In this document: piece after piece, positions 1 through 64,000 of the stretch | Position numbering within the stretch: the first letter of the stretch is position 1 | Layout: every line of letters begins with the position of its first letter | NCBI GenBank assembly: GCA_965261735.1 | Contig: OZ253470.1 | Span: 1,952,001-2,016,000 of the forward strand | Origin: Alphaproteobacteria bacterium | GTDB taxonomy: Bacteria; Pseudomonadota; Alphaproteobacteria; SHVV01 | DNA length: 64,000 nucleotides | Direction of reading: 5' to 3' | The notes under the pieces: generated by a model | The model's database searches: none | Seen by the model: the letters and a program-made list of their open reading frames with translations, nothing else | What the model was told of the DNA's origin: nothing | Made by a program: the position numbers and the translations under genes

Positions 1-137
1 TGCTGTTCACCGCCATGCTCAATTCGATGCAGCACGGTCTGAACGAACGCTTACCTGGTCCCGGACTTCTCACGAGGCGGTTTTTGTTCGGTCACGGCGT
101 GATGAAGGGCCGCAAGGGGTGACGGAGGACCCTGATC

Positions 138-1015
138 TCACCGGTTGAGAGTGCGACGCCAGTCCTTCCGCAGGGGTCGGAGCCAGATGTCCTTCTTCGG
201 TTGATCCCGTCTGGTGTGTCGGTCGTATCGGCCCCGTCCCTTGGTGGCGACGAGAGTCCAGCCGGACGCCTTGTACAAGGCGCCGGTGAAGCGCGGGGTC
301 ACGACGAAGGTCTCGATGAGCACGGGCGTGGTGTTGTAGCGCTCGGTCCAGTCGTCGGGCAGTTGCCGGCGGACCAGCGAGAGGATGTGCGAGCCCAGGT
401 TGGGGATCGTGATCCAGGGCAAGATGAGGAACCGCGGATTGTCGGTCACGAGGGGAAGGTTCTTCTCGCGCAGTTGCGGCGTCCATCCGATGAAGCTGTC
501 GCGGGGTGCGAGCTTGCGTGCCGCCGTGCTGAAGCCGAGCATGGCGAGCGGTGCGCCGTGGCGGTCGTGGACGGCGTAGCGCATCTGTGCGCCGACTAGA
601 GTCTTGTAACCGAGGTAGTGGTAGCGGGCGACGAACTCGTTCCACCGCTTACCCTCGCGCGTGTAGCGCGCGACGGGCCGCAGGCTGAGCGGGCAGACCT
701 CATCGAGGGTGGTCGGCGCCGGGACGGCGGCGGTTCGGTGTCCGGTCCGAAGACCATGGGCCGGCGCGGAGGGCGTGGGCATTTCGGCGGCGGTAAGACG
801 ATCAGCCCGTCCTTGTGCATGGCCAGCATGGTCACCCTGGCCATCATGTCCTTGAGTCCGCCGTCGGGCTTGAGCCAGCCGATGCGTCGGCAGAACTCCC
901 TGGACAGCGCATGGCGGTTGGGCGGCGGAGAGGCGGCGATGAGCGTGCGCAGCACCACCATCTCTTGGGTGGTGAAGTCGCGCCCGTAGTACCGGCACTC
1001 GGCGTCGGCCGTCAT
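138..1015 (-). pseudogene. DUF4338-domain protein (IS-associated type), frameshifted near 730-740
   Basis: N-terminal half (RYYGRDFT...LSREFCRRIGW) is in ORF 596..1069. C-terminal half (WNEFVARYHYLGY...NPRFLILPW...PVLIETFV) is in ORF 138..998. Confidence 0.75.
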
Positions 1016-1089
1016 CCTGGCGCCATCAGGGCGCGCCTGCGTTCCTCGCTCATGGACCATGGAAGCCATGGCGACCGGTCGTCTGGCAG

Positions 1090-1211
1090 GTTGGCACTCC
1101 GGTCTACGCGCGGCGCTCTATCAAGCCGCCACGGTGATGCTGAACCGCGCGGGACCGAACTGGCTGAATGCCTGGGCGCTACGTCTGGCGAAGCTTCGCG
1201 GCAAGAAGCGC
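1090..1211 (+). pseudogene. IS110-family transposase C-terminal fragment, cut by IS256 left end
   Basis: LRAALYQAATVMLNRAGPNWLNAWALRLAKLRGKKR resembles the IS110 C-terminal region. It stops at GGGAGTATCCGG. Confidence 0.6.
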
Positions 1212-2172
1212 GGGAGTATCCGGAATTTTGTGCTTTGGGCCATAGTGATGAAAAAGAAAGGAGCATCCTATGGCAATCGAGAAGGAACTATTGGACCAGC
1301 TGTTGGAGGGGCGTGATCCGGAAACGGTATTCACCCAGGACGGTCTGCTTGACGAGTTGAAGAAAGGGCTGTCGGAACGTGTCCTGAATGCGGAGCTCGA
1401 CGCGCATCTCGATGCGGAAACGGCGGATGGAAAAACCAATCGCCATAACGGCCGATCGCAGAAGACGGTCCTCACGGGTACGTCGAAGGTGACGCTGGAT
1501 ATTCCACGTGACCGGGCCGGCACCTTCGATCCGCAGCTGATCGCTAAATACCAGCGCCGGTTCCCGGACTTCGACGAGAAGATCATCTCCATGTATGCCC
1601 GCGGCATGACGGTCCGCGAGATCCGCGGTCACCTTCAGGAGCTGTACGGTATAGAGGTCTCACCGGACCTGATCTCAACGGTCACCGATGCCGTTCTCGA
1701 GGAGGTGAGCGAATGGCAGAACCGGCCGCTGGATGCCTGCTACGCCATCGTTTTCTTCGACGCCATCCGGGTCAAGATCCGCGACGAGGGGTTCGTTCGC
1801 AACAAGGCGGTGTATATCGCCCTCGCCATTCTTCCCGATGGCACCAAGGAGATCCTCGGTCTGTGGATCGAGCAGACCGAAGGCGCCAAGTTCTGGCTGC
1901 GCGTCATGAATGAGCTCAAGAACCGGGGCGTGCAGGACATCCTGCTCGCCGTCGTCGATGGTCTCAAGGGCTTCCCCGAGGCGATCAACGCCACCTTCCC
2001 CGAGACTGTGGTTCAGACCTGTATCGTCCACCTGATCCGCCATTCCATGAATTTTGCGTCATGGAAGGATCGAAAACATGTGGCCAAGGCGCTCAGGGAC
2101 GTATACCGGGCCAAGGACGCCGATGCCGGCCTGGCGGCGCTGGATGCCTTCGAGGCCGGCCCCTGGGGCGAG
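1212..2172 (+). mobile_element. IS256-family element, 3'-truncated (transposase from 1270)
   Basis: Left end GGGAGTATCCGGAATTTTGTG. Mutator motifs IPRDRAGTFDP, FFDAIRVKIR, VVDGLKGFPEAI and QTCIVHLIR. Homology ends at GPWGE. Confidence 0.9.
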
Positions 2173-2204
2173 GGCCGCATGTCGGCTAGATGCTCCAGGT
2201 TCAT

Positions 2205-3645
2205 ATCTACGTTCGGGACTCATGGCCTTGACCTGCATCGTCTCCCGCGGTGGCTGTGGCGGGGCGACAACCGGGTTCGCTGTGAAATCGAAGGGGATGC
2301 CGAAAACATCGGCGTATTCCACATTGAAGAGCCCTTCGTCAGGCCCTTCTTCGTTCACTTCGTAAGATTGGCGGCGTAGGGCACGGCCGATGACCTGCTC
2401 GCACAGAAGCTGGGTGCCGAAGGCGCGAATGCCGAGAACGTGGGTGACGGTATTGGCATCCCAGCCCTCGGTGAGCATCGATACGGAGACGACGCAACGG
2501 ATGGCGCCGCCAAGCTGGTCGGGCTTGCCGACGGTGTTCATGACCTCGCGGAGCAACTCCTGGTCGGTGATGTTGTCGCCGGCACGGGGGTCGCCGCTGC
2601 GCTCTACGATCTCGCGACGAAAGCGCTTGATTTCGCTGGCCGCCATGCCGCGAAAGTTCTTGTCGAGCGCGTCGCCGGCTTCGAGTTGCTCGCTATCGAT
2701 GAGGAGCGTGTTCGGACGCGGGAGAGGGTTGCCAGTAGTTTCGTCGAAATTGCGGAATAAGGCGAGGCGTCCGTTCACCAGGCTGGTCGTGTCGTCGTCG
2801 TTTTTGCGACGAAAACCGGAAATGAAGTCGTAAACAAGTTTCGAGATGGCTGTGTTCTGGCAAACGACGATGAAGCAAGGGGGAACTTTGATGCCCCGTT
2901 CGTCCCAAAGCTCGAAGGTCTTCTCGTAGTGGCCATAGAGAGCTTGAAGCGCCGTCTGTAAGCGCGTAGGGAGTTTAAGGGGGTCGAGTTCTTCGCCTTT
3001 GCCGCGCCCCTTCTTGGGCATGTCTTTTCGGATGTTTTCCCAGAGGTTTCGGAACATCGGCATTTCGTTGCCAGGAATATTTTCTGCGACAGGGACGCGC
3101 GGTAGTTTGACGATGCCGCACTCGATAGCATCCATGAGCGAAAAGTCGCTCATCGTCCACGGGAACAGCGTCCCCTCGGCGTAACCGGAACCCTTTAGAA
3201 AAAATGGCGTTGCTGACAAATCAATGACGCCGCTAAGGCCGAGCCTGCGATTCACTGCTTCAAGGCCCGAAATCCAGAGGCGTGCTGCCTCATTGGCTTT
3301 CTCCGCCTCTTTCCTCTCGTCACCTTTCAGATCTGCATCGTCGGCGTCTTTGAATTTCTCCCGATAGCAATGGTGCGCTTCGTCATTGATGACGAGGATG
3401 TTCTTCATGCCCATCAAGCCGGGCATAACCCGCTGGAGCATTTGGCCTTCCGTCTCCAACATCTTCAGTTCCTCGCCGCCACGTCCTTGCAGGAGTTGGC
3501 GCCCACCTTTGGACAGGGCGATGCGCTCGCGCAGCTTGAAGGCGTGGTAGTTGGTGATAACGATCTTGGCCCGGTTCACGTCATCGAGCATGTCGCCAGG
3601 AACGAGTTCGCGGTTGGCGTAGTAGCTATCGGGATCATTGGGCTG
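2205..3645 (-). pseudogene. Type III restriction endonuclease Res subunit (SF2 helicase), internal fragment
   Basis: Motifs VITNYHAF, INDEAHHCY (DEAH), DLSATP, VSMLTEGWD and QVIGRALRR. Walker A N-terminus and C-terminal nuclease are missing. Confidence 0.85.
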
Positions 3646-4020
3646 GAGGCGGAGCGCGTAGGGTACTGGCAAGAGGCTGCCGGGAGCGGGGATCTGCATG
3701 AAGGGTCCGGAGAGCGGATCCCGAACTACGAGGATCACGACTGGAACGAGCAGCGCGAGCATCTTGCTGAAGATCTGGCCAGTTCGTCAGCGGTGTTCCA
3801 AAGGCCCGTGTTTCAGTTCTATCAGGCGGCAGCAGCGCATCGCGTGTACGTGCTGAGAGATCTTCTGCCGGGCCACGGATTGCTCGGTAACTGACCGGCG
3901 GGCGAGGCATGCAATTTGGGCTTGCCCGGGTAATCGGAGTAGGGATGCGGTCAGCATCGGCCGGCGGGAGACCATGACGCGATTTGGTTCAATGCAATCC
4001 GTGGACGGGGGAGAGGGGTT

Positions 4021-4887
4021 GTGAACGATAGGACATCGGGAGCGGCCGCTGGCGCCGTCGAGGCGGGAAAACCGGCTGCGGAGGCGAAAATACCGACAGC
4101 CAGGCCCGACGACGTGAAGCCGGGGCGGGATTTGGAAGATCTGATCGCAGAAGCCCGGGCGCTGGCCCTCTACGTTTCACGTCACGGCGATGCGCTGTCG
4201 AGCGACAATCACAAGCTGCACGAGGAGCTGTTGGCCGCCATAGCGAAGGTGGTCGATGAACCGTCCACGAGCGGATGGCGGGAACTGATGACCGCATATG
4301 CCAAGGTAACGGCGGTGACGTACAAGGACCGCGGGGTGAATGGGCGCACAATTCTCGATACCAAATTGGCTGGCAACACCAGATTCTGGCGTTTCGGATC
4401 GCCCAAGGATCGGCCGATACGCATTGGTATCCTGTTTTTTGTTCTTGCCCTGTTACTCGAACTGTTGATGCATTGGAGTGGCGGTGTATCGGACGCCACG
4501 ACGCTGGGCTGGATTGGTAGCTTGGGTCACCTGATCGGCACGACGCTCTCCAATCTCTTGTCACCCGCTCTATGGGGTGGCCTCGGGGCCTGTATCTTCC
4601 TGACCAAGCGGATATCGGACAAGCTGTTCGAACTGGCCTATGAAGAATCCCGCATGCGGGGCGATGTCACGCGTATTTTCCTCGGGTCCATGCTCGGCGT
4701 GGTGGCGGTGGTGCTGATCTTTCCCGACTTCACCGAGCGTGTCGTGCTCGGAGATGCGAGCCTCGGCCCGGCAACGGTTGCTTTTGTCGCCGGACTGGGT
4801 GTGAAACCGGTCTATGCGGCATTCGAGTCGTTGAGCGAGGAGCTCGCGCGCCGTTTCAGCGGCAAGAGACAGGCGGACCAGGGATGA
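4021..4887 (+). CDS. Hypothetical multi-pass membrane protein (soluble N-domain plus about 4 TM helices)
   Basis: 288 aa ORF with RBS-like GGAGAGGGG upstream. Hydrophobic segments with WGGLGA, RIFLG and FVAGLG. ATGA overlap with the next gene. Confidence 0.75.
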   Translation: MNDRTSGAAAGAVEAGKPAAEAKIPTARPDDVKPGRDLEDLIAEARALALYVSRHGDALSSDNHKLHEELLAAIAKVVDEPSTSGWRELMTAYAKVTAVTYKDRGVNGRTILDTKLAGNTRFWRFGSPKDRPIRIGILFFVLALLLELLMHWSGGVSDATTLGWIGSLGHLIGTTLSNLLSPALWGGLGACIFLTKRISDKLFELAYEESRMRGDVTRIFLGSMLGVVAVVLIFPDFTERVVLGDASLGPATVAFVAGLGVKPVYAAFESLSEELARRFSGKRQADQG

Positions 4888-5867
4888 GCGGGTTGAGATT
4901 GGTTCTGGCGGTCTTGTCGATTCCGGTCTTCCTGGCCGCTGCGTCAACGAGTTTGGCTGGAGGCCGGCCGGTTCAGGAGCCCCCGAAGGGCTACGACCAT
5001 GACCGGTTTGCCCCGAAACCCGACATATTGCGCGTGTTTCGGGGTTTCGTGGTGAGCTTCGATTCCAAGGATGACGATGACGGCCGATCGGGTGGCGATC
5101 TGCTGCGTGTGCCGCATTGGGTAAGCCAGGAACTGAGGAGTTGGGAGCCGCCGAAGGCGGTACAGGATGACGCCGCCGCTTGGTGTCTCGATACGCTTCG
5201 TAACCGGCCGAAATGGTTTACCGATGAGGATCTGTTCGAGACCGGCGTCGCCCCGAATGACGATAGCTACCGGAGCAGCGGGTTCGATCGAGGTCACATG
5301 GCGATGAAGCTGCTCGTCGAAAGGCTTGGACAGGACGCAGCCTACAATACGCATACGGTACTGAATGCAATCCCGCAGAGGCCGAAGTTCAACCAGGGGA
5401 TATGGCAGAACCTGGAATTCCTGACGGGTGCATGGGCGCAGAAGTACGGAAAAATCTGGGCAATTCAGGGTCCAGTTTTCTACAAGAAGACGACTCTTGC
5501 ATGGATAGGAGACGAAGGAGAACGGAAGGTGGCGGTCCCCGACGCGGCCTTCAAGGTAGTTGTTCGCGAGAAAACGGAGCAGGAGAGAAGCGTGGCGAAG
5601 GAGAGAGATCGAGATGCTCCCGAAGTTCTTGCGTTTTTGTATCCACAATTGGGCCCAGGGTATTTTGAATCGAGAAAGGACTATCGCCATTCGAGATTTC
5701 TAACTTCGGTTGATGAAATCGAGGAGCTGACGGGCCTGGATTTCAAACTGTCTCCCGACTCAGCTGTGGAGAAGCGGCTGGAACGTCGTCGGGCGACGGT
5801 ATTGTGGGAGCCGAGTGAGGTGGATCTGAAGCAGCGTCGCCTGTTTCTTTCAGGATGTCGTAATTGA
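4884..5867 (+). CDS. Secreted DNA/RNA non-specific endonuclease (NucA/EndoG-like, His-Me finger)
   Basis: Signal peptide, GFDRGHMA motif, NAIPQRPKFNQGIWQNLE and VAVPDAAFKVV. Confidence 0.9.
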   Translation: MSGLRLVLAVLSIPVFLAAASTSLAGGRPVQEPPKGYDHDRFAPKPDILRVFRGFVVSFDSKDDDDGRSGGDLLRVPHWVSQELRSWEPPKAVQDDAAAWCLDTLRNRPKWFTDEDLFETGVAPNDDSYRSSGFDRGHMAMKLLVERLGQDAAYNTHTVLNAIPQRPKFNQGIWQNLEFLTGAWAQKYGKIWAIQGPVFYKKTTLAWIGDEGERKVAVPDAAFKVVVREKTEQERSVAKERDRDAPEVLAFLYPQLGPGYFESRKDYRHSRFLTSVDEIEELTGLDFKLSPDSAVEKRLERRRATVLWEPSEVDLKQRRLFLSGCRN

Positions 5868-6248
5868 TTGGCTTTGCCGCTGTTCGTTTGCACTCGTGAC
5901 ATGGGCGTGGGGAGAACGTGGTCCGATCAACTGGCGCATCAGTCAACGTCGCAAATGGTTACGGACAACAGGGGACATGCTGCGACTGGATATAGATAGA
6001 ATCCGCTTACTATACGATTTCGGTTCACTGGATAGGTAGAAGTGGTGGGTCTGAGAGAAACCTATTTGTCAACATATTTCAAAGGTGTACGACCGAGCAA
6101 AACGGCGGACGACTAACTGGCGTCACACAAGAGTGCCGTAGATCGCGAGTTGTGTATTCCGGCGGTACGGGTTCGGGGCAGACTTTGTTTCTTTGCCCGC
6201 GGCCATTCCGGGCAAGCAAGCACGAACGCGATTCGGGCCGGATCGATC

Positions 6249-6821
6249 TCAGCGCCAGGGGGCGATCAGGATCTCGTCGACCACAGAGATCGTGTCGTCG
6301 CGCCCGATCTTGAGCAAGAAGACCTCGCCCGAGGCGGGGATCCGGCCCGTGAGCGCCGTGATGTTCACCTGATGGGTAACCAGGACAACGGTTTTCCCGG
6401 GCTGCAGGCCGAGCAGGAATTGCCGGAGTTCGGCGGTCTGCCGGCCAGCCCGGTCCCGGTTCCGGAAGAAAGAGTTCAGCGCGGGCAGGTCCGCGGCGGG
6501 GCCGAGGTCGAGGAATCGGGCCGTGTCGCGGCAGCGGCACCATTGGCTGGTGACGACCCGGTCGACGGTCGCGCCGGCGGCGCGAATCGCCGCCCCGATC
6601 TTTCGCGCCTGTTTCCGGCCCCGGGCGTCGAGATTGCGCTGGGTGGCGCAATCGTCGAGCGCGAACGATGCGGGGTCTCCGGTCCCCGGCGCGAAGGCGT
6701 GGCGCAGGATGGCGACAATGCCGGGCTCGGACAGGCGGGCAAAACGCGCGTCCGCGGCTGTCGGCAACGGGGAGAGAGAGAAGGCCGCCACCAGGGCGGC
6801 GGCGAGAAGCAGGCGCGTCAT
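6249..6821 (-). CDS. Histidine phosphatase family protein, exported
   Basis: Signal peptide MTRLLLAAAL. Motifs ILRHA, QRNL, TSQWCRCRDTA and LVTHQVNI. Confidence 0.85.
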   Translation of the reverse strand: MTRLLLAAALVAAFSLSPLPTAADARFARLSEPGIVAILRHAFAPGTGDPASFALDDCATQRNLDARGRKQARKIGAAIRAAGATVDRVVTSQWCRCRDTARFLDLGPAADLPALNSFFRNRDRAGRQTAELRQFLLGLQPGKTVVLVTHQVNITALTGRIPASGEVFLLKIGRDDTISVVDEILIAPWR

Positions 6822-6984
6822 CGGCAGCTGTGTGAGACGGAGTGGCAATCGGGGCCGGCTGGACGAATCTAGCCCCCGGATTCGGAAGCTTCCAGTCATG
6901 TTGAGCATGCAATGCGCCGGTTGACGATGGCCAATGCCGGTCCTAACGGTGTCGGGTAAATGGAAGACCGACGGAATGGGGCGG

Positions 6985-7050
6985 TGAGCGAACGGGTCGC
7001 GCGGCTGCGCATCGAGCTGCAGGAGCTGGAGCCGAAGATCTGGCGGCGCA
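6985..7050 (+). pseudogene. pRiA4b ORF-3-like protein, N-terminal fragment
   Basis: MSERVARLRIELQELEPKIWRR matches the family N-terminus. It ends next to an IS6-like IR tip CTGACAACGCC (7054-7064). Confidence 0.5.
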
Positions 7051-7077
7051 GCCCTGACAACGCCGTGTCTGGCACGC

Positions 7078-7839
7078 TCATCGGCGAAAGGACGGGTCTT
7101 CCCGATCAAGGATCTCCTGTAGTTCCCTGAAGTGATCCTCGCTCAAATCCGGATAGTCGCGCCATTGTTGCGCTGTCTTCGCCGCCACGCGGCCGGAGAC
7201 GATGCCGAGTTCCCGGCCGGTCTGCAGGGCCGTAATGTAAGTCGAGCAGGCGCGCTCGAAATAATAGAGATCGTCGAACGCCCGGGCGACCGTTTCGCCG
7301 ATCGCCATCACCCCGTGGTTGCGCATGAGCAGAATCGGCTTGTCTCCCACCAGCCGCGCGATGCGTTCGGCCTCATCATCGAGACCCATGCCGTCGAAGT
7401 CCTCGTCGATGGTTATGCGTCCCCAGAACCTCATGGCGTTCTGGTCGATAGGCGGAAGCGTCGGATCGCCGAGGCAAGCAAGCACCGCGGCATATCTGGA
7501 GTGAACATGAAGCAGGCAGCGCGCATGCGGCATGCGCCGGTGGATGCCACCATGGAGCGCCCAGGCCGTGGGATCGGGAGCATCCGGCCGCACCATCGTC
7601 GCCTTGTCTTCAGCATCGAGCAGCAGAAGCTCGCTTGCCTTGATACGCGAGAAATGACGGCCCCTCGGGTTCATCAGGAACTTCGTTCCCGTTTCGTCGA
7701 CGGCGAGACTGAAATGGTTGGCGACCGCTTCGTGCATATCGAAGCGGGCCGCCCAGCGGAAGGCGCAGACAAGAGCGATCCGCTCTTCTTCGAAGTCCAT
7801 GCCGGGCCTATCGATAACGGCGGGCTGGGCCGAGGCCAT
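7078..7839 (-). CDS. Class II aldolase/adducin family protein
   Basis: Motifs EAVANHFS, LHGGIH, LLHVHS and LMRNHGV. Confidence 0.9.
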   Translation of the reverse strand: MASAQPAVIDRPGMDFEEERIALVCAFRWAARFDMHEAVANHFSLAVDETGTKFLMNPRGRHFSRIKASELLLLDAEDKATMVRPDAPDPTAWALHGGIHRRMPHARCLLHVHSRYAAVLACLGDPTLPPIDQNAMRFWGRITIDEDFDGMGLDDEAERIARLVGDKPILLMRNHGVMAIGETVARAFDDLYYFERACSTYITALQTGRELGIVSGRVAAKTAQQWRDYPDLSEDHFRELQEILDREDPSFRR

Positions 7840-7977
7840 GCCATCCTTTCCCTATTCGAACGTCAGTCTCTTTACCGTAGCGGCCCGTTGGCCTGCCTGT
7901 CCATCATGCCGGCTCGCAATATCCGTGGCCGATTCACCCATTGATCCGGTACGGCGGCGGCGAAGCATTGTCAGACT

Positions 7978-8109
7978 CGCTCTGTCAAGTTAACCGGATG
8001 CACTCCGAAATCTCGTTAAATATTCGATGACTGCTTTGTTCATTTTCAATGGCGTAGCCTCATGGAGAAATGCCGAAAACAGCCTACAATCAGTTAACTT
8101 GACAATGCT
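7978..8109. mobile_element. IS6-derived MITE (about 130 bp) with an unoccupied IS1111 target in its right IR
   Basis: Imperfect terminal IRs GCTCTGTCAAGTTAACCGG and TCAGTTAACTTGACAATGC. A second copy lies at 11724-11848. Confidence 0.7.
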
Positions 8110-8134
8110 GGTACAACGAATGGGATTTATATCG

Positions 8135-8284
8135 GATAGTGCCGAGGCGATTCTTATCGAACCCCGCGACATGCTGAACCATAGCGCCGCGCAGTTGCTC
8201 GAAGAAGAAACTCTAAGCGGAGATCAACTTGCCGCAATCGTCGGGTCGCCCGCCAGGCAGCCATCCACCTCAACGGCCGACTGA
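8135..8284 (+). pseudogene. FtsH-like protease extreme C-terminal fragment
   Basis: AEAILIEPRDMLNHSAAQLLEEETLSGDQL resembles the peptidase M41 tail. Confidence 0.45.
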
Positions 8285-8303
8285 GACGCCAGTTGGCGCA
8301 TAC

Positions 8304-9209
8304 CTAACCGGGTGCGTTTTCGATGTCTGCCTCCGACAGCAGCCAGTCGCGGAAGATCTTGACCTTTGGGCGGTCTGCGTTCGCCAGCGGACACATGACG
8401 TAGTATGCCTCATCAAGCGGCAAGGAGATGTCGAACGGCCTGACCAGACGGCCGTCGGCGAGCGCCGTGGCGGCTATGGCACTGCGTGCCACGGCAACGC
8501 CCTGTCCGTTGATGGCGGCCTCGATGACCACGTTCGAATGGTTGAAGGTCGGCCCGCGTGCCGCGTCAGCGCCGGCGACCCCCATCTCCTTGAGCCAGCG
8601 ATGCCAATCGGCAGATGTCTCGTCGTGTAACAGTGTGTGGTAACGTAAGTCCTCGGGTGTTCGCAGCGGATGCGGTCCTTCGTTGACCAACCGCGGGCTG
8701 CATACGAGGAATTGCTCCACGTTTAAAAGCCGGTCGCTCCTCAGCCCCGGATGGTTATCGCTGCCGTAGCGAATGCCCATGTCGACGCCGTTGCGCTCGA
8801 GGTCGATGATCTCATCGGTGGCCGATATGCGGATATCGATCTCGGGGTGCGCGGCCCGGAAACGGGTCAACCGTGGCACCAGCCAGGTCGCTGCGAACGA
8901 CGGCACGGTGCTCACCGTCAGCACACCGGATTCGTCCTGCCGGGTGAGCGCCTCGGTCGCATCGCGCAGCGCGTCCAGCGCATCCCGCACGACCGGCAGG
9001 TAGCGTTGGCCCGCTTCGGTCATCAATAGCGATCGATTGAGACGGCGAAAGAGCCGCACGCCGATGGCTGTCTCCAGCGCTTTGATCTGGTGGCTGATTG
9101 CCGCCTGAGTGACATGCAGCTCTTCGGCGGCGCGTGTGAAAGAGAGCAGACGCGCCGCGGCCTCGAAGGCGCGGAGTGTGTTCATTGGCGGAAGTCGGCG
9201 CACTGTCAA
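8304..9209 (-). CDS. gcvA: LysR-family transcriptional regulator, GcvA-like
   Basis: LPPMNTLRAFEAAARLLSFTRAAEELHVTQAAISHQIK helix-turn-helix plus PBP2 domain. Confidence 0.85.
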   Translation of the reverse strand: MTVRRLPPMNTLRAFEAAARLLSFTRAAEELHVTQAAISHQIKALETAIGVRLFRRLNRSLLMTEAGQRYLPVVRDALDALRDATEALTRQDESGVLTVSTVPSFAATWLVPRLTRFRAAHPEIDIRISATDEIIDLERNGVDMGIRYGSDNHPGLRSDRLLNVEQFLVCSPRLVNEGPHPLRTPEDLRYHTLLHDETSADWHRWLKEMGVAGADAARGPTFNHSNVVIEAAINGQGVAVARSAIAATALADGRLVRPFDISLPLDEAYYVMCPLANADRPKVKIFRDWLLSEADIENAPG

Positions 9210-9349
9210 ACCTATACTATTTCAAATAAGAAAAAATAATCCAATACATGAAAAAATGTCGTTTGTCATCCGTCTCGTCCGACCATAGGTAACCCACAGA
9301 AATTGCGAGCTAAGGCGATCTTACTGAATTTTCGCCGATGACTTGAGGT

Positions 9350-9673
9350 TTGGGATGGATGATCGAAATGAGTAAGTTTTCCTATGGGCATACGGCATCT
9401 TTGGGATCATTTGATCGAGGGCTGCGGTTCGGCCCGAATGCAACGGGTTCGGTGCGGTCCGAGCGTGGGCATGACGTCGGAGTCAGCATAGCCTGTCTGC
9501 TCGCCCACGCTGCAAATGGCGTACTAAGAATGATCGGCGTCCTGCGGGATTGGAACGAACGGGCACGCCAGCGTCACCAGCTGGCCGCGCTTGGTGATCA
9601 CTTGCTGCGAGATATTGGCATCGACAGGGATGCCGCGCGTCGTGAATCTTCAAGACATTTTTGGGACATCTAG
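9350..9673 (+). CDS. DUF1127 small protein, divergent from the LysR gene (start uncertain)
   Basis: WNERARQRHQLAALGDHLLRDIGIDR motif. Confidence 0.85.
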   Translation: MGWMIEMSKFSYGHTASLGSFDRGLRFGPNATGSVRSERGHDVGVSIACLLAHAANGVLRMIGVLRDWNERARQRHQLAALGDHLLRDIGIDRDAARRESSRHFWDI

Positions 9674-10046
9674 GCATGAACGCGACGATCACCGGCAGCG
9701 TTACGCCGGTGGATAGCGGATCGTCGTTTTATTGTATTGGTTGAGACTCTCGTACAGTGCGCTGAATTGCTGGTGAAACGCGATCCAGTCGATGTCTGCT
9801 CCCAACTGCCGATGAATTTCCTGAAGGGGCTTGCTGCGATCCGTCAAACGCAGGATCGCCGCCGCGTGCGGTGGTAAGTCAGTCGACGACTTTTCCAGCT
9901 AGACATGTGAGCGGCGGTGCCATGTCGGCGTGCTTCTTCTGTGGTGCGTACACCGGGGTGCACCACATCAATGGGAGTGGATCAACTCCCTTCCTTGCTC
10001 AATGCGCGATCGGACACCTGCATATCGATCTTGAGGACCGTTGGAA

Positions 10047-10165
10047 TTAGGCCTGGGTGGCGAGTGCTTTGACTGTCCCGACGAGGCGGTAGACGCGTAC
10101 AGGTGCAGTGCGGCCCTTAACCTCCATCTCTCCGACCGGCTCGATATCGAAACTGCTGTCCAGAT
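10047..10165 (-). pseudogene. Adenylate/guanylate cyclase C-terminal fragment fused to an IS256 fragment
   Basis: FDIEPVGEMEVKGRTAPVRVYRL matches the class III cyclase VKG motif. Confidence 0.55.
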
Positions 10166-10359
10166 CCGCGTCGAGCTCCGCATTCAGGACACGTTCCGAC
10201 AGCCCTTTCTTCAACTCGTCAAGCAGACCGTCCTGGGTGAATACCGTTTCCGGATCACGCCCCTCCAACAGCTGGTCCAATAGTTCCTTCTCGATTGCCA
10301 TAGGATGCTCCTTTCTTTTTCATCACTATGGCCCAAAGCACAAAATTCCGGATACTCCC
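10166..10359 (-). mobile_element. IS256 left-end fragment, near-identical to 1212-1405
   Basis: Reverse-complement copy of the IRL and MAIEKELLDQ...NAELDA. Confidence 0.85.
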
Positions 10360-10494
10360 GCAGAACTCCCTGGACAGCGCATGGCGGTTGGGCGGCGGAG
10401 AGGCGGCGATGAGCGTGCGCAGCACCACCATCTCTTGGGTGGTGAAGTCGCGCCCGTAGTACCGGCACTCGGCGTCGGCCGTCATCCTGGCGCC
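10360..10494 (-). repeat. Direct duplication of 890-1024 (5' part of the DUF4338 gene)
   Basis: Identical sequence GCAGAACTCCCTGG...GTCATCCTGGCGCC. Confidence 0.9.
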
Positions 10495-10499
10495 GTATT

Positions 10500-10769
10500 G
10501 TGCCGGAAGGCGACAAGTGGATGCGCATGGAAGCGCAAACGCCGCGCTTCGAAGCCGGTCACGTGTTGCTGCCGAAAGAGGCCCCGTGGCTCGCCACTTT
10601 CCTGGACGAACTGCTCGCCTTCCCGCGGGGACGGCACGACGACCAGGTCGACAGCGTCTCGCAGTTCCTCAAGTGGGCGTGGACCCACTCGCAGCGGTCG
10701 AAGGCGGTTGGAGGCGGCGCGATACTTGTCACACATGAAGGCAAATTCATGGATCAGCCGTTCCCGTAA
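10500..10769 (+). pseudogene. Phage-type terminase large subunit C-terminal nuclease fragment
   Basis: GDKWMRM...LLPKEAPWLATFLDELLAFPRGRHDDQVDSVSQFL contains the HDDQVD motif. Confidence 0.8.
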
Positions 10770-10803
10770 TCCCGAATCGAGGATCAGGTCCTAACGAATC
10801 ATC

Positions 10804-10912
10804 CTTGCATATCCGGTTAACGCCCATGACCGCTACATGTAGGGTGCCGCCACTCTCCCGAGTAAAGCTCGGCATAGGTTGGAGCAGAGGTGTCGCCCGC
10901 GATGCCGAGCAA
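10804..10912 (-). mobile_element. IS1595 end fragment, near-identical to 38466-38574
   Basis: CTTGCATATCCGGTTAACGCCCATG...GATGCCGAGCAA. Confidence 0.85.
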
Positions 10913-11717
10913 GCTCGCGGATATGGCGCCAGTCCATGCAGATGTAATGGATGGCGCCGTCGCGGCTGTGCGTGCACAGGTGCTGCAGGACGGTTTCGAG
11001 GAAGTTTGAGAATTCGGCCTCGGACATCTCGCCCGATGCCATGGCGAACTCCTTGTGTCGCACACGCCCAAGTCCGCAGACATTGCCGTCGATCGGGACG
11101 TTGTAGGGTGGGTCCGTGAACACCATTTGGGCCAATTCGCCGTCGAGCAGCGTCTCGAAGGAACCCGGGTCCCTTGCATCCCCACACAGGAGCCGATGCT
11201 TGCCGAGTTGCCAGAGATCACCCGGGACGGTGATCGGTGGTGCGTCGGCGTCGATCTCCGGGACCCGGTCCGCATCGTCGTCGGGCTCGGTGGGACCGAG
11301 GACAAGGCCGTCGATCTCTGCCGTGTTGAAACCGATGACCTCGATATCGAAGTCGAGGTCGATCTCGCAGAGCGCCTTCAGCTCTATCGACAACAGTTCC
11401 TCATCCCAACCGGCCAGCTCGGCCAGGCGGTTATCGGCGATGACGTACGCCTGAACCTGTGCTTGGGTGAGGTCGCTCAGCCGGATTGCTGGGATCTCTT
11501 CGAACCCAAGCAGCTTCGCCGCTGCCAGACGCCCGTGGCCCGCGACGACCTGCCGGTCTTCATCGATCAGGATGGGGTTCGTCCAGCCGAATGTCTCGAT
11601 GGACGCAGCAATCTGCCGGATCTGCTTTTTCGTATGCGTACGGGCATTTCGCGCATACGGCTTGAGGGTCGAGATCCCGAGATGCTCAACCTTGAGATCC
11701 CGAACGCGCTCAGACAT
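10913..11717 (-). pseudogene. ParB-like domain fused to N6/N4 DNA methyltransferase, 3'-truncated by the IS1595 fragment
   Basis: NARTH, FGWTNPILID, VAGHGRL and YVIADNRLAE (ParB). LWQLGKHRLLCGD and VFTDPPYN (MTase motif IV). Confidence 0.85.
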
Positions 11718-11723
11718 CGGACG

Positions 11724-11848
11724 AGCTTTGTCAAGTTGACCGGATTCACTCCGAAATATCTGTAAATTGTCGATGGCTTCTCTACGCAATTTCAATGGCT
11801 TGGCCTCATGGAGAAATGCCGAAAACAGCCTACAATCAGTTAACTTGA
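11724..11848. mobile_element. IS6-derived MITE copy with right IR split by an IS1111 insertion (IR completed by CAATGCC at 13203-13209)
   Basis: Homologous to 7978-8109. Left IR is GCTTTGTCAAGTTGACCGG. Confidence 0.7.
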
Positions 11849-11927
11849 TGGTATGGACGCCCCCTACGGCTTCACGATGAGCCATACTGGAGTGTGTTGA
11901 ACAACCCAGACAGAGGGAGCGTCCACG

Positions 11928-12947
11928 ATGGATATTACGACAATTGGGTTTGATCTGGCAAAGACGGTGTTCCAGGTTCACGGTGCTGATGGTGAGGGAC
12001 GACCGGTACTACGGCGGAAGCTGCGCCGCGGGAAGGTGCTGGCGTTCTTCGCCGGATTGCCATCCTGTCTTGTCGGTATGGAAGCCTGTGCCTCTGCGCA
12101 CTATTGGGCTCGGGAACTGCAAGCACACGGGCACAAAGTTCAGCTGATTCCGCCTCAATACGTTCGTCCCTTCGTCAAAACGAATAAGAACGACGCAGCG
12201 GATGCGGAAGCGATCTGTGAGGCAGTGACGCGTCCGACGATGCGCTTTGCACCGGCGAAAAGCGCCGAGCAGCAGTCGGTTCTGATGCTGCACCGGGCCC
12301 GAGAGCTGTTGGTCCGTCAACGCACGATGGTGATCAATGCGCTTCGCGGCCACTGTGCGGAGCTCGGACTGATCGTCGCTCAAGGGGCGTCGAAGGTGGA
12401 GGAACTGGTTGCCATCATCGAAGATCCCGGCGATGTGCGACTGCCGCCTCTGGCACGCGAGGCGCTTGGCTCTCTGGTTGAGCAGCTCCGTTCTGCTCAG
12501 GCCCGGATCAAGCAGCTGGAAGTGACGCTTTTGGCATGGCACCGCTCCAACGAGGCGAGCCGCCGTCTTGCGACGATCCCCGGCGTCGGTGTCATCACCG
12601 CGACGGCGCTGGTCGCGACGATCGGCGATGGCGCACAGTTCCGCTCGGGCCGACAGCTTTCGGCCTGGCTCGGTCTCGTGCCCCGGCAGCACTCGAGTGG
12701 CGGCAAGGATAGACTGGGACGGATATCGAAGCGCGGGGATGGCTATATCAGGCGCTTGCTCGTGCATGGTGCGCGAACCGTGCTGCGCTGGCGCCGCGCC
12801 AAGCCGGGCACGGGGCCTGGCTGGACCGACCGGCTCCTGGCGCGGCGGCCGACAAACGTGGTGCTGGTCGCCATGGCCAATAAGGCAGCCCGTGTCGCCT
12901 GGGCACTGCTCAGGTACGAGCGTATCTACCGACCGACGCCGGCATAG
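11928..12947 (+). CDS. IS110-family recombinase/transposase
   Basis: IGFDLAKTVFQ, MEAC and KNDAADAEAI (DEDD), plus LGLVPRQHSSGGK. Confidence 0.95.
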   Translation: MDITTIGFDLAKTVFQVHGADGEGRPVLRRKLRRGKVLAFFAGLPSCLVGMEACASAHYWARELQAHGHKVQLIPPQYVRPFVKTNKNDAADAEAICEAVTRPTMRFAPAKSAEQQSVLMLHRARELLVRQRTMVINALRGHCAELGLIVAQGASKVEELVAIIEDPGDVRLPPLAREALGSLVEQLRSAQARIKQLEVTLLAWHRSNEASRRLATIPGVGVITATALVATIGDGAQFRSGRQLSAWLGLVPRQHSSGGKDRLGRISKRGDGYIRRLLVHGARTVLRWRRAKPGTGPGWTDRLLARRPTNVVLVAMANKAARVAWALLRYERIYRPTPA

Positions 12948-12989
12948 CCAGCTGGCAAACCGGGATCAAATTGCGAGGGTGACGACGAT

Positions 12990-13150
12990 TTGATGGCGAA
13001 ACAGGGTTCCACCCGAGATCGGCCAAACCCGAGGCATTGTCCGAGCATCAAGCTCGTTAGTCTGACTGGGCGTCGATCTTTCGGATTCCATCAGGGCCAG
13101 CGGTCAGCGTACCGCAGCGAAAAGGCCGGATACATGACTGCAAGCTCTAC
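12990..13150 (+). ncRNA. Predicted seekRNA/bridge RNA in the IS1111 3' non-coding region (copies at about 17530-17690 and 35765-35920, minus strand)
   Basis: GGCATTGTC and GTTAGTCTGAC flank a GAGC/GCTC stem and match the target flanks. CCATCA and ATACATGA match the element's own ends. Boundaries are inferred. Confidence 0.75.
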
Positions 13151-13209
13151 CGCCGATTCAAATCAGTTTTCCCCTTGCAACACCGGGGGCGTCCATACAT
13201 GACAATGCC

Positions 13210-13520
13210 CGCAGCTGTTCGCTGGTCATATTAGTGAGCTTGATCGTGGGAACATGATCCATGCCGAGCATCTTTGCAGCTTCGTGCCGGCCGTGACCCG
13301 CAACGACACGATTTTCTTCATCAATAAGAATTGGATTCGTCCAACCGAAAGTCTTTACGGATTCAATAATTTGACGAATTTGTTTTGTTGAGTGCGTGCG
13401 CCCATTTTTTTGAGTGCGCACGTCGAGATCTGATACAGGCCGGACCTCGACGTTCAGGTCGCAAATCCGAGAATGTCCAGGAGGAGTTGCCGGCTTGGGC
13501 AACGAAAGGTTCCTTGCCAT
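13210..13520 (-). pseudogene. ParB-like (ParB-MTase) N-terminal fragment, truncated at an IS6-type IR tip
   Basis: RTHSTKQIRQI, FGWTNPILIDE, VAGHGRHEAA, EQLRA. Confidence 0.8.
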
Positions 13521-13608
13521 TTCTTGGCTTCCAAGATTAGTTTTTGAAGGCGCAAGGATTCCAAAAAAATCCAAGTGAAAAAATTCGTCTACAAAATTTT
13601 GGACAGGT

Positions 13609-14330
13609 TTATTTGTCTTTCTTCCGTGGTCTTCCGGCGGATTTTAACTCCGACATGTATTCGTCCGGGATCTGACATACAGCTATCTTGCCCGTATTAG
13701 GCCATCCTTCTGTCCATTGGGGGGACCTCCAGTCTCCGGGAACGCGCCAAATATCGCCTTGCAACGGTGGTGCCGCCTTAGCGTGCGAATGGGTCCATGT
13801 CTCGCCCCAGTGGCGCAAGGCTTCCGACTCCAGCAGAAACGCCTGGAAATCCGTTGCATAATCATATCCGACTTCCGGCTTTTCCATAAATCGGAGGTCT
13901 CTCAACACCCAGGCTCCCCACAAGTGAGCGACCGACCGATATCGGGACCAACAATCATGAAGACTTGAGCGAGAACCGGATTTGCAATGCTGGCCTGCGA
14001 CTCTTTCCACAATTTCATTACGTTGTTAAGCGTAGCCAATCCGGGGTCCGTATAGCGCAGACCGAAATAAGTTTTAAGAATCTGACCCGCTGCTGTCGCT
14101 TGGTACCATCTCTTCTCTAAATCCGTTAGTGGTTGTCCCGCACCTTCTGCAATACGTTTCAGGTCGGAATACGGTAACTCTCCTCCTCGTCGATGAAACT
14201 CCTTATGTGGAGCAGCGAGATACTGAGAGGCAAACGCTTCAGATTTCGCTTGATCTTCTTTTAGGGGATGCAACATCACACCGAGAACTGCAGCGAAGGG
14301 TTCAGGGTGAGAAAGAGGTAGAATTGGCAT
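13609..14330 (-). pseudogene. Hypothetical protein upstream of ParB-MTase, frameshifted near 14010
   Basis: Two overlapping ORFs (13902..14330 and 13609..14010) in a lower-GC block, ending AGRPRKKDK. Confidence 0.55.
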
Positions 14331-14412
14331 GATCGATCTCCGAAAATTCCCGCTGTTCCTTCAGAAGACCCCATCCACACGGAGTTATAGATGAGGTCGC
14401 GGAATGGGAATT

Positions 14413-14535
14413 TGTCAACGGCGGAGTAAAATGGGGCCACCGCGGCGGTGTAAAGAAGAGCCACCGGCGGCTGCGAGCTTGTCCCCGTAGATCCTATGAG
14501 GCGACTCGGCGAGCGGCGCTACGGTGCCGCCGGCC
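14413..14535 (+). mobile_element. IS21-like terminal fragment
   Basis: TGTCAACGGCGGAGTAAAATGGGGCCA followed by a repeat GGCGGTGTAAAGAAGAGCCA, the multi-repeat end typical of IS21. Confidence 0.55.
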
Positions 14536-15120
14536 AGGAATCCTTCGCCGTTGTCGCGCCGCACGATGTTCCGCAGCGCCGCGTTGGCCTCCATGGTCGA
14601 GGCATCGACGCCGATGCGCTCGCCCTTGATCAGCCCCGCCTCGGCGATCAGCACCAGAACCCAGTCGAAGACCGCCGCGTGGACTTCATGGGGCAGGCGC
14701 GTGCGGCTCCGTGACAGCTAGGAATGGTCCGGTACCCGATCACGGCTCCCCAGTCGCAGGAACGCCCGCAGCGGAAGCGAGTCCGAGCAGCGCCACTCCA
14801 GACCGCGCTCGCTGTCGATGCCCTCGAAGTAGCCCACCAGGTGCATCCGGAAATAGCGCCCGGGCGGCACCGAGGGCGCGCCCATCCGGGCCGCGTAATA
14901 AGGCCGGCAGCTCGCCTCGGCAAAGGCGTCGAAGCCGCCCTCGATCAGCTCCGACTGCAGGCGGTCATAAAACACATGACCCGGAGAGCGCGGCATCTCC
15001 GACCAGCTCACCATCAGGTCCCCCTGACCATCCTTCTGCCGTCCCACCGCCATCGGCGAATCCCCCTGCAAATCAGGGAACCAGAGAATCAGACGGCGCC
15101 GACTTAATCAACGGGCTGCT
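14536..15120 (-). mobile_element. IS1182/IS5-like element, 5' part, transposase with in-frame stop at 14718-14720
   Basis: GHVFYDRL...GAPSVPPGRYFRM...IDSERGLEW...PDHS*LSR...VDASTMEANA. End AGCAGCCCGTTGATTA. Confidence 0.75.
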
Positions 15121-15197
15121 GAGCCCCATGCTGATCAGCCCGTGCAGCGCGGCGGAGGAACAGACGAAGGTATCGAGGGCTTCATTGCGCTCGCCAT

Positions 15198-15621
15198 CTG
15201 GCGAACAAGATGGCGCGCATCATCTGGGCGCCGACGGTCAAGAAGGAAACCTACCGGGCGCCAGCAGCGGTTGCCGCTGGTCCGGAATAGCTACCCGGAA
15301 GAGAAAGGCTGTTTAGAATTGGAACGCCGGGCTCTGCGGACACGGTCTTGAGGGCGTGATGCGCGGATAACCCCGGTTGGTGCGGTTGGGACGAAAGACA
15401 ACATAGGGGCGAAAGGTCAGAAAAACGGGGTCGGAAAAACCAGTATGAGACGCAGGGCTGTGAAGCATACCGCCTCACCGATTTGGATCCGATCCACGAA
15501 CACCATATGGGCCCGCGGCGCATGAATGCCGCTTCACAGAGGCCGGACATACGACAGTACCTGACCGCATGTCACAAGTTGTTCAAATTCCTTCTCGCGC
15601 TGCAGGGGGCGTCCACATACG
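15198..15621 (+). mobile_element. Second IS1111-type element, 3' relic (transposase tail, non-coding region and right end)
   Basis: LANKMARIIWAPTVKKETYRAP, GAGGCCGGACATACGAC in the non-coding region, right end GGGGGCGTCCACATACG. Confidence 0.75.
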
Positions 15622-15760
15622 TCTCATGGCAGACATCGATACCGCGCTCGGACAAGAGATCTTCGACTTGTCTCAGCGACAACGGGTAACGGACATACAT
15701 CATGACCGCGAGGCGGATGATCTCGGGCGAACTGTTGAAGTAGCGGAAGGGATTTAGCCT
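15620..15760 (-). pseudogene. IS6-family transposase N-terminal fragment, interrupted at CHET
   Basis: NPFRYFNSSPEIIRLAVMMYVRYPLSLRQVEDLLSERGIDVCHET. Confidence 0.85.
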
Positions 15761-16009
15761 ATCTATCGGACGTTGCCGAGTATTACCATCTTGCGCTTGG
15801 CGCCGATCCGGCATTCGGGCCTGTCACGTAATCCAGCGCATCCCAAAGCCGACACCGTTTGGGGTCGGCGAGAGCCGTACTCGCTTCATGAGTTGTCGTC
15901 AGTCATTTCGTTCAATTGGCGCAAGCTGCTCGGTCTGGATGAACATAGCTGCTCCGGTGGTCTGTGCGGCGGCGGTGTGCAGGGTGAAATAGCACGAATT
16001 CGGCGCCGA

Positions 16010-16600
16010 TCAATTCTCGCCTCCGCCGGCTCCGGAAGCGGGGGTGCCGATGTGATGGCGGTTCAGCAACGGCAGCTGGGTCAGAATGAACAGGAAGGTC
16101 AGCCCCATGATGCCGAACACCTTGAAGCTTACCCAGAAATCGGTGCTCTGGGTACGCCAGACCGCTTCGTTGAGGAGCGCCATCGCGACGAAGAAAATTC
16201 CGAAGCGGAAGGTGAGCCGGCGCCAACCTTCGTCGTTCATCTGCCAGGCCGCGCCGAGGACCGGCTTGAGGAGGGAACGCCTGAAGGCGAGCCCGCCCAG
16301 CAATACGGCCGCGATCAGCCCCTGCACGATGGTCGGCTTGAGCTTGATGAAGGTCTCGTCGTTGAGCCAGAGGGTGAGGCCGCCGAAGACGCCGACCACC
16401 CCGGCGGTGATCAGCGGCATCAGCGGCACCCGCCGGCTGACAGCGTAGGAAAGCGCGAGCGCGGCCGCGGTGGCGATCATCAGTGCGGCGGTTGCGGTGA
16501 TCAGGTCGAAGAGGACATAGGCACCGAAGAAGACCACCAGGGCGCCGTACTCGGTAACGGGTTTGACGGCCCGGTTCCGTTCGCTTGTCGTGGTCGGCAT
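16010..16600 (-). CDS. ispZ: Septation protein A / YciB inner-membrane protein
   Basis: VFGGLTLWLNDETFIKLKPTI and WVSFKVFG motifs. Confidence 0.9.
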   Translation of the reverse strand: MPTTTSERNRAVKPVTEYGALVVFFGAYVLFDLITATAALMIATAAALALSYAVSRRVPLMPLITAGVVGVFGGLTLWLNDETFIKLKPTIVQGLIAAVLLGGLAFRRSLLKPVLGAAWQMNDEGWRRLTFRFGIFFVAMALLNEAVWRTQSTDFWVSFKVFGIMGLTFLFILTQLPLLNRHHIGTPASGAGGGEN

Positions 16601-16606
16601 CGGCGA

Positions 16607-17335
16607 CTAGTGGATAAGATCTGACATTTGAATCCCGAGGGGGATTCCTGCCGGACTCTCTGTGTGCGAGTCTGGCTCATGCGCCCAGGAATCAGCATCA
16701 TCTTGAGCCCTGCCGACCGTCGTCGTCTGGAGGCGCTCGTCGAGGACCGCAACGTCGCCCAGAAGCATGTTTGGCGCGCACGGATCGTACTGCACAGCGC
16801 TGATGGCATCGGCACCAATGGGATCATGCGCCGGACCGGCAAGTCGAAGACCTGCGTCTGGCGCTGGCAGGAGCGCTTCGCCCAAGAGGGCTACGACGGT
16901 CTGCTGCGCGACAAGACACGGCCATCGCGCATCCCGCCGCTCGGCCCGGAGGTGGCCGAGCGGGTGGTCGCCCTGACGCTGAGCGACCCGCCCGCCGAGG
17001 CGACCCACTGGGTCGCCGCCATGATGGCCAAGGCGACCGGCATCAGCGTCAGCTCGGTGCGGCGCATCTGGCGCGCACACGGGCTTCGGCCGCATCGGGT
17101 GCGGCAATTCAAGCTTTCGAACGATCCCGACTTCGTCGCCAAACTGCGCCATGTGGTCGGGCTCTACGTCGACCCGCCGGCCCACGCCATCGTGCTCTCG
17201 GTCGACGAAAAGTCGCAGATCCAGGCGCTCGACCGCACCCAGCCCGGCCTGCCGATGAAAAAGGGCCGTCTTGGCACCATGACCCACGACTACAAGCGGC
17301 ATGGCACGACCACCCTGTTCGCCGCCCTCAACGGA
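16607..17335 (+). mobile_element. IS630-family element, 3'-truncated
   Basis: CTAGTGGATAAG left end. [25 protein letters not shown] and HDYKRHGTTTLFAALN. Confidence 0.85.
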
Positions 17336-17478
17336 GTCGGGCGGGCACCGCGTCCGGTCCACGCTCCATTCGCCTTCGGCGGACATAGCAAACAGTCGCT
17401 GCGCGAGGAGAACGGTCGTCTGGGCGCACTGCCGAGTCACGAACTGGTGTCGGCTACGTGGATACGTTGCGGGCATTG

Positions 17479-18835
17479 TCATGTATGGACGCCCCCGGTG
17501 TTGCAAGGGGAAAACTGATTTGAATCGGCGGTAGAGCTTGCAGTCATGTATCCGGCCTTTTCGCTGCGGTACGCTGACCGCTGGCCCTGATGGAATCCGA
17601 AAGATCGACGCCCAGTCAGACTAACGAGCTTGATGCTCGGACAATGCCTCGGGTTTGGCCGATCTCGGGTGGAACCCTGTTTCGCCATCAAATCGTCGTC
17701 ACCCTCGCAATTTGATCCCGGTTTGCCAGCTGGCTATGCCGGCGTCGGTCGGTAGATACGCTCGTACCTGAGCAGTGCCCAGGCGACACGGGCTGCCTTA
17801 TTGGCCATGGCGACCAGCACCACGTTTGTCGGCCGCCGCGCCAGGAGCCGGTCGGTCCAGCCAGGCCCCGTGCCCGGCTTGGCGCGGCGCCAGCGCAGCA
17901 CGGTTCGCGCACCATGCACGAGCAAGCGCCTGATATAGCCATCCCCGCGCTTCGATATCCGTCCCAGTCTATCCTTGCCGCCACTCGAGTGCTGCCGGGG
18001 CACGAGACCGAGCCAGGCCGAAAGCTGTCGGCCCGAGCGGAACTGTGCGCCATCGCCGATCGTCGCGACCAGCGCCGTCGCGGTGATGACACCGACGCCG
18101 GGGATCGTCGCAAGACGGCGGCTCGCCTCGTTGGAGCGGTGCCATGCCAAAAGCGTCACTTCCAGCTGCTTGATCCGGGCCTGAGCAGAACGGAGCTGCT
18201 CAACCAGAGAGCCAAGCGCCTCGCGTGCCAGAGGCGGCAGTCGCACATCGCCGGGATCTTCGATAATGGCAACCAGTTCCTCCACCTTCGACGCCCCCTG
18301 AGCGACGATCAGTCCGAACTCCGCACAGTGGCCGCGAAGCGCATTGATCACCATCGTGCGTTGACGGACCAACAGCTCTCGGGCCCGGTGCAGCATCAGA
18401 ACCGACTGCTGCTCGGCGCTTTTCGCCGGTGCAAAGCGCATCGTCGGACGCGTCACTGCCTCACAGATCGCTTCCGCATCCGCTGCGTCGTTCTTATTCG
18501 TTTTGACGAAGGGACGAACGTATTGAGGCGAAATCAGCTGAACTTTGTGCCCGTGTGCTTGCAGTTCCCGAGCCCAATAGTGCGCAGAGGCACAGGCTTC
18601 CATACCGACAAGACAGGATGGCAATCCGGCGAAGAACGCCAGCACCTTCCCGCGGCGCAGCTTCCGCCGTAGTACCGGTCGTCCCTCACCATCAGCACCG
18701 TGAACCTGGAACACCGTCTTTGCCAGATCAAACCCAATTGTCGTAATATCCATCGTGGACGCTCCCTCTGTCTGGGTTGTTCAACACACTCCAGTATGGC
18801 TCATCGTGAAGCCGTAGGGGGCGTCCATACCATCA
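17479..18835 (-). mobile_element. IS1111 complete copy 2, near-identical to copy 1 and inverted
   Basis: Same ends and the same 1357 bp length as copy 1. Confidence 0.95.
17734..18753 (-). CDS. IS110-family recombinase/transposase
   Basis: 339 aa, differing from 11928..12947 at P to S and L to F. Confidence 0.95.
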   Translation of the reverse strand: MDITTIGFDLAKTVFQVHGADGEGRPVLRRKLRRGKVLAFFAGLPSCLVGMEACASAHYWARELQAHGHKVQLISPQYVRPFVKTNKNDAADAEAICEAVTRPTMRFAPAKSAEQQSVLMLHRARELLVRQRTMVINALRGHCAEFGLIVAQGASKVEELVAIIEDPGDVRLPPLAREALGSLVEQLRSAQARIKQLEVTLLAWHRSNEASRRLATIPGVGVITATALVATIGDGAQFRSGRQLSAWLGLVPRQHSSGGKDRLGRISKRGDGYIRRLLVHGARTVLRWRRAKPGTGPGWTDRLLARRPTNVVLVAMANKAARVAWALLRYERIYRPTPA

Positions 18836-19056
18836 GAGTAAATGGGCTTGAGCTATTACGCTTCAGATTGGGTGGTGCTGTTTCAGTTAGGCTGATAATC
18901 GACGACTAAAGTTTCCTTCCGTGGCGTCTCACGCGGGCGCCAGATAAATCCCCTCTAACCCACTTTCGTTAGCAGCGTTTTCTTTGGTGCGGGGCAGGAT
19001 TTGTTGAAGCCCCTACAATTCGTCGCCCCGTTCAAGTCCCTTTTCGCCCCATCACG

Positions 19057-19965
19057 TCAGGCCAAGGCGGTTTCCAACAAGGCCAGCAACCGGCTCCAGG
19101 CCCGCTCCGCCTGGGCCTCGTTGTACACGGCGGAATCCGGAGGGCACCAGCCGTGCTGGGTGCCCGCGTACACTTCGATCTCTGCCGGCAGCCCGGCGGC
19201 AGCAAAGACCTCGCGCAGCACGTTCTTGGCCTCCGGGTCTTTCCTGTTGTCGTTCTCGGCGATCGCGAACAGATAGTGCGCTCGCATGTTGTCGACGAGC
19301 AGATGAGGGCTGTCGGGTGTATCGGTCACGAGTCTGCCGCCATGAAACGATGCGCCGGCACCTATCCGGCCGGGAAGCGCCGCTGCGGTGCGCATGGTGA
19401 TGGGGCCACCCATGCAGTATCCCATCGTCCCCATCTTCCGATCGCTGGCCACCGCGTCCTGACTGTCGAGGAACCCGACGAAGGCCCTCGCGTCCGTCAC
19501 ATTGGTCTCGGGGCTCAACGAGCGCATCAGGGGAAAGATCTTGTCGCGCGTCACTTTGTCTCGAAACGAGGCGCCCTCCGGCAGGACCGGCGCCTTCATG
19601 GTGCGGTAATAGGGATTGACGACCAGCGCTGCATACCCCGACTCGGCCAGCCGCCGCCCCATCTGCTCGAAGGCGGGCCGCAGGCCGAGCGCATCGGGCC
19701 AGATCAGCACGCCTGGATGGACGCCGCTCGAGGGGTGCACGAAGTGACAGTCCGCCGTGCCGTCGGGCGTCAACACCTCGACATCCCCGGCCGCCACTTC
19801 CAGCGCGTTCGCGGCCCGCGGCAAGAGCATGGCCAGCCCCGTCCCGACCGACAGCGCCGCGAACTCGCGCCGGGTCAGGTTTTTCGGACGGCGCAAGTAG
19901 TCCTCCGCGTCACGGAGTGCTCTCTCGTCGCACACGAGTGCCTCCCATCTCACCATGGTTCGCAT
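19057..19965 (-). CDS. Dienelactone hydrolase family protein with twin-arginine-like leader
   Basis: TRREF leader, GYCMGG nucleophile, SFHGG and HGWC. Confidence 0.9.
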   Translation of the reverse strand: MRTMVRWEALVCDERALRDAEDYLRRPKNLTRREFAALSVGTGLAMLLPRAANALEVAAGDVEVLTPDGTADCHFVHPSSGVHPGVLIWPDALGLRPAFEQMGRRLAESGYAALVVNPYYRTMKAPVLPEGASFRDKVTRDKIFPLMRSLSPETNVTDARAFVGFLDSQDAVASDRKMGTMGYCMGGPITMRTAAALPGRIGAGASFHGGRLVTDTPDSPHLLVDNMRAHYLFAIAENDNRKDPEAKNVLREVFAAAGLPAEIEVYAGTQHGWCPPDSAVYNEAQAERAWSRLLALLETALA

Positions 19966-20159
19966 TTTAGCCTAACACTTTTTTGCCCAGCAGCACGGCT
20001 CGCGTGGCCGCGTTTCGGCGCGGCGCTCGGGCGGGTGCCGGGATGCCGTAACAGCTCGGACCGAGAGCCGGAGCTCCCACGACCGCGCTCGGCCGCGACG
20101 CAGCCGCCAACGATAGTGCCCATGCGACCGCGTCGCGCGCGTCCACTGTTTTTCGACCC

Positions 20160-20550
20160 CGACCCTGGGGGGGGGGACTCCCCACCATTTGTAAATGGAG
20201 TTTGGCGGCTATTGTGCCCGCCGCTCGATGCCCTGGGTATCGGCTACGCGGCATGGCGTTGCCTTGGGTGTTCGGGATCGAAGGGGGTCTGGTTTTCGAG
20301 CATGGCACAGGCGACGGCGATGAGCCGGTCGGCGACGGATCGCAGGGCACGGGCATGGCCGTGGCCGCGGGCACGGAGGGCGGCGCGTATTTGGCACGGC
20401 TGGTTGGGTCGCGTTGCACGGCGACGCGCGCCCAGTGGTAGACGGCGTCGCGCAAGCGGTTGTGCGCGGCGAGGCGGCGGACAACGATCATGCTCTTGCC
20501 CGAGCGCCGGGTGACCGGGGCGGTGCCGCACAGGCAGCGCAAGGCGACCA
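20160..20550 (-). pseudogene. IS110-family transposase C-terminal relic, frameshifted
   Basis: ALRCLCGTAPVTRRSGK...NRLRDAVYHWA...ALRARGHGHARALRSVADRL. Confidence 0.7.
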
Positions 20551-20697
20551 GGGCAAGAAAACGCATTCCGTCCCCCCGGATCACGATGGGCCAACGCCCG
20601 TCCAGCGCGTGCGGTCGGCGCCGTCGCCCCTATGCCGCCGCCGATGGCCCTGGGGCGACCCCGAACGACAGACCTGCACGATGTGGTAATGCCATCC

Positions 20698-20793
20698 TGA
20701 CGTTGCTCCCGGATCCCGGACCAGGCGGTAAATTAACTGCCGACCTGGAGGGACGAGATGACAAAGCAGACGAGGCGGCGATTTTCGCCGGAC
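20698..20793 (+). mobile_element. IS3-family left-end fragment (homologous to 33820-34030)
   Basis: TGACGTTGCTCCCGGATCCCGGACCAGGCGG...MTKQTRRRFSP. Confidence 0.65.
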
Positions 20794-20954
20794 CTCGGCT
20801 ATTTCTCTCAATGGGCGGCCGCCGCCCATGCTTGGGCGATCGACGTCTATCTTTCACACCTCTTCGGATGTTGAATTATTGAGGGATGGCGAGACGCGGC
20901 TGCGCATCCCCAAGCGTGTCTGTCGAATGGCTCATGTGCCGAGCCCGGCGCAGC

Positions 20955-21066
20955 TTCGCCAAACTGCGCGATGTGGTCGGGCTCTACGTCGACCCGCCGG
21001 CCAACGCCATCGTGCTCTCGGTCGACGAAAAGTCGCAGATCCAGGCGCTCGACCGCACCCAGCCCG
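20955..21066 (+). pseudogene. IS630 transposase internal fragment
   Basis: [35 protein letters not shown]. Confidence 0.8.
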
Positions 21067-21238
21067 GTACAGAAATTCGATGTGACCGTAAAAGGTGACG
21101 CGGTGGAACTACAAGTGCCTGCACTGGCATAAGCTAGTTCCGCTGCTTTACGAAACCTTTTTCCGCTTCCAAATATCGCTAAGCGTGGTACCGCGTGGCT
21201 GCTGAGCAAAGGAGGAATAGATGTTCAAGGTTAACGGC

Positions 21239-21432
21239 TCCCTGTTCGGCGAGTGAATTTCCCTGTTCACCCTGGAAAATTCCCTGTTAGGCCAATAATA
21301 ATTCCCTGTTCCGTGGCGTAGGGAATTGGGTCTCGATTCCCTATGATATCAAAGCCTTAGACGGCCCACTCCCGCCGATTTAAGGTCGAATCTGCAATAA
21401 TTCCCTCTATTTTCCCTGTTTAACAGGGAATT
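21239..21432. repeat. Phased TCCCTGTT direct repeats plus inverted copies and a palindrome
   Basis: TCCCTGTT at 21239, 21260, 21281 and 21303. AGGGAATT at 21320. Palindrome TTCCCTGTT-T-AACAGGGAA at 21412-21430. Confidence 0.85.
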
Positions 21433-21549
21433 GGCGCAGAGACAGGTTCGCAGCAGACTGCGTCCACCGCCACACTTAAGTCATTGTTATAGAATGTTTA
21501 TTCAGGACGCTGGATGGATTCGAACTTGTCCCGAAACTTCCGGGGCTGT

Positions 21550-21710
21550 TCGGGTAGCGGATTGAAGTCCCTATTTCTGCTTCCGTCAAACTCCTGGACC
21601 CGGACCTCGGAAACATCGGTCAATGCGCCCAATTCAGGGTGCTCCTCTAATCGTAGCTCCTCCATGTGGCTTTCACCGTCGTTTCCCGTGAAAATTCGAT
21701 GTATTCCCAT
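21550..21710 (-). pseudogene. Cupin-like protein N-terminal fragment
   Basis: MGIHRIFTGNDGESHMEE motif. Confidence 0.4.
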
Positions 21711-21824
21711 AGTGCCCCTCCAGATAACATCCAAATATGTTTGAGTTCTGATCTCCGTCGAGAGTTCCTGTGTAGTGCCATAAACCGCTGAATACAGCCT
21801 TATTTCGCAAGGCCTAACAACCGT

Positions 21825-21965
21825 TTGGCGTACATGAGGCCGAGCCAAGTCTGGGCGTCGGCAAGTCCCTGCTCGGCAGCTAGGCGATACCACTTCAACG
21901 CCTCAGCGTAGTCCTGGGTGACGCCCCGGCCGTTGTCGTACATGAAGCCGAGGTTGTACATGGCG
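21825..21965 (-). pseudogene. Sel1-repeat protein fragment
   Basis: AMYNLGFMYDNGRGVTQDYAEALKWYRLAAEQGLADAQTWLGLMY. Confidence 0.75.
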
Positions 21966-22147
21966 AAACGGCGGCGGTCGGTTGTACTGCGTCGACCTGA
22001 TTCCGAGTGCCGGCCACCCTCAGCAGACGGTATAGGTGCCACGTCGGTTCTGCGGGGAGCTACGTTCGGCCGATTGGGTGGTGCGCATGTCGCCCAACAT
22101 CAGGCACCTTGAACCGAGCTTAATCGTACATTCTGGAAAGAGAGTCT

Positions 22148-23593
22148 ATGTCACCCACCAACGTCCTGTTCATCACATCCGATGAGCACAATCGAGACAT
22201 CGCGGGCTGCTATGGCAACACGCTTGTGAAGACGCCCAACCTCGATGCCTTGGCTGAACGCGGGACGCTGTTCACCAACGCCTACACCAACAGTCCAATC
22301 TGCGTGCCGGCGCGTGCAAGTTTCGCCACCGGCCGCTACGTCCACCAGATACGTTGCTGGGACAACGGCAATCCCTACGATGGCCAGTGGCCCTCGTGGG
22401 GGCACCGTCTCATGGACTCGGGTCATCAGGTCACGTCGATCGGCAAGCTTCACTACCGGTCAGCGGACGATGACAACGGCTTTGTCGAGGAAGTTCTACC
22501 TCTCCATGTCGTCGATGGAATTGGCGATGCCCGCGGCCTTTTGCGAAAAGACATGTCGCGGCGAACGACGGCCAGCAACTTCGCTGAGCGAGTGGGCCGC
22601 GGAGGCTCAAGCTACTCCGACTACGATCGCAGCATTGCTGATGCGGCCAGCGGATGGCTCAACGAAGAAGCACCGCGGCATACAGACAAGCCGTGGGCAC
22701 TTTATGTCTCGTTTGTCACGCCCCATTATCCCTTGATCGCGCCGGACGAATATTTCGATCTCTACGATCCAGACGAGATGCCAATGCCTCGAATGTACAG
22801 CGCAGCAGAGCGCCCTCGACACCCCGTGATCGATACCCAACGGCGTATCTGGAACTATGACGATTACTTTGATGAGGAGCGTGTCCGACTTGCCGTCGCC
22901 GCCTATTACGGCCTTTGCAGTTTCATGGACTCCTGCATTGGCCGTGTTCTCGCAGCGTTGGATGACTGCGGCCTTCGTGACTCAACCACAGTGATCTACT
23001 CGAGCGACCACGGTGAGAATCTTGGCAATAAGGGGTTATGGGGGAAGTCGGTGCTGTACGAAGACTCGACCGCCGTTCCTCTCATCATGGCCGGTCCGAG
23101 TGTGTCGGAGGGAAAACGTGTCTCCGCGCCCGTGTCGTTGGTGGATATCTACCCGACTATCATCGAGTGTACCGGGGAGGAGGACGCTCCGGACGAAGCC
23201 CCAAGACCAGGCACGTCTTTGCTATCCGTCGCTGCCGGTGACGTTCCGGAGCGTACGGTCCTCAGCGAATACCACGCTTCGGGTTCGATAACGGGTGAGT
23301 TCATGTTACGGGTCGGCCGCTGGAAATATCATTACTATGTCGGCTACGAGCCGCAGCTATTCGACCTGGAAACCGATCCTCATGAAACCGTGGACTTGGC
23401 GGCCGATCCGGAGCATGCCGAGACACTGGCAATGTGTGAAGTTGAGCTCCGCAAGGTCGTGGACCCAGAAGCCGCAAACGACCTCGCTTTCCAGGATCAG
23501 GCAGCAAAGATCGAGGCGCTTGGCGGTCTCGATGTTATCTCCCAGCGGCAAGAGCACGGCTACACCCCCGCCCCCGGTCAGCCGATCGAGTAG
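22148..23593 (+). CDS. Sulfatase (choline-sulfatase-like)
   Basis: SDEH, SPICVPARASFATG (CxPxR), GKLH and SSDHGE. Confidence 0.92.
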   Translation: MSPTNVLFITSDEHNRDIAGCYGNTLVKTPNLDALAERGTLFTNAYTNSPICVPARASFATGRYVHQIRCWDNGNPYDGQWPSWGHRLMDSGHQVTSIGKLHYRSADDDNGFVEEVLPLHVVDGIGDARGLLRKDMSRRTTASNFAERVGRGGSSYSDYDRSIADAASGWLNEEAPRHTDKPWALYVSFVTPHYPLIAPDEYFDLYDPDEMPMPRMYSAAERPRHPVIDTQRRIWNYDDYFDEERVRLAVAAYYGLCSFMDSCIGRVLAALDDCGLRDSTTVIYSSDHGENLGNKGLWGKSVLYEDSTAVPLIMAGPSVSEGKRVSAPVSLVDIYPTIIECTGEEDAPDEAPRPGTSLLSVAAGDVPERTVLSEYHASGSITGEFMLRVGRWKYHYYVGYEPQLFDLETDPHETVDLAADPEHAETLAMCEVELRKVVDPEAANDLAFQDQAAKIEALGGLDVISQRQEHGYTPAPGQPIE

Positions 23594-24228
23594 TCGGAAC
23601 CGGAGGCCACCCCCATCCGGCTCAGCGTCGCCCAAGAAAGGAAACGGCAATGGATGAGATCAGCGTCGGGTTTATCGAGAAAGCCAAAACCTCAGACGTG
23701 CGGGCCAGGCTCGTCGAATACCACGGCCGGCCGCATGCCCTGGCTCAACTCTCGGTCGGCAAAACGGAAACATGTTTCCGATGTGCGGCCTCTCGTCGAC
23801 CTTACTGAAGGGGCGGCTGGCCCAAACCCGGCTAACGACGAGCCCAGTACCGGAGTTCGCCCATTCGCCTAACGATGAGGCCAATAATAGACCTGCGGAC
23901 ACGATGTCCGCAGGTGAGACCGAATACCAGCGGGCGTTGGCTGAAACCGGGCTAGATGAACGGATTGCGCGGCGCTAGCAGGTAATATCGCATTGCCCGC
24001 AGGCCGGCGACGGCGCCGATCTTGTCGGGGGTATCCCCGCCATCCGACGCAGACCTTCCGGAAAGTTTCCGGGAGGTTGCCTCCGCTGCCACTGCCGGCC
24101 CCAACGCCCGTCGGATTGCATCGATCTCGGTCGGAAGGAAGTCCTTGCGGATGGCATTCTCCGCGTATCGCGAACGTCATCGCCAGTTCGGGAGCTTTTG
24201 GTGTCAGAGCCACCCCGAGGACGCAATT

Positions 24229-25383
24229 CTAGTGGATTGATCGGAACGAAAGAGTCCGATTTGAGATTCCGTATTGTGCGGTGTCATGCGAGTCTGTGCT
24301 ATGCGCACCGGCATCCATTTTACTGTCACGTCTGGCGACCGTCAGCGATTGCAAGCTATCGTCGCGGACCCGAAGAGCTCGCAGAAACATGTCTGGCGGG
24401 CGCGGATCATCCTGAAGAGCGACGAGGGGCTCGGGAACTCGTCGATCATGGCCGAGACCGGCAAGTCCAAGACCTGTGTCTGGCGCTGGCAGGAGCGGTT
24501 CATGCACGAGGGTGTCAACGGCTTGCTTCGCGACAGGTCCCGTCCGCCTGGCAAAGCGCCGATCCCGCCGGAGCGCGTCGCCGAGATCGTCCGCCTGACC
24601 CAGCAAGCGCCGCCGCACGAGGCGACCCACTGGACGCTGCGCGCGATGGCGAAGGTTGCTGGCGTCGCGGCGTCGACGGTCCAAGCGATCTGGAAGGCCC
24701 ATGGCCTCAGCCCGCACCGCTGGCGGCACTTCAAGCTCTCCAATGATCCCGCCTTCGCCGAGAAGCTCACAGATATCGTCGGCTTGTATGTCGATCCGCC
24801 GGCCCATGCCGTGGTGCTGTCGGTTGATGAGAAATCACAGATCCAGGCGCTCGACCGCACCCAACCCGGCTTGCCGATGAAGAAGGGCCGCGCCGGTACG
24901 ATGACCTATGATTACAAACGGCATGGCACGACGACGCTGTTCGCCGCGCTCAACGTGCTGGACGGTACGGTCATCGCACAGAACATGCAGCGCCACCGCC
25001 ATCAGGAGTTCATCCGCTTCCTCAACCGCATCGAGCGCGAGGTGCCGACGGACAAGGCCGTCCACGTCATCCTCGACAACTACGCCGCGCACAAGAAGGA
25101 CAAGGTCCGCGCCTGGCTCGCCCGCCATCCACGCTGGACCTTCCACTTCACGCCAACCTCGTGCTCGTGGCTCAATGCCGTCGAGGGCTTCTTCGCCAAA
25201 CTAACGCGGCGCAGGCTCAAATACGGCGTCTTCCAATCCGTCGTCGACCTTCAGGACGCCATCAACCGATTTGTCCGCGAATACAATGACGCAAACCCAA
25301 AACCCTTCATCTGGAAAGCCGACCCCGATCATATCATCGCCGCACGAAACAGAGGGTTCCAAACGTTGGAATCAATCCACTAG
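24229..25383 (+). mobile_element. IS630-family element, complete (transposase 24301..25383)
   Basis: IRs TAGTGGATTGAT and ATCAATCCACTA with CTAG at both ends. DDE motifs VDEK, ILDNY and WLNAVE. Confidence 0.93.
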
Positions 25384-25585
25384 GCCCCTCTACGGCCTTC
25401 CCAGTGACTTTCTATGTTCCTAGACTGTTCTCGTGGGCAGGCGGGGCCGCTACAAGAGCATTCTGGGCAATTCAATCAAACTACAGCGCTTGCGGGCGCA
25501 TCTCTGACGTAGCTCCCGCTTAACAAACGGGGTGGCATTGCTGCGCCCGTAAAGGTTCGGTCGGGCCGGTATAGGTCGACGTTGG

Positions 25586-26195
25586 GTGCGCCAGGCTAAC
25601 TGGTGCCAGTGCAGCCGGTGAGAGTCCGGCAGGAAGGAGAAGGCAAGCCACCACTTCCACCCCGAGTCATGGGCCGTCATTCGCGAGGATGGGGGTTAAG
25701 CGTTGACAGGGGCGCGTGTGGGCGGGGCTATTGAGCACCGAAATAGACCATGTTCGGGATGCCGAAGCTGACCAATGGGCTGAAGGCAACATCTGACCCA
25801 CCGATATGGCGAGGGGGGCCAGAATCCCGCGGTGTCTAAGAATCCAGGCACGCACGTACGCACTGCACCGGGACCTGGGAGGTCTCCATGCCATCCCGCT
25901 GCCGTGGCGGGATCGCAGAGGAAAGGAGTAATCCACAACCGATGATGAACGGCATGGAGAAGTCAGACTCGGTAATAGTAGCTGTGAAGTCGGTGAACAA
26001 AGGGACGCCCGTCCCGGCGGAGCCGATGGAGCCAAGGACCGAGCCCAAGGGGAATCCGAAAAGCCAAAGCATGCGCCGGACACAGGACCGGGAAAGCGTG
26101 TCACAGGCGGCCGATCGGATACGGCAGTTTGTACAACGGGAACCAGGGATGCGTCTCACGGCGCTTCTCCACCATATCACGGTCGACGCGCTGCG
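25586..26195 (+). mobile_element. Group II intron 5' fragment with the start of its RT ORF (25942..~26195)
   Basis: 5' GTGCG, AAGCGTTGACAGGGG and GCTATTGAGC motifs, MNGMEKSDSVIVA...LTALLHHITVDALR. RT core and domain V are absent. Confidence 0.8.
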
Positions 26196-26520
26196 CGAGC
26201 GGCAGCACGCCCGTGCGGAGCGGGAACGGGCGCGGGCGGACGCGGCCGAAGCACGCTGTGAAGAGCTGCGCCGGTCAGATGTGGATGCTCGTTCCCGGGC
26301 GGGTTCTTTCAAGTGGCAGCTCGACAGCTGTCGGGGCAAGCTGGAGGCGTCCCGCGTCGAGGTGAAGGAACTGCGTCGCGCGGTGAAGGCCGCGCAATCA
26401 TCGAAGGCGGAAGTGACGCGGTTTGAGCAGCGGCCTTCGGAATCCCGCATTGAGGCCGCCAGGCAGCCCCCGGTTGTGTCGCTCACGGAGGTCAACCAGC
26501 TGCGCAAGGCTCTGAAGGTG
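26196..26520 (+). pseudogene. Coiled-coil fragment, possibly the N-terminus of an IS66-type transposase
   Basis: ERARADAAEARCEELRR...KWQLDSCRGKL. Family call is tentative. Confidence 0.3.
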
Positions 26521-26801
26521 GCGCAGGGCACCGGGTGGTCCTCGTCCAGCGCGCCCTCGGCGGCCAGCGCCTGCATCGCAGCCAACCGCCGTCCGCCGGC
26601 GATCACCGCGTAGCGCGCGACACAATCGGTGCCGGGTTCCATGGCGCGGGCAATCAGGTTCTCGAGCAGCCCGTGGGCGGCGATCGAGGCCTTGAGTTCG
26701 GTGAAGGCCGAAGCATCGGCCGGCGTCTTGCGCACATTGCCGGGCGAGAGTTCGAGTTGGGACAGCGGGATGTTGCGGATATCGCGGTCGGGGTCGTGCA
26801 T
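26521..26801 (-). pseudogene. ParB/Spo0J-family partition protein N-terminal fragment (plasmid/ICE type)
   Basis: IPLSQLELSPGNVRK, LKASIAAHGLLENL and YAVIAGGRRLAA. Confidence 0.8.
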
Positions 26802-26999
26802 GTCGGTCTCCGGGATTGCGTGAATGCGGAACCGGGCGGGGACACCCTCTTCGGCATCCGCCCTCGCCCGCCTTCGGCTCAAGCTCTGGCTCTCGCCGGC
26901 GTAACGGAACCGGATGGAGCCGGAACGGCTGGACCGCGCAAGGACAGTTGAATCGATCGCCGCCGTTCCAGCGCCGGGCAGGCCGCCATGGGCAGGCGC

Positions 27000-27477
27000 G
27001 GTGCTGGTTCGATACCCGCCACGAGCCGTCGGGCTGGCGGCAGGCGCTGCCGTGGGCTTGCCCGGTGCGCCCGCCGGCGGTCGCGGTGAGTTGGTATTCC
27101 CTGCAGTAGATTCCGGCGGCCGATCTGTAGGTGCGGGTCGGTGTAATCGCCCCTGCGTTACCGGTTTCGGGATTGCGCCAGCACGAGGGCACCCCGCTTG
27201 GACGGGTTTCCAGCAACGCTTGCCGTCTGCGGGCCGCATACAGCTTGTCGAGCGAGGCGCCGATCTCACCACCGGGAAACGACCCCGCCATGGTTCCTGC
27301 CACGGTGGCCCCGATCCCGAGCTTGCCGCTTCCAACCGTGGATCCGAGCACGCGCGGGCGACTCCGCCGAGCTACGCCATCCGTTTCACGCCATGATCGC
27401 CGGTCATGTAACCGGCGAGAAACAGCGCCGCGATTACCGCGATCGCCGTCCCGATCGCCGCCGTCTTCGAATGGGTC
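27000..27477 (-). pseudogene. 17 kDa surface antigen (RT0821/Lpp0805-like), degraded
   Basis: Glycine zipper, WRNPETGNAG, YCREYQ and GSACRQPDGSW. The leader is in another frame. Confidence 0.7.
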
Positions 27478-27655
27478 AATCGAGGGCTCCCGGCGGGGCG
27501 GCGAGAGCCGTTCTCTCGCCCTCGTTCCCGCCGCCCGAAAGGCCCCGGCCTCATTCTCTCGCCGGCGCGCCAGGTTCTCGCGGTGGCAGCGCGTCCGTAG
27601 TGTAACTTTCTGCTTGTGGACCGCTGCCCGGATCGACGCCCGGGTCTGCCGAGGC

Positions 27656-28915
27656 TCAGGTTTTAACCTTCGGAATGTCTTCCCAACGGGTTGTGTAGTT
27701 GGGCGAGCGGAACGCGCTGCTCGATCGCCAGGCCGCGGCCTGCGCCGCGGGGCCGAATTGGATCGCTCCCGGCCCCAGCCGGTCGTTGATGGCGTCGAAC
27801 GCTTCGATCAGCTTGTCGTCCCTTGGATCCTGCGTATCGAATAGCGAGATTGGCGCCCGGCCGGCTTCTACGAGGTCGAGCAGCATCACCCCGGCGCGCT
27901 TGTACGCCAGCCCCTCGCGGTAGATGTGCTTCAGAGCGGCCAGTGCGGCTCGCACGACATGCCTCGTGTTATTGGTCGCGGGCGACAGTGCTTCCGAGCG
28001 GGAGGGAGCGTGGTGTGGGCTCTTGCCGAAACGGTTGGTCTCGATGAACACGCTCACCGAGGTTGAGACAAGATTGGCCCTGCGGATCGATCGCGCCGCA
28101 TCGGTCGCGAACATGGCGATCGCATTGGCCAACTCGTCGTAGTCGCGCACTTCCGTGCCGAAGGATCGCGAGACCATCGTCGTTTGCTTGGGCTGGGGCA
28201 TGTCGTCGAAGCCTATACAGTCACCGCCGCGTAATTCCCGCACCGTCTTCAGCCCGCCGACGCCCATCTCCTTGCGGATCCAGCCATCGGGCCGCCGCGC
28301 GAGATCGAGGGCCGTCATGACGCCGTTGCGGTTGAGTTTCTTGGCGTACTGCCTGCCGATGCCCCAGATATCGCCGACTTCCGTTGACGCCAGCGCCCTG
28401 TCGCGCCAGCGCTCACCGGTGAGATCGAGAACACCGTCCGTTTTGGCGGAGGTCTTCGCGAGGCGGTTGGCGATCTTGGCAAGGGTCTTGGTCTCGGCGA
28501 TGCCGATGCTGATCGGCAGCCCGGTCCATTGCCGCACGGTGCGTTTCAGGTCCTGGCAGAATGCAGTGAGCTCTTGCGGTATTCCCGTGAGATCAAGGAA
28601 GCATTCGTCGATCGAGTATTTCTCTACCGCCGGGACCAGTTCCCCGAAGGCCTGCATCACCCGGTTGGTCATGTCGGTATAGAACTGGAGGTTGCCGCTG
28701 ATGACCGCGATGCTGTTCCGCTCGATGAGGTCTTTCGCCTGGAACGCCGGCTGCGCCATCTTGACGCCGAGCGCCTTGGCCTCGTCGCTGCGCGCCACGA
28801 TGCAGCCGTCGTTCGACGACAGGACGACGGCCGGGCGGCCCTCGAGCGCGGGCCGGAAGACCCGCTCGCAGGAAACGAAGAAGTTATTGCAGTCGGCCAG
28901 TCCGTAGACGCTCAT
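27656..28915 (-). CDS. umuC: Y-family DNA polymerase V catalytic subunit
   Basis: DCNNFFVSCE, SSNDGC, YSIDE, TKTLAK and SPNYTTRW. Confidence 0.92.
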   Translation of the reverse strand: MSVYGLADCNNFFVSCERVFRPALEGRPAVVLSSNDGCIVARSDEAKALGVKMAQPAFQAKDLIERNSIAVISGNLQFYTDMTNRVMQAFGELVPAVEKYSIDECFLDLTGIPQELTAFCQDLKRTVRQWTGLPISIGIAETKTLAKIANRLAKTSAKTDGVLDLTGERWRDRALASTEVGDIWGIGRQYAKKLNRNGVMTALDLARRPDGWIRKEMGVGGLKTVRELRGGDCIGFDDMPQPKQTTMVSRSFGTEVRDYDELANAIAMFATDAARSIRRANLVSTSVSVFIETNRFGKSPHHAPSRSEALSPATNNTRHVVRAALAALKHIYREGLAYKRAGVMLLDLVEAGRAPISLFDTQDPRDDKLIEAFDAINDRLGPGAIQFGPAAQAAAWRSSSAFRSPNYTTRWEDIPKVKT

Positions 28916-29196
28916 GGCAGGCTCCGCACCACCCCGGCGACGATGCCCCAGACTTGGGCCTCCTCGCCATCGAGGGCGGCGAACGGACGCGCGGTCAACT
29001 CGCCTTCGATTGACGCGATGACGATGGAGCCCGCGCCCGGCGTGCGCGAACGGTCGACGATCAGGGTATCGCCGGCAAGGATCGCGTGTTCGGCCATGCC
29101 GCCGCCCTCGACCGTGACAAAGAATGTCGCCGCCGGACGCTTTATGAAATGATCGTCGAGGCTAAGACTCGTCGTGGGGGTGACTACGGTGAACAT
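28912..29196 (-). CDS. UmuD-like S24-fold protein, short, with a degenerate catalytic dyad
   Basis: FIKRPAATFF, AGDTLIVDRS and QVWGIV. ATGA overlap with umuC. Confidence 0.75.
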   Translation of the reverse strand: MFTVVTPTTSLSLDDHFIKRPAATFFVTVEGGGMAEHAILAGDTLIVDRSRTPGAGSIVIASIEGELTARPFAALDGEEAQVWGIVAGVVRSLP

Positions 29197-29393
29197 CAGG
29201 CAATGGCCTGTAAATTTCCCTTATCGGCGCCGGCGGCGATTAACTTGGTTTGGCGGTAGAATACATCCAGCACATCGGTTCAAGTAGAACGACGTGAAAA
29301 GGGAAACGGAAAGCTGGCGTGTAACAGGGGCAATCAGTTGCACCAGCCGGGCCACGCGACAGTATAAGAGGCTTGAAATGAGGGGTTTAGGAA

Positions 29394-29633
29394 ATGGCTA
29401 TCGATGAGACCGGACTCACCAAAGGTCTGGTGAGAAAATTGAACGCGCTTAGGAAATCCGTCGGCGACGACCTCGCCGAAGAGGTCTTCGCAAGGTGGCT
29501 GGAGCGGGAGGCTGCCTTACAAGCCAGGAGCAAGCCAGATCCCGTGGCGATGAAGATCGTCGAGGCTCTCGCGGGCTTTGAAGCCGATAAAGCGCTGACC
29601 CCGTCTTCTGAAGTTGAGGAGCCCAATCGATGA
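29394..29633 (+). CDS. Small hypothetical protein, possibly truncated
   Basis: 79 aa ORF with RBS, overlapping the next gene. Confidence 0.45.
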   Translation: MAIDETGLTKGLVRKLNALRKSVGDDLAEEVFARWLEREAALQARSKPDPVAMKIVEALAGFEADKALTPSSEVEEPNR

Positions 29634-29950
29634 CCGCCTTTGATGACCGCAAAACAGCCGCCGAAGCCAAGTTCACGCATGATCAGGAGTTCCAGTTTAA
29701 GACCATCGCGCGGCGCAACAAGCTGCTCGGCCTGTGGGCAGCGGAACAAATGGGCATTTCAGGCGCGGATGCCGAGGCCTACGCCAAGCAGGTCGTGATC
29801 GCCGATTTTGAAGAGCCGGGAGATGCCGATGTGTTGCGGAAGGTGCTCGGCGACCTGACTGACAAAGGGATCGCGACGGACGAGAACAAGGTGCGTCACG
29901 AGATGACCCGCCTGCTCGAGGAAGCCAAAATGCAGGTTTCGACCGAATAG
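29630..29950 (+). CDS. DUF1476 / F1Fo ATP synthase inhibitory zeta subunit
   Basis: MTAFDDRK...EAKFTHDQEFQFKTIARRNKLLGLWAA. Confidence 0.85.
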   Translation: MTAFDDRKTAAEAKFTHDQEFQFKTIARRNKLLGLWAAEQMGISGADAEAYAKQVVIADFEEPGDADVLRKVLGDLTDKGIATDENKVRHEMTRLLEEAKMQVSTE

Positions 29951-30026
29951 AACGCGATCATTGGGTTAAATCAACAGGCTGGCACCGCGGGATCACGGTG
30001 CGTCAGCAACGCAAAGCTATGCAACC

Positions 30027-31040
30027 TGAAAGTCATCCGGCGATGAGGAGGCGATAGGGCATGGGCTGGTTTCGTGCGGCGCTATGGACGAAACGCGGGA
30101 TCATTGTCTGGAGTTGATAGCGCCGGTTGTAGCGCCAGGCGAAGCTGGCGAGATAGCGTCCGGCATGGTCGGGGCCGAGCTTGCGATAAGTCCCGGTGAT
30201 CGCGCTTTTGATGTTGCCGAGCGTCGTGTTCACCCATTTGAACGATGCCATGCGGGCCGCCTGGCGGCCCGACCCGGTGCGGATCGCCTGGTGGCTGCAG
30301 GCGGCTTCTTCGAGTGCGCTCCAGCAGCCCAGGCGGTCCGTCACAACCGCCGCGCCGGGGGCCAGCCAGTGCTTGGCGCCGCGCGCGATCTCGCGCTTGC
30401 GGAAGCCCTTGACCGGCGCCAGCTTCAGCTTGCGCGGGCGCCCCTCGGGACTGGTCGAGACCGCCGCCACGAAGGGCGTTTTGCCCGCCGCGCCGCGGCC
30501 CCGCTTGCCGCCGGAGCGCACCCCGCCGAGATAGGCGTCGTCCATCTCGACCCGCCCCGTAAGCGCCGTCTCCCCCTCGCGCCGCGCCATCACCGCCATG
30601 ATCTTGTGCTTCACGGCCCAGGCCGTCGGCTGCTTGACCCCGAGACGGCGGCCGAGTTCCACCGACGAGATGCCGTTCTTCGCCGTCACGATCAGGTGGA
30701 TGGCGGCAAACCAGACTGTCAGCGGCAGCTTGGTCGCGTGGAAGATCGTGCCCGCCGTGGGCGATGTCTGCTTCTTGCACCGGTTGCATTGATAGAGACC
30801 CCGACCCGCCAACACGCAATGCTCCCGATGGCCGCAGCAGGGGCAGACGAAGCCGCCCGGCCAGCGCAGCCGGACCAGCGCCGCGCGGCACTGCTCCTTG
30901 GTGCCGAAGGCCTCCCGAAACGCCTCGTCGTTCAGACCACGCACGCGCGATGCAACCTTGAACCCCATAACCGTGACCCCCTCATACAGAACATATTGAG
31001 AACATACATCCCCACAGGCGGAGTGTCACGGATAAGCAGG
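30027..31040 (-). mobile_element. IS1595-family element, transposase 30033..30968
   Basis: Zn ribbon CPCCG and CNRC, VEMDDAY, VVTD and YLASFAWRYNRR. Ends are approximate. Confidence 0.88.
30989..31003 (-). promoter_or_regulatory. Alphaproteobacterial LexA (SOS) box upstream of the IS1595 transposase
   Basis: GAACATATTGAGAAC matches GAAC-N7-GAAC. Confidence 0.55.
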
Positions 31041-31253
31041 AACTTTTTTGCCTGCTCCTCGGTGTGTCCCCCAGCGGAAAGCACGACCTCAAGTAGCTTC
31101 AGCGACCCCCATCCCTTCGCGTATGTACCTCCACTAGCAGTGACAATTGGCCTGAGCCCCTTAACAAGAAAGCCCTCGACTACCAAATGATCGAGCGCAA
31201 GGATTTCGTTGCCCCATTCTTCGATGGAGTTTGTCGCGGGGTAGAGCGCTTTC

Positions 31254-31736
31254 TCAAGCAGCATCGGCGTCGATCTCGGGAACGAGGTCCGCGTCGTCGT
31301 CCGCCGCCACGGGGCCGATGACGAGGGCGTCAATCTCAGCCGTGTTGAAACCGGTAACCTCGATATCGAAGTCCAACTCGATTCCGGTGAGCGCCTTGAT
31401 CTCGATCGAGAGCATCTCCTCGTCCCAGCCGGCCAGTTCGGCCAGGCGGTTGTCGGCGATGACGTACGCGCGAACTTGTGCTTCCGTGAGGTCACTCAGC
31501 CGGATCGCCGGAACCTCCTCCAGCCCGAGCAGCTTCGCCGCTTCCAGGCGCCCGTGGCCCGCCACTACCCGCCGGCTCTCGTCGATGAGGACGGGGTTGG
31601 TCCAGCCGAAGGTCCGGATGGATTGGGCGATCTGCCGGATCTGCTTCTTGGTATGCGTACGGGCGTTACCCGCGTACGGCTTCAGGGTGGAGACCGCTAT
31701 ACGCTCGACCTTGAGGTCGCGAATGCGCTCAGACAT
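31254..31736 (-). pseudogene. ParB-MTase N-terminal part, truncated (paralogue of 10913-11717)
   Basis: MSERIRDLKVE...NARTH...YVIADNRLAE. Confidence 0.85.
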
Positions 31737-31930
31737 CGGACGAACCCCCAGCGTCGCCGAAAACGTCGGGGACGGCGTTGCCTGCCGCCGGAACGCCGGC
31801 GTCAGGGCTGGTCGATTGGAACTCGGCTCTTCGCCCTAGCGCGCCGTGCCGGATCACCGCTCACCTCACTGTCTCCAATGACTGGAGACCTAAGGATGGC
31901 GTGATCCTTGGCTGGTCTCATTCAAAATAA

Positions 31931-32590
31931 TTAGCGTCTTTTTCGGTATTCGGACGAGAGGGTTTGGACCGAGCGCCAGGCGTCCTCGCCGTAGTCATAG
32001 TTTCTCGCAACGATGCGAGCAGCGAGCTCTGCCGGCGGATAGGGCAGGCGGGTCCAGCCGGCGGCCCTACCTTCACGGGCCTTCCGCTTGATGAGCTGCT
32101 GCGTGTGGCGCCTGTACACACCATTGACGATCATATCGCGCTGACGCTTGTCGATTGGCGGCAGTGGCGGTCGACCCCGGGGCGGCTTGATATTCCCGGT
32201 GAAGAACTTACAGATGTACTCCAGCAAAACATCCGGGATCTCGCCGGTGTTTTCACGTCGTAAGACATCGGCGAGTTCCGGTCCGCTGACATAGTCGCCC
32301 GACTGTATTCGTTCCGTGATGTGCTCCAGGCAGCACCGGTGGATCTCTCCGAGGTGTTGACCTTTGGAGTGGGGAACTTTCGGCCGACCTCTCCGTCTCC
32401 TGACTTCTCCGGCGAGCAATCGGCACACGTAGTCCAAGAAGATTCTCGAGAATGGAAGCGTATCCCTACTTTGGAGGGCGTCCGCAAGCTTCTCACCGTC
32501 GATGTAGTCACCTTTATCTATGCGCTGTGTTAACCATCCGACGAGATCGGTCTCTATCCTAAATTCTACCATCGTTTCTCTCCTGAACAA
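31931..32590 (-). CDS. Hypothetical protein with an internally duplicated domain and RGRP motifs
   Basis: GDYIDGEKLADAL...RRRRGRP is repeated as GDYVSGPELADVL...PPRGRP. Confidence 0.7.
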   Translation of the reverse strand: MFRRETMVEFRIETDLVGWLTQRIDKGDYIDGEKLADALQSRDTLPFSRIFLDYVCRLLAGEVRRRRGRPKVPHSKGQHLGEIHRCCLEHITERIQSGDYVSGPELADVLRRENTGEIPDVLLEYICKFFTGNIKPPRGRPPLPPIDKRQRDMIVNGVYRRHTQQLIKRKAREGRAAGWTRLPYPPAELAARIVARNYDYGEDAWRSVQTLSSEYRKRR

Positions 32591-33169
32591 TTCTTCGGCG
32601 CCAATCTGGTGACCAATTTGTCGAAATCTCTATGAGCAAACAGATGATTGCCTCCGATTTGAGTGGTCAGGTTTGTTCGTTAGTGTGTGATTGCCGTAGG
32701 TCAACGGCAACGATGGTTCCTGGATCCTATCCGCGACGACGAGCACTTGCGTTGAACCCCTCACCGCCCGGACTCCCGCCGGGTGGCGAAGGGGGAGGCA
32801 CAGCTAACTCGGTGCATCTGACGCTGCTGGATGTGCCGAACTAGATCGGTATCGCGCTTCTGCTGCTTCCGCCGCTGATGGCCATGAAGCCCGTAGCGGT
32901 GCCGCCGGCCAACGCAACGATCCCCGTACGCCGGTCGAGGTAGGTCGATTGGGAAAACGCATCGTGGAAACCTACGTCGCGCCTGAAGGCCACCATGAAC
33001 AGTGTCTGGTCGATCTTCATCGGTCCGAGCCTTCGTCTCAGAACGCGTAGCGCAGCAAGAGCCGGAGTCGTGACTCCTGAGCCTCGCCCGCGTTGGAGCC
33101 AGATGGAGCAAACGTCGCCTTCGATTCCCGTCGTGCCGACGCTACGATGTCCTGCAGCGTCACACCGTC

Positions 33170-33665
33170 CGCTTCCAGGCGCCCGTGGCCCGCCACGACC
33201 CGCCGATTCTCGTCGATGAGGATCGGGTTCGTCCAGCCCAAGGTCTGGATGGATCGGGCGATCTGCCGGATCTGCCTTTTGGTATGAGTACAGGCGTTGC
33301 CCGCGTACGGTCGAAGGGTGGAGGTGGCGAATGCGCTCAGACATCGGACAAACCCCCGGCGTCGCCGAAACCGTCGGGGACGGCGTTGTGTGCCGCTGCC
33401 GGAACACGAGCGTCAGGGATGGTCGTTTGGAACTCGGTTCTTCGCTTCAGCGCGCCATGCCAGGTCACCGACCACCTCACTGCCTCCATCGGCGGGAGAC
33501 CGGAGGATCGCGTGATCCTCAGCTGGCGGGTTTGGACCGAGTGCCAAGCGTCCTCGCCGTAGTAATAGATTCTCGCAACGATGCGAGCAGCGATCTCTGC
33601 CGGCGGATAAGGCAGGCGGGTCAAGCCGGCGGCATGACCTTCACGGGCCTTCCGCTTGATGAGGT
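33170..33665 (-). pseudogene. Degenerate second copy of the RGRP-gene 3' end, leader and ParB start
   Basis: Aligns with about 31540-32095 with indels. Confidence 0.75.
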
Positions 33666-33800
33666 TCTCCGTACCGAGCGCCAACACCAGGCCCGAGGTA
33701 TGAAGGGCAGGACACCCGCAGACGTCTTCGTCCGCTGCCTGCCCACACCCAAAACGACCAAGAAGGAAAAGATTGAAGAAAGCCGCCTGAACCAACCCCC
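33665..33800 (+). pseudogene. IS481-like transposase C-terminal fragment
   Basis: ERQHQARGMKGRTPADVF. Confidence 0.45.
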
Positions 33801-33819
33801 TACCGGGAGCGGCCCGCGG

Positions 33820-34030
33820 CCTCGGGATCGAGCCGCCAGGTCTTCAACTGCGTTGGCGTGACGCCCAGCTCGGCAGCCACACTGCTATGCGTCGCACCTG
33901 GCTCCGACAGCCGGGCAACCGACTGATCCTTGTATTCCGGCGAAAATCGCCGCCTCGTCTGCTTTGCCATCTCGTCCCTCCAGGTCGGCATTCAATTTAC
34001 CGCCTGGTCCGGGATCCGGGAGCAACGACA
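33820..34030 (-). mobile_element. IS3-family left end with OrfA fragment
   Basis: MAKQTRRRFSPEYKDQSVARLSEPGATHSSVAAELGVTPTQLKTW. Confidence 0.75.
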
Positions 34031-34069
34031 CACACCCAGCCGCGGCACCGCGCCCGGTGATCGGATAAG

Positions 34070-34978
34070 ATGGCCTACGAACAACGAGGGGATCGCGCGA
34101 TGTCATTCGACGATATGCCTGAGATGCCGCCGATGTTTCTGCCTGGTGCCGAAGAATATGCGGCGCGAATTCTGGCCCGCTCGAAGGATGTGGCGGCGCG
34201 TTATCGGACGGTGATGGACGTCGCTTATGGCGAGGATTACTGGCAGAAGGTCGATTTCTATCTGCCGCAAGACGTTGGCGCCGGTGATCTGCCGGTGCTG
34301 TGCTACATCCATGGTGGCGCCTTCCGCAATGGCTTCAAGGAGTGGATGGGTTTCGTCGCGCCGCCGTTTCTCGAGCTACCCGCGGTTTTCGTGTCGTTCT
34401 CCTATCGCCTGGTGCCGAATGTCATCCAGCCGCGGGTGGTTGACGATTGCTTCGATGCGCTCAAGCTGGTCTACGACGGCGTCGGCGATCATGGCGGCGA
34501 CCCGAATCGCATTTTCGTCGCCGGTCATTCCGCTGGCGCTAATTTGGCGGCGATGCTGGCACTGCGGCGCGACCTGTCGACCGCCCGCGGGATGCCGGCC
34601 GACGTAGTCAAGGGCTGCTTCCCCAATGGGGGCACCTATGATGTGCGGCCGGAAAGCGTTGTGCCGGGAAGCGTGCTCGAGCGCTCCTACGAAGGGCGGT
34701 TCGACACTGAAGATCAAGCTGCGGAGTGCAGCCCGATCCTGTACGCGGCCGGCAACACCACGCCGTTTTTGATCGCCTGGGGCGGCGGCGACCTGGACCA
34801 AGCCAGGGCGTCTGGTCCTAAGCTAGTCGCGGCACTCGGCGGCGAACCGGGTCCCGTGCGCAAACATGTGTGGCCCGACCTCGGCCACTTCGCCGCGAAC
34901 GAAGCGCAGGCCGATCCCGACGATCCATGGACACGGTTGGCCCTGGAGTGGCTGACGTCGCCGCCCACGGCCACGTAG
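34070..34978 (+). CDS. Alpha/beta hydrolase (arylformamidase/esterase-like)
   Basis: YIHGGAF, GHSAG and a C-terminal His (LGHF). Confidence 0.88.
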   Translation: MAYEQRGDRAMSFDDMPEMPPMFLPGAEEYAARILARSKDVAARYRTVMDVAYGEDYWQKVDFYLPQDVGAGDLPVLCYIHGGAFRNGFKEWMGFVAPPFLELPAVFVSFSYRLVPNVIQPRVVDDCFDALKLVYDGVGDHGGDPNRIFVAGHSAGANLAAMLALRRDLSTARGMPADVVKGCFPNGGTYDVRPESVVPGSVLERSYEGRFDTEDQAAECSPILYAAGNTTPFLIAWGGGDLDQARASGPKLVAALGGEPGPVRKHVWPDLGHFAANEAQADPDDPWTRLALEWLTSPPTAT

Positions 34979-35126
34979 GAAATCGTATGGCGTTGCTCAT
35001 AATGCGTTCTCCTCGAAATACGAAGACCGGCTTGAGTTCGTTCGCGGTTAGGTTATCGTGGATTTCACCGAGCCTTAGCACATGCTCGAAAGCCGCCATG
35101 CATCGGGGTGTCGAGGTCGTCATCGG

Positions 35127-35690
35127 TCATCGGGCTGTGATCCGCCCTTCGATCGCCGGCGCGACCGTGCCGGCCGCAATGATGTGATCGATCAGCTGGC
35201 CGGCCATCAGGGTGCCCGACGCCGAGTCGACCAGCACCTCGCCCGCCCTGAACACGCGATAATCGTCGCCGCCGCGCGCGAGGAAATTGTTGGTCGCAAG
35301 CGTATAGGTCTTGCCATCCTCCAGCGTTGCACGGCCCACCGTGACGCTCGTCACGCGGTCGCCCGGAGGTCTGCGCGCGTCGAAGGTAAAGGCGAGACCC
35401 GAGATCTGCGGGAAGCGGCCCGAGGGGTTCTCCGCCCGGCTCACGCCGGTCTCCAAGGCTTCTCGCACCTGGGCGCCGGTGAGGCGGAGCACCACGGTCT
35501 TGTTGCCGAAGGGAAGCTCCGTCAGTACCATCTTGCGGGTGAGCTTGGTGCCGGGCGGATAGACCGTGTCGCCGCGAATGCCGCCGCCGTTAGTGAGCGC
35601 GATATCGCTGCCTGTCGCCTGCCGCATGGCGTCTGCCAGCAGATTGCCGAAGGCGGTCTCGGCCGATCCGCGGGCTTGTGTTGTGGTCAG
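35127..35690 (-). pseudogene. 5'-nucleotidase C-terminal domain fragment
   Basis: ETAFGNLLADAMR, NGGGIR, LPFGN, FPQISGL and FLARGGD. N-terminal part is lost at IS6/IS1111 ends. Confidence 0.85.
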
Positions 35691-35710
35691 GAGGGCGTTG
35701 TCAGGCATTG

Positions 35711-37068
35711 TCATGTATGGACGCCCCCGGTGTTGCAAGGGAGAAACTGACTTAAAACGGCGGTAGAGCTTGCAGTCATGTATCCGGCCTTTGCGCTGCG
35801 GTACGCTGACCGCTGGCCCTGATGGAATCCGAAAGATCGACGCCCAGTCAGATTAACGAGCTCAAAGCTCTGACAATGCCTCGGGTTTGGCCGATCTCGG
35901 GTGGAGCCCTGTTTCGCCATCAAATCGTCGTTACCCTCGCAAGTTTGTATCCGCTTTCCAGCTGGTCAGGCGGGCGACGGTCGGTAGATACGCTCGTATC
36001 TGAGCAGTGCCCAGGCGACGCGGGCTGTCTTATTGGCCATGGCGACCAGCACGACGTTTGTCGGCCGCCGCGCCAGGAGCCGGTCGGTCCAGCCAGGCCC
36101 CGTGCCCGGCTTGGCGCGGCGCCAGCGCAGCACGCTTCGCGCACCATGCACGAGCAAGCGCCTGATATAGCCATCCCCGCGCTTCGAGATCCGCCCCAGC
36201 CTGTCCTTGCCGCCACTCGAGTGTTGTCGGGGCACGAGACCGAGCCAGGCCGAGAGCTGCCGGCCCGAGCGAAACTGCGCGCCATCTCCGATCGTCGCGA
36301 CCAGCGCCGTCGCGGTGATGACACCGACGCCGGGGATCGTCGCAAGCCGGCGGCTCGCCTCGTTGGAGCGGTGCCAAGCCAAAAGCGTCGCCTCCAGCTG
36401 CTTGATCCGGGCCTGAGCGGAATGGAGCTGCTCAACCAGAGAGCCAAGCGCCTCGCGTGCCAGAGGGGGCAGTCGCACATCACCGGGATCTTCGATGATG
36501 GCAACCAGTTCCTCCACCTTCGACGCCCCTTGAGCGACGATCAGTCCGAGCTCCGCACAGTGGCCGCGAAGCGCATTGATCACCATCGTGCGTTGACGGA
36601 CCAACAGCTCACGGGCCCGGTGCAGCATCAAAACCGATTGCTGCTCGGCGCTTTTCGCCGGCGCAAAGCGCATCGTCGGACGCGTCACCGCCTCGCAGAT
36701 CGCTTCCGCATCCGCCGCGTCGTTCTTGTTCGTCTTGACGAAGGGGCGAACGTATTGAGGCGGGATCAGCCGGACCTCATGGCCCAGCGCTTGTATCTCA
36801 CGCGCCCAGTAGTGCGCACTGGCGCAGGCTTCCATGCCGACAAGACATGATGGCAATCCGGCGAAGAACGCCAACACCTTCCCGCGGCGCAGCTTCCGCC
36901 GTAGTACCGCTCGCCCCTCACCATCAGCACCGTGAACCTGGAACACCGTCTTTGCCAGATCAAAACCGATTGTTGTAATATCCATCGTGGACGCTCCCTC
37001 TGTCTGGAGTTCAAACCAAACTCCATTCTGGCGCACTCGACGCCGAAAAGGGGGCGCCCATACCATCA
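35711..37068 (-). mobile_element. IS1111 complete copy 3 (variant), CDS 35966..36985
   Basis: Same end architecture, with a variant left end and non-coding region. Confidence 0.95.
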
Positions 37069-37250
37069 GAGTAAATGGGCTTGAGCTAAAAAGTAAGATC
37101 TCGTAGCCTCCGGCGATGCACAATCCTTTCCGTTATTTCAACAGTTCGCCTGTGGCAATCCGCAGCGCGGTGATGCTGTATGTCCGTTACCCCTTGTCGC
37201 AGAGCCGTGCGGTACTGGTAGATTCTTCAGTTCCGACCCAGTTAGTCTGA
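37066..37250 (+). mobile_element. Internally deleted IS6 element, both IRs interrupted by IS1111 copies 3 and 4
   Basis: MHNPFRYFNSSPVAIRSAVMLYVRYPLS (37116..) lies between TCAGAGTAAATGGG and CCCAGTTAGTCTGA. Confidence 0.8.
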
Positions 37251-37660
37251 TGGTATGGACGCCCCCTTTTCGGCGTCGAGTGCGCCAGAATGGAGTTTGG
37301 TTTGAACTCCAGACAGAGGGAGCGTCCACGATGGATATTACAACAATCGGTTTTGATCTGGCAAAGACGGTGTTCCAGGTTCACGGTGCTGATGGTGAGG
37401 GGCGAGGGGTACTGCGGCGGAAGTTGCGCCGCGGGAAGGTGCTGGCGTTCTTCGCCGGATTGCCATCCTGTCTTGTCGGCATGGAGGCCTGCGCCTCTGC
37501 GCACTATTGGGCTCGGGAGCTGCAGGCACTCGGGCACAAAGTGCGGCTGATCCCGCCTCAATACGTACGTCCCTTCGTCAAGACGAACAAGAACGACGCG
37601 ACGGATGCGGAAGCGATCTGCGAGGCGGTGACGCGTCCGACGATGCGCTTTGCACCGGCG
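37248..37660 (+). mobile_element. IS1111 copy 4, 3'-truncated (CDS from 37331)
   Basis: Left end TGATGGTATGGACGCCCCC and MDITTIGFDLAK...TMRFAPA. Confidence 0.9.
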
Positions 37661-37783
37661 TGGCCAAGTCCCAGGTGAGCCGGCCGTCGGCACGCACCCG
37701 CACCGTCTCGCGCGGCGGCTTCGCCGTCCGCGCCGCCAGCTAATCCACAGCTCGCCGCCTGCGGATCCAGGAGCGGATCGGCG

Positions 37784-38362
37784 ATGTCGAGCGCTGATGG
37801 CGGCCCGGTCGTGAACGCCATGGCCGGGCGTCTGCAGCCGGTGCTGGTGCTGGTGGGCGTGATCTGGGCGGTCGAGATCGTCAACCTGCTCACTGGCCAT
37901 GTGCTGGTGTCGTGGGGAATCCTGCCGCGTTCTCTGAGCGGCCTGATCGGCATACCGCTGGCGCCGCTGATCCATGGCGGTCTCTGGCATACGCTCTCCA
38001 ACACGGTGCCGCTGGCGCTTCTCGGTACGCTTACGCTCGCGAGCGGCCGCAAGCGGTTCTGGCAGACCACGATCGCAATCGCCTTGCTCTCCGGCGCTTT
38101 GGTATGGCTGTTTGCGCGCGAAGCCTACCACGTTGGCGCCAGCAGCCTGGTGTTCGGCTATTTCGGCGCGATTTTGGCGCGCGCCTTCACCGAACGCAGT
38201 CTATCGTCGATGGCGATCGCCTTCGCTACACTGGTGATCTATGGCGGGTTGCTGTGGGGGCTGCTGCCGCTGCGCAACCACATTTCGTTCGAGGGACATC
38301 TGTTTGGCTTTGTCGCCGGCATCGCGGTGGTATGGATTGGTCGGCGATTGGCCCGGGAATAG
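37784..38362 (+). CDS. Rhomboid-family intramembrane serine protease
   Basis: HGGLWHTLSN, HVGAS and SFEGHLFG. Confidence 0.88.
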   Translation: MSSADGGPVVNAMAGRLQPVLVLVGVIWAVEIVNLLTGHVLVSWGILPRSLSGLIGIPLAPLIHGGLWHTLSNTVPLALLGTLTLASGRKRFWQTTIAIALLSGALVWLFAREAYHVGASSLVFGYFGAILARAFTERSLSSMAIAFATLVIYGGLLWGLLPLRNHISFEGHLFGFVAGIAVVWIGRRLARE

Positions 38363-38465
38363 CGTCACCGGATCGGGCTTGGTTAGCGGAGCGAACGGCT
38401 GAGGCGGGGGCGCCTGATCCCTGCGGAAACCGGCTCCCCATGCGCAACTGTCTTGATATTTGTTC

Positions 38466-39571
38466 CTTGCCTATCCGGTTAACGCCCATGACCGCTACAT
38501 GTAGGGTGCCGCCACTCTCCCGAGTAAAGCTCGGCATAGGTTGGAGCAGAGGTGTCGCCCGCGATGCCGAGCAATGAGCGGAAGGCGTTGAACGGGTAGA
38601 ACCGCCTGTTGAAGCGGAAGGTGAACTCGTTGAGGTAGGCTTGTAGGTGCTGGTGGCTAACGCCGTGGTGAGATACCGATCAGCCACGTCTTCAGGTTGG
38701 CGAAAACCAGATGGATGATCGGCAGGTATTGCTCGGCAACCTCTGGATCACCACACTCGGCAACAGCGAAGTGCTCATAGCCGCGCTTACCGAGGCCAGC
38801 ATAGCCGCTCCAATCGTCAGTAACGATCAGCGATCGCGGCGCGACGGTGCTCTCGACGAACCCACAGAGCGACTCGGCGCTACGGTCGAGCACGACGGCG
38901 AGCCGAACGCGTCCGGCATAGCGTCCGTCTTTCCGGTTGTCGAGCTTGGTGCCCGGCTTTCGATGACGCACCTCGATGGCACAGGAGACGGGAACCTTGT
39001 GGTGAACACCACGGCCTTCCCCACGCGTTCGCCCGCCAACCCAGGTTTCGTCCACCTCAACATGGTTCTTGGGCTGTCCACCGATCCTGTCTTGGTTGGG
39101 CCGCACCATGCCCGAGCGGAGCTTGTGGAGAATTTGAAAGGCCGTCTCGTAGCGCGAAAGACCAAGTTACCGCTGAAACTGCACGGCGGACATGCCGGGC
39201 GTCTGACTGGCGACCAGATAAGCGGCCCAGAACCAGACGTTCAGCGGAGTGTGGCTACGCTCCATCACTGTTCCCACCGTCAGCCCGGTGTTCTGGCGGC
39301 ACTTGCGGCAGCGCAGGACGCCAGGGCGGTTTTCAAAGTGGAACGGCTCTCCCGCCGTGCCGTAGTGCGGGCAGGCAAAGCCGTCTCCCCAGCGGGCTTT
39401 CTCCAGGTAGGCGGCGCAGGCCGCATCATCGGGGAAAAGTCGCTGGAACTCGGGTAGCGAATGCGGGAATGGGAGATCGGCGCGGTCGAGAACATCCATG
39501 GCGCGCTCCCCTATATCCGGTTTGCGCCCATTCTAGCCCTAGTGGGTGTGGGTGTAAACCGGATACGCAAG
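38466..39571 (-). mobile_element. IS1595-family element with a pseudogenised transposase (stop at 39167, frameshift near 38660)
   Basis: IRs CTTGCCTATCCGGTTAACGCCCA and the reverse complement CTTGCGTATCCGGTTTACACCCA. VEVDET, VTDDW and YLNEFTFRFNRR. Confidence 0.88.
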
Positions 39572-39600
39572 CTTACGCCATGCTATGTGAAGTGACGGTC

Positions 39601-40254
39601 TTAGACCAGCCGCGGCGCGCCCGCGTCCCGGCCGGCCACCCGCCGCCACCGCGCGAGGTCGGCGGCGCAATCGACGTCGATGAGGGTCTCGAGCCAGGCG
39701 GCGGTGGAGGCTCGCGGCAGGTTGGCCCGTGTATCGGCGAGCGCGTGCGGGCTCGACCAGCGGACATCCGTGAACAGGCTCTTGCGCGGGAACGAGGGGC
39801 CGGTGCGGCGCAAGCCGATGAGCCAGTATCCTCCGTCCGCGGCCGGACCGAACACGACGTCGTCGCGCCGCAACGCCTTGAACGCGGCCGCGACGTGGCG
39901 ACACCCGAGTGCGGGTATGTCGCTGCCCACGATCACCGCGGGCCCCGGCGGCAGCGCCCGAAACACGCGAGCCATACGCCGGCCGAGATCGCCCGTGCCT
40001 TGCGGTGCGCGGTCGACGCCGCCGGGCCAGAAGCCGGGGCCGCGGGCGAAACGGTCCGGCGTGACCGCGAGCCAGCAGCGCCAGCGCGGATCCCGCGCGA
40101 CGCGGGCGATGAGCCGCGCCGTCGTGCGCCGGTAGAACTGCCACGCCGCCACCGCACCGGCCTCGCGGGCGAGCCGGGTTTTGACCGCCGCCACCTGGGG
40201 CGCCTTGACGAAGATCACCAGGTGATTGGTAGGCCGCGCGCGCGGCCTAGCCAT
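39601..40254 (-). CDS. DUF2064 / TIGR04282-type glycosyltransferase
   Basis: VKTRLA, QGTGDLGRRM, GSDIP, GPAADGGYWLIG and DVD. Confidence 0.88.
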   Translation of the reverse strand: MARPRARPTNHLVIFVKAPQVAAVKTRLAREAGAVAAWQFYRRTTARLIARVARDPRWRCWLAVTPDRFARGPGFWPGGVDRAPQGTGDLGRRMARVFRALPPGPAVIVGSDIPALGCRHVAAAFKALRRDDVVFGPAADGGYWLIGLRRTGPSFPRKSLFTDVRWSSPHALADTRANLPRASTAAWLETLIDVDCAADLARWRRVAGRDAGAPRLV

Positions 40255-40969
40255 AGATCCTGACGATCAGGCGCGGCGGCAGGCCGAGGAAGTACAACGC
40301 CAAACAGAAGAGGTTGCGCAGGCTGCGCCATGAGTAGCCGGCGCGCTCGAAGCGGGCGGCCGAGGTGACCGCGGCACACGGCAACAAGGTCAGGCGGGCG
40401 CGACCGATACGGCGCACGAGATCGACATCCTCCATGATCGGCAGCGGGCGGATGCCACCAATCTGTGCCAGAAAGGCGCGGTGGATGAGCAGCCCCTGGT
40501 CGCCGTAAGGTATCCCCAGGGCGCGGTAGCGCCAGGCGACCGCGCGCTCGAGCCGGCGCGCCGCCGCCGATCGAGCGTCGAGAGCGAAGCGAAATACCCC
40601 CGCGGTTGCGCGGTTGCGCGGATCGCCCACGAAGTTGGCCGCGGCTTCCGCCCACCCGGCCTCGAGCCGCGTATCGGCATGGACGAACAATAGCCACTCA
40701 TGAACGGCCGCGGCGGCGCCGGCCGCGAGCTGTGCGCCGCGCCCGGCCGGACCGCGAACGATGCGCGCGCCCCGGGCCTTCGCAAGCTCGAGCGTAGCAT
40801 CGCGCGATCCGCCGTCGGTCACGATAATTTCGGCCGTGAGCCCAGTACGCTCGGTGCTCAGCGAGTCCAGCGTTGCCGCCAGCGTCGCCGCCGCGTGCAG
40901 GGTCGGAATGACGATGCTGAGGCTCGCTGCCGGCGGTTCAGCGTTCCCGGTCACCATGCGCGACATCAT
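40247..40969 (-). CDS. GT2 glycosyltransferase, TIGR04283-type
   Basis: SIVIPTL, DGGSRD, LFVHADT, YGDQG and IMEDV. Confidence 0.88.
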   Translation of the reverse strand: MMSRMVTGNAEPPAASLSIVIPTLHAAATLAATLDSLSTERTGLTAEIIVTDGGSRDATLELAKARGARIVRGPAGRGAQLAAGAAAAVHEWLLFVHADTRLEAGWAEAAANFVGDPRNRATAGVFRFALDARSAAARRLERAVAWRYRALGIPYGDQGLLIHRAFLAQIGGIRPLPIMEDVDLVRRIGRARLTLLPCAAVTSAARFERAGYSWRSLRNLFCLALYFLGLPPRLIVRIYG

Positions 40970-41003
40970 ACTTCACCATCGGCGAGTATCCGTGAGGCGA
41001 TAT

Positions 41004-41018
41004 GTTCTTGCTTTGTTC
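41004..41018 (+). promoter_or_regulatory. LexA (SOS) box
   Basis: GTTCTTGCTTTGTTC matches GTTC-N7-GTTC, upstream of the radical SAM gene. Confidence 0.8.
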
Positions 41019-41043
41019 GATCATTGACGCGTAGACTTTCGCC

Positions 41044-42153
41044 ATGGGAACGGAGTCGCAGGCGGGCGTTCATCCCGAGGCGCGGCGCGGGCGCGGCGCG
41101 GCGAGCAACACGACCAACCGCTTCGAAACGTTGAAGCGCGTGGCGCGCGACGCCGACTGGGTGTTCGACGACGGCTGGGGCGGCGCCGACGAGCCGCCGC
41201 CCACCATCGCCACCACGGTCACGGTCGATGCGACCCGCACCATCATTGCCACCAACGATTCACCCGACATCGGGTTCGACCGCTCGATCAATCCCTATCG
41301 TGGCTGCGAGCACGGCTGCATCTACTGCTTCGCGCGCCCGACCCACGCCTGGCTCGGCTACTCGCCGGGGCTCGACTTCGAATCGCAGCTCGTCGCCAAA
41401 CCCGAGGCACCGCGCCTGCTCGCGCGCGAGCTCGCGCGCCCCGGCTATCGCTGCCGTATGATCGCGCTCGGCACCAACACGGACCCCTACCAGCCGATCG
41501 AACGCACCTGGCGCATCACGAGGGGCATCCTCGAGGTGCTGGCCGCCCACAGCCACCCGCTCGGCATTGTCACTAAGTCGGCGCTGGTCGGGCGCGATAT
41601 CGATATTCTGGCGCCGATGGCGGCCCAGGGCCTGGCGCAGGTGTTCGTCTCCGTGACGACGCTGGACCGCCGCCTTGCGCGCCGCATGGAGCCGCGGGCG
41701 GCAACACCCGAGAAAAGGCTGGAGATCATCCGACGCCTGACCCAGGCGGGCATCCCGACGGGCGTCATGGCGGCGCCGGTGATCCCGGCGCTAACCGATT
41801 CCGAGCTCGAGGCGATCCTGCAGGCCGCGGCCGCGGCCGGCGCACGCACGGCATCCTACGTGCTCTTGCGCTTGCCGCTAGAGATCAAGGACCTGTTCCG
41901 TGAGTGGCTCGCCGAGAACGAGCCGCTCAAGGCCGAGAGCGTCATGCGGCGGGTCCGCATCATGCGCGGCGGGCGCGACTACGACGCGACTTTTGGGCGG
42001 CGCCAGACCGGCGAAGGCAGCGACGCCGAGCTGCTCGCGCGTCGCTTTCAACTCGCGTGCCGGCGCCTCGGCTTCAATCAGGCCCGGACCGAGCTCGACA
42101 CCTCGCTCTTTCGCGTGCCTCCGGCACCCGGCGATCAGCTCAGCCTGTTGTAG
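41044..42153 (+). CDS. PA0069-family radical SAM protein (SplB-like, DNA repair associated)
   Basis: NPYRGCEHGCIYCFARPTH (CX3CX2C) and TDPYQP. Confidence 0.9.
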   Translation: MGTESQAGVHPEARRGRGAASNTTNRFETLKRVARDADWVFDDGWGGADEPPPTIATTVTVDATRTIIATNDSPDIGFDRSINPYRGCEHGCIYCFARPTHAWLGYSPGLDFESQLVAKPEAPRLLARELARPGYRCRMIALGTNTDPYQPIERTWRITRGILEVLAAHSHPLGIVTKSALVGRDIDILAPMAAQGLAQVFVSVTTLDRRLARRMEPRAATPEKRLEIIRRLTQAGIPTGVMAAPVIPALTDSELEAILQAAAAAGARTASYVLLRLPLEIKDLFREWLAENEPLKAESVMRRVRIMRGGRDYDATFGRRQTGEGSDAELLARRFQLACRRLGFNQARTELDTSLFRVPPAPGDQLSLL

Positions 42154-42170
42154 GTAAGCGAGGCGCGGAG

Positions 42171-43061
42171 TTAGGCCGCGGCGGGATGGCGTACCGTCAT
42201 CAGCGCCTGGCCCATGACCGCGACGATGATGATGGCGCCGCCCAGCAGCGTCGATGCGCTCGGCACTTCGCTGACGACGAGCCACACCCAGATCGGGCCG
42301 AGCACGATCTCGAAATTCGACAACAGGGAAGCTTCGCCGGCCCGCACGTGCCGGGCGCCGAACGTGAACAGGACAAACCCGGCCGCCAGCTGAACCGTAC
42401 CCATCAGAATACAGAGCACCAGGTCGCGGGCGGAAATCGCGAAGGAGTCGACGAGCGCCGCCGCGATGATCATGGCCAAGGCCGCGCCCAGGCAGCTGAC
42501 GGGCGTCATGTCCACGGCGCGCCCGCCGCGCAGGGTGACCACCAGTGCGGCGTAACCGCAGATGCCGACGAGCGCGATCAGGTTGCCGAGCGCGCGGCCC
42601 TCGAGGATGCCGCCGCCGACCATGATGGTGAGACCCGTGAGCGCCGCCGTCATGGCGATCCAGGTGGCGCCGAGGACTCGTTCCCCGAGCAGCAACCAGG
42701 CGAGGACCGCGGAGATGAAAGGAAGCGCCCCGAACACGAACACCGCGTTGGCGACCGAGGTGTAGAACAGGGCCCACACGAAGCAAACCGAGCCGATGGC
42801 AAGGCCGCAGGCACCGGCCACGCCGCGCCAGCCGATGGCGACGAACGCGGCGCCGGTGCGCGGCCCGTAGCGCACCGCCGTCAGCAACAGGATGGCGAGC
42901 GAAAACGCGACCGAGCGGTAGAAGACTACCTGCCAGCCGTCGGCCGCCTCCAACAGGCGCACCAGCAGGCCCGCGAGGCTGAAGCAAACGCCGCCGGCGA
43001 GGACCGCGGCCGCGCCGAGAACGTGGCGCCGGTCGGCGGCCAGGATCGCAAAAGCTCTCAT
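42171..43061 (-). CDS. DMT/EamA-family transporter
   Basis: About 10 TM segments, LLGERV and EIVLGPIWVWL. Confidence 0.85.
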   Translation of the reverse strand: MRAFAILAADRRHVLGAAAVLAGGVCFSLAGLLVRLLEAADGWQVVFYRSVAFSLAILLLTAVRYGPRTGAAFVAIGWRGVAGACGLAIGSVCFVWALFYTSVANAVFVFGALPFISAVLAWLLLGERVLGATWIAMTAALTGLTIMVGGGILEGRALGNLIALVGICGYAALVVTLRGGRAVDMTPVSCLGAALAMIIAAALVDSFAISARDLVLCILMGTVQLAAGFVLFTFGARHVRAGEASLLSNFEIVLGPIWVWLVVSEVPSASTLLGGAIIIVAVMGQALMTVRHPAAA

Positions 43062-43089
43062 CAAACGCTGGGATGCCCGGCCGGGGTTG

Positions 43090-44019
43090 TCATGGCGCCT
43101 CGCGCAGGCGCGCGGTCGCGACCGCTTGGCCGGCGATGGCGAGGATGACGATGCCGCCGCCAATGAGGGTCACGAGGCGGGGGATCTCGCTGACCGCAAA
43201 CCACACCCACAGCGGCCCGAGAATAATCTCGATGTTGGAGAGCAGCGTCAGCTCGCCGGCCCGCACGTAGCGTGCACCGACGGTGAACAGCGAATAGCCG
43301 ATGGCGCTGGGAACGGTCCCCATGAGCACGCAGATGGCGAGGTCGTGCGCCGAAATCGCGAAGTCGGCGGCCAGGGGCGCCGAAATCAGCGCGATCAGTA
43401 GGCTCGAGAGGCCGACGACGGGGACCATGTCGACCGAGCGCCGCGCCCGCAGGATCACCGTCATGGTCGCGAAGCTGATGGCCGCGGTTACCGCCAGGAG
43501 GTTGCCGAGCACACGCCCGGCCGCGAGCCCGCCGACCACCATGATGGTGATGCCGACAAAGCCCCCCGTCATGAAAAACCAGGTCGCCCGCCGCACCCGC
43601 TCGCCGAGCGCGAGCCAGGCCAGGATTGCCGTCACGAAGGGCAGGCCGCCGAGGACGAAGATGGCGTTGGCGACGGTCGTGTGAAGGAAGGCCCAGATGA
43701 AGCAGAGCCCGCCCAGGCCGAGGCACGCGGCGCCACCCACCCCGGCCCAGCCGATTCCGACATAGGCGCGAAACACCCGGCCGCGGTGCCGCAGCGCGAC
43801 GATCGAGAACACGGCGAAGGACGCGACCAGCGAGCGATAGAAGAGCATCTGCCAGCCGCCCGCCGAGTCGATGAGGCGTACGAACAGGCCGGTGGTGCTG
43901 AAGCAGGTGGCCGCTGCCAGAACGAGAAAAACCCCGAGCAGGTGGCGCCGGTCGATAGTCGTGTCACCGAGGGTCGCCACCGGACCTCCTGGCGAGAGGG
44001 GATGAGCGACAGGCTCCAC
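43090..44019 (-). CDS. DMT/EamA-family transporter (tandem paralogue)
   Basis: Similar to the adjacent gene; EIILGPLWVW. Confidence 0.85.
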   Translation of the reverse strand: MEPVAHPLSPGGPVATLGDTTIDRRHLLGVFLVLAAATCFSTTGLFVRLIDSAGGWQMLFYRSLVASFAVFSIVALRHRGRVFRAYVGIGWAGVGGAACLGLGGLCFIWAFLHTTVANAIFVLGGLPFVTAILAWLALGERVRRATWFFMTGGFVGITIMVVGGLAAGRVLGNLLAVTAAISFATMTVILRARRSVDMVPVVGLSSLLIALISAPLAADFAISAHDLAICVLMGTVPSAIGYSLFTVGARYVRAGELTLLSNIEIILGPLWVWFAVSEIPRLVTLIGGGIVILAIAGQAVATARLREAP

Positions 44020-44144
44020 CGCTCACCGACCGCCGGCCGGGCCGGCAACGATGGCGCACTATATTCACAGCGACAGGCGAAACCGAGCACGAATCGGGAT
44101 TCCAGCGGCGCGGCCGTACGCGCCGGTCATGCTATGCTCATGCC

Positions 44145-45537
44145 ATGCCGGGCCACGCCGAGATCACGGGAATCGCCGTCGTCGCGGTCGTGGCCCTGGT
44201 TTGCGGCATCCTGATGGCGCGGCTGCGCCAGCCGGCCATCGTCGGCTACATCCTCGCCGGGCTCCTGCTCGGCCCCTCTGGTTTCGGTTTGGTAGCCGAC
44301 CGCGCGCAGGTCGCGCTGCTCGCCGAGCTCGGCGTGCTGCTGCTTCTGTTCCTCATCGGCATGGAGCTGAGCCTACGCGCCTTTGCCCGTGTGTGGCGCG
44401 TCTCCCTGGTTGGCGCCGCCCTTCAAATCGCCATCGCCGCCGCCGTCACCCTGGCGCTCTCCGGCCTCCTCGACTGGTCCTGGAGATTCGCCGTCGTTCT
44501 CGGTTTCGCGGTGGCGCTCAGCAGCACCGCGGTCGCCATCAAGACGCTCGAGGACATCGGCGAACTGCGCACCGGCGTCGGGCGCACGGCGATCGGCGTG
44601 CTCATCGCCCAGGACCTCGCCGTCGTGCCGATGCTGCTGATCATCGACGGCATGGGCCGGGAGCGGGCGTTCGACATGGCCATCCTTGGCAAGATCGGCA
44701 TCGCCGTGCTCGGGCTCGGCCTGATGATCCGCATCCTCAGCCGCCGCGACCGCATCAGCCTGCCGTTCGGCCGCTTCTTCGCGCGCAGCAACGACCTCAC
44801 CGCGGTTGGCGCGCTCGCCTACTGTTTCGCGGCGGCCGCGGCCTCGGGAGTGCTCGGCCTGTCGCCGGCTTATGGCGCGTTCCTGGCCGGCCTGTTCATC
44901 GGCAACACCACGAGCCGCCGCGCCATCTACCGCGCCACGCTGCCGGTGCAGAGCGTGCTCATCATGGTCTTCTTCCTGTCGATCGGGCTGCTCATCGACC
45001 TCGCCTACATCTGGACCAACCTCGGCACGGTACTGCTGTTGCTCGCCGTGGTGACGATCTTCAAGACGGCAATGAACGTGGCCCTCCTGCACGGTCTCGG
45101 CGAGCCGTGGCCGCGCGCGTTCCTCGCCGGCGTCGTCCTCGGGCAAATCGGCGAGTTCTCCTTCTTGCTCGTGGCCGCGGGCGTCGGCGCCGCGATCGTC
45201 GGCGCCGACGAGCAGCGGCTGATGGTCTCGGTCATCGCGCTTAGCCTCGTCACCAGCCCGCTATGGCTGGTAACGGCGCGCAGGCTCCACAACCTCGCCT
45301 CAGGCGGCATCTCCTCGCTCGGCGAACTGCTCGATCAGGTCTACGGCCACGAGGCTCGCCTCGTGGCCGTGACCTCGGGCCGCGCCTACCGCCTGAGCTA
45401 CAGGCTCGGGGCCGGTGCGCTTCGGGTCGTCAACCGGCTGCGGCCGCATCCGGCGGCCGACAGCGCCCCGGCCGAGCCTCCGCCTTGTGCCGCCACGGCG
45501 AAGCGCAGGGCGCCGCGCCGGCGCAAGTCCCCCACCG

Positions 45538-45548
<11 letters not shown>
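44145..45548 (+). CDS. Cation:proton antiporter (CPA2, Kef-like membrane domain)
   Basis: [28 protein letters not shown] and QIGEFSF. Confidence 0.9.
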
Positions 45549-47317
<1,769 letters not shown>

Positions 47318-47331
47318 ACACCGGCGCTACG

Positions 47332-48399
47332 TTACGGCGCGTCGGCCCGCGCGTGGGCGATGACCTTTTTCATCAGCGTCGGTAGCGCGACCCCCTCGAG
47401 CCCGTCGAGCGGACACCAGAGGCCGTCGGCCGCACCTTCCGTGACCGCGGCGGCGAGTACGCGGAGTTCGAGCCGGAAGTGGGTGAAGCCGTGGTCGACG
47501 AGGCCATCGAGGGCGCGCCAGCATGCGCGCAGCGGCGCATGGCGGCGGGCCTCGGCGTGGCTCCAAGCGGCCTCGCGCCAGGGCGTGGATGGGACCTCCA
47601 TCATACCGCCGAGCAGCCCCTTGGGCGGGCGCCGCCGCAGCAATACCGCACCGTCGGCGCGCACCGCCCAGAAGGCCACGCCGCGCCTCGTCGGACGCTC
47701 ACGCCGGGGGCTGCGTTTCGGCAGCGTTTCGGCGACGCCTTGCGCCCGTCCCAAGCAGGCAGCACCCCACGGGCAGGCGGTACAGAGCGGACGGCGCGGC
47801 GTGCACACCGTGGCGCCGAGATCCATGAGCGCCTGGGCATAGTCGCCGGGGCGCGAGCGCGGCGCCAACTCGGCCGCGAGGGCGCGCAGGCGCCGGCGCG
47901 CCGCGGGGAGCGGCTCGTCGATTCCGCGCAGGCGCGCGATCACGCGCTCGACATTGCCATCGACCACGTTCGCCGGCCGGCTGAAGGCGATTGCCGCGAT
48001 CGCCGCCGCGGTGTAGGGGCCGATCCCGGGCAGGGCGCGCAAAGCCGCCTCGTCGCCCGGGAAGCGGCCGCCGTGATGGGCTGCCAGCTCTTTCGCGCAG
48101 GCGTGCAGGCGGTGCGCGCGGCCGTAGTAGCCGAGCCCCTGCCAGGCGTGGAGAACATCGGCGAGCGGCGCCGCCGCGAGTGCCGCGAGGCTCGGCCAGC
48201 GGGCGACGAAACGCTCGAAGTAGGGGATGACGGTCGCCACCGTGGTCTGCTGCAGCATGATCTCGCTGAGCCAGACACGGTAGGGGTCTGGTACACTCCC
48301 CTTCGCGCGCCACGGCAGGTCGCGCCCGGCGGCGTCGTACCAGACGAGCAGTTGCGCAGACGGGCGATTGACGGCGGCGCTCACGCCGTCGGCCCACAT
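47332..48399 (-). CDS. mutY: A/G-specific adenine glycosylase
   Basis: WLSEIMLQQT, WQGLGYY, LPGIGPYTA, VDGNV and the Fe-S CTPRRPLCTACP. Confidence 0.95.
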   Translation of the reverse strand: MWADGVSAAVNRPSAQLLVWYDAAGRDLPWRAKGSVPDPYRVWLSEIMLQQTTVATVIPYFERFVARWPSLAALAAAPLADVLHAWQGLGYYGRAHRLHACAKELAAHHGGRFPGDEAALRALPGIGPYTAAAIAAIAFSRPANVVDGNVERVIARLRGIDEPLPAARRRLRALAAELAPRSRPGDYAQALMDLGATVCTPRRPLCTACPWGAACLGRAQGVAETLPKRSPRRERPTRRGVAFWAVRADGAVLLRRRPPKGLLGGMMEVPSTPWREAAWSHAEARRHAPLRACWRALDGLVDHGFTHFRLELRVLAAAVTEGAADGLWCPLDGLEGVALPTLMKKVIAHARADAP

Positions 48400-48452
48400 T
48401 TGCCCGCCCCATCGGGGATGACGCGGGTGCGCTTTTGGCGCACACTCGCGCC

Positions 48453-48959
48453 ATGAGGAAGCGGCGATGGCGGGGGCCCGAGAATATAGCCGCCTTCCTG
48501 CCGGCGGTGACGAAAGCGGCCCGCGGCCCGCGCGGTTTCGCGGCGGCAGAGGTCATCGCCCATTGGCCGGCCATCGTCGGCGAGGCACTCGCGCGCCAGT
48601 GCAGCCCGGAAAAGCTCAGCATGAGCGGGCGCGCCGGTGGCGTCCTGCGCGTGCGCGCGCCCGGAAGCCTCGCGCTTGAGCTGCAGCATCTCGAACCCCA
48701 GGTCATCGACCGCATCAACGCGTATCTCGGCTATCGCGCGGTCGGCCGGCTCGCCTTCACGCAGGCGCCCGTGCCGGAGCGGAAGCGGGCGCCTGCGGCG
48801 GTCGATCCCCCGCTTGCGCCGGCCGCACTCGTCGCTGGCGCCGTATCGGGCATCGTCGATCCCGGCCTGCGCCGGTCGCTCAGCGGGCTCGGGCGCCGCG
48901 TCGCGGCGGCGCCAGCGCGCGGGCGCGAGGGCCGCGGGAGATCGCCCAAGAGTCCTTGA
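48453..48959 (+). CDS. DUF721 / DciA-family protein
   Basis: WPAIVG and LELQH...INAYLGY, in conserved mutY-DUF721-dsbA synteny. Confidence 0.8.
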   Translation: MRKRRWRGPENIAAFLPAVTKAARGPRGFAAAEVIAHWPAIVGEALARQCSPEKLSMSGRAGGVLRVRAPGSLALELQHLEPQVIDRINAYLGYRAVGRLAFTQAPVPERKRAPAAVDPPLAPAALVAGAVSGIVDPGLRRSLSGLGRRVAAAPARGREGRGRSPKSP

Positions 48960-49010
48960 GGTCGCGCAGCCCAACCCCTATACTTTCACCATATCTTGTA
49001 GTCACAGTCT

Positions 49011-49799
49011 GTGATGGCCCAAATTAGCGGTTTTTTCGCCACGTCGCTCGCTGCCGCCCTCGGGCTCGCGGTGGTGCTTGCCGGAGCGGTACAGGCACAA
49101 GCTCCTGTGGCGGAGACCGAGGTCGCTCTGGGCGCCGAGGACGCGCCCATCACCGTCATCGAATACGCGTCGCTGACCTGCCCCCACTGCGCCGCGTTCC
49201 ACCGCGAGACGTTTCCGCGCCTTAAGTCCGACTATATCGACACCGGGCGGGTGCGCTACGTCTTTCGCGATTTCCCCCTCGATCAGCTCGCGTTCCGGGC
49301 GGCGATCCTCGCCCGCTGCGCCGGTCCCAAGCGCTATCTCAGCTTCGTCGAGGTGCTGCTAAGCCAGCAGGAGAGCTGGTCGGGCCATGCCGATCCGATG
49401 CTGGCGCTGAAGCTGCTCGCCGGCCTCGGCGGCATTTCCGAAGAGAGGTTCGACGCCTGTTTCAACGATAAGGAATTGGGTGAGCGCGTGATCGCCTCGC
49501 GTCTGGAGGGCGAACAGCGTTACGACGTCTCGTCGACCCCAACCTTTTTCATCAATGGCGAAAAGCACGTCGGCGCGCTCAAGTTCAAGGACTTCGACGC
49601 CATCCTCAAGCCGCTGCTGGGGGTAGCGTCGGCGCAGGCCGCCCCGTCCGAGGCGGCGCCCGCGTCCGCGGCCACACCTGAGGCAGCGCGCAGCGGCAGC
49701 ACAACCTGGCTCGTCGTCGCCGCCCTGCTCGTTGCGCTTGCCGCCGGCGGCGCCTCCTTCTGGTGGCGGCGCCCAAGCCCGGATCAGGACCAGGGTTAG
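49011..49799 (+). CDS. DsbA-family thioredoxin-fold protein with a C-terminal membrane anchor
   Basis: EYASLTCPHC, RDFPLD and STPTFFING. Confidence 0.88.
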   Translation: MMAQISGFFATSLAAALGLAVVLAGAVQAQAPVAETEVALGAEDAPITVIEYASLTCPHCAAFHRETFPRLKSDYIDTGRVRYVFRDFPLDQLAFRAAILARCAGPKRYLSFVEVLLSQQESWSGHADPMLALKLLAGLGGISEERFDACFNDKELGERVIASRLEGEQRYDVSSTPTFFINGEKHVGALKFKDFDAILKPLLGVASAQAAPSEAAPASAATPEAARSGSTTWLVVAALLVALAAGGASFWWRRPSPDQDQG

Positions 49800-49804
49800 C
49801 GGCC

Positions 49805-52800
49805 GTGCAGTTCGAGCGCCTTCGCGTCTCCGGCTTCAAGTCGTTCGTCGATGCGACCGAGCTCCTCATCGAGCCCGGCCTCACCGGCATCGTCGGACCC
49901 AACGGCTGCGGCAAGTCGAACCTGGTCGAGGCGATACGCTGGGTCATGGGCGAATTCTCGCCCCGGCGGGTACGCGCCGGCGAGATGGACGATGTGATCT
50001 TCGGCGGCACCAGCGAGCGGCCGATGCGCAACCTCGCCGAGGTATCGCTGCAGCTCGACAACGCCGACCGGCGTGCGCCGGCCCCGTTCAACGCCAACGA
50101 CACCCTCGAGGTCACGCGCCGCATCGAGCGCGGCAGCGGGTCGCACTACCGGATCAACGGCCACGAGGTGCGCGCGCGCGACGTGCAGCTCCTGTTCGCC
50201 GACGCTTCCAGCGGCGCGCACTCGACGGCATTGGTGAGCCAGGGCGAGGTCGGCGCGATCATCGACGCCAGGCCGCTCGACCGGCGCGCCATTCTCGAAG
50301 AGGCAGCCGCCATCACCGGGCTGCATTCGCGGCGCCACGAGGCGGAGCTACGATTGCGGGCGGCGGACACGAACCTGGGCCGCCTCGACGACGTGATGGG
50401 GACGCTGGAGAGCCAGCTCCACGGGCTCAAGCGGCAGGCGCGGCAGGCGACCCGTTACCGCAACCTCAGCGGCCACATCCGCCGGGCCGAGGCGGTTCTG
50501 CTGTACTTCGCGTGGAGCGAGGCGATGGCCGAAGGAGCGGCGGCCGCGGCCGCGCTCGCCCAGGCGCAGGAATGCGTTGCCGAGTTGACGCGAGACGCGG
50601 CCGGTTGCGCCGCCGTCGTCGCCGAAGCAGCTTCGATCGTGGACGGGCTGCGCCGGGCCGAGGTTGAGGCCGCCGCCGCCCTGCACCGGCTCGCGGTGGC
50701 GCGCGACCGTATCGAGGCCGACGAGGCGAGGGTTGCCGAGGACCGACGCGAGCTCGCAGGCGTCAGCGAGCAGATCGTGCGCGACTTCGCCCGGGAAGAG
50801 GAACTTGCAGCCGACGCCGACGCCGCCCTCGCCCGGCTGCACGGGGAGGATGCGGAACTCTCAGTCCGCGACGACCACGATGACGCGCGGCGCACCTCCG
50901 AGGAGCGCGCCGAGACCGCGGCCAACGCCCTCGCCGAGCGCGAGCGCGAGCTCGATGCGCAGACGGCAGCGGCCGCAGGCGAGGAGGCCCGGCGCGACAG
51001 CCTGGCGCGCGAGGCCGCGGAGCTCGCGCGTACCCAAGAGCGCCTACGGGCGCGCACGGCCGAGCTGGTCGAGGAACGCGGGCGGCTCGCCGCCAAGGCG
51101 CAAGCCTCGCCGGGAGAGCCTACGGCACCGCAGGCGGCCGAAGCCGCGTCCGCCGCCGGCGCGCGGCTCATCGAGGCCGAAGCGGCGCGCGACCGGGCCG
51201 AGGCGGTCGCCACCGAAGCGGGCGAGTCATACCAGACGATCGCCGCCGAGGCGGCACGGCTCGACGCCGAGGAACAGGCGCTCGCCCGTCTGGCCGCCGG
51301 AGCCGGCGGCGAGCGCTGGCCGCCGATCATCGATTCGGTCACCGTCGCCAAGGGCATCGAGGCGGCGCTCGACGCCGCGCTCGGCGACGACCTCGCCGCC
51401 GCCACCGAGGCCGAAGCCCCGGCCCATTGGCGCGCGCTCGCCGCAAAGGACGAGCCGCGGCCCCTGCCAGAAGGCGCGACTCCGCTTAGCGAGGTTGTCA
51501 GTGCGCCGCCCGCGCTGGGGCGCCGCCTCAGCCAAATCGGCCTTGTCGATGGCGACGAGGGGGCGCGCCTACAGGAGCGCCTCGCCCAGGGGCAGAGGCT
51601 CGTGAGCCGCGAAGGAGCCCTGTGGCGGTGGGACGGTTATTCGGTGGAGTCGGGCGCGCCAACCGCGGCCCAGGTGCGCGCGCGGCAGTGCCGGCGCTTG
51701 CGCGAGGTGCGGGCCCAGCGCACCGAATTAATGCCGCGGCTCGAAGAAGCGCGGGCGAGTCGTGACGACGCCCTAGCCCGCTCGCGGGCCGCCACCGAGC
51801 ACGCGGGCGCGGCGCGGCGCACCGCCCGCGAGGCCGACGCCCACGCCACACAACTCCGCGAGGCCGATGCCGAGGCCACGCGGGCGACGCTAACGCGCGC
51901 CGCACGGCTGGCCGCTATCAATGACACGGTGCGCCACCTCGAGGCCGAAACGGCCGCCGCCACGACCCGGCTCGACGAGGCGCTCGGCGCGCACGAAGCG
52001 CTCCCGGCGCCGGAGGTGGCGCGTCAGCGTTTGGCGGACCTGAGGCCGGACGTCGCCGCGCAGCGGCTCGTGCTCGCGGCGGCCGAGCGCGAGCGCGACT
52101 CCCTCGAGGAGCAGGCGGCCGCCGCCGCGGCGCGGCGCGGCGCCATTGTCGACGAGCGCCAAACCTGGCAGGCGCGGGCGCAAGCCGCGAAACGCCAGCT
52201 CACCCAGCTGGAGGCGCGCCGCACCACCACGGCGGCACGGCGCGCCGCGCTCGATCGCAAGCCCGACGAGATCGCCGAACGCCGTCGCGCCCTGCTCGAC
52301 GAGCTGAGCACCGCTGACACCGCCCGCAACCGCGCCGCCGACTCGCTGGCGAGCGCCGAGGCTGAGCTCGCCGGTGGCGAGCGAGCAGCGCGCGCGGCGG
52401 AGAAGGCGCTCGCCGAGGCGCGCGAGGAGCGTGTTCGTGCCGAGGCCGCGGCAACGCGGGCTGACGAGCGCCGCGAGGAGGCGGCGACACGTATCGGCGA
52501 GCGCCTCGACTGCGCGCCCGAGGATGCCGCCGCCGAAGCCGGCCTCGATGCCAATGCCCCGGTACCGGACGTCGGCGCGGTTGAGGTCCGTTTGCAGCGG
52601 CTGAGGCGCGAGCGCGACACCATGGGGCCGGTCAACCTGCGCGCCGAAGCGGAAGCCGCCGACATCGACGACAAGCTCAAGGCGTTGCGCGACGAGCGCG
52701 CCGATCTTGAGGCGGCGATCGCGCGGCTGCGGCACGGCATCGGCCGCCTCAACCGCGAGGGGCGCGAGCGCCTGATCGAGGCTTTCGGCCGCGTCGACGG

Positions 52801-53248
52801 CCATTTCCGCGACCTGTTCGTGCGCCTCTTTGGCGGCGGCCGCGCCCATCTCGCCCTGACCGAGTCCGACGACCCGCTCGAGGCCGGGCTCGAAGTCATG
52901 GCCAGCCCGCCGGGCAAGCGCCTGCAGGCGATGTCGCTGCTATCGGGCGGCGAGCAGACGCTGACGGCGGTCGCGCTCCTGTTCGCCGTGTTCCTGACCA
53001 ACCCGGGGCCGGTGTGTATCCTCGACGAGGTCGATGCCGCGCTCGACGACGCCAACGTCGAGCGACTCCTCGACCTCGTGACCGACATCGCGCGGCAGTC
53101 CGAGACGCGCTTCGTGCTCATCTCCCACAACCCGATCACCATGGCGCGCATGAACCGGCTGTACGGCGTCACGATGAGCGAGCGCGGCGTGTCACAGATC
53201 GTCTCGGTCGATCTGTCGCGCGCGGAGGCTCTTCGGGCCGCCGAATAG
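49805..53248 (+). CDS. smc: Chromosome segregation protein SMC
   Basis: GPNGCGKSN, coiled coils, LLSGGE and LDEVDA. Confidence 0.95.
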   Translation: MQFERLRVSGFKSFVDATELLIEPGLTGIVGPNGCGKSNLVEAIRWVMGEFSPRRVRAGEMDDVIFGGTSERPMRNLAEVSLQLDNADRRAPAPFNANDTLEVTRRIERGSGSHYRINGHEVRARDVQLLFADASSGAHSTALVSQGEVGAIIDARPLDRRAILEEAAAITGLHSRRHEAELRLRAADTNLGRLDDVMGTLESQLHGLKRQARQATRYRNLSGHIRRAEAVLLYFAWSEAMAEGAAAAAALAQAQECVAELTRDAAGCAAVVAEAASIVDGLRRAEVEAAAALHRLAVARDRIEADEARVAEDRRELAGVSEQIVRDFAREEELAADADAALARLHGEDAELSVRDDHDDARRTSEERAETAANALAERERELDAQTAAAAGEEARRDSLAREAAELARTQERLRARTAELVEERGRLAAKAQASPGEPTAPQAAEAASAAGARLIEAEAARDRAEAVATEAGESYQTIAAEAARLDAEEQALARLAAGAGGERWPPIIDSVTVAKGIEAALDAALGDDLAAATEAEAPAHWRALAAKDEPRPLPEGATPLSEVVSAPPALGRRLSQIGLVDGDEGARLQERLAQGQRLVSREGALWRWDGYSVESGAPTAAQVRARQCRRLREVRAQRTELMPRLEEARASRDDALARSRAATEHAGAARRTAREADAHATQLREADAEATRATLTRAARLAAINDTVRHLEAETAAATTRLDEALGAHEALPAPEVARQRLADLRPDVAAQRLVLAAAERERDSLEEQAAAAAARRGAIVDERQTWQARAQAAKRQLTQLEARRTTTAARRAALDRKPDEIAERRRALLDELSTADTARNRAADSLASAEAELAGGERAARAAEKALAEAREERVRAEAAATRADERREEAATRIGERLDCAPEDAAAEAGLDANAPVPDVGAVEVRLQRLRRERDTMGPVNLRAEAEAADIDDKLKALRDERADLEAAIARLRHGIGRLNREGRERLIEAFGRVDGHFRDLFVRLFGGGRAHLALTESDDPLEAGLEVMASPPGKRLQAMSLLSGGEQTLTAVALLFAVFLTNPGPVCILDEVDAALDDANVERLLDLVTDIARQSETRFVLISHNPITMARMNRLYGVTMSERGVSQIVSVDLSRAEALRAAE

Positions 53249-53407
53249 AGATCCTGACAGCCCCGCCATCATCGCAGTTTTACCAAATAATTCAGGCGCT
53301 TAATCGGTTGGTAGCCCACCTTGACAGGGCCCAGGCGAGCCCCTATGGTGGCGCCGCCTTGGGCGGGCCGGCTGGACCGTCGGATCGCGCGGGGCCGGCA
53401 GGGTACA

Positions 53408-53746
53408 ATGGGTGCAACGAAGCCGCCGCCGCCTCTCGAGGATCTCGACGCCCGCCTGAAGAAAGCCCGCGAGACCCAGCAGCCGCCACAGCGCGCGCCG
53501 CTGATGACGAGCGGGATGGCCCAGGCGCTCAGAGTCGCGCTGGAGATGGCGTCGGCGCTTTTCGTTGGCGGTGCGATCGGTTGGTTCCTCGACCGCTGGC
53601 TCGGTACGCGGCCGTGGCTGCTCTTGGTGTTCCTGTTGCTCGGCGTCGCCGCCGGTATCCTTAATGCCTACCGCGCGGCGACGCGGATAAGCGCCGAGGC
53701 GAACAGGTCGGAATCGCCGGACGAGCGTTCCGGCCAGGGGCGGTAG
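53408..53746 (+). CDS. atpI: AtpZ/AtpI-family ATP synthase accessory protein
   Basis: IGWFLDRWLGTRPW, first gene of the F0 operon. Confidence 0.85.
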   Translation: MGATKPPPPLEDLDARLKKARETQQPPQRAPLMTSGMAQALRVALEMASALFVGGAIGWFLDRWLGTRPWLLLVFLLLGVAAGILNAYRAATRISAEANRSESPDERSGQGR

Positions 53747-53747
53747 C

Positions 53748-54482
53748 GTGGCGGAATCTCATAGTCCTCTCGAACAATTCACCATCGAGCGCTGGGTGCC
53801 GATGAAGATCGGCGGCGTCGACGTTTCGCTCACCAACTCGGGCGCCTGGATGGTCATTGCGGTAGCGTTGATCACGCTCTTCCTGACCGCGAGCATGCGC
53901 GGGCGGCACATGGTGCCGAACCGATGGCAGTCCGTCACCGAACTCTCCTACGAGTTCATCGCCAACCTCTTGCGCGACAACGTGGGCAGCGAGGGGCGCC
54001 GCTATTTCCCGTTCATCTTCTCGCTGTTCATGTTCATCCTGTTCGCCAATACCCTCGGCCTCGTCCCCTATAGCTTCACGCCGACGAGCCACATTGTCGT
54101 GACTTTCTCCATGGCGATCTTCGTGTTCGTCGGGGTCACCCTGATCGGCATCGCGCGCCACGGGTTTCGGTTCCTCACCCTGTTCCTGCCGCAGGGCATT
54201 CCGGTCGCGCTGGCGCCGCTCCTGGTGGTGATCGAGCTCATCTCGTATCTAGCGCGCCCGGTGACCCTGTCACTGCGGCTGTTCGCCAACATGATGGCCG
54301 GTCACACGCTGCTCAAGGTGTTCGGCGGATTCGTCGTCGCCCTCGGGTTCGCCGGCATCGCCCCGCTCGTCTTTACGGTGGCGCTCTATGGACTCGAGGT
54401 CATCGTCGTCTTCCTGCAGGCCTACGTGTTCACGGTGCTGACCTGCCTCTACCTCAACGACGCTCTCCACTTGCACCACTGA
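53748..54482 (+). CDS. atpB: F0 ATP synthase subunit a
   Basis: VPNRWQ, LSLRLFANMMAGH and LQAYVF. Confidence 0.95.
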   Translation: MAESHSPLEQFTIERWVPMKIGGVDVSLTNSGAWMVIAVALITLFLTASMRGRHMVPNRWQSVTELSYEFIANLLRDNVGSEGRRYFPFIFSLFMFILFANTLGLVPYSFTPTSHIVVTFSMAIFVFVGVTLIGIARHGFRFLTLFLPQGIPVALAPLLVVIELISYLARPVTLSLRLFANMMAGHTLLKVFGGFVVALGFAGIAPLVFTVALYGLEVIVVFLQAYVFTVLTCLYLNDALHLHH

Positions 54483-54535
54483 GTACGCCCCGCTTCGCTC
54501 TACCCTGTCGCTACAACCACGAGAGGACCCTGATC

Positions 54536-54760
54536 ATGGATGTTGAAGCAGCGAGAATGATTGGCGCCGGGCTGGCAACGATCGGCTTGGCCGGCGTTGG
54601 CATCGGCATCGGCATTATCTTCGGCGACTACGTTTCGGCCGGCATTCGAAATCCGGCCGCCGCGCCGGGCATGTTCGGCAACGTGCTGCTGGGCTTTGCC
54701 CTGACCGAGGCGGTTGCGCTCTACGCGCTCGTCATCGCCTTCCTCATCCTGTTCGGATAG
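54536..54760 (+). CDS. atpE: F0 ATP synthase subunit c
   Basis: GxGxG repeats, RNP and ALTEA. Confidence 0.95.
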   Translation: MDVEAARMIGAGLATIGLAGVGIGIGIIFGDYVSAGIRNPAAAPGMFGNVLLGFALTEAVALYALVIAFLILFG

Positions 54761-54806
54761 GCCAAAGGGCTTCGGAGAAGCTAACAGGCCGCTCGCGGAG
54801 GGCCGC

Positions 54807-55295
54807 ATGCCGCAGCTCATCGTTCCCGACTTCGCGCCGCAGATCGTGTGGCTGGTGATCACCTTCGCCGCGCTCTACCTGATCATGGCGCGGGTCGCGC
54901 TGCCGCGAATCGCCGAGGTGCTCGAGGAGCGCCAAGACCGCATCACCGATGACCTCGAGCGGGCCGAATCGCTGAAGGAGGAGGCCGAGCGCGCGGTCGC
55001 CGAGTACGAGGCGGCGCTGGACAAGGCGCGCGCCGAGGCGCAGGCCATCGCCCAGGCCGCGCGCGATACGCTGGTGGCCGAGATGGACAAGCGACGATCC
55101 GAGGTCGAGGGCGACTTGGCGGCCCGGGCCGGCGAAGCCGAGGCGCGAATCGGCACGGCGCGGCGCGGCGCCTTGTCGGCGATCGCCGAAGTCGCGGCCG
55201 ACGGGGCTATCGCGGCCACCGTGCGCTTGATCGGCGTCGAGCGTGACCGCGAGGCAGCGGCGGCCGCGGTTGCCGCGGAGACCAGCGTTGGCTGA
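54807..55295 (+). CDS. F0 ATP synthase subunit b'
   Basis: MPQL...QIVWLVITFAALY...ALPRI. Confidence 0.9.
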   Translation: MPQLIVPDFAPQIVWLVITFAALYLIMARVALPRIAEVLEERQDRITDDLERAESLKEEAERAVAEYEAALDKARAEAQAIAQAARDTLVAEMDKRRSEVEGDLAARAGEAEARIGTARRGALSAIAEVAADGAIAATVRLIGVERDREAAAAAVAAETSVG

Positions 55296-55779
55296 GTTGT
55301 TCGCCGACGCGGAATTCTGGGTCGCGGTCGCCTTCGTCATCTTCTTCGCGGCCGTCGGCCGGCTCGCGTTCACCCGCATCACCGCGGCGCTCGACGGTCG
55401 CAGTGCCCGTATCAAGAACGAGCTCGACGAGGCAATGCGCCTGCGCGAAGAGGCCCAGGCCCTGCTCGCGAGCTACCAGCGCAAGCAACGCGACGCGGCT
55501 CGCCAAGCCGAGGAGATCATCGAGCACGCGCGCGAGGAGACGAAGAGAGCTGCGGAACAGGCGGCGCAGGACTTCGATGCCGAGATCGCGCGGCGCGCGC
55601 AGCAGTCGCTTGACCGCATCGCACTGGCCGAGGCGCGGGCGCTACAGGACGTGCGCGATGCCGCCGCCACCCTGGCCATCGCGGCGACACGGCGGCTCAT
55701 CGTCGAGTCCCTCGACGAGAAGCGGGCCGACGCGCTGGTCGACGATGCGCTGGCCGAGGTCGCCGACAAGCTGCACTAA
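55288..55779 (+). CDS. atpF: F0 ATP synthase subunit b
   Basis: EFWVAVAFVIF...LDGRSARIKNELDEA. Confidence 0.9.
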   Translation: MAELFADAEFWVAVAFVIFFAAVGRLAFTRITAALDGRSARIKNELDEAMRLREEAQALLASYQRKQRDAARQAEEIIEHAREETKRAAEQAAQDFDAEIARRAQQSLDRIALAEARALQDVRDAAATLAIAATRRLIVESLDEKRADALVDDALAEVADKLH

Positions 55780-57152
55780 CAGGCTGCTGAAAAAGTCATC
55801 ATTGCCGGGCCTTGAACTCGGATTCATCGCCGAAATGAAATGAGATTTCGTGTCTTAGGGTGAAACCGTCTTCAATCTCGACCGATCCGATGCCCTGGGC
55901 TTCGTCCAGTTCGATGATCTGCCACTTTGCGGTCAGCGGCGTGCCGGCATCGCCCGTCATGTTGGCGCCTCCGCCAGCAGTCTGGGTAGTCGGACGAGGT
56001 TATAGGCGGCCAAGGCCAGGGTGAACGAAGCGTCGACCCGGTGGCGGCCCCGGAATTTGGTCTTGCTCAATCCCGCGCTCGTCTTGACCCAGCCGAAGAC
56101 CTCCTCGATGCGCTTGCGGCAACGTTGGCTGACGCCGTAACCGGGATGGCGCGTCGTGCGCCCGTCTATCTTGGTCTTGCGCCGCTTGCCGGTCTTGGTG
56201 ACGTGGTCCTGGACGGCGATATGGGGGGTCACCTTGCGGTGCCGCAGTTCCTCGACAAAATCCGCGACGTCAAAACCCTTGTCCCCGCCCACCGTGATCC
56301 GACGCCGCCCGCCTCTACTCTCCACCGGGCGATGCCTGTCGATCAGATCAAGGGCGGCTTCGCGTTCCGCCGTGCCCGACGCAATGGTCACGCCGCCGCC
56401 GACTGCCAGACCATGGCGGTTCTCCGTCAGCGCATGGCCCATGTAACACAGCTTGCTTTCCCGGCCATTACCCTTGCGATAAAGCCGGGCGTCCGGATCA
56501 GTGGTGCTTGCATGGGTCGCGTTCGAGCGTTTCTCGCCATGAAAATCCCGCGCGGCGTTGCGCCCCGATCCCCCGTCGCCATCGTCCTCACCTTTGGGAC
56601 GAAAGCTCTTCATCGACGCCCAGGCCTCGATCAATGTTCCGTCTACCGAAAAATGATCCCGGCTCAATAGTCCCCCTACCTTGTGGTGCTGGATAACCCC
56701 CGCAAGCAGCTGCCCCGAAACCTCCGCCTCCAGAAGACGGTCCCGGTTGTGGCAGAACGCGCTGGCGTCCCACACGCCATCGTCCAGCCCAAGCCCCACA
56801 AACCAGCAAAACAGCATGTTGAAGTTTAGCTGCTCCATCAGCTGACGCTCCGAGCGGATCGAATAAAACGCCTGCAACAGTAACGCTCGAAGAAGCTTCT
56901 CCGGCGGGATCGATGGGCGACCCATGTGGGAATAAAGCGTCTCGAACTCCGAAGATAGAGACCCCAATACGTCGTTCACGATCTCACGGATCAGACGCAG
57001 CGGATGATCATCCGGAACACGCTCTTCCAAGTCTACGTAGCTGAATAAATTGCCACTGCTTTGATCTCGACCCCGCATGCCATCCTCCATCACTCGAAGA
57101 AATCACAGAATCATGTCACAACTGCAAAGGCGAGGACTTTTTCAGCAGCCTG
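55780..57152 (-). mobile_element. IS5-family element, complete, transposase 55957..57093, CTAA target duplication
   Basis: IRs CAGGCTGCTGAAAAAGTC and GACTTTTTCAGCAGCCTG, CTAA at 55776-55779 and 57153-57156, VDGT, GDKGFD and RKRIEEVFGW. Confidence 0.93.
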
Positions 57153-57176
57153 CTAAACCGCATTCTCGGATCGTTG

Positions 57177-57205
57177 GTAGGGGCGGGTTTGAAACCCGCC
57201 CCTAC
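57177..57205. repeat. GTAG-type REP palindrome
   Basis: GTAGGGGCGGGTTT-G-AAACCCGCCCCTAC is a perfect hairpin between convergent genes. Confidence 0.7.
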
Positions 57206-57235
57206 GCGTTGTGTGCGGGTCGACGCCGCGGGCGC

Positions 57236-58264
57236 CTATAGCATGTAGCGCCGCTCGTCTGCGCTGGCCTGCGCGATGTGGTCGAAGCCGGGCTCACGCT
57301 CGGCATAGAACTCGACCCGCATGCCGTCGGGATCCTCGAGGAAGATGCTGCGCTTGGCCGCGTTGTCGACCTCGCGGTCGATGCCGTGGCCCAGCGCCGC
57401 GAGCCGCTCGGCCGCGGCGGCGAAGTCGGACTCGTCGGCGAGCTCGAGCGAGTTGTGGTGCATGTGCGACTCTTCACCGGACTTGGCCTGAATGAGCGCG
57501 GTATCGTACGCCGAGTTCTTGCCGTGCAGGCACATCCAGCTGCGGTCCGCAGCCTCGGCCGCGACGCCGAGCCCGAGCACGTTGGTGTAGAAGTCGATCA
57601 TCCGCTCCATCTGCTGCACGACCAGGACGATGCGGCTGATGCGGCGGGGCCGGAACGGTGCCCCCGGCACCACCGCCACCGGCGGCGTCGGATCCCAGAA
57701 TGTCTCTTTCGTCGGCTCCTTGGAGAGCGGCTCCCAGCCGCCGCTGATCAAGCCGGTGATGTCACCGCCGAGGATCGAGCGCCAGTCGGTGGTCATGTCG
57801 GCGTACATCTCGTGGAGGAACCCTTCCGGGTCGAAGATGTAGATGCTGTGGGTTGTCTGATGGTCAGTGAGACGGTGTAGCGGGAGGTCGGCCGCGCTCG
57901 CCCGCTTGTACGCTTCAACCAGCTCGTACTCGTTCTCCATCTCCCAGCCGAAATGGTTGAGGCCGGCCTTGAGCCCGCGGCCCTTGTGGAGCTGCACATG
58001 GCCGTCGCGGCCGCGCCTCTCCTGGCCGTCCGGGGAGACCCGCACCAGGCCGTAGTCGTGGTGGGTGTTGCCGTTGCTGATAAAGATCGCCGGAATCGCC
58101 ATCTCGCAGCCAATCTCCTCGACGCCGCACACGTTGGTGTAGAACTCGGCCGAGCGGAACACGTCGGTGACGAAGACGTTGGCGTGACCGATGCGCCGTG
58201 GCGAGAATTTGATCGCGGCAAAGGACTCGGCCTTGGGCATGTGGTCCAGATAATTCACGCTCAT
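57236..58264 (-). CDS. Two-domain VOC/glyoxalase (extradiol dioxygenase-like) protein
   Basis: IGHAN, THHD, LNHFGWE, YIFDPEG and FLEDPDGMRVE. Confidence 0.8.
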   Translation of the reverse strand: MSVNYLDHMPKAESFAAIKFSPRRIGHANVFVTDVFRSAEFYTNVCGVEEIGCEMAIPAIFISNGNTHHDYGLVRVSPDGQERRGRDGHVQLHKGRGLKAGLNHFGWEMENEYELVEAYKRASAADLPLHRLTDHQTTHSIYIFDPEGFLHEMYADMTTDWRSILGGDITGLISGGWEPLSKEPTKETFWDPTPPVAVVPGAPFRPRRISRIVLVVQQMERMIDFYTNVLGLGVAAEAADRSWMCLHGKNSAYDTALIQAKSGEESHMHHNSLELADESDFAAAAERLAALGHGIDREVDNAAKRSIFLEDPDGMRVEFYAEREPGFDHIAQASADERRYML

Positions 58265-58389
58265 CGTCCATCCTCCAGAATTTCGGGGTCACGCCGTGGT
58301 CGGCGGCAGGCGCTCGCGCCGCGCCTCTTGATGCCGCCATTATGGGGCGCCGGTCGGCGTTGTCCAGCCGCGCCTGCACCGACCAGCGC

Positions 58390-58423
58390 AAAAAAAGACG
58401 GCGGCTCCAAGGAACCGCCGTCT
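58390..58423 (-). terminator. Rho-independent terminator
   Basis: AGACGGCGG-loop-CCGCCGTC followed by a T-run on the minus strand. Confidence 0.8.
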
Positions 58424-58575
58424 GGGTCCGTAGAGGGGGGATCTACGAGACCGGCGCTGCCCGCAACGGCCGGGGAGACCGCAATGAAACAGCGCGAGCG
58501 TGCTGCCTCAGGTTGGGGTCGGTGCGGGCCGCCGTTGACCGGCCGCTCTCCCCACCTCACCCGAAGCCTTACATC
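58390..58575 (-). ncRNA. Candidate sigma54-dependent small RNA
   Basis: Bounded by a -24/-12 promoter and a terminator, with a hairpin carrying a C-rich loop and no convincing ORF. Confidence 0.45.
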
Positions 58576-58585
58576 GGTGTATTTA

Positions 58586-58602
58586 AGCAATTACCACGCC
58601 AA
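58586..58602 (-). promoter_or_regulatory. Sigma54 -24/-12 promoter
   Basis: Minus strand TTGGCGTGGTAATTGCT, with an IHF-like TTTCAATGGTTTA at 58620-58632. Confidence 0.6.
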
Positions 58603-58856
58603 CCTTTATTTCTCCTTTATTTCAATGGTTTAGGTCCGCCGCGCCGGGGCGGCGTCGCACCGAGTGTAAATATTTCTGACGCTCGGGCGCGAGCCCCATG
58701 GCGGCGATCGACGCCTAAGTCCCTTTCACGAAGCGTTTTTTCCGTAGCGCGGCCATAATCGGTCGGGTGTAGGCGAGCTTTACACAATGGGGCGACCGCA
58801 CGCGCCTCAATGGCCTCGGGCGGGCGGAGAACGGGGTGGGCCCGCGCTCCGGGCGG

Positions 58857-60359
58857 CTACTCGGCGGCCGCGCTCGGCGCCGGCGGGTGCCAGCGCAGGA
58901 CCGGACGGCGCGCGGCGCGGGCCTCGTCGAGCCGACGCCGCGGCGCGAAGCGCGGCGCTTCAGTAAATCTTTCGGTATCGCCCTCGGCGGCACTCTTGGC
59001 GAGGGCCCGCAGCGTCGCGATGAAGTGGTCGAGACTCTCCTTCGACTCGCTCTCCGTCGGCTCCGTGAGCAGCGCGCCGTGGACGACGAGCGGAAAATAG
59101 ATGGTCATCGGATGGTAGCCCTCGTCGATCATCGCCTTCGCGAAGTCGAGCGTCGTGACCCCGCTTCCCGTGAGGAAGCGATCGTCGAACAGCGCCTCGT
59201 GCATGCAAGGCCCGGAATAAGCCGGCGTCATGACATCGCCGAGCCGCACCATCACGTAGTTGGCCGCGAGCACCGCGTCCTCCGCAACCTGCCTGAGCCC
59301 GTCCGCACCGTGGCTCATCATGTAGGCGAGCGCGCGCACGAACATGCCCATCTGGCCGTGGAAGCCCTTCATGCGGCCGAACGATTCACCCTCGGCGTGC
59401 TCGACCAGGGTCAATCCGTGCGCATCGCGCGCCACCCACGGTACTGGGGCGTAGGGCGCCAGCGCCGCCGAGAACGCCACCGGGCCGCTACCGGGCCCGC
59501 CGCCGCCATGCGGCGTCGAGAAGGTCTTGTGGAGATTGAGGTGCATGGCGTCGACGCCGAGATCGCCGGGCCGCACGCGACCGACGAGCGCGTTGAAGTT
59601 GGCGCCGTCGCAGTAGAGGAAAGCGCCGGCCGCGTGCGTCGCCTCGGCGACCTCGAGGATCTCGTTCTCGAACAGTCCGCACGTGTTGGGGTTGGTCAGC
59701 ATGATCGCGGCGACGTCGGGGCCGAGCTTGGCCCTGACGGCCCCAAGATCGATGCGTCCCCGTTTGTCGCTTGGCACCGAATCGACGGTGTAGCCGCAGT
59801 GCGCCGCCGTGGCCGGGTTCGTGCCATGCGCCGAATCGGGCGCGAGCACGCGCGAGCGCGCATCGCCGCGGTCCTCGAGGGCGGCTCGGATCGCCATCAT
59901 GCCGCACAGCTCGCCGTGGGCGCCGGCGGCCGGGGCCATCGCCACCGCGGGCATACCCGTCAGCGTCTTGAGCCAGCCGCCGAGCGCGTCGATGAGGCCG
60001 AGCGCGCCCTGCACGGTCGAGACCGGCTGCAGCGGGTGTATGTCGGCGAAACCGGGGAGCCGGGCGAGCGCCTCGCCGAGCCGCGGATTGTGCTTCATCG
60101 TGCACGAGCCGAGCGGGTACAGGCCGGCGTCGATGGCGTAGTTCATCCGGCTCAGGCGCACGAAATGACGAACGACCTGGGGCTCGGCGAGCCCCGGCAA
60201 CTCGACCGGCCGGTGGCGGCCGAGCCCACCGAGACGCTCGGCAAACGGCATCGGCTCCGGGACATCGACGCCGCTGCGGCCCGGCTTGTGCTGCTCGAAG
60301 AGCAGGGGCTCCTCGAGATCGAGGCCGCGGTTGCCGGAAAAGGTTGCGGGCGCCGCCAT
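58857..60359 (-). CDS. gcvPB: Glycine dehydrogenase (decarboxylating) subunit 2
   Basis: YPLGSCTMKHNP, AHGTNPA and LNLHKTFSTPHGGGGPG. Confidence 0.95.
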   Translation of the reverse strand: MAAPATFSGNRGLDLEEPLLFEQHKPGRSGVDVPEPMPFAERLGGLGRHRPVELPGLAEPQVVRHFVRLSRMNYAIDAGLYPLGSCTMKHNPRLGEALARLPGFADIHPLQPVSTVQGALGLIDALGGWLKTLTGMPAVAMAPAAGAHGELCGMMAIRAALEDRGDARSRVLAPDSAHGTNPATAAHCGYTVDSVPSDKRGRIDLGAVRAKLGPDVAAIMLTNPNTCGLFENEILEVAEATHAAGAFLYCDGANFNALVGRVRPGDLGVDAMHLNLHKTFSTPHGGGGPGSGPVAFSAALAPYAPVPWVARDAHGLTLVEHAEGESFGRMKGFHGQMGMFVRALAYMMSHGADGLRQVAEDAVLAANYVMVRLGDVMTPAYSGPCMHEALFDDRFLTGSGVTTLDFAKAMIDEGYHPMTIYFPLVVHGALLTEPTESESKESLDHFIATLRALAKSAAEGDTERFTEAPRFAPRRRLDEARAARRPVLRWHPPAPSAAAE

Positions 60360-61702
60360 CACAGGACCTCGCGCAGGCCGGCGGCGAGGGTGTCGATGTC
60401 GGCCGCCGTCGTCATTTCGGTTGCCGCGACCAGCAGCAGATCGGCGAGCTCGGGCAGGTCCGGGTAGAGCCTGGAGACCGGCACGCCGGCAAGAATACCG
60501 CGCGCCGCCAGGGCCTCGACCGCGGGCGCGGCAGGGCCCGCGAGACGCACCGTCAGCTCGTTGAAGAAGCTCTCGTTGAGGACCTCGACGCCGGGCACCC
60601 CGGCGAGCGCATCGGCGAGTGCAACCGCGGCGGCGTGGTTGGCGCGGGCGAGTCGCTCGAGCCCTTCGCCGCCCAGCAGCGCCATGTGAATACAGAAGGC
60701 CAACGCGCACAGGCCCGAGTTGGTGCAGATGTTGCTCGTCGCCTTTTCGCGGCGGATGTGCTGCTCGCGCGTGGCCAACGTCAGCACGTAGCCGCGCCGC
60801 CCGTCGGCGTCCACGGTCTCGCCGCACAGGCGTCCCGGCATCTGGCGGGCGTAGGCCACGCGGGTGGCGAACAGGCCGAGATGGGGGCCACCGAAATTGA
60901 GCGAATTGCCGATCGGCTGGCCCTCCCCGGCGACGATGTCGGCACCCATCTCGCCCGGCGGCACGACGGCGCCGAGGGCGACCGGCTCGGTCACGACGAC
61001 GATCAACAGCGCGCCCGCGCCGTGGCACGCCGCGGCGAGCGGACGCAGATCGCACAGGCGGCCGAACATGTCGGGGTACTGAACGACCACGCACGAGATC
61101 GCGTCGTCGATGCGGGCGCCGAAGTCCTCGACGCCGCGCCAGTCGGGAGGCTCGAGCTCCACCGCGAGGTTCATGAAGGTGGCCGCCGTGCGCGTCACCT
61201 CGCGGTAGTGCGCGTGCAGTCCACCGGACAGGATCGCGGAGCGCCGCTTGTTGAGGCGGTGCGCCATCAACACGGCCTCGGCGCAGGCCGTGGCGCCGTC
61301 GTACATCGAGGCGTTGGCCACCTCCATGCCGGTGATGACGGCGACCTGGGTTTGAAACTCGAACAGATACTGCAGCGTCCCTTGGCTGATCTCGGGCTGG
61401 TAGGGCGTATAGGAAGTGAGGAACTCGCTGCGTTGAATGAGATGGTCGACCGCGGCCGGCACGTGGTGGCGATAGGCGCCGGCGCCGAGGAAAAAGGGTG
61501 CCGAGCCGGCCGTGATGCTGTCCGCCGCGTACGCGGCGATGGAGCGGCCGACGTTCATCTCATCGGCGTGGAGCGGGAGGTCGAGCAGCCCGTCGAGGCG
61601 AGCACCTTCGGGCACGTCGCAAAACAGCTCGTCGATCGATGCCGCACCGACGGCGGCCAGCATGTCTTGGCGGTCGGCATCGGTCAGCGGCAGGTAGCGC
61701 AT
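60359..61702 (-). CDS. gcvPA: Glycine dehydrogenase subunit 1
   Basis: [13 protein letters not shown] and [17 protein letters not shown]. Confidence 0.95.
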
Positions 61703-62079
61703 CACTCGAGCTCCTCGATGAAGGCCGTGTACGCGGCTTCGTTCATCAGTTCGTCGAGCTGGCCCGCCTCCGAAATCTTGAGCTTGAAGAACCATCCCTG
61801 GTCGGTGGGCGATGCATTCACCAGCTCCGGGCGCTCGTTGAGAGCCTCGTTGGTCGCCACCACCTCGCCGCTCACCGGCGCGTAGACCTCGCTCGCGGCC
61901 TTGACCGATTCCACCACGGCCGCCTCGTCGCCCATTGCCATCACCGCGCCCTGAGGCGGGAGCTCGACATACACGATGTCGCCGAGTTGGCCCTGCGCGT
62001 AGTCGCTGATGCCGACCGTGCCGACGTCGCCTTCCACGTTGATCCACTCGTGCTCCTTGGTGAACCAGACCTCGCTCAT
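61702..62079 (-). CDS. gcvH: Glycine cleavage system H protein
   Basis: HEW, GISDYAQ and the ESVKA lipoyl site. Confidence 0.95.
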
Positions 62080-62104
62080 GTACTCCTCCTCACTCGGTTC
62101 CGAT

Positions 62105-63211
62105 TTACGTTTTGGCGTAGCGGTGCGGGACGAACGGCAGGGCCACGACCCGGCCGGGATGGGTTCGCCCCCTGACGCGGAGACCGACCTCGGTACCGGT
62201 CGCCGCGAACGCGCTTTGGACGTAGCCCATGGCTATGGGTGCCCCGAGAGTCGGCGCGAAGCCGCCGCTCGTGACCTCGCCGATCAGCTCGCCCGAGCTC
62301 GCGAGAATGGGGCTGTGTTCGCGTGCCGGGGCCCGGCCCTCGGGTCGGATGCCGACGCGACGGCGCGCCGGCCCCTCGGCGAGCTGCGCGCGAACGACAT
62401 CGGCGCCCGGGAAGTCGCCGGCCTCGCGGCGGCGCTTGGCGATGGTCCATTGCAGCACCGCTTCCACGGGCGTCGTGGTCGTATCGATGTCGTGGCCATA
62501 GAGGCACAGCCCGGCCTCGAGGCGGAGCGAATCGCGGGCACCGAGACCCGCGGGCGCGACCTCGGGCTCATCGAGGAGACGCCGCGCCACCTCGATAGCG
62601 TTTTCCGCCGCTAGCGAAATCTCGAAGCCATCCTCGCCGGTATAGCCGGAGCGGCTCGCCACGCACGGGGCGCCCGCAATCTCGACATGCGCCGTTGACA
62701 TGAAGGCGAGGGCGGCTGCGGCCGGCGCATGCCGCGCCATCACCTGCGCCGACGCCGGTCCCTGCAGCGCCAGCAGCCCGCGATCCTCGAGGTGCGAGAG
62801 ATGCGCCCGGCCGGCGAGGCCGCCCTCGATGTGATCGATATCGCCGGCCACGCACGCGGCATTGACCACGAGGTGAAGCCCGTCGGCCTCGCGCGTGACG
62901 ATGAGGTCATCGAGAATGCCGCCGGCGGCATTGGTCAACAGCGTGTAGCGCATGCGGCCCACGGCGAGGCCGCGGATGTCGCCGGGCACCAACGCTTCCA
63001 GCGCCGCAGCCGCGTCCGTGCCCTCAAGGCGCAGCTGCCCCATGTGCGAGACGTCGAACAGGGCGGCTTGGGCGCGCGTGTGGCGGTGCTCGGCCATGAT
63101 GCTGCCCGGGTAGTGCAGCGGCATGTCGAAGCCCGCGAAACTCACCATGCGGGCGCCGAGCTCGAGGTGGAGGGCGTGGGCGGGCGTGACCTTGGCCGGG
63201 GCTTCCGTCAA
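62105..63211 (-). CDS. gcvT: Aminomethyltransferase
   Basis: FDVSHMG, RSGYTGEDGFE and GLGARDSLRLEAG. TTG start inferred. Confidence 0.93.
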   Translation of the reverse strand: MTEAPAKVTPAHALHLELGARMVSFAGFDMPLHYPGSIMAEHRHTRAQAALFDVSHMGQLRLEGTDAAAALEALVPGDIRGLAVGRMRYTLLTNAAGGILDDLIVTREADGLHLVVNAACVAGDIDHIEGGLAGRAHLSHLEDRGLLALQGPASAQVMARHAPAAAALAFMSTAHVEIAGAPCVASRSGYTGEDGFEISLAAENAIEVARRLLDEPEVAPAGLGARDSLRLEAGLCLYGHDIDTTTTPVEAVLQWTIAKRRREAGDFPGADVVRAQLAEGPARRRVGIRPEGRAPAREHSPILASSGELIGEVTSGGFAPTLGAPIAMGYVQSAFAATGTEVGLRVRGRTHPGRVVALPFVPHRYAKT

Positions 63212-63247
63212 ACGGACCTCCTCTGTCGCCGACGCTTGCGCCGGCAC

Positions 63248-63455
63248 AGCCCCCTCTGTCGTCGGACCTGAAAGATTGACCCGCTGGCGCTCGCGCGCCC
63301 TCGGGCTTGCCCCTTCGGTGAGGCGCGCCGCCAACGGCCTCGCGCCTGCTTTCCAGAGTGCCATCCCCTTGCGGTCCCGGTGCCTGAGAGTTTCCGGGGC
63401 GGTTGCTCCTTCGGCGCCGGCGCAGCGCGAGCAGCCCGCCGGTCTCTCCCGCAAA
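63248..63455 (-). promoter_or_regulatory. Tandem glycine riboswitch
   Basis: Minus strand GGGAGAGA...CGCCGAAGGAGCAA...AAACTCTCAGG and CTCTGGAAAG...CACCGAAGGGGCAA...AATCTTTCAGG upstream of gcvT. Confidence 0.9.
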
Positions 63456-63613
63456 GATCAACTGTATGGTCGGCCGCGCTCATGCACCCGATGACGGCAT
63501 GATAGTGGACCGCCCCGGCGAGTCAACTGAGCCTCACGTCGCAGCACGGCAGCATTGACGCCACGGTATCGACGTTTCACTGTCGCGTCCGTGGCCAGTA
63601 CGCGAGGCGGACG

Positions 63614-64000
63614 ATGACACCGCTTGCCCGGCATATGGCGGTCTATGCCGCCTATCATCGCGACCCGCGCAACCGGCTCACGCATTTTATCGGCGTTCCG
63701 GCGATCGCTTTCGCGATCCTCATTCCCATGGCCTGGGCTCGGACCGACATCGCTGGCGTCACGCTGTCGCTGGCGATGCTGTTCACCGCGGCGGTGCTTG
63801 TCGTGTACCTGTGGTACGACCGCACCCTAGCGTTGGCCGCCATGTGCGCGTTCGCGCCGCTCCTCTTCACTGCCGAGCGGGTGGCGGCGCTCACGCCTTT
63901 CACGGGATGGACCGTGTTCGCCGTCTTTTTCGTCGGCGGCTGGGTGTTCCAGTTGGTGGGACATGCCTTCGAAGGCCGGCGGCCGGCACTGGTCGACAAC
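63614..64000 (+). CDS. DUF962/Mpo1-like membrane protein (runs off the window end)
   Basis: YAAYHRDPRNRLTHFIGVP and GWVFQLVGHAFEGRRPALVDN. Confidence 0.8.
   Translation, partial: MTPLARHMAVYAAYHRDPRNRLTHFIGVPAIAFAILIPMAWARTDIAGVTLSLAMLFTAAVLVVYLWYDRTLALAAMCAFAPLLFTAERVAALTPFTGWTVFAVFFVGGWVFQLVGHAFEGRRPALVDN

Follow-up and report, generated by a model that had tools for sequence, protein, structure and literature searches.

The insertion sequences of the IS1111 group are known to encode a guide RNA (seekRNA) in the non-coding region 3' of the transposase gene, in which the match to the top strand of the target lies 5' of the match to the bottom strand and the two matches overlap (PMC11187229). 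For 93% of IS1111 elements a bridge RNA has likewise been predicted at the right end, according to the accessible text of PMC11208160, and it is from the same text that the four guides as defined by Durrant et al. 2024 are taken, namely the left and right target guides (LTG and RTG) and the left and right donor guides (LDG and RDG). The features that separate the IS1111 from the IS110 group are subterminal repeats, a long downstream non-coding region and a C-terminal motif (PMC11187229; accessible text of PMC11208160), the last of which is given as GL-P----S(T)G (PMC11187229). We have analyzed a window, i.e. one contiguous stretch of 64,000 nucleotides of alphaproteobacterial DNA, whose positions 13015-13140 are the core of an IS1111-group guide RNA and as such a further example of this already described mechanism. 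It is, in our judgment, very probable that the region is a bridge RNA (seekRNA) lying in the 3' non-coding region in the sense of the transposase, the target loop and donor strands of which direct insertion without duplication of the target.

The element that carries this region, its gene and its repeats are the following:

11846-13202, + strand: IS1111-group insertion sequence, copy 1; 1357 bp with TGA at both ends, one TGA being the target's
11928-12947, + strand: transposase gene, 339 aa, with domain and NCBIfam profile matches
11853-11864, + strand: left subterminal inverted repeat ATGGACGCCCCC (12 bp), 7 nt from the left end including TGA; its partner is at 13185-13196
13185-13196, + strand: right subterminal inverted repeat GGGGGCGTCCAT (12 bp), then ACA and TGA; distance to the right end 3 nt excluding TGA

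Both transposase domains, the RuvC-like DEDD domain at the N-terminus (PF01548, 52.3 bits) and the C-terminal PF02371 (98.5 bits), score above their cut-offs, the protein reaches 348.8 bits against the NCBIfam profile NF033542, 'IS110 family RNA-guided transposase' (cut-off 140), and its translation contains GLVPRQHSSG, which is the C-terminal motif of the IS1111 group. The end layout TGA-TGxxx-TGGAYG ... CRTCCA-xxxA is conserved across 56 elements, and the non-coding sequence amounts to 255 nt downstream of the transposase gene (12948-13202) as against 82 nt upstream of it (11846-11927). The 339-aa transposase and the 12-bp repeats fall within the sizes that characterize the group, about 330-350 aa for the protein and 7-17 bp, with short terminal extensions, for the repeats. 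By its domains, repeats, downstream non-coding region and motif, as well as by its duplication-free and site-specific insertion, the element belongs to the IS1111 group.

The window holds three full copies of the element and one truncated copy, and the 5.03-Mb genome as a whole has six uninterrupted full-length copies together with eight that are partial or interrupted. The further copies in the window are:

17479-18835, - strand: copy 2; guides the same as in copy 1; site TTTACTC-TGA / CAATGCC
35711-37068, - strand: copy 3, a 92.5%-identical variant; LTG GUUAAUCUGAC, RTG GGCAUUGUCA (a 10-nt version with final base A), hairpin loop altered
37248-37660, + strand: copy 4, left part only (element positions 1-412), head to head with copy 3

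CAATGCC follows the right-hand TGA in all three full copies. The genome also contains a paralogous, uninterrupted site, GTTAACT-TGA-CAATGCC, in which TGA stands only once and whose left flank is homologous to that of copy 1 over 129 nt ending at TGA; the insertion thus took place without target duplication, one of the two TGA triplets being the target's. Public RNA-library contigs that contain the left flank of copy 1 continue from 11848 into CAATGCC or CAAAGCC.

The two strands of the RNA that correspond to this site are:

13033-13041, + strand: right target guide (RTG) GGCAUUGUC (as DNA GGCATTGTC), pairing with the top strand GA-CAATGCC
13056-13066, + strand: left target guide (LTG) (G)UUAGUC-UGA-C (as DNA GTTAGTCTGAC), pairing with the bottom strand

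The first is the reverse complement of the right flank, and the second reproduces, in the same sense, the left flank followed by TGA and one base of the right flank; a preliminary description of this DNA had read them as the reverse complement of the right flank and a match to the left flank. The motifs that it named lie, in the letters of the sequence, at 13033-13041, 13043-13055, 13056-13066, 13088-13093, 13130-13137 and 37241-37250, each where it had placed them. The left flank of copy 4, GTTAGTC-TGA, is a perfect match to the LTG, GTTAGTCTGA at 37241-37250 immediately preceding the left end of that copy. When the 237-nt non-coding region was shuffled 2000 times with its dinucleotides preserved, a 9-nt reverse-complement match to the target appeared in 7 shuffles, an 11-nt same-sense match to the 17-nt target in none, and both matches together in none, so that the matches of RTG and LTG to the target lie far above chance within this single sequence.

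The target predicted earlier from these guides, GTTAGTC-TGA-CAATGCC, is borne out both by the uninterrupted paralogue and by the junctions of the whole genome, of which we counted 12 on the left and 9 genuine ones on the right. The right heptamers are CAATGCC (five sites), CAACGCC (two), CAGTGCC (one) and CAATGTC (one), i.e. five exact and four with a single change, two of the latter being potential wobble pairs, and beyond 7 nt the right flanks are unrelated to one another. The left heptamers are GTTAGTC (three sites), TTTACTC (two) and, at one site each, GTTGGTC, GTTCGTC, GTTTGTC, GTTAACT, ACATTCC, ACATTTC and ACCAGCC, and their mismatches to the guide range from 0 of 7 (the three GTTAGTC sites) up to 5-6 (ACATTTC and ACATTCC). 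Since real sites such as ACATTCC, ACATTTC and ACCAGCC match the LTG so poorly, pairing of the left half is no absolute requirement. The preliminary description had the right half strictly matched and the left half tolerant of two mismatches: this holds only loosely, for the left half tolerates far more than two mismatches, and at 4 of 9 sites there is a single mismatch in the right half. The same description counted two mismatches in the left flank of copy 1, GTTAACT, which in fact differs from the guide at three positions, two of which would form G-T/U-G wobbles if RNA and DNA paired. Copy 3 of the window has an LTG that varies at one base, GUUAAUC; in another genome the elements with this variant have TTAATC in the left flank at 5 of 14 sites, and in the present genome the variant position is an A in one of the 12 left flanks.

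As a separate observation, four of the 12 left flanks end a small repeat of 65-105 nt. The end of this repeat, CCGACCCAGTTAGTCTGA, was considered as the end of a gene and rejected as such: the frames leading to TGA are full of stops, and the similarity is limited to 65-106 nt.

A wider comparison was made possible by 80 related loci with 56-99% transposase identity, 63 of which were analyzed; the 17 that were omitted are near-identical or partial, and all are among the 32 loci used for the survey of sites of the TTAATC variant. Both ends could be located in 55 of the 63, which together with copy 1 of the window gave 42 distinct non-coding regions, aligned with MAFFT. Two loci with mis-assigned or rearranged left ends (L048 and L050) were retained in the guide/target and donor comparisons, and one whose left flank is cut short (L077) was omitted from the donor comparison. 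The relatives share kinship, and the sequence counts given below accordingly overstate the number of independent events. Among these relatives the strand homologous to the RTG is the reverse complement of each one's own right flank, and the strand homologous to the LTG reproduces its own left flank, followed by the triplet and the initial bases of the right flank. Four examples, with the 5' strand given first, are:

relative L049: GTGCTGTC / TTAGACTGACAG
relative L067: AAACCGTC / TTCGGTGA
relative L086: ATAACGTACAG / GACTCTG
relative L100: ATAATTCAAG / AGTCTTGA

In the alignment two clades are offset from each other by 1-2 columns, for which reason the guides were scored by a longest match that is free of register. 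Over 50 distinct combinations of guide and site, the longest exact match of the RTG strand has a mean of 7.40 nt to its own target, against 3.69 nt to unrelated targets (n=1830), and that of the LTG strand a mean of 6.32 nt against 3.80 nt (n=50 and n=1830, respectively). Matches of at least 8 nt tell the same: 25 of 50 own against 4 of 1830 cross combinations for the RTG, 15 of 50 against 2 of 1830 for the LTG. The two target-guide strands therefore change together with the element's own flanks, which is natural retargeting. The LTG strand moreover covers the uninterrupted target in relatives (12 nt of it in L049 and L055, for example), and because it reads across the insertion point, what it matches is the empty target and not the occupied junction.

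The fold of the RNA places these strands in a structure that the relatives share:

13014-13083, + strand: target-binding arm (RNAalifold and pair counts)
13014-13015 with 13082-13083, 13017-13023 with 13072-13078 and 13028-13030 with 13068-13070, + strand: basal stems of the target arm (consensus fold)
13043-13055, + strand: capping hairpin GAGC/ATCAA/GCTC, stem 13043-13046/13052-13055 (consensus fold)
13095-13127, + strand: hairpin P3 between the donor strands, 13095-13098/13124-13127 and 13100-13104/13111-13115 (consensus fold)
13003-13008 with 13143-13148, + strand: closing helix P1 (RNAduplex), at the identical position in 42 of 42 sequences

Folding with homologues, a check that the preliminary description itself had proposed, yields covarying stems over the 42 regions: 98.3% of cells are paired in the RNAalifold consensus, as compared with 28-40.5% when the partners are slid by 1-3 columns, compensatory changes occur at fourteen pairs, and the covariation score is reached by 0 of 500 shuffles. 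Compensatory changes affect 5 of 7 pairs in helix 3, 2 of 3 in helix 4 and 3 of 4 in the capping hairpin, which is the GAGC-ATCAA-GCTC stem previously said to separate the two target segments and found to do just that; helix 6 is 99.4% paired and helix 7 is 98.5% paired, the latter with 2 compensatory pairs. The internal loop that separates the basal stem from the GAGC hairpin has precisely RTG and LTG as its two strands. With stems that covary, loop strands that follow the flanks and an order of matches that fits the one published for IS1111, the target-loop layout of a seekRNA or bridge RNA proposed at the outset holds. Read on the opposite strand, the G-U pairs (11 at columns 57/121, for instance) would turn into C-A, an argument for the transposase-sense strand as the one that folds. 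At the foot of the capping hairpin, G13056 may pair with C13042 instead, thereby lengthening the hairpin.

Helix P1, evaluated sequence by sequence with RNAduplex on account of the same offset between clades, has a mean duplex energy of -9.05 kcal/mol with its own partner, -5.59 with partners from the other clade and -6.06 with shuffled ones; in copy 1 it is weak (-5.2 kcal/mol, two wobbles). It would close a module of about 146 nt (13003-13148) that encloses both donor strands and forms a three-way junction, made up of the target arm, the CCAUCA strand, hairpin P3 and the AUACAUGA strand. Folding of the single sequence gives z-scores of only -2.6 and -2.2 and recovers the target arm, with the LDG region paired internally, and over 12997-13150 the single-sequence minimum free energy (-55.9 kcal/mol) lies 24 kcal/mol below the energy of the consensus fold (-31.7 kcal/mol); the internal pairing of the LDG region in the former means that single-sequence folding leaves the donor part unsettled. 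Rfam 15 returned no bridge-RNA family, either in a gathering-threshold scan of the whole window or in a permissive scan of 11800-13260, the element itself drawing only two matches, both at chance level (E 4.5 and 5.2).

The segments of the RNA that concern the element's own ends are:

13130-13138, + strand: putative left donor guide (LDG) AUACAUGA(C), of the same sense as the right end ATACA+TGA, predicted to pair with the bottom strand
13088-13093, + strand: CCAUCA, complement of the left end TGATGG; candidate right donor guide (RDG), alternatively 3' strand of helix P0
12991-12996, + strand: UGAUGG, upstream strand of helix P0, identical in letters to the left end; predicted partner of 13088-13093 (RNAalifold)

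Positions 13130-13137, ATACATGA, are identical to the element's own right end, i.e. the last base of the repeat, the 4-nt extension and the triplet. A match of 8 nt to the end junction arises in 61 of 2000 shuffles and is marginal in a single sequence; among the relatives, the identity to the own right end is 8 of 8 in 35 of 41 elements and 7 of 8 in the other 6, so that the match to the right end noticed in the preliminary description is upheld. Seven variants could be tracked in this way (ATACATGA, ATAGATGA, AGATATGA, ATACATGC, ACACATGG, ACATATGA and ACACATGA), with TACA, TAGA, CACA, GATA and CATA as extensions and TGA, TGG and TGC as triplets. Comparative evidence thus gives good support to 13130-13137 as the probable left donor guide. 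In one clade of relatives the left junction has TGA and the right one TGG; there LDG and RTG follow TGG while LTG follows TGA, which suggests that only two bases of the core need to be shared.

The corresponding claim for CCATCA, namely that it complements the left end TGATGG, stands as far as the complementarity goes; the match is not above chance alone, a 6-nt reverse-complement match to the junction being found in 1139 of 2000 shuffles, and the segment is also a strand of helix P0. With its own left end the segment forms six of six Watson-Crick pairs in 18 of 41 elements and five plus one wobble in another 18. Within P0, 98.8% of cells are paired, with two compensatory pairs (GC 25 / AU 16; GC 19 / CG 16 / AU 3). 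In sixteen relatives the segment is GCAUUA, which pairs perfectly with the upstream UAAUGC but with the left end TGATGC only as a wobble partner. Wherever these two possible partners diverge, it is mostly the RNA strand that the segment matches (L076, L086 and L107 are further cases), L106 and L102 being exceptions in which it goes with the left end. The changes of CCAUCA among relatives appear, then, to fit helix P0 no less well than the left end, and the segment is a candidate for a guide, for a structural strand or for both. Of the second loop that had been proposed to hold the donor strands, it is true that both lie around a hairpin; they do so in no simple internal loop, but in a junction closed by a further helix.

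P0 and P1 cross and cannot both form as simple nested helices. One may tentatively picture, for this IS1111 clade, an RNA that departs from two serial loops: a three-way junction, with the target arm set inside the donor-binding junction and CCAUCA masked by UGAUGG (12991-12996), itself a copy of the left end, although we regard this reading as rather unlikely. Trimming of a long transcript at P1, or binding by the enzyme, would then free CCAUCA, and if the masked guide is real, donor recognition would be tied to the processing of the RNA.

It is less probable still, to a degree that makes us doubt it seriously, that the working RNA is the target-binding arm alone (about 70-82 nt), the ends being recognized through the target halves that flank the donor together with contacts between the protein and the subterminal repeats, and CCAUCA having a structural role. 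The 82-nt short seekRNA of ISEc11 did support transposition alone (42%), and better than the 154-nt form, and both the pairing of CCAUCA with the upstream strand that P0 displays and the lack of significance of its match to the left end taken alone would suit a structural role; but it is hard to explain without pairing that AUACAUGA keeps pace with the right end through all its variants, P1 encloses both donor strands, and loops complementary to the donor are reported for three inspected IS1111-group elements in the accessible text of PMC11208160.

For an RNA comprising the whole module, the course of events would be as follows. Read-through, or transcription from a promoter formed at the junction of the joined ends, would produce an RNA that contains the module, and the DEDD transposase would bind it. 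The target loop would pair with both strands of a site resembling GTTAGTC-TGA-CAATGCC, both guides covering the TGA core, and the donor strands would pair with the joined ends of the circularized element, whereupon strand exchange would occur at the shared triplet and the target would not be duplicated. We infer the binding of RNA by the enzyme, the formation of the circle and the strand exchange at the core by analogy with ISEc11, ISPa11, ISKpn4 and IS621. Junction promoters have been described for ISEc11 (PMC11187229) and IS621 (PMC12288879), and a plausible candidate for one can be discerned here:

13175-13180, + strand: TTGCAA, likely -35 box of the junction promoter, as judged from a 17-nt spacing to the end

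Its -10 box, CATGAT, would arise only once the right end joins the left end. A CTTG is invariant in 42 of the 42 non-coding regions. Contigs of four metatranscriptome runs (from one study) cover 12977-13205, as contigs that cannot show strand, ends, level or transcription. No joint of right end and left end and no circle junction was found in the contigs of those four runs, which does not imply their absence. In three of these runs contig depth, a quantity that cannot rank the parts of a gene, is greater over 12994-13201 than it is across the gene.

Guide sequences may also consist of DNA: in the IS200/IS605 family, the target pairs with DNA guides situated close to the ends. The guide segments could by this token act as the element's single-stranded DNA rather than as RNA, and neither complementarity nor stem covariation can tell an RNA from a folded single strand of DNA; this reading is nevertheless very improbable, for the enzyme is a DEDD IS110-family transposase and not an HUH enzyme, and in four IS1111 members the non-coding RNA was recovered together with the transposase, proved sensitive to RNase and functioned in trans when supplied on a separate plasmid (PMC11187229). 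Least probable of all, to the point of being negligible, is that the matches are due to chance or that the region codes for the open reading frame of 70 aa at 12990-13202, a 70-codon frame that does overlap it, given that no shuffle reproduced both target matches and that, among the relatives, the alignment shows numerous gaps one or two columns wide and stems with compensatory changes, and no codon pattern.

These findings provide a fully worked in-silico example of how the non-coding RNA of an uncharacterized IS1111 element reveals the element's target. The naturally retargeted relatives (56-99% transposase identity) are useful for annotation and for choosing new scaffolds of bridge recombinases, and the masked donor guide and nested architecture, if real, could bear on how donor recognition is controlled.

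Among known systems, IS4321, IS5075 and other site-specific IS1111 members have subterminal repeats with short terminal extensions and insert in one orientation into a repeated sequence; IS4321 and IS5075 were reportedly found by Partridge and Hall in 2003 to target the terminal repeats of Tn21-family transposons. Whereas those two elements use Tn21-family terminal repeats, here 4 of 12 left flanks end the small repeat described above. The seekRNAs of ISEc11, ISPa11, ISKpn4 and ISPst6 (Siddiquee et al. 2024, PMC11187229) are likewise encoded downstream of the transposase gene, and the elements of the ISEc11 type share with the present one the subterminal inverted repeats, the lack of target duplication and a pair of short matches, one to each strand, that overlap where insertion occurs, the top-strand one lying 5' (PMC11187229). 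The ISEc11 transposase also has 339 aa, and its long RNA measures 154 nt, in the accessible text of PMC13604230, against the module of about 146 nt closed by P1 here. The element described here differs from those of the ISEc11 type in having its own target, GTTAGTC-TGA-CAATGCC, and in being known from sequence alone; and whereas PMC11187229 emphasizes the target matches only, here the right-end match (LDG) also covaries.

With the bridge RNA of IS621 and other IS110-family elements, to the extent of the accessible text of PMC11208160 and Hiraizumi et al. 2024 (PMC11208158), the proposed RNA has in common four guide segments (CCAUCA being here the candidate for the RDG), of which the left ones pair with bottom strands and the right ones with top strands, a core lying within each pairing, a hairpin between each pair of guides and the expectation of a junction promoter. 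The differences, as far as the same texts go, are that the RNA of IS621 lies in the left end upstream of the gene, whereas here it lies in the right end with the order of guides reversed; that the core is CT in IS621 and here a TGA triplet with two or more bases common to both junctions; and that IS621 has two serial internal loops, whereas here the target arm appears, from the comparative fold, to be nested in the junction of the donor strands. The nested junction and the masked CCAUCA may exceed the published text, and the supplementary folds of PMC11187229 and PMC11208160 may already show them. The layout, the 3' non-coding location and the order of the matches, on the other hand, have already been published for IS1111 seekRNAs, and the present locus leaves that published picture unchanged.

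A short repeat of the source genome, whose conserved 18-mer has CCGACCCAGTTAGTCTGA at its end, finishes exactly with the perfect left target half of the IS1111-group element (GTTAGTC-TGA). Its copies, counted with up to three mismatches allowed (n = 6), lie near positions 418229, 434732, 1989233 (window 37233), 4286664, 4339593 and 4454896 of the source contig (G000:C1), and the element occupies five of the six; in the sole empty copy, CAACGGC comes next. Longer similarity, extending over 65-106 nt, joins only three of these copies, together with a site at 3802231, and the same CCAGTTAGTC flank is also found at insertion sites in other genomes (loci L014, L033, L042, L045 and L073).

Within the window, the truncated copy 4 stands head-to-head with copy 3, the two being separated by 179 bp (37069-37247), and ends abruptly near 37660, after which unrelated sequence follows. 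Copy 1 is flanked by two open frames that have an N-terminal stretch in common, and a similar context surrounds the uninterrupted paralogous site at G000:C1:338858. The window also holds a match to a group II intron, that is, a further mobile element alongside the IS1111 copies, and a tandem pair of riboswitch aptamers.

Features of the window
10833-11981, minus strand: open frame on one side of copy 1, with the common N-terminal stretch (…TFGWTNPILIDE…)
13158-13574, minus strand: open frame on the other side, with the same stretch
25621-25844, plus strand: group II intron domains D1-D4 (RF02005, 175.4 bits)
63252-63461, minus strand: glycine riboswitch, two aptamers in tandem (RF00504; bit scores 72.4 and 35.9)

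Elsewhere in the source genome, a second IS1111-like family (protein identity about 51%) is present, for example, at G000:C1 374978-376257 and in at least 15 further places, its right end, GGGGGCGTCCACACACG, having at least 16 matches; at least two additional IS1111-like families show 48-50% identity. At G000:C1:2942630-2944364, a full copy of the element under study is directly followed by a second copy of its positions 977-1357, with the joint …CATACATGG/ACCGACC, an arrangement that may reflect insertion into, or rearrangement with, another copy.

In one clade of relatives (L078, L079, L082, L087, L089, L091-L095, L097, L104 and L109), the left-junction triplet is TGA whereas that of the right junction is TGG, and the guide strands are split likewise, the left donor guide (LDG) and the right target guide carrying the TGG form and the left target guide mostly UGA; the core shared between junctions may therefore comprise only two bases. 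Furthermore, the base 3' of the LDG core (window 13138 and its homologues in relatives) is in most cases identical to the base with which the right flank begins (C for the majority of elements, but CG for L106 and A for L102), so that the LDG strand there matches the occupied right junction and not the circle joint. This match may have a parallel in the handshake guides of IS621 (PMC13626964).

Follow-up and report, generated by a model that had tools for sequence, protein, structure and literature searches.

A decayed IS1111-group insertion sequence whose predicted guide RNA points at a conserved coding motif of IS6-family transposases

Positions 15198-15621 of the window, the whole 64-kb stretch of DNA analysed here, very probably hold what is left of the 3' end of a dead insertion sequence of the IS1111 group (IS110 family, RNA-guided DEDD transposases) whose guide RNA was aimed at the HET|VR codons of an IS6-family transposase gene. 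We document the anatomy of this relic, the rule that links guides to flanking DNA, the insertion site of its relatives and the repeated use of that site. The element is of a known kind; what is new is the class of target, a coding motif in the transposase gene of another insertion sequence. RNA-guided IS110/IS1111 recombinases are a young field, their mechanism having been published in 2024, and the natural targets described are mostly REP sequences, attC sites and transposon terminal repeats. A preliminary description had proposed that this IS1111 type is programmed against the conserved HETVR codons of IS6 transposases, an interpretation that the sequence comparisons below support. The window feature is inert and its value is that of a clue to live relatives; we call the IS1111 lineage to which it belongs the D-type.

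The relic comprises the last 30 transposase codons, a long non-coding right end and the right subterminal repeat (Table 1), with the stop codon at 15288-15290 and the sequence upstream of 15198/15199 lost. In BLASTN against a full-length element (L033), the alignment starts at 15199 (query 1032-1442) and shows 92% identity over 424 nt. A Pfam scan of the 54-aa translation of the transposase remnant gave no match, only the 30 terminal codons being kept; an intact relative (L014:556-1584) matches PF01548 (58.3 bits), PF02371 (80.3 bits) and NF033542, 'IS110 family RNA-guided transposase' (313.6 bits, cut-off 140). As in the IS1111 group, the transposase gene is followed by the long non-coding region, and in the relatives the left end before the transposase start is shorter than 100 nt. 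The left partner of the subterminal repeat is absent from the window; in relatives it reads GTGGACGCCCCC and follows a 7-bp extension, CGATGG(T/G), which with the 3-bp extension on the right gives the asymmetric ends of this group, the left side being taken from relatives. The IS1111 end had been described as GGGGGCGTCCACATACG (15605-15621), followed by TCTCAT (15622-15627). These letters and the junction stand, but the end point moves: the core CG is common to element and target, and by the 7 bp/3 bp convention given for IS1111 elements in PMC11187229 the element proper ends ...GTCCACATA at 15619.

On the other side of the junction, the minus strand of 15619-15760 translates to RLNPFRYFNSSPEIIRLAVMMYVRYPLSLRQVEDLLSERGIDVCHET, and the break falls exactly after C-H-E-T, as had been noticed before. 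Similarity of this fragment to other IS6 copies stops at 15758. It shares 91% protein identity with the copy next to a second relic (L002) and is related to 23 other IS6 N-termini in the same genome. By itself it has no Pfam match, and its family assignment comes from the continuous gene at locus L036. There, the downstream IS6 part matches Pfam PF13610 (3.8e-40, 137.7 bits, cut-off 27), and NCBIfam NF033587 covers the gene at profile positions 47-201 of 202, with 120.7 bits for a partial protein against a cut-off of 125; the target gene is thus of the IS6 family, with an IS6/IS240-type DDE transposase.

Table 1. Features of the relic and of the interrupted IS6 gene (window coordinates).
Feature	Coordinates	Strand	Description
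IS1111-group (IS110-family) transposase gene, 3' end	15198..15290	+	terminal 30 codons LANKMARIIWAPTVKKETYRAPAAVAAGPE, then TAG
Right-end non-coding region, encoding the predicted bridge/seek RNA	15291..15619	+	329 nt, from stop codon to element tip
Predicted guide RNA core	15414..15566	+	outer helix AGGTCAG/CCTGACC around target-binding module (15426-15498) and donor-binding module (15499-15556)
Guide 1 (RTG-like), ATGAGACG	15445..15452	+	complementary to top strand of core CG + right target flank TCTCAT
Guide 2 (LTG-like), CCTCAC + CG + AT	15473..15482	+	same sense as left target flank + core + two initial bases of element left end
Donor guide (RDG-like), ACACCAT	15500..15506	+	complementary to left-end ATGGTGT of IS6-targeting relatives (CG-ATGGTGTGGACGCC in L036 and L037)
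Donor guide (LDG-like), ACATACGA	15547..15554	+	equals right-end tip ACATA + core CG + initial base of left end
Right subterminal inverted repeat, GGGGGCGTCCAC	15605-15616	+	followed by 3-bp terminal extension ATA, to 15619
Core dinucleotide CG, crossover site	15620..15621	.	second and third bases of IS6 Thr codon ACG
IS6-family tnpA N-terminal fragment, ..NPFRYFNSSPEIIRLAVMMYVRYPLSLRQVEDLLSERGIDVCHET	15620..15758	-	about 46 codons; cut after Thr by the IS1111 insertion; own 5' part truncated near 15758

Guides and flanks are related by a simple rule at fixed columns of the non-coding scaffold: the core and right flank, reverse-complemented, give guide 1, and left flank, core and AT, read in direct sense, give guide 2. 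The motifs singled out in the preliminary description, ATGAGACG, CCTCACCG (15473-15480) and ACATACG (15547-15553), all lie where it had placed them, and the reverse complement of the junction octamer CGTCTCAT (15620-15627) is indeed ATGAGACG, so that guide 1 matches the window's own right flank at 8/8 positions. The window copy is without left end, left flank and transposase, and its own left half-target cannot be read; guide 2 predicts CCTCAC (GTG AGG, Val-Arg on the IS6 strand), which was probably the flank that has been lost. Two donor segments match the tips of the element, ACATACGA within the window and ACACCAT by way of the left ends of L036 and L037. At the column homologous to ACATACGA, family A has ACACACGA, family B ATACATGA and family C ACAGATGA, and in each case this agrees with the family's own end. 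Target guides and donor segments of this kind are those expected of a bridge or seek RNA, guide 1 being readable in the window and guide 2 in L036, L037, L012 and family C.

The rule is obeyed in eight types of element whose flanks are known. In family C, the left side conforms in 4/4 copies (GCAAAAA-TG-AT) and the right side perfectly in 3/4 (TG-TACCACG), the fourth (c3422170) having one mismatch; the rule holds as well in c647871, c3419803, L038, L036 and L037. The D-type elements of genomes G004 and G163 carry guides CACGGCGCG and CTGAAG-CG-AT at flanks CG-CGCCGTG and CTGAAG-CG, and in family B the right flank is ACAATG or ACAACG in 7/8 copies that retain the right end. For guide 2, validation comes from L012 (CTGAAG), L036 and L037 (CCGTAC), family C (GCAAAAA) and others. 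Family A follows the rule loosely: its left flank ends in AC in 11/13 copies, and its right flank begins with TTCG in only 5/13, with two more offset by one base.

The check that had been proposed, a search for full-length relatives inserted in IS6 tnpA at HETVR, gave two. Among the three full-length D-type copies of genome G008, those at L036 (=L033) and L037 each interrupt an IS6-family tnpA, with the T codon on one side and the V codon on the other (..ICHET|VRFWWNRFGP..), and guide 1 matches the flank at 8/8 positions in L037 and 7/8 in L036. The left flank of both is CCGTAC, which reads Val-Arg (GTA CGG); the literal CCTCAC that had been anticipated is therefore not what these relatives show, but the underlying rule is borne out, CCGTAC being their own guide 2. 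Insertion was scarless, with flanks ..CCGTAC-CG-[element]-CG-TCTCAT.., and when a single CG is kept the flanks restore the frame ..CHET VRFWWNRFGP.., like the uninterrupted genes L043, L045 and L046. All the IS6-targeting copies that were found are dead, five being truncated and two full length with a frameshifted transposase gene.

The second guide occurs as CCTCAC, CCGCAC and CCGTAC, and as GCGTAC in one metagenome contig, and all four encode V-R. Guide positions vary only at H3, V3, R1 and R3, and every variant encodes HETVR. Guide and flank covary: the window pairs guide ATGAGACG with flank CGTCTCAT, and the second relic, L002, pairs guide ACGAGACG with flank CGTCTCGT, a compensatory change. 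The exact guide pair of L002 is present as an uninterrupted IS6 site in G004 (L043: CAC GAG ACG GTG CGG), and this pair agrees at 13/14 positions with seven intact IS6 copies (NETVRRW) of the genome to which the window belongs. Empty sites are found in L043, L045 and L046, and in two contigs of run X1 that read ..CCGTAC|CGTCTCAT. The exact target predicted for the window element, CATGAGACGGTGAGG (CCTCAC-CG-TCTCAT), is absent from the window's genome and from 11 HETVR-pattern matches in four genomes; a literal CCTCAC flank was met once, in an RNA-library contig of run X19 (depth 3.5) that reads ..GAACCTCAC-CC-TCTCAT, with core CC rather than CG.

These allele counts bear on a narrower reading, which accepts HET|VR as the target and takes the CCTCAC of the window as post-mortem decay of CCGCAC, so that the literal predicted flank never existed. 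Single-base decay is to be expected in a relic only 92% identical to L033 over 424 nt, an intact CCTCAC-CG-TCTCAT site was not found, and the three uninterrupted IS6 sites read GTG CGG (two) or GTC CGG, GTA CGG being confined to one decayed relic and the two copies that IS1111 occupies. Yet the change falls at the sole first-codon position that keeps Arg (CGG to AGG), the X19 contig is IS6-like and carries ..GAACCTCAC.. at the same place, albeit as one contig of low depth with an altered core, and guide 1 of the window still matches its own flank perfectly. We regard decay as unlikely, though it is the alternative that fares best.

Targeted insertion at HET|VR also has to be weighed against common descent. 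An identical right-end/IS6 junction is found in seven copies from four genomes (window, L002, L019 (=L034), L032, L036, L037 and L041), and the exactness of that junction in 7/7 copies is what would be seen if one ancient insertion into one IS6 copy had produced an IS6::IS1111 composite, later spread by IS6 transposition, duplication and horizontal transfer. The degraded state of all copies fits such a history, and an IS6 with broken tnpA but intact ends could presumably be moved in trans. The window and L032 have identical IS6 flanks (126/126) and were counted as one event, so at least that pair goes back to a single insertion. In the 15 comparable pairs, however, the final 105 nt of the IS1111 right end are identical at 97-103/105 positions, while the adjoining 126 nt of IS6 are identical at 97-114/126 (77-90%), the window-L032 pair excepted. 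For L036 against L037 the values are 103/105 and 97/126, where co-descent predicts similar divergence. That the IS1111 ends are more alike than the IS6 flanks they adjoin argues for repeated independent insertion. Against a single event also stand the covariation of guide and flank between the window and L002, the match of the guides to their site under a rule validated in unrelated elements, and the sister variants described below, which carry other guides at other matching sites; we consider common descent of all copies improbable.

The predicted RNA itself lies in a conserved scaffold. Over 30 further IS1111 right ends in this genome are 73-77% identical to the non-coding region, and scaffolds about 75% identical occur in alphaproteobacterial plasmids. 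The minimum free energy of the predicted guide RNA, folded as a single sequence, is unexceptional (z = -1.17). RNAalifold with 12 sequences yields 27 pairs, five of them with compensatory changes, and a covariation term of -0.79 kcal/mol; the target guides are placed on opposite sides of a helix-closed internal loop, and the donor module is poorly resolved. A search of the region against Rfam returned no family at E<=1. Contigs from RNA libraries also span the non-coding region; their guides are those of a sister variant, they may stem from DNA carry-over, and they do not prove transcription. Gaps in read cover within the stretch and the small word shares of runs X18-X20 were uninformative on habitat or expression. 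The possibility that a block at 15531-15538 (CTTCACAG in the IS6 variant, CACTTGAG in the G004 variant) is one more segment related to target or handshake was rejected, as L038, which has a different target, carries the block of L036. Positions equivalent to the IS621 handshake guides could not be mapped onto the window RNA.

The 8-mer match by itself is not significant: ATGAGACG occurs three times on both strands of the 64-kb window against 2.53 expected, and 45 of 100 shuffles reach three. What lifts guide 1 above chance is its position, because the column it occupies holds, in each of eight other elements of IS1111 type, the reverse complement of the element's own core and right flank. That the matches are coincidental and that protein or DNA structure picks the site is very improbable, for although the octamer rate, the Rfam result and the fold energy agree with it, it leaves unexplained a match that in eight element types falls at one and the same column of the scaffold, guide segments that are the only blocks differing between 87-94% identical non-coding regions and that track the flanks, and the experimental demonstration of RNA guidance for members of both IS1111 and IS110, as described in PMC11187229 and PMC11208160.

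D-type variants with 85-94% DNA identity differ in their guides and are inserted elsewhere, at sites to which those guides correspond. The alternative sites that could be typed are other transposase genes: an IS21-like istA, entered at FDQM|RAVV, a DDE_Tnp_1_4 gene, entered at HLLK|RPVG, a DDE_Tnp_1 gene about 490 nt from the junction, and one below threshold. For the third (L038), a Pfam scan of the flanks directly adjoining the element gave no match, and the DDE_Tnp_1 match some 490 nt off is in a neighbouring frame; for the last, the left flank of L014 matches DDE_Tnp_1_6 below threshold only (20.4 against 25.1 bits). We tentatively propose, as an idea that falls somewhat short of an even bet, that the D-type is a specialised 'transposon of transposons' that reprograms its guide RNA against conserved codon blocks in the transposase genes of other insertion sequence families (IS6, IS21-like istA, DDE_Tnp_1_4 and two further transposase-like genes), the guides of the IS6 branch changing solely where the target has synonymous sites. 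If so, the RNA guide would track, or be selected by, protein-coding constraint in its prey, and such elements would disable a host insertion sequence while riding its copy number and mobility. Natural guides would then be tunable to protein-constrained DNA as a durable multi-copy target, and antagonism or hitch-hiking between insertion sequences could shape the load that genomes carry. The variants CCTCAC, CCGCAC, CCGTAC and GCGTAC, with their matching or near-matching alleles, are a natural resource for studying how guide and target co-vary and how far mismatches are tolerated.

The numbers of copies given above reflect how copies were sought. The junction 20-mer, searched as an exact match and containing IS6 flank, gave three matches in the thinly sampled species genomes, and the order-level search returned the same eight genomes as the family level, with no gain. 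The sole metagenome-contig match of the 20-mer, L035, was set aside as chance, having no similarity to the element. A guide-only pattern, unbiased as to flank, gave no match in genome contigs and none in metagenome contigs; in its initial form it was too strict, the L033 scaffold having one A fewer and a C-to-T change. In distant mode, 144 PLSDB plasmid records matched scaffold or IS6 parts only, none covering >=80% of the query, and the best annotated locus (L053) is without features, so no ISfinder-type name was obtained. Our literature search found no report of an IS1111/IS110 element targeting IS6 tnpA; the supplementary target tables of the 2024 papers, outside that search, may hold cases.

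In the scheme we favour, the live element would have excised as a circle joined at the CG core, and its right-end non-coding region would have given a bridge/seek RNA with two modules, presumably made and used, by analogy, as in ISEc11 and IS621. Within the donor module, the left tip of the element would be bound by ACACCAU and the right tip by ACAUACGA. CCTCAC-CG-TCTCAT, the composite target, would be the antisense of CAT GAG ACG GTG AGG, H-E-T-V-R in the helix-turn-helix region of the IS6-family transposase, and the element would therefore insert antisense, after the Thr codon and ahead of the Val codon, and divide the gene. Later deletions would have removed the left 1030 bp of the element, the distal part of IS6 and the IS6 start.

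Among known systems, the closest in anatomy are the IS1111 seekRNA elements ISEc11, ISKpn4, ISPst6 and ISPa11 described by Siddiquee et al. 2024 (PMC11187229), which likewise combine a DEDD transposase, a long non-coding region downstream of its gene and subterminal repeats extended by 7 bp on the left and 3 bp on the right. The predicted RNA resembles the seekRNA presented there, with the top-strand complement 5' of the bottom-strand match and an overlap at the insertion point or core. For those elements the paper names attC sites, REP sequences and a short linear site as targets, whereas here the predicted target is a conserved codon block in the transposase gene of another insertion sequence family, and the window copy is only a relic. 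The same source describes a natural reprogramming pair, ISEc11 and ISXne4, in which the RNA stems are kept, the target segments are swapped and the sites differ accordingly, as in the D-type; the transposases of that pair are given as 72% identical, and the D-type variants are closer, with 85-94% at the DNA level. The IS621 bridge RNA, as described by Durrant et al. 2024 (PMC11208160) and Hiraizumi et al. 2024 (PMC11208158), is also a bispecific RNA with target and donor loops, left and right guides that include the core dinucleotide, and scarless insertion. In IS621, however, the RNA lies in the left end, the core is CT and long subterminal repeats are lacking, whereas the RNA predicted here lies in the right end, with core CG, its R-type guide precedes the L-type, and its donor guides surround a hairpin-bearing multiloop; a donor multiloop is noted for many IS1111 orthologues in PMC11208160. 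Like IS4321, the window element belongs to the IS1111 group and is directed to a set position in another transposon. Family B, the second IS1111 type present in the window, appears to sit in the IS6 terminal repeat and for that reason is the closer analogue of IS4321, whose target is a non-coding terminal repeat. In contrast, the D-type element is aimed at the codons for H-E-T-V-R, a coding target, so that the transposase of the host element is destroyed and variation in the target is limited to synonymous sites.

Comparison of the relic at window 15198-15621 with its relatives supports the reading that this element of the IS1111 group would have carried a guide RNA directed at the H-E-T-V-R codons in IS6 tnpA. 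A string check of the window found all motifs listed in the preliminary description in place, and its interpretation is likewise supported, with relatives inserted at HET|VR. The relic, whose lineage we name D-type, starts at 15199, equivalent to position 1032 of 1442 in a full-length relative (92% identity, BLASTN). IS6 similarity stops at 15758, and on the 5' side 70 unique bases separate the relic from part of a DUF772-type (IS5-like) transposase gene; the site is thus an accumulation of IS remnants, and the relic within it has no left end, left flank or transposase. The IS5-like fragment (14415-15127, minus strand) contains an internal stop and has 96-98% identical repeats at four other places in this genome (G000); lying 70 bp upstream of the relic break, it may be linked to the truncation.

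Features of the window relic and of related guides, targets and insertions (L, loci; G004, G008 and G163, other genomes; X1, a public sequencing run)
Feature	Location	Detail
ORF end (..LANKMARIIWAPTVKKETYRAPAAVAAGPE*)	window 15198-15290	aligns with C-termini of many IS110-family transposases of G000
Non-coding stretch, 329 nt	directly after ORF	ends in GGGGGCGTCCAC-ATA-CG at 15605-15621
IS6-family transposase N-terminus (..NPFRYFNSSPEIIRLAVMMYVRYPLSLRQVEDLLSERGIDVCHET)	given as from 15620 leftwards	minus strand
Family B, core TG	window 11.8-13.2 kb (+), 17.5-18.9 kb (-), ~35.7-37.07 kb (-), from 37.23 kb (+)	guides GCATTGTC / GTTAGTCTGA
Guide 2 CCTCAC	window	reverse complement GTG AGG
Guide 2 CCGCAC	L002, one X1 contig	reverse complement GTG CGG
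Guide 2 CCGTAC	L036, L037	reverse complement GTA CGG
Guide 2 GCGTAC	one X1 contig	reverse complement GTA CGC
Uninterrupted site	L043 (G004)	CAC GAG ACG GTG CGG, exact L002 guide pair
Uninterrupted site	L045 (G008)	CAT GAG ACG GTG CGG
Uninterrupted site	L046 (G004)	CAT GAG ACG GTC CGG
Seven IS6 copies of other subgroup	G000 394448-394576, 399377-399523, 402537-402665, 1655710-1655838, 3535937-3536065, 4470198-4470326, one more	uninterrupted, carry ACGAGACGGTGCGA
CACGGCGCG / CTGAAG variant	L015-L017, L058 (G163)	in IS21-like istA at ..ELLFDQM|RAVVLSDD..
CACGGCGCG / CTGAAG variant	L012	in DDE_Tnp_1_4 gene at ..IAHLLK|RPVG.., PF13701 on both sides
CACGGCGCG / CTGAAG variant	L014	in gene with sub-threshold DDE_Tnp_1_6 hit
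ACATGACG / CCGAAG variant	L038 (G008)	in gene whose further part matches DDE_Tnp_1

The motif ATGAGACG occurs three times in the window, with 2.5 occurrences expected; a guide match alone is no more than chance, and the case rests on comparison. G000, a single 5.03-Mb contig, served as the comparison set for right ends and gave 46 matches to that of the relic, together with 29 near-full-length IS1111-type transposase hits that sort into families A (13 copies), B (10, three in the window) and C (4) and singletons. The aligned right-end non-coding regions display a conserved scaffold broken by short variable blocks, four of which follow the ends and flanks of the element that carries them. Block 1 reads as core plus right flank in reverse complement; block 2 repeats the left flank and core and runs on by one or two bases into the left end; block 3 is complementary to the left end, and block 4 gives the right tip and core followed by A. 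In the relic, the previously described ATGAGACG, CCTCACCG and ACATACG coincide with blocks 1, 2 and 4, and we added ACACCAT (15500-15506) as its block 3. For family C, GCAAAAA-TG-AT fits all four left junctions perfectly and CGTGGTACA fits TG-TACCACG at three of four right junctions, the fourth being off by one base. The rule is also obeyed by singletons c647871 and c3419803 (core AA), and in family B GCATTGTC fits (T)G-ACAATGC; family A follows the rule less strictly, with a right flank that starts TTCG in 5/13 copies (two more offset by one base) and a left flank that ends AC in 11/13. G004, a genome from another genus of the same family, holds five full-length relatives of 1465 bp; they share 87-88% identity with the window fragment and have its scaffold but different guides, CACGGCGCG and CTGAAG-CG-AT. 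Because their flanks match their own guides (left ..CTGAAG|CG in L012; right CG|CGCCGTG in L014-L017), the predicted guide rule is validated within the relic's own scaffold.

As claimed before, two IS1111 lineages appear to converge on IS6 in the window, family B in an IS6-like terminal repeat and D-type in tnpA, since family B copies sit at IS6-like ends (37069 and 37236). The family B position lies about 10 bp inside the repeat (GGCATTGT-CA-GA(G/C)TAA..). The left end of family B directly adjoins the 5' leader of an IS6 tnpA (ATG at 37117) at 37069. A further copy, at 37236, borders on ..GACCCAGTTAGT, which resembles the opposite end of IS6.

A second relic in G000 (L002), which covers the last 210 nt at 94% identity, joins a diverged copy of IS6 at the same junction; compared with the window, its guide 1 (ACGAGACG) and flank (CGTCTCGT) have changed in a compensatory way. 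In L002 the left part of the element and about 50 IS6 codons were deleted together (1215-1500, G000 ~2960227-2960512); the non-coding region is cut at AAAAGGTCAG and fused directly to mid IS6 tnpA (..EVFATKQRDRRAALKF..), seemingly the distal portion of the IS6 gene that lost these codons. Scanning the species-genome collection with the right-end/IS6 junction 20-mer gave three hits: a 51-nt relic (L032), a G004 relic (L034, the same as L019) and a full-length element (L033) from G008, a genome with three full-length copies and one relic. Two full-length copies, L036 (the same as L033) and L037, lie inside IS6 tnpA, with ..GAACCGTAC-CG-ATGGTGTGGACGC.. as left and ..CCACATA-CG-TCTCATG.. as right junction; guide 1 of L037, ATGAGACG, matches perfectly, and that of L036, ACGAGACG, with one mismatch. 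The IS6 gene can be followed across the insertion as ..ERGIDICHET | VRFWWNRFGPLFAAELRK.. on to its natural stop, its distal part matching PF13610 at 3.8e-40 and positions 47-201 of 202 of NF033587. In both copies the left flank equals the copy's own guide 2 and the insertion falls at HET|VR, where the preliminary description had expected full-length relatives to lie. The IS6-directed copies are all dead, five truncated at different points and two full-length with frameshifted transposase genes. D-type right ends were present in 3/401 genomes sampled across the class (G000 included) and in 2/8 genomes of the family.

All four guide 2 variants encode Val-Arg and guide 1 varies solely at the His wobble position (CAT/CAC), so that variation touches four of the 14 guide positions, namely H3, V3, R1 and R3. 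Synonymous change is possible at 6/14, and by our arithmetic the chance by position alone is C(6,4)/C(14,4) = 15/1001. Besides the uninterrupted sites tabulated, two contigs of X1 read ..CCGTAC|CGTCTCAT.., and seven intact G000 IS6 copies of another subgroup (..GIDVSNETVRRW) fit the L002 guide pair at 13/14; therefore, in the presence of a live element, the xETVR motif would be available as a target in more than one IS6 subgroup. That the T in the window's guide 2 arose by decay after the copy had died would agree with the lack of an intact CCTCAC-CG-TCTCAT site in G000 or among the HETVR-pattern hits of four genomes, and is countered by one low-depth RNA-library contig reading ..GAACCTCAC-CC-TCTCAT..; from both observations we judge it rather unlikely.

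Seven copies with the junction are known from four genomes. Where comparable, the element's last 105 nt are identical at 97-103/105 positions between copies and the adjoining 126 nt of IS6 at just 97-114/126 (103/105 and 97/126, respectively, for L036 vs L037). A single inherited insertion would suit the identical IS6 flanks of the window and L032, which we counted as one event, but a nearly uniform element in diverged IS6 hosts, with guides that covary with flanks, favours what would be about six independent insertions at one site.

Live-looking transposase genes are found in sister variants of G004 (L014, L012 and L017) and G008 (L038), their products scoring as NF033542 'IS110 family RNA-guided transposase'. 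As these variants sit in other transposase genes, D-type variants may be IS re-programmed against the transposase genes of other IS families, a tentative reading that we place slightly below even, from few loci and partly weak domain calls; for the IS21-like istA, the rve hit is sub-threshold and an IstB-like ORF comes after it. Two left-end relics in G000 occupy the same HLLK|RPVG place as L012. L038 is a third D-type variant with an intact transposase, whose right junction (..CCACATA-GG-TCATGT) has GG in place of the expected CG core and whose left junction has CG. The CTGAAG variant looks hybrid, its left guide being perfect for the DDE_Tnp_1_4 site HLLK|RPVG and its right guide for the IS21-like istA site FDQM|RAVV; copies lie in both sites, mismatched on the other half (L012, L014-L017; L058; G000 4476233-4476757 and 4351612-4352031), and the variant exemplifies natural insertion at targets matched on one half. 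In RNA-library contigs of public run X19, with loose ends at 15619 and 15621, a D-type right tip continues into different sequences: ..ACATA|TGCGCCGTGG is the IS21-type site, but with TG, and ..ACATACG|CGCGATGAAGCGTTATGGCCGGCC translates as RAMKRYGRP, a motif from inside IS6 tnpA read in the sense direction; this last join may mark another target site in IS6 or have arisen by rearrangement.

RNAalifold on 12 sequences predicts 27 pairs, with compensatory changes in 5, and an internal loop, closed by helices, whose two facing sides each carry one target guide; the donor module is not well resolved, and structural support for the predicted guide RNA is modest. An Rfam search gave no match, and the literature searched, with the 2024 papers' supplementary tables and ISfinder outside it, held no description of an IS6 tnpA-directed IS1111/IS110 element. 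In the sections drawn on here, Siddiquee et al. (2024, PMC11187229) describe for IS1111 members a long non-coding region downstream of tnp, subterminal repeats with 7-bp left and 3-bp right extensions, a seekRNA in which the top-strand complement lies 5' of the bottom-strand match, the two overlapping in the target, and possible natural re-programming between close relatives; Durrant et al., in the corresponding sections, locate IS1111 bridge RNAs in the right end, with donor guides often in a multiloop. All features of the seekRNA/bridge RNA anatomy published in these sections fit the relic and its relatives, the core here being CG. The H-E-T-V-R codons of IS6 tnpA are a new target class within this known mechanism, and D-type is probably a new lineage within it.

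What the first reader, a model, noticed from the sequence alone, without database searches (positions are those of the whole stretch)
35704..37660. RNA-guided IS1111 elements target IS6 terminal inverted repeats; both IRs of one mini-IS6 are occupied
Seen in sequence: IS1111 copies 3 and 4 sit back to back around a 185 bp spacer encoding an IS6 transposase N-terminus (NPFRYFNSSP...YVRYPLS). Removing copy 3 restores GGCATTG|TCAGAGTAAATGGG. Copy 4 follows CCCAGTTAGTCTGA, the inverted counterpart. All three complete copies (11846, 17479, 35711) are followed by CAATGCC and then unrelated DNA, as expected for the tip of an IR. Established: IS1111-group elements are RNA-guided, and IS4321/IS5075 target Tn21-type IRs. 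Inference: this is an IS1111 lineage that parasitises IS6 ends, either disabling them or moving with them. I do not know of this pairing being described, but cannot check.
Basis: partly seen in the sequence, partly recalled or inferred. Interest (0 to 1): 0.85.

Follow-up and report, generated by a model that had tools for sequence, protein, structure and literature searches.

The report
RNA-guided IS1111 elements inserted in IS6 ends
A 1.35-kb jumping gene of the IS1111 type, which carries its own guide RNA, has landed precisely inside the end-repeats of another jumping gene (IS6 type), here on both ends of one shrunken copy; this is a new target for an already known habit of this family.

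Summary
Copy 3 (window 35714-37068, 1355 bp) and truncated copy 4 (37248-37660) face outward from a 179-bp remnant of an IS6-family element. Joining the flanks gives GGCATTGTCA|GAGTAAATGGG and its inverted partner. A sister genome that lacks this IS1111 element holds an 800-bp IS6 copy with both sequences uninterrupted.

The non-coding 3' region of the element has the layout described for IS1111 seekRNAs. A 5' segment is complementary to the top strand of the target, a hairpin follows, and a 3' segment matches the bottom strand. A second loop matches the element's own ends.

Across 27 distinct relatives the guide varies with the flanks (0 of 10,000 permutations), and the stems show compensatory changes. 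IS6 transposase genes abut the left end in 29 of 90 related loci and the right end in 2 of 90. These loci include relatives with only 59-64% transposase identity, which target other IS6 end variants.

IS1111 members that target the ends of other transposons are known (IS4321/IS5075 in Tn21, IS1383 in IS1384). My searches found no report of IS6 ends as a target. RNA guidance and disabling of IS6 are inferred, not shown.

The parts
35704..35713 (.). Tip of the left inverted repeat of the IS6 remnant (GGCATTGTCA), cut off from the rest of the repeat by copy 3. Its last bases (CA, i.e. TG on the other strand) are the core shared with the element end.
   Evidence: The same 10-mer continues into GAGTAAATGGG without a break in G004 and in a contig of run X16.
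35714..37068 (-). IS1111-type element, copy 3 (1355 bp). Read in the transposase direction, the left end is TGATGGT plus the subterminal repeat ATGGGCGCCCCC (37050-37061). The right subterminal repeat is GGGGGCGTCCAT (35717-35728), followed by ACA.
   Evidence: It is 92% identical to copies 1 and 2 and 98-99% identical to pieces in genome G002; transposases in two other assemblies are 99% identical.
35966..36988 (-). Transposase gene (340 aa, DEDD type).
   Evidence: Pfam PF01548 (E 7e-13) and PF02371 (E 3.6e-28).
35776..35896 (-). Predicted seekRNA / bridge-RNA region in the non-coding stretch downstream of the transposase gene. It comprises an outer stem, a target loop, a hairpin, a donor loop and a hairpin.
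   Evidence: Alignment and pair counts; single-sequence fold. No Rfam family matches.
35871..35880 (-). 5' target guide GGCAUUGUCA, complementary to the top-strand target TGACAATGCC (core plus right flank).
   Evidence: It matches 10 of 10 positions in 7 loci that carry this guide.
35848..35857 (-). 3' target guide GUUAAUCUGA, identical to the top-strand left flank plus core, so it would pair with the bottom strand.
35820..35827 (-). 5' donor guide UUCCAUCA, complementary (7 of 8) to the element's own left end TGATGGTA.
35776..35785 (-). 3' donor guide GGAUACAUGA. It matches the element's own right end plus core (CCATACA+TGA) at 8 of 10 positions.
37069..37247 (+). Body of the internally deleted IS6 element (179 bp). 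It holds the rest of the left repeat (GAGTAAATGGG...), the transposase start at 37116 (28 recognisable codons), about 43 nt of the 3' end, and the rest of the right repeat CCCAGTTAGTC (37237-37247).
37248..37660 (+). IS1111-type element, copy 4: the left 413 bp only. It sits in the right repeat of the IS6 remnant and faces away from copy 3.
   Evidence: 93.7% identical to copy 3.
11846..13199 (+). IS1111-type element, copy 1 (1354 bp). It is inserted in the right end of an IS6-type miniature element whose left end is at 11724 and whose tip TGACAATGCC lies at 13200-13209.
17482..18835 (-). IS1111-type element, copy 2 (1354 bp). It sits in a short left-repeat remnant of the same IS6 type: GGCATTGTCA at 17472-17481, then GAGTAAATGGGCTTGAGCTA from 18836.

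Best explanation
This is an IS1111-group insertion sequence of the IS110 family, with a DEDD transposase. Its natural insertion site is the terminal inverted repeat of a subgroup of IS6-family elements. It inserts at a TG core that follows the first 8 bases of the repeat.

Proposed mechanism:
- A roughly 120-nt RNA from the non-coding region downstream of the transposase gene carries two guide pairs.
- In the target loop, the 5' segment (GGCAUUGUC[A/C]) pairs with the top strand of core plus right flank (TGACAATGCC). The 3' segment (GUUA[A/G]UCUGA) pairs with the bottom strand of left flank plus core.
- A second loop pairs in the same way with the joined ends of the excised circular element.
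- Recombination at the core puts the element into the repeat in one fixed orientation, with its left end towards the IS6 body.

Because the two repeats of an IS6 element are nearly the same over these 18 bases, both ends are targets. That gives the outward-facing pair seen here.

What is shown: the insertion positions, the uninterrupted targets, the guide-to-flank match and its covariation, and the family features of both partners.

What is inferred: that the RNA is made and guides the reaction (by analogy with ISEc11, ISKpn4 and ISPa11), that the element moves through a circle, and that splitting the repeat disables that IS6 end.
For: (1) Family features.
- Pfam PF01548 and PF02371.
- A 12-bp subterminal repeat with a 7-bp left and a 3-bp right extension.
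- A 252-nt non-coding region downstream of the gene.
- TG(A) at both junctions.

(2) Uninterrupted target.
- G004 has 12 sites within 2 mismatches of the joined 21-mer. These include the two ends of an 800-bp IS6 copy.
- G004 has 0 left or right ends of this IS1111 element.
- Contigs of run X16 read through both sites.
- This genome has 0 uninterrupted sites within 2 mismatches.

(3) The target is an IS6 end.
- Intact neighbours encode a PF13610 transposase.
- The repeats have the GG tip and the TGT motif given for the family (PMC7986276, passage).
- They resemble the repeats of other IS6 groups in this genome, such as GGCATTGTCACGTTAAC.

(4) Guides.
- The 5' and 3' segments sit at fixed places in an alignment of relatives.
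- Over 27 distinct guide pairs, the match to a guide's own flanks averages 12.9 of 18, against 8.4 for the flanks of others. Shuffled pairings reached the observed sum in 0 of 10,000 trials.
- A 70%-identical relative in G001 has other guides (UUGGGUCA and AUUUUUGA), other flanks (..TTT|TGA|CCCAA) and other ends, with matching donor guides.
- The order of the segments (top-strand match 5' of bottom-strand match, overlapping at the core) is the order reported for IS1111 seekRNAs (PMC11187229, section 9).

(5) Structure.
- 84.5% of cells are paired, against 77.8% in shuffles.
- 15 pairs change on both sides, and 0 of 500 shuffles reach the observed values.
- In the outer stem, 7 of 7 pairs have compensatory changes.

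(6) Generality.
- IS6 transposase genes lie on the left-end side in 29 of 90 loci and on the right-end side in 2 of 90, with about equal DNA searched on each side. The 29 loci come from 14 assemblies.
- In a Roseovarius assembly and in Brevundimonas pishanensis, the far, intact IS6 repeat equals the joined flanks of the local IS1111 relative.
Against: - There is no experiment and no raw reads. RNA-library contigs cover the element but cannot show transcription or RNA ends.
- Three of the 12 left junctions in this genome are not in a recognisable IS6 end. Two of those 3 share a 35-bp flank.
- Some used sites differ from the guides. The miniature element hosting copy 1 has 3 mismatches next to the core, and 2 sites have CAACGCC.
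- In G002, which carries the element, two IS6 copies with intact transposase genes keep an uninterrupted right repeat (GGCGTTGTCAGACGAACTGG), a variant that is occupied in this genome.
- The single-sequence fold is no more stable than shuffled sequence (z -0.65).
- RNAalifold on its own predicted only the donor-loop hairpin.
- Helices 3 and 6 of my structure have many unpaired cells, partly because of misaligned rows.
- The 90 loci are not independent; 16 come from one assembly.
Confidence: 0.88

Rival explanations
1. The target is read by the transposase protein rather than by an RNA. The matches in the non-coding region would then be leftovers or binding sites in DNA.
For: No RNA has been shown here. 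The single-sequence fold is not significant. Rfam has no matching family.
Against: The matching segments change together with the flanks across 27 relatives, while the stems around them keep pairing through compensatory changes. The transposases of relatives with different targets remain 55-99% identical. Published IS1111 members of the same layout need the RNA (PMC11187229, abstract and section 9).
Confidence: 0.05
2. The association is indirect. IS elements pile up in the same islands, or the IS6 elements inserted next to the IS1111 ends, and there is no sequence-specific targeting of IS6 repeats.
For: The genome is rich in IS elements (23 PF13610 matches; dozens of IS110-type pieces). Many neighbouring elements are fragments.
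Against: The IS6 repeat is split at the same base in every case, with its 10-base tip on the far side of the IS1111 element. So the IS1111 element entered the IS6 end and not the reverse. The side bias is 29 against 2. IS6 groups B, C and D of the same genome, whose repeats differ next to the core, show no such insertion at the ends found.
Confidence: 0.03
3. The pair of IS1111 copies with the IS6 remnant between them is itself a mobile unit, a composite transposon, rather than two independent insertions.
For: Similar arrays of divergent IS110-family copies around other IS were noted in Paracoccus yeei, where the authors left this possibility open (PMC11578231, section 22 passage). One locus of the Roseovarius assembly (L125) appears to have both IS6 ends occupied.
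Against: Copy 4 is truncated, and copies 3 and 4 are only 93.7% identical, so they come from different sub-lineages. The donor guides match the ends of a single element. No second copy of the whole array was found in the genome.
Confidence: 0.04

Closest known systems
IS4321 / IS5075 (IS1111 family) in the 38-bp terminal repeats of Tn21-family transposons (Partridge & Hall 2003; seen only as a reference title; the paper itself is not held)
   Same: An IS1111-family element with subterminal repeats inserts at one fixed position and in one orientation inside the terminal inverted repeat of another transposable element.
   Different: The host element here is an IS6-family insertion sequence of about 800 bp with 15-20-bp repeats, not a Tn3-family transposon. 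The hosts are uncultured or environmental Alphaproteobacteria. Both ends of a single host element are hit.
IS1383, which integrates into the inverted repeats of IS1384 in Pseudomonas putida H (Muller et al. 2001; seen only as a reference title)
   Same: One insertion sequence uses the inverted repeats of another insertion sequence as its specific target.
   Different: The partner families differ. I could not read that paper, so position, orientation and guide are not compared.
ISPye46 arrays in Paracoccus yeei (PMC11578231, section 22, passages seen)
   Same: A 1361-bp IS110-family element flanked by 'TG' sits in divergent pairs around another IS, as copies 3 and 4 do here. The size and the TG core are the same as in this lineage.
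   Different: The enclosed elements there are of the IS256 and IS5 families. Those authors did not decide between a composite transposon and targeted insertion, and did not discuss a guide RNA. Relatedness to the element here was not tested.
ISEc11, ISKpn4, ISPst6 and ISPa11 seekRNAs (PMC11187229) and the IS621 bridge RNA (PMC11208160)
   Same: The RNA lies downstream of the transposase gene. It has one segment complementary to the top strand and one to the bottom strand of the target, in that order, overlapping at the core. A second loop matches the element ends.
   Different: Those elements target a short linear site, integron attC sites or REP sequences. Here the RNA is predicted only.

Membership tests
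IS1111 group of the IS110 family | DEDD (RuvC-like) transposase with the IS110-type C-terminal domain, 330-350 aa | tested here: met
   A 340-aa protein hits PF01548 (E 7e-13) and PF02371 (E 3.6e-28). The length range is from a PMC11187229 passage.
IS1111 group of the IS110 family | Subterminal inverted repeats of 11-13 bp, with 7 bp beyond them on the left and 3 bp on the right | tested here: met
   The left end is TGATGGT plus ATGG(A/G)CGCCCCC; the right end is GGGGGCGTCCAT plus ACA. The rule is from a PMC11187229 passage.
IS1111 group of the IS110 family | Long non-coding region downstream of the transposase gene | tested here: met
   252 nt lie between the stop codon (35966) and the element end (35714).
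IS1111 group of the IS110 family | Sequence-specific insertion without a target duplication, with the core present at both junctions | tested here: met
   TG(A) is at both junctions. All 9 right junctions begin TGACA, and 8 of 12 left junctions share one motif.
IS1111 group of the IS110 family | Circular intermediate with joined ends | not testable with these tools
   Only contigs of public runs could be laid, and no joint of that kind was listed.
seekRNA / bridge RNA | [quoted passage not shown] | tested here: met
   The layout is from PMC11187229, section 9.
seekRNA / bridge RNA | Conserved stems around the guide loops, kept through compensatory changes | tested here: met
   helix 1 has 7 of 7 pairs and helix 2 has 3 of 3 pairs with changes on both sides; 0 of 500 shuffles are as high. 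Helices 3 and 6 are weaker (76% and 58% of cells paired).
seekRNA / bridge RNA | The RNA is made, binds the transposase and is needed for transposition | not testable with these tools
   RNA-library contigs cover the element but do not show transcription.
IS6 family (the target element) | Transposase with the IS240-type DDE domain, in an element of about 700-890 bp | tested here: met
   The L080 neighbour is 231 aa and hits PF13610 at E 1.1e-41. The G004 copy is 800 bp. The size range is from PMC7986276.
IS6 family (the target element) | Short (15-20 bp) terminal repeats with a GG tip and a cTGTt motif | tested here: met
   The repeats are GGCATTGTCAGAGTAAATGG and GGCATTGTCAGACTAACTGG. Variants with tips GGCGCTGTCA and GGCGTTGTCA occur. 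The motif is from PMC7986276; the internal 'caaa' motif of that consensus is not present.
IS6 family (the target element) | 8-bp target duplication | tested here: inconclusive
   The flanks of the one G004 copy I read (gaaccggt and gccgaagg) are not a duplication. The right side of the window's remnant is lost with copy 4.

The most novel reading that the evidence does not exclude
A diversified lineage of IS1111 elements in Alphaproteobacteria is a dedicated parasite of IS6-family elements. Its guide RNA follows the variants of the IS6 end repeat (GGCATTGTCA, GGTGCTGTCA, GGCGCTGTCA, GGTATTGCCA). It occupies the cognate ends until none is left free in a genome, and by splitting the repeat it stops IS6 from moving, so that the IS6 copies decay. 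This would be an RNA-guided contest between two transposons, and a natural model for aiming such elements at IS6/IS26-type ends.

Support:
- This genome has 0 free cognate ends and no full-length transposase gene of the targeted IS6 type, only fragments.
- G004, without the IS1111 element, has 12 free ends and 4 full-length, stop-free transposase genes of that type.
- IS6-type targets occur on both main branches of the transposase tree.

Against:
- G002 has the element and still holds full-length IS6 transposase genes with free, slightly different right repeats.
- Three genomes are too few to show cause.
Probability: 0.3. Interest if true: 0.72.

Novelty: new member of a known kind. Interest (0 to 1): 0.52.

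Why it matters
IS6-family elements, which include IS26, IS257 and IS6100, are the main movers of antibiotic-resistance genes in clinical bacteria. How their activity is held in check in nature is poorly known. This finding shows a natural element, apparently RNA-guided, whose chosen landing site is the IS6 end repeat.

It also gives a set of relatives in which guide and target have changed together. That set is ready-made natural data on the targeting rules of IS1111-type seekRNAs: guide lengths, tolerated mismatches and a TG core.

It adds a third host class (IS6) to the known cases of IS1111 elements living inside the ends of other transposons. It also offers a possible explanation for divergent IS110-type pairs around small IS remnants, which are sometimes read as composite transposons.

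The mechanism itself is not new.

Tried and rejected
Searches that found nothing useful:
- A near-identity DNA search of the element against plasmids found only short pieces (4 records, at most 13% of the query).
- A distant DNA search with the 182-bp spacer found nothing.
- An Rfam scan of 35600-37800 at E up to 1 gave no match.
- A protein search of plasmids found relatives of at most 64% identity. In the 3 regions I opened (H19, H27, H42) no IS6 gene is annotated beside them, so those relatives probably use other targets. The plasmid gene tables are incomplete.

Structure attempts:
- RNAalifold on 27 sequences predicted only the donor-loop hairpin. The fuller structure is my own proposal, tested afterwards.
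- The single-sequence fold recovers the three target-loop stems but is not more stable than shuffles.

An error of mine: protein 2 was translated in the wrong frame (37118 instead of 37116) and so gave no Pfam hit. This was corrected.

Weaknesses in my junction scripts:
- The automatic end-finding misplaced many junctions. It was refined, which kept 50 of 80 loci.
- Three loci (L129, L132, L141) were then dropped from the guide analysis for misplaced or missing left flanks. L096 was dropped from the tree for a short reading frame.
- In one search my right-end coordinates for five G000 copies were one base off. One search replaces them.
- In one search the alignment columns of the 5' guide are shifted by about 2 for the L135-L147, L145 and L153 rows. 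Those rows therefore score low, and I left them in.

Public runs: only contigs were available. RNA-library contigs cover the element, but that does not show expression. No circle junction and no empty site of copy 3 itself was listed.

The tree does not make the IS6-targeting elements one clade (6 changes needed), so I do not claim a single origin.

Target duplication of the IS6 element could not be established.

Literature:
- Searches for the pairing in print found no paper describing IS1111 or IS110 elements in IS6 ends.
- The IS6 review PMC7986276 has no occurrence of 'IS110'.
- Supplements are closed. The target logos for more than 300 ISfinder entries in the supplement of PMC11187229 and Table S7 of PMC11578231 may bear on novelty and were not seen.
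- ISfinder itself could not be consulted.
Full report
WHAT IS THERE

The region holds an IS1111-type insertion sequence on the minus strand, called copy 3 (window 35714-37068, 1355 bp).
- It encodes a 340-aa transposase (35966-36988) with the two Pfam domains of the IS110 family: PF01548 at E 7e-13 and PF02371 at E 3.6e-28.
- Read in the direction of the gene, the element starts with TGATGGT followed by a 12-bp subterminal repeat. It ends with the inverted copy of that repeat followed by ACA.
- This is the 7-bp/3-bp arrangement given for the IS1111 family (PMC11187229, introduction passage).
- A 252-nt non-coding region follows the gene.
- A second, truncated copy (copy 4, 37248-37660, 413 bp, 93.7% identical to copy 3) faces the other way.

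Between the two left ends lie 179 bp (37069-37247).
- This stretch begins GAGTAAATGGG and ends CCCAGTTAGTC.
- From 37116 it encodes MHNPFRYFNSSPVAIRSAVMLYVRYPLS....
- To the left of copy 3 lies GGCATTGTCA (35704-35713), then the 3' part of a 5'-nucleotidase gene (PF02872, E 2.6e-42).

IS THE SPACER AN IS6 REMNANT, AND IS THE JOINED SEQUENCE ITS END?

Yes, on four lines of evidence.
- Protein: 25 of the first 28 residues match the start of an intact 231-aa protein next to a relative of the element in locus L080. That protein hits the IS6-family domain PF13610 at E 1.1e-41.
- DNA: a pattern search for the joined 21-mer in the 8 genomes held for this order gave 12 hits in G004, 1 in G002 and none in the window's own genome. 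Two of the G004 hits, 800 bp apart and inverted, bound an IS6 copy. Its left end reads GGCATTGTCAGAGTAAATGGGCTTGAGCC, its gene starts MHNPFRYFYSSPEVIRSAVMLYVRYPLS, and its right end reads ...CTCCAGTTAGTCTGACAATGCC (that copy has a frameshift).
- The spacer is 92% identical to nt 11-146 of that copy, and its last 10 bases match nt 781-790. It is therefore an IS6 copy that lost about 600 internal bases.
- G004 has no left or right end of the IS1111 element (0 matches with up to 2 mismatches). Contigs of run X16 also read straight through both sites (loose ends at 37066 and 37250).

So CAATGCC belongs to the IS6 end and not to the IS1111 element.

The repeats carry the GG tip and TGT motif given for the IS6 family (PMC7986276). 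They resemble the repeats of three other IS6 groups of this genome: GGTGCTGTCACGGTAAC, GGCATTGTCACGTTAAC and GGCATTGACACGTTAAG.

OTHER COPIES IN THE GENOME

BLAST finds 15 pieces of at least 85% identity. A motif scan finds 12 left junctions and 9 right junctions of this element.

Right flanks:
- TGACAATGCC, 5 times.
- TGACAATGTC, once.
- TGACAGTGCC, once.
- TGACAACGCC, twice.

Left flanks:
- CCAGTTnGTC, 6 times (the IS6 right repeat).
- CCATTTACTC, twice (the IS6 left repeat; copies 2 and 3).
- TCAGTTAACT, once (copy 1).
- GATACATT(C/T)C, twice, in sites that share 35 bp of flank.
- TAAACCAGCC, once.

Copy 1 sits in the right end of a 132-133-bp miniature element. Its two ends are IS6-type repeats (GGCTTTGTCAAGTTAACC ... 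CAGTTAACTTGACAATGCC). The nine other copies examined, one of them in the window at 7978-8109, are uninterrupted.

In total, 9 of 12 left junctions lie in IS6-type ends. The other three have IS6-like tips (GGCACTGTCAGG, GGCGTTGTCAGG) but an unidentified body.

As a chance control, 0 of 200,000 random 20-mers reach 16 of 20 identities with the IS6 ends.

The ends found for IS6 groups B, C and D carry no insertion.

THE GUIDE

In the non-coding region, all nine copies aligned carry the same layout: GAGGCATTGTC(C/A), a hairpin (GAGC..GCTC), then GTTA(G/A)TCTGAC.
- The first segment is the reverse complement of the target's core plus right flank (TGACAATGCC).
- The second segment is identical to the left flank plus core (GTTAGTCTGA), so it would pair with the other strand.
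- Further on, TTCCATCA, a hairpin and GGATACATGA match the element's own left end and right end in the same way.
- This is the arrangement reported for IS1111 seekRNAs: one segment complementary to the top strand and one to the bottom strand, overlapping in the target, with the top-strand match 5' (PMC11187229, section 9).

Durrant et al. place the predicted bridge RNA of IS1111 elements in the right end (PMC11208160, section 12 passage).

TEST BY COVARIATION

A 70%-identical relative in G001 differs at every level:
- Its ends are TGATGCT+GTGGACGGCGC ... GCGCCGTCCAC+AGA.
- Its flanks are ..TTT|TGA|CCCAA in 4 of 4 loci.
- Its target guides are TTGGGTCA and ATTTTTGA.
- Its donor guides (AGCATGA, ACAGATGAC) fit its own ends.

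A wider collection gave 80 loci with transposases 55-99% identical. Clean junctions could be set for 50 of them.
- With guide columns taken from an alignment and not from the best match, there were 27 distinct guide pairs.
- A guide pair matches its own flanks at 12.9 of 18 positions on average, against 8.4 for the flanks of others.
- Shuffled pairings reached the observed sum in 0 of 10,000 trials. A guide's own target was top or tied in 16 of 27 rows.
- Some rows are misaligned by about 2 columns and were left in.

A structure I drew from the alignment has an outer stem, a three-pair stem, a target loop with hairpin, and a donor loop with hairpins. I then counted its pairs on 27 sequences.
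- 84.5% of cells are paired, against 77.8% in shuffles and 23-43% when the partners are slid.
- 15 pairs change on both sides. None of 500 shuffles reaches the observed value on any of the five measures.
- All 7 pairs of the outer stem and all 3 of the next stem show compensatory changes.
- The hairpin columns are less clean: 76% and 58% of cells are paired.
- RNAalifold alone predicted only one hairpin. The single-sequence fold is not significant (z -0.65). Rfam has no model.

GENERALITY

Among 90 related loci (80 and 10 from G001 and G002), a tblastn search with IS6 transposases found a hit on the left-end side in 29 and on the right-end side in 2. About 124 kb and 122 kb were searched on the two sides.
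- The 29 loci come from 14 assemblies. The IS6 gene runs towards the element in 16 and away from it in 13, as expected if both repeats are used.
- They include relatives with 59-64% transposase identity.
- In a Roseovarius assembly the far, intact repeat GGTATTGCCAAGTTGTT(C/G)GG equals the joined flanks in 5 loci. The guides there are GGTATTGCCA and GCAACTTG.
- In Brevundimonas pishanensis the joined flanks GGTGCTGTCAGTCTAACGC pair with an intact far repeat GGTGCTGTCAGGATAAC.
- In every case the insertion is at a TG that follows the first 8 bases of the repeat.

On a transposase tree of 33 rows, the IS6-type targets lie on both main branches and are mixed with other targets (6 changes needed). 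One 14-row clade (support 98/97) consists almost wholly of IS6-type targets. I therefore claim a recurrent or old association, not a single origin.

OCCUPANCY AND STATE OF THE IS6 COPIES

- This genome has no free cognate end and no full-length transposase gene of the targeted IS6 type, only fragments.
- G004 has no copy of the IS1111 element, 12 free ends and 4 full-length, stop-free transposase genes of that type.
- G002 has about 9 left and 12 right ends of the element and still has 3 full-length genes. Two of them keep a free right repeat of the variant GGCGTTGTCAGACGAACTGG, a variant that is occupied once in this genome.

This fits, but does not prove, the idea that the element saturates and disables its host IS.

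COMPARISON WITH WHAT IS KNOWN

Targeting of the ends of other transposable elements by IS1111 members is established.
- IS4321 and IS5075 insert in Tn21-family repeats, and IS1383 inserts in the repeats of IS1384. I saw both only as reference titles; the first paper is not held.
- Divergent pairs of a 1361-bp IS110-family element with a TG 'repeat' around IS256 and IS5 elements were noted in Paracoccus yeei without a decision on their origin (PMC11578231, section 22 passages).

My four literature searches and the IS6 review gave no report of IS6 ends as a target. Supplements and ISfinder could not be seen.

VERDICT

It is a new member, with a new host class, of a known kind of system. RNA guidance, the circle intermediate and the effect on IS6 are inferences from sequence.

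Noticed in passing
window 7978-8109; also 11724-11845 plus 13200-13209; at least 8 more copies elsewhere in the genome: A 132-133-bp miniature inverted-repeat element with IS6-type ends (GGCTTTGTCAAGTTAACC ... CAGTTAACTTGACAATGCC) and no reading frame. One copy hosts IS1111 copy 1; the nine other copies examined are uninterrupted.
   Followed up: partly
genome G000, about 20 sites such as C1:1544617-1544967 and 3689223-3689573: A second, more numerous IS110-type element is about 69-70% identical to the one studied over part of the gene. Its right end has a near-identical subterminal repeat but is followed by CG..., so it presumably has another core and target.
   Followed up: no
genome G000 C1:2942630-2944371: A complete copy is followed directly by the last 388 bp of another copy (junction ...CATACA|TGGACCGACC, inside the transposase gene). 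This is either an insertion into a copy at a poor site or a rearrangement.
   Followed up: no
L157 and L158 (G002:C1:202700-203850 and 321600-322750): Two IS6 copies with a full-length, stop-free transposase gene and a normal right repeat lack the first 8 or so bases of the left repeat. The sequences diverge at about the point where the IS1111 element would insert. This could be a scar of an earlier insertion; it was not examined.
   Followed up: no
L155 (Bradyrhizobium elkanii plasmid NZ_CP126035.1, locus 1034-3535): Two IS110-family transposase genes are annotated back to back, about 440 bp apart. This is the same outward-facing arrangement as copies 3 and 4. What lies between them was not read.
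   Followed up: no
window 38657-39499, minus strand: Two adjacent reading frames (150 aa and 110 aa) look like the two halves of one broken transposase gene. A near-identical 110-aa part occurs again near genome position 4451869-4452462. The family was not determined.
   Followed up: no
window 15620-15754, minus strand: Another short N-terminal fragment of the same IS6 type: 89% identity to residues 3-47 of the L080 transposase. It lies 1.7 kb from copy 2.
   Followed up: no
window 35127-35703, minus strand: The C-terminal part of a 5'-nucleotidase gene (PF02872) ends at the IS6 tip, so the IS6 element appears to have interrupted this gene before the IS1111 insertion.
   Followed up: no
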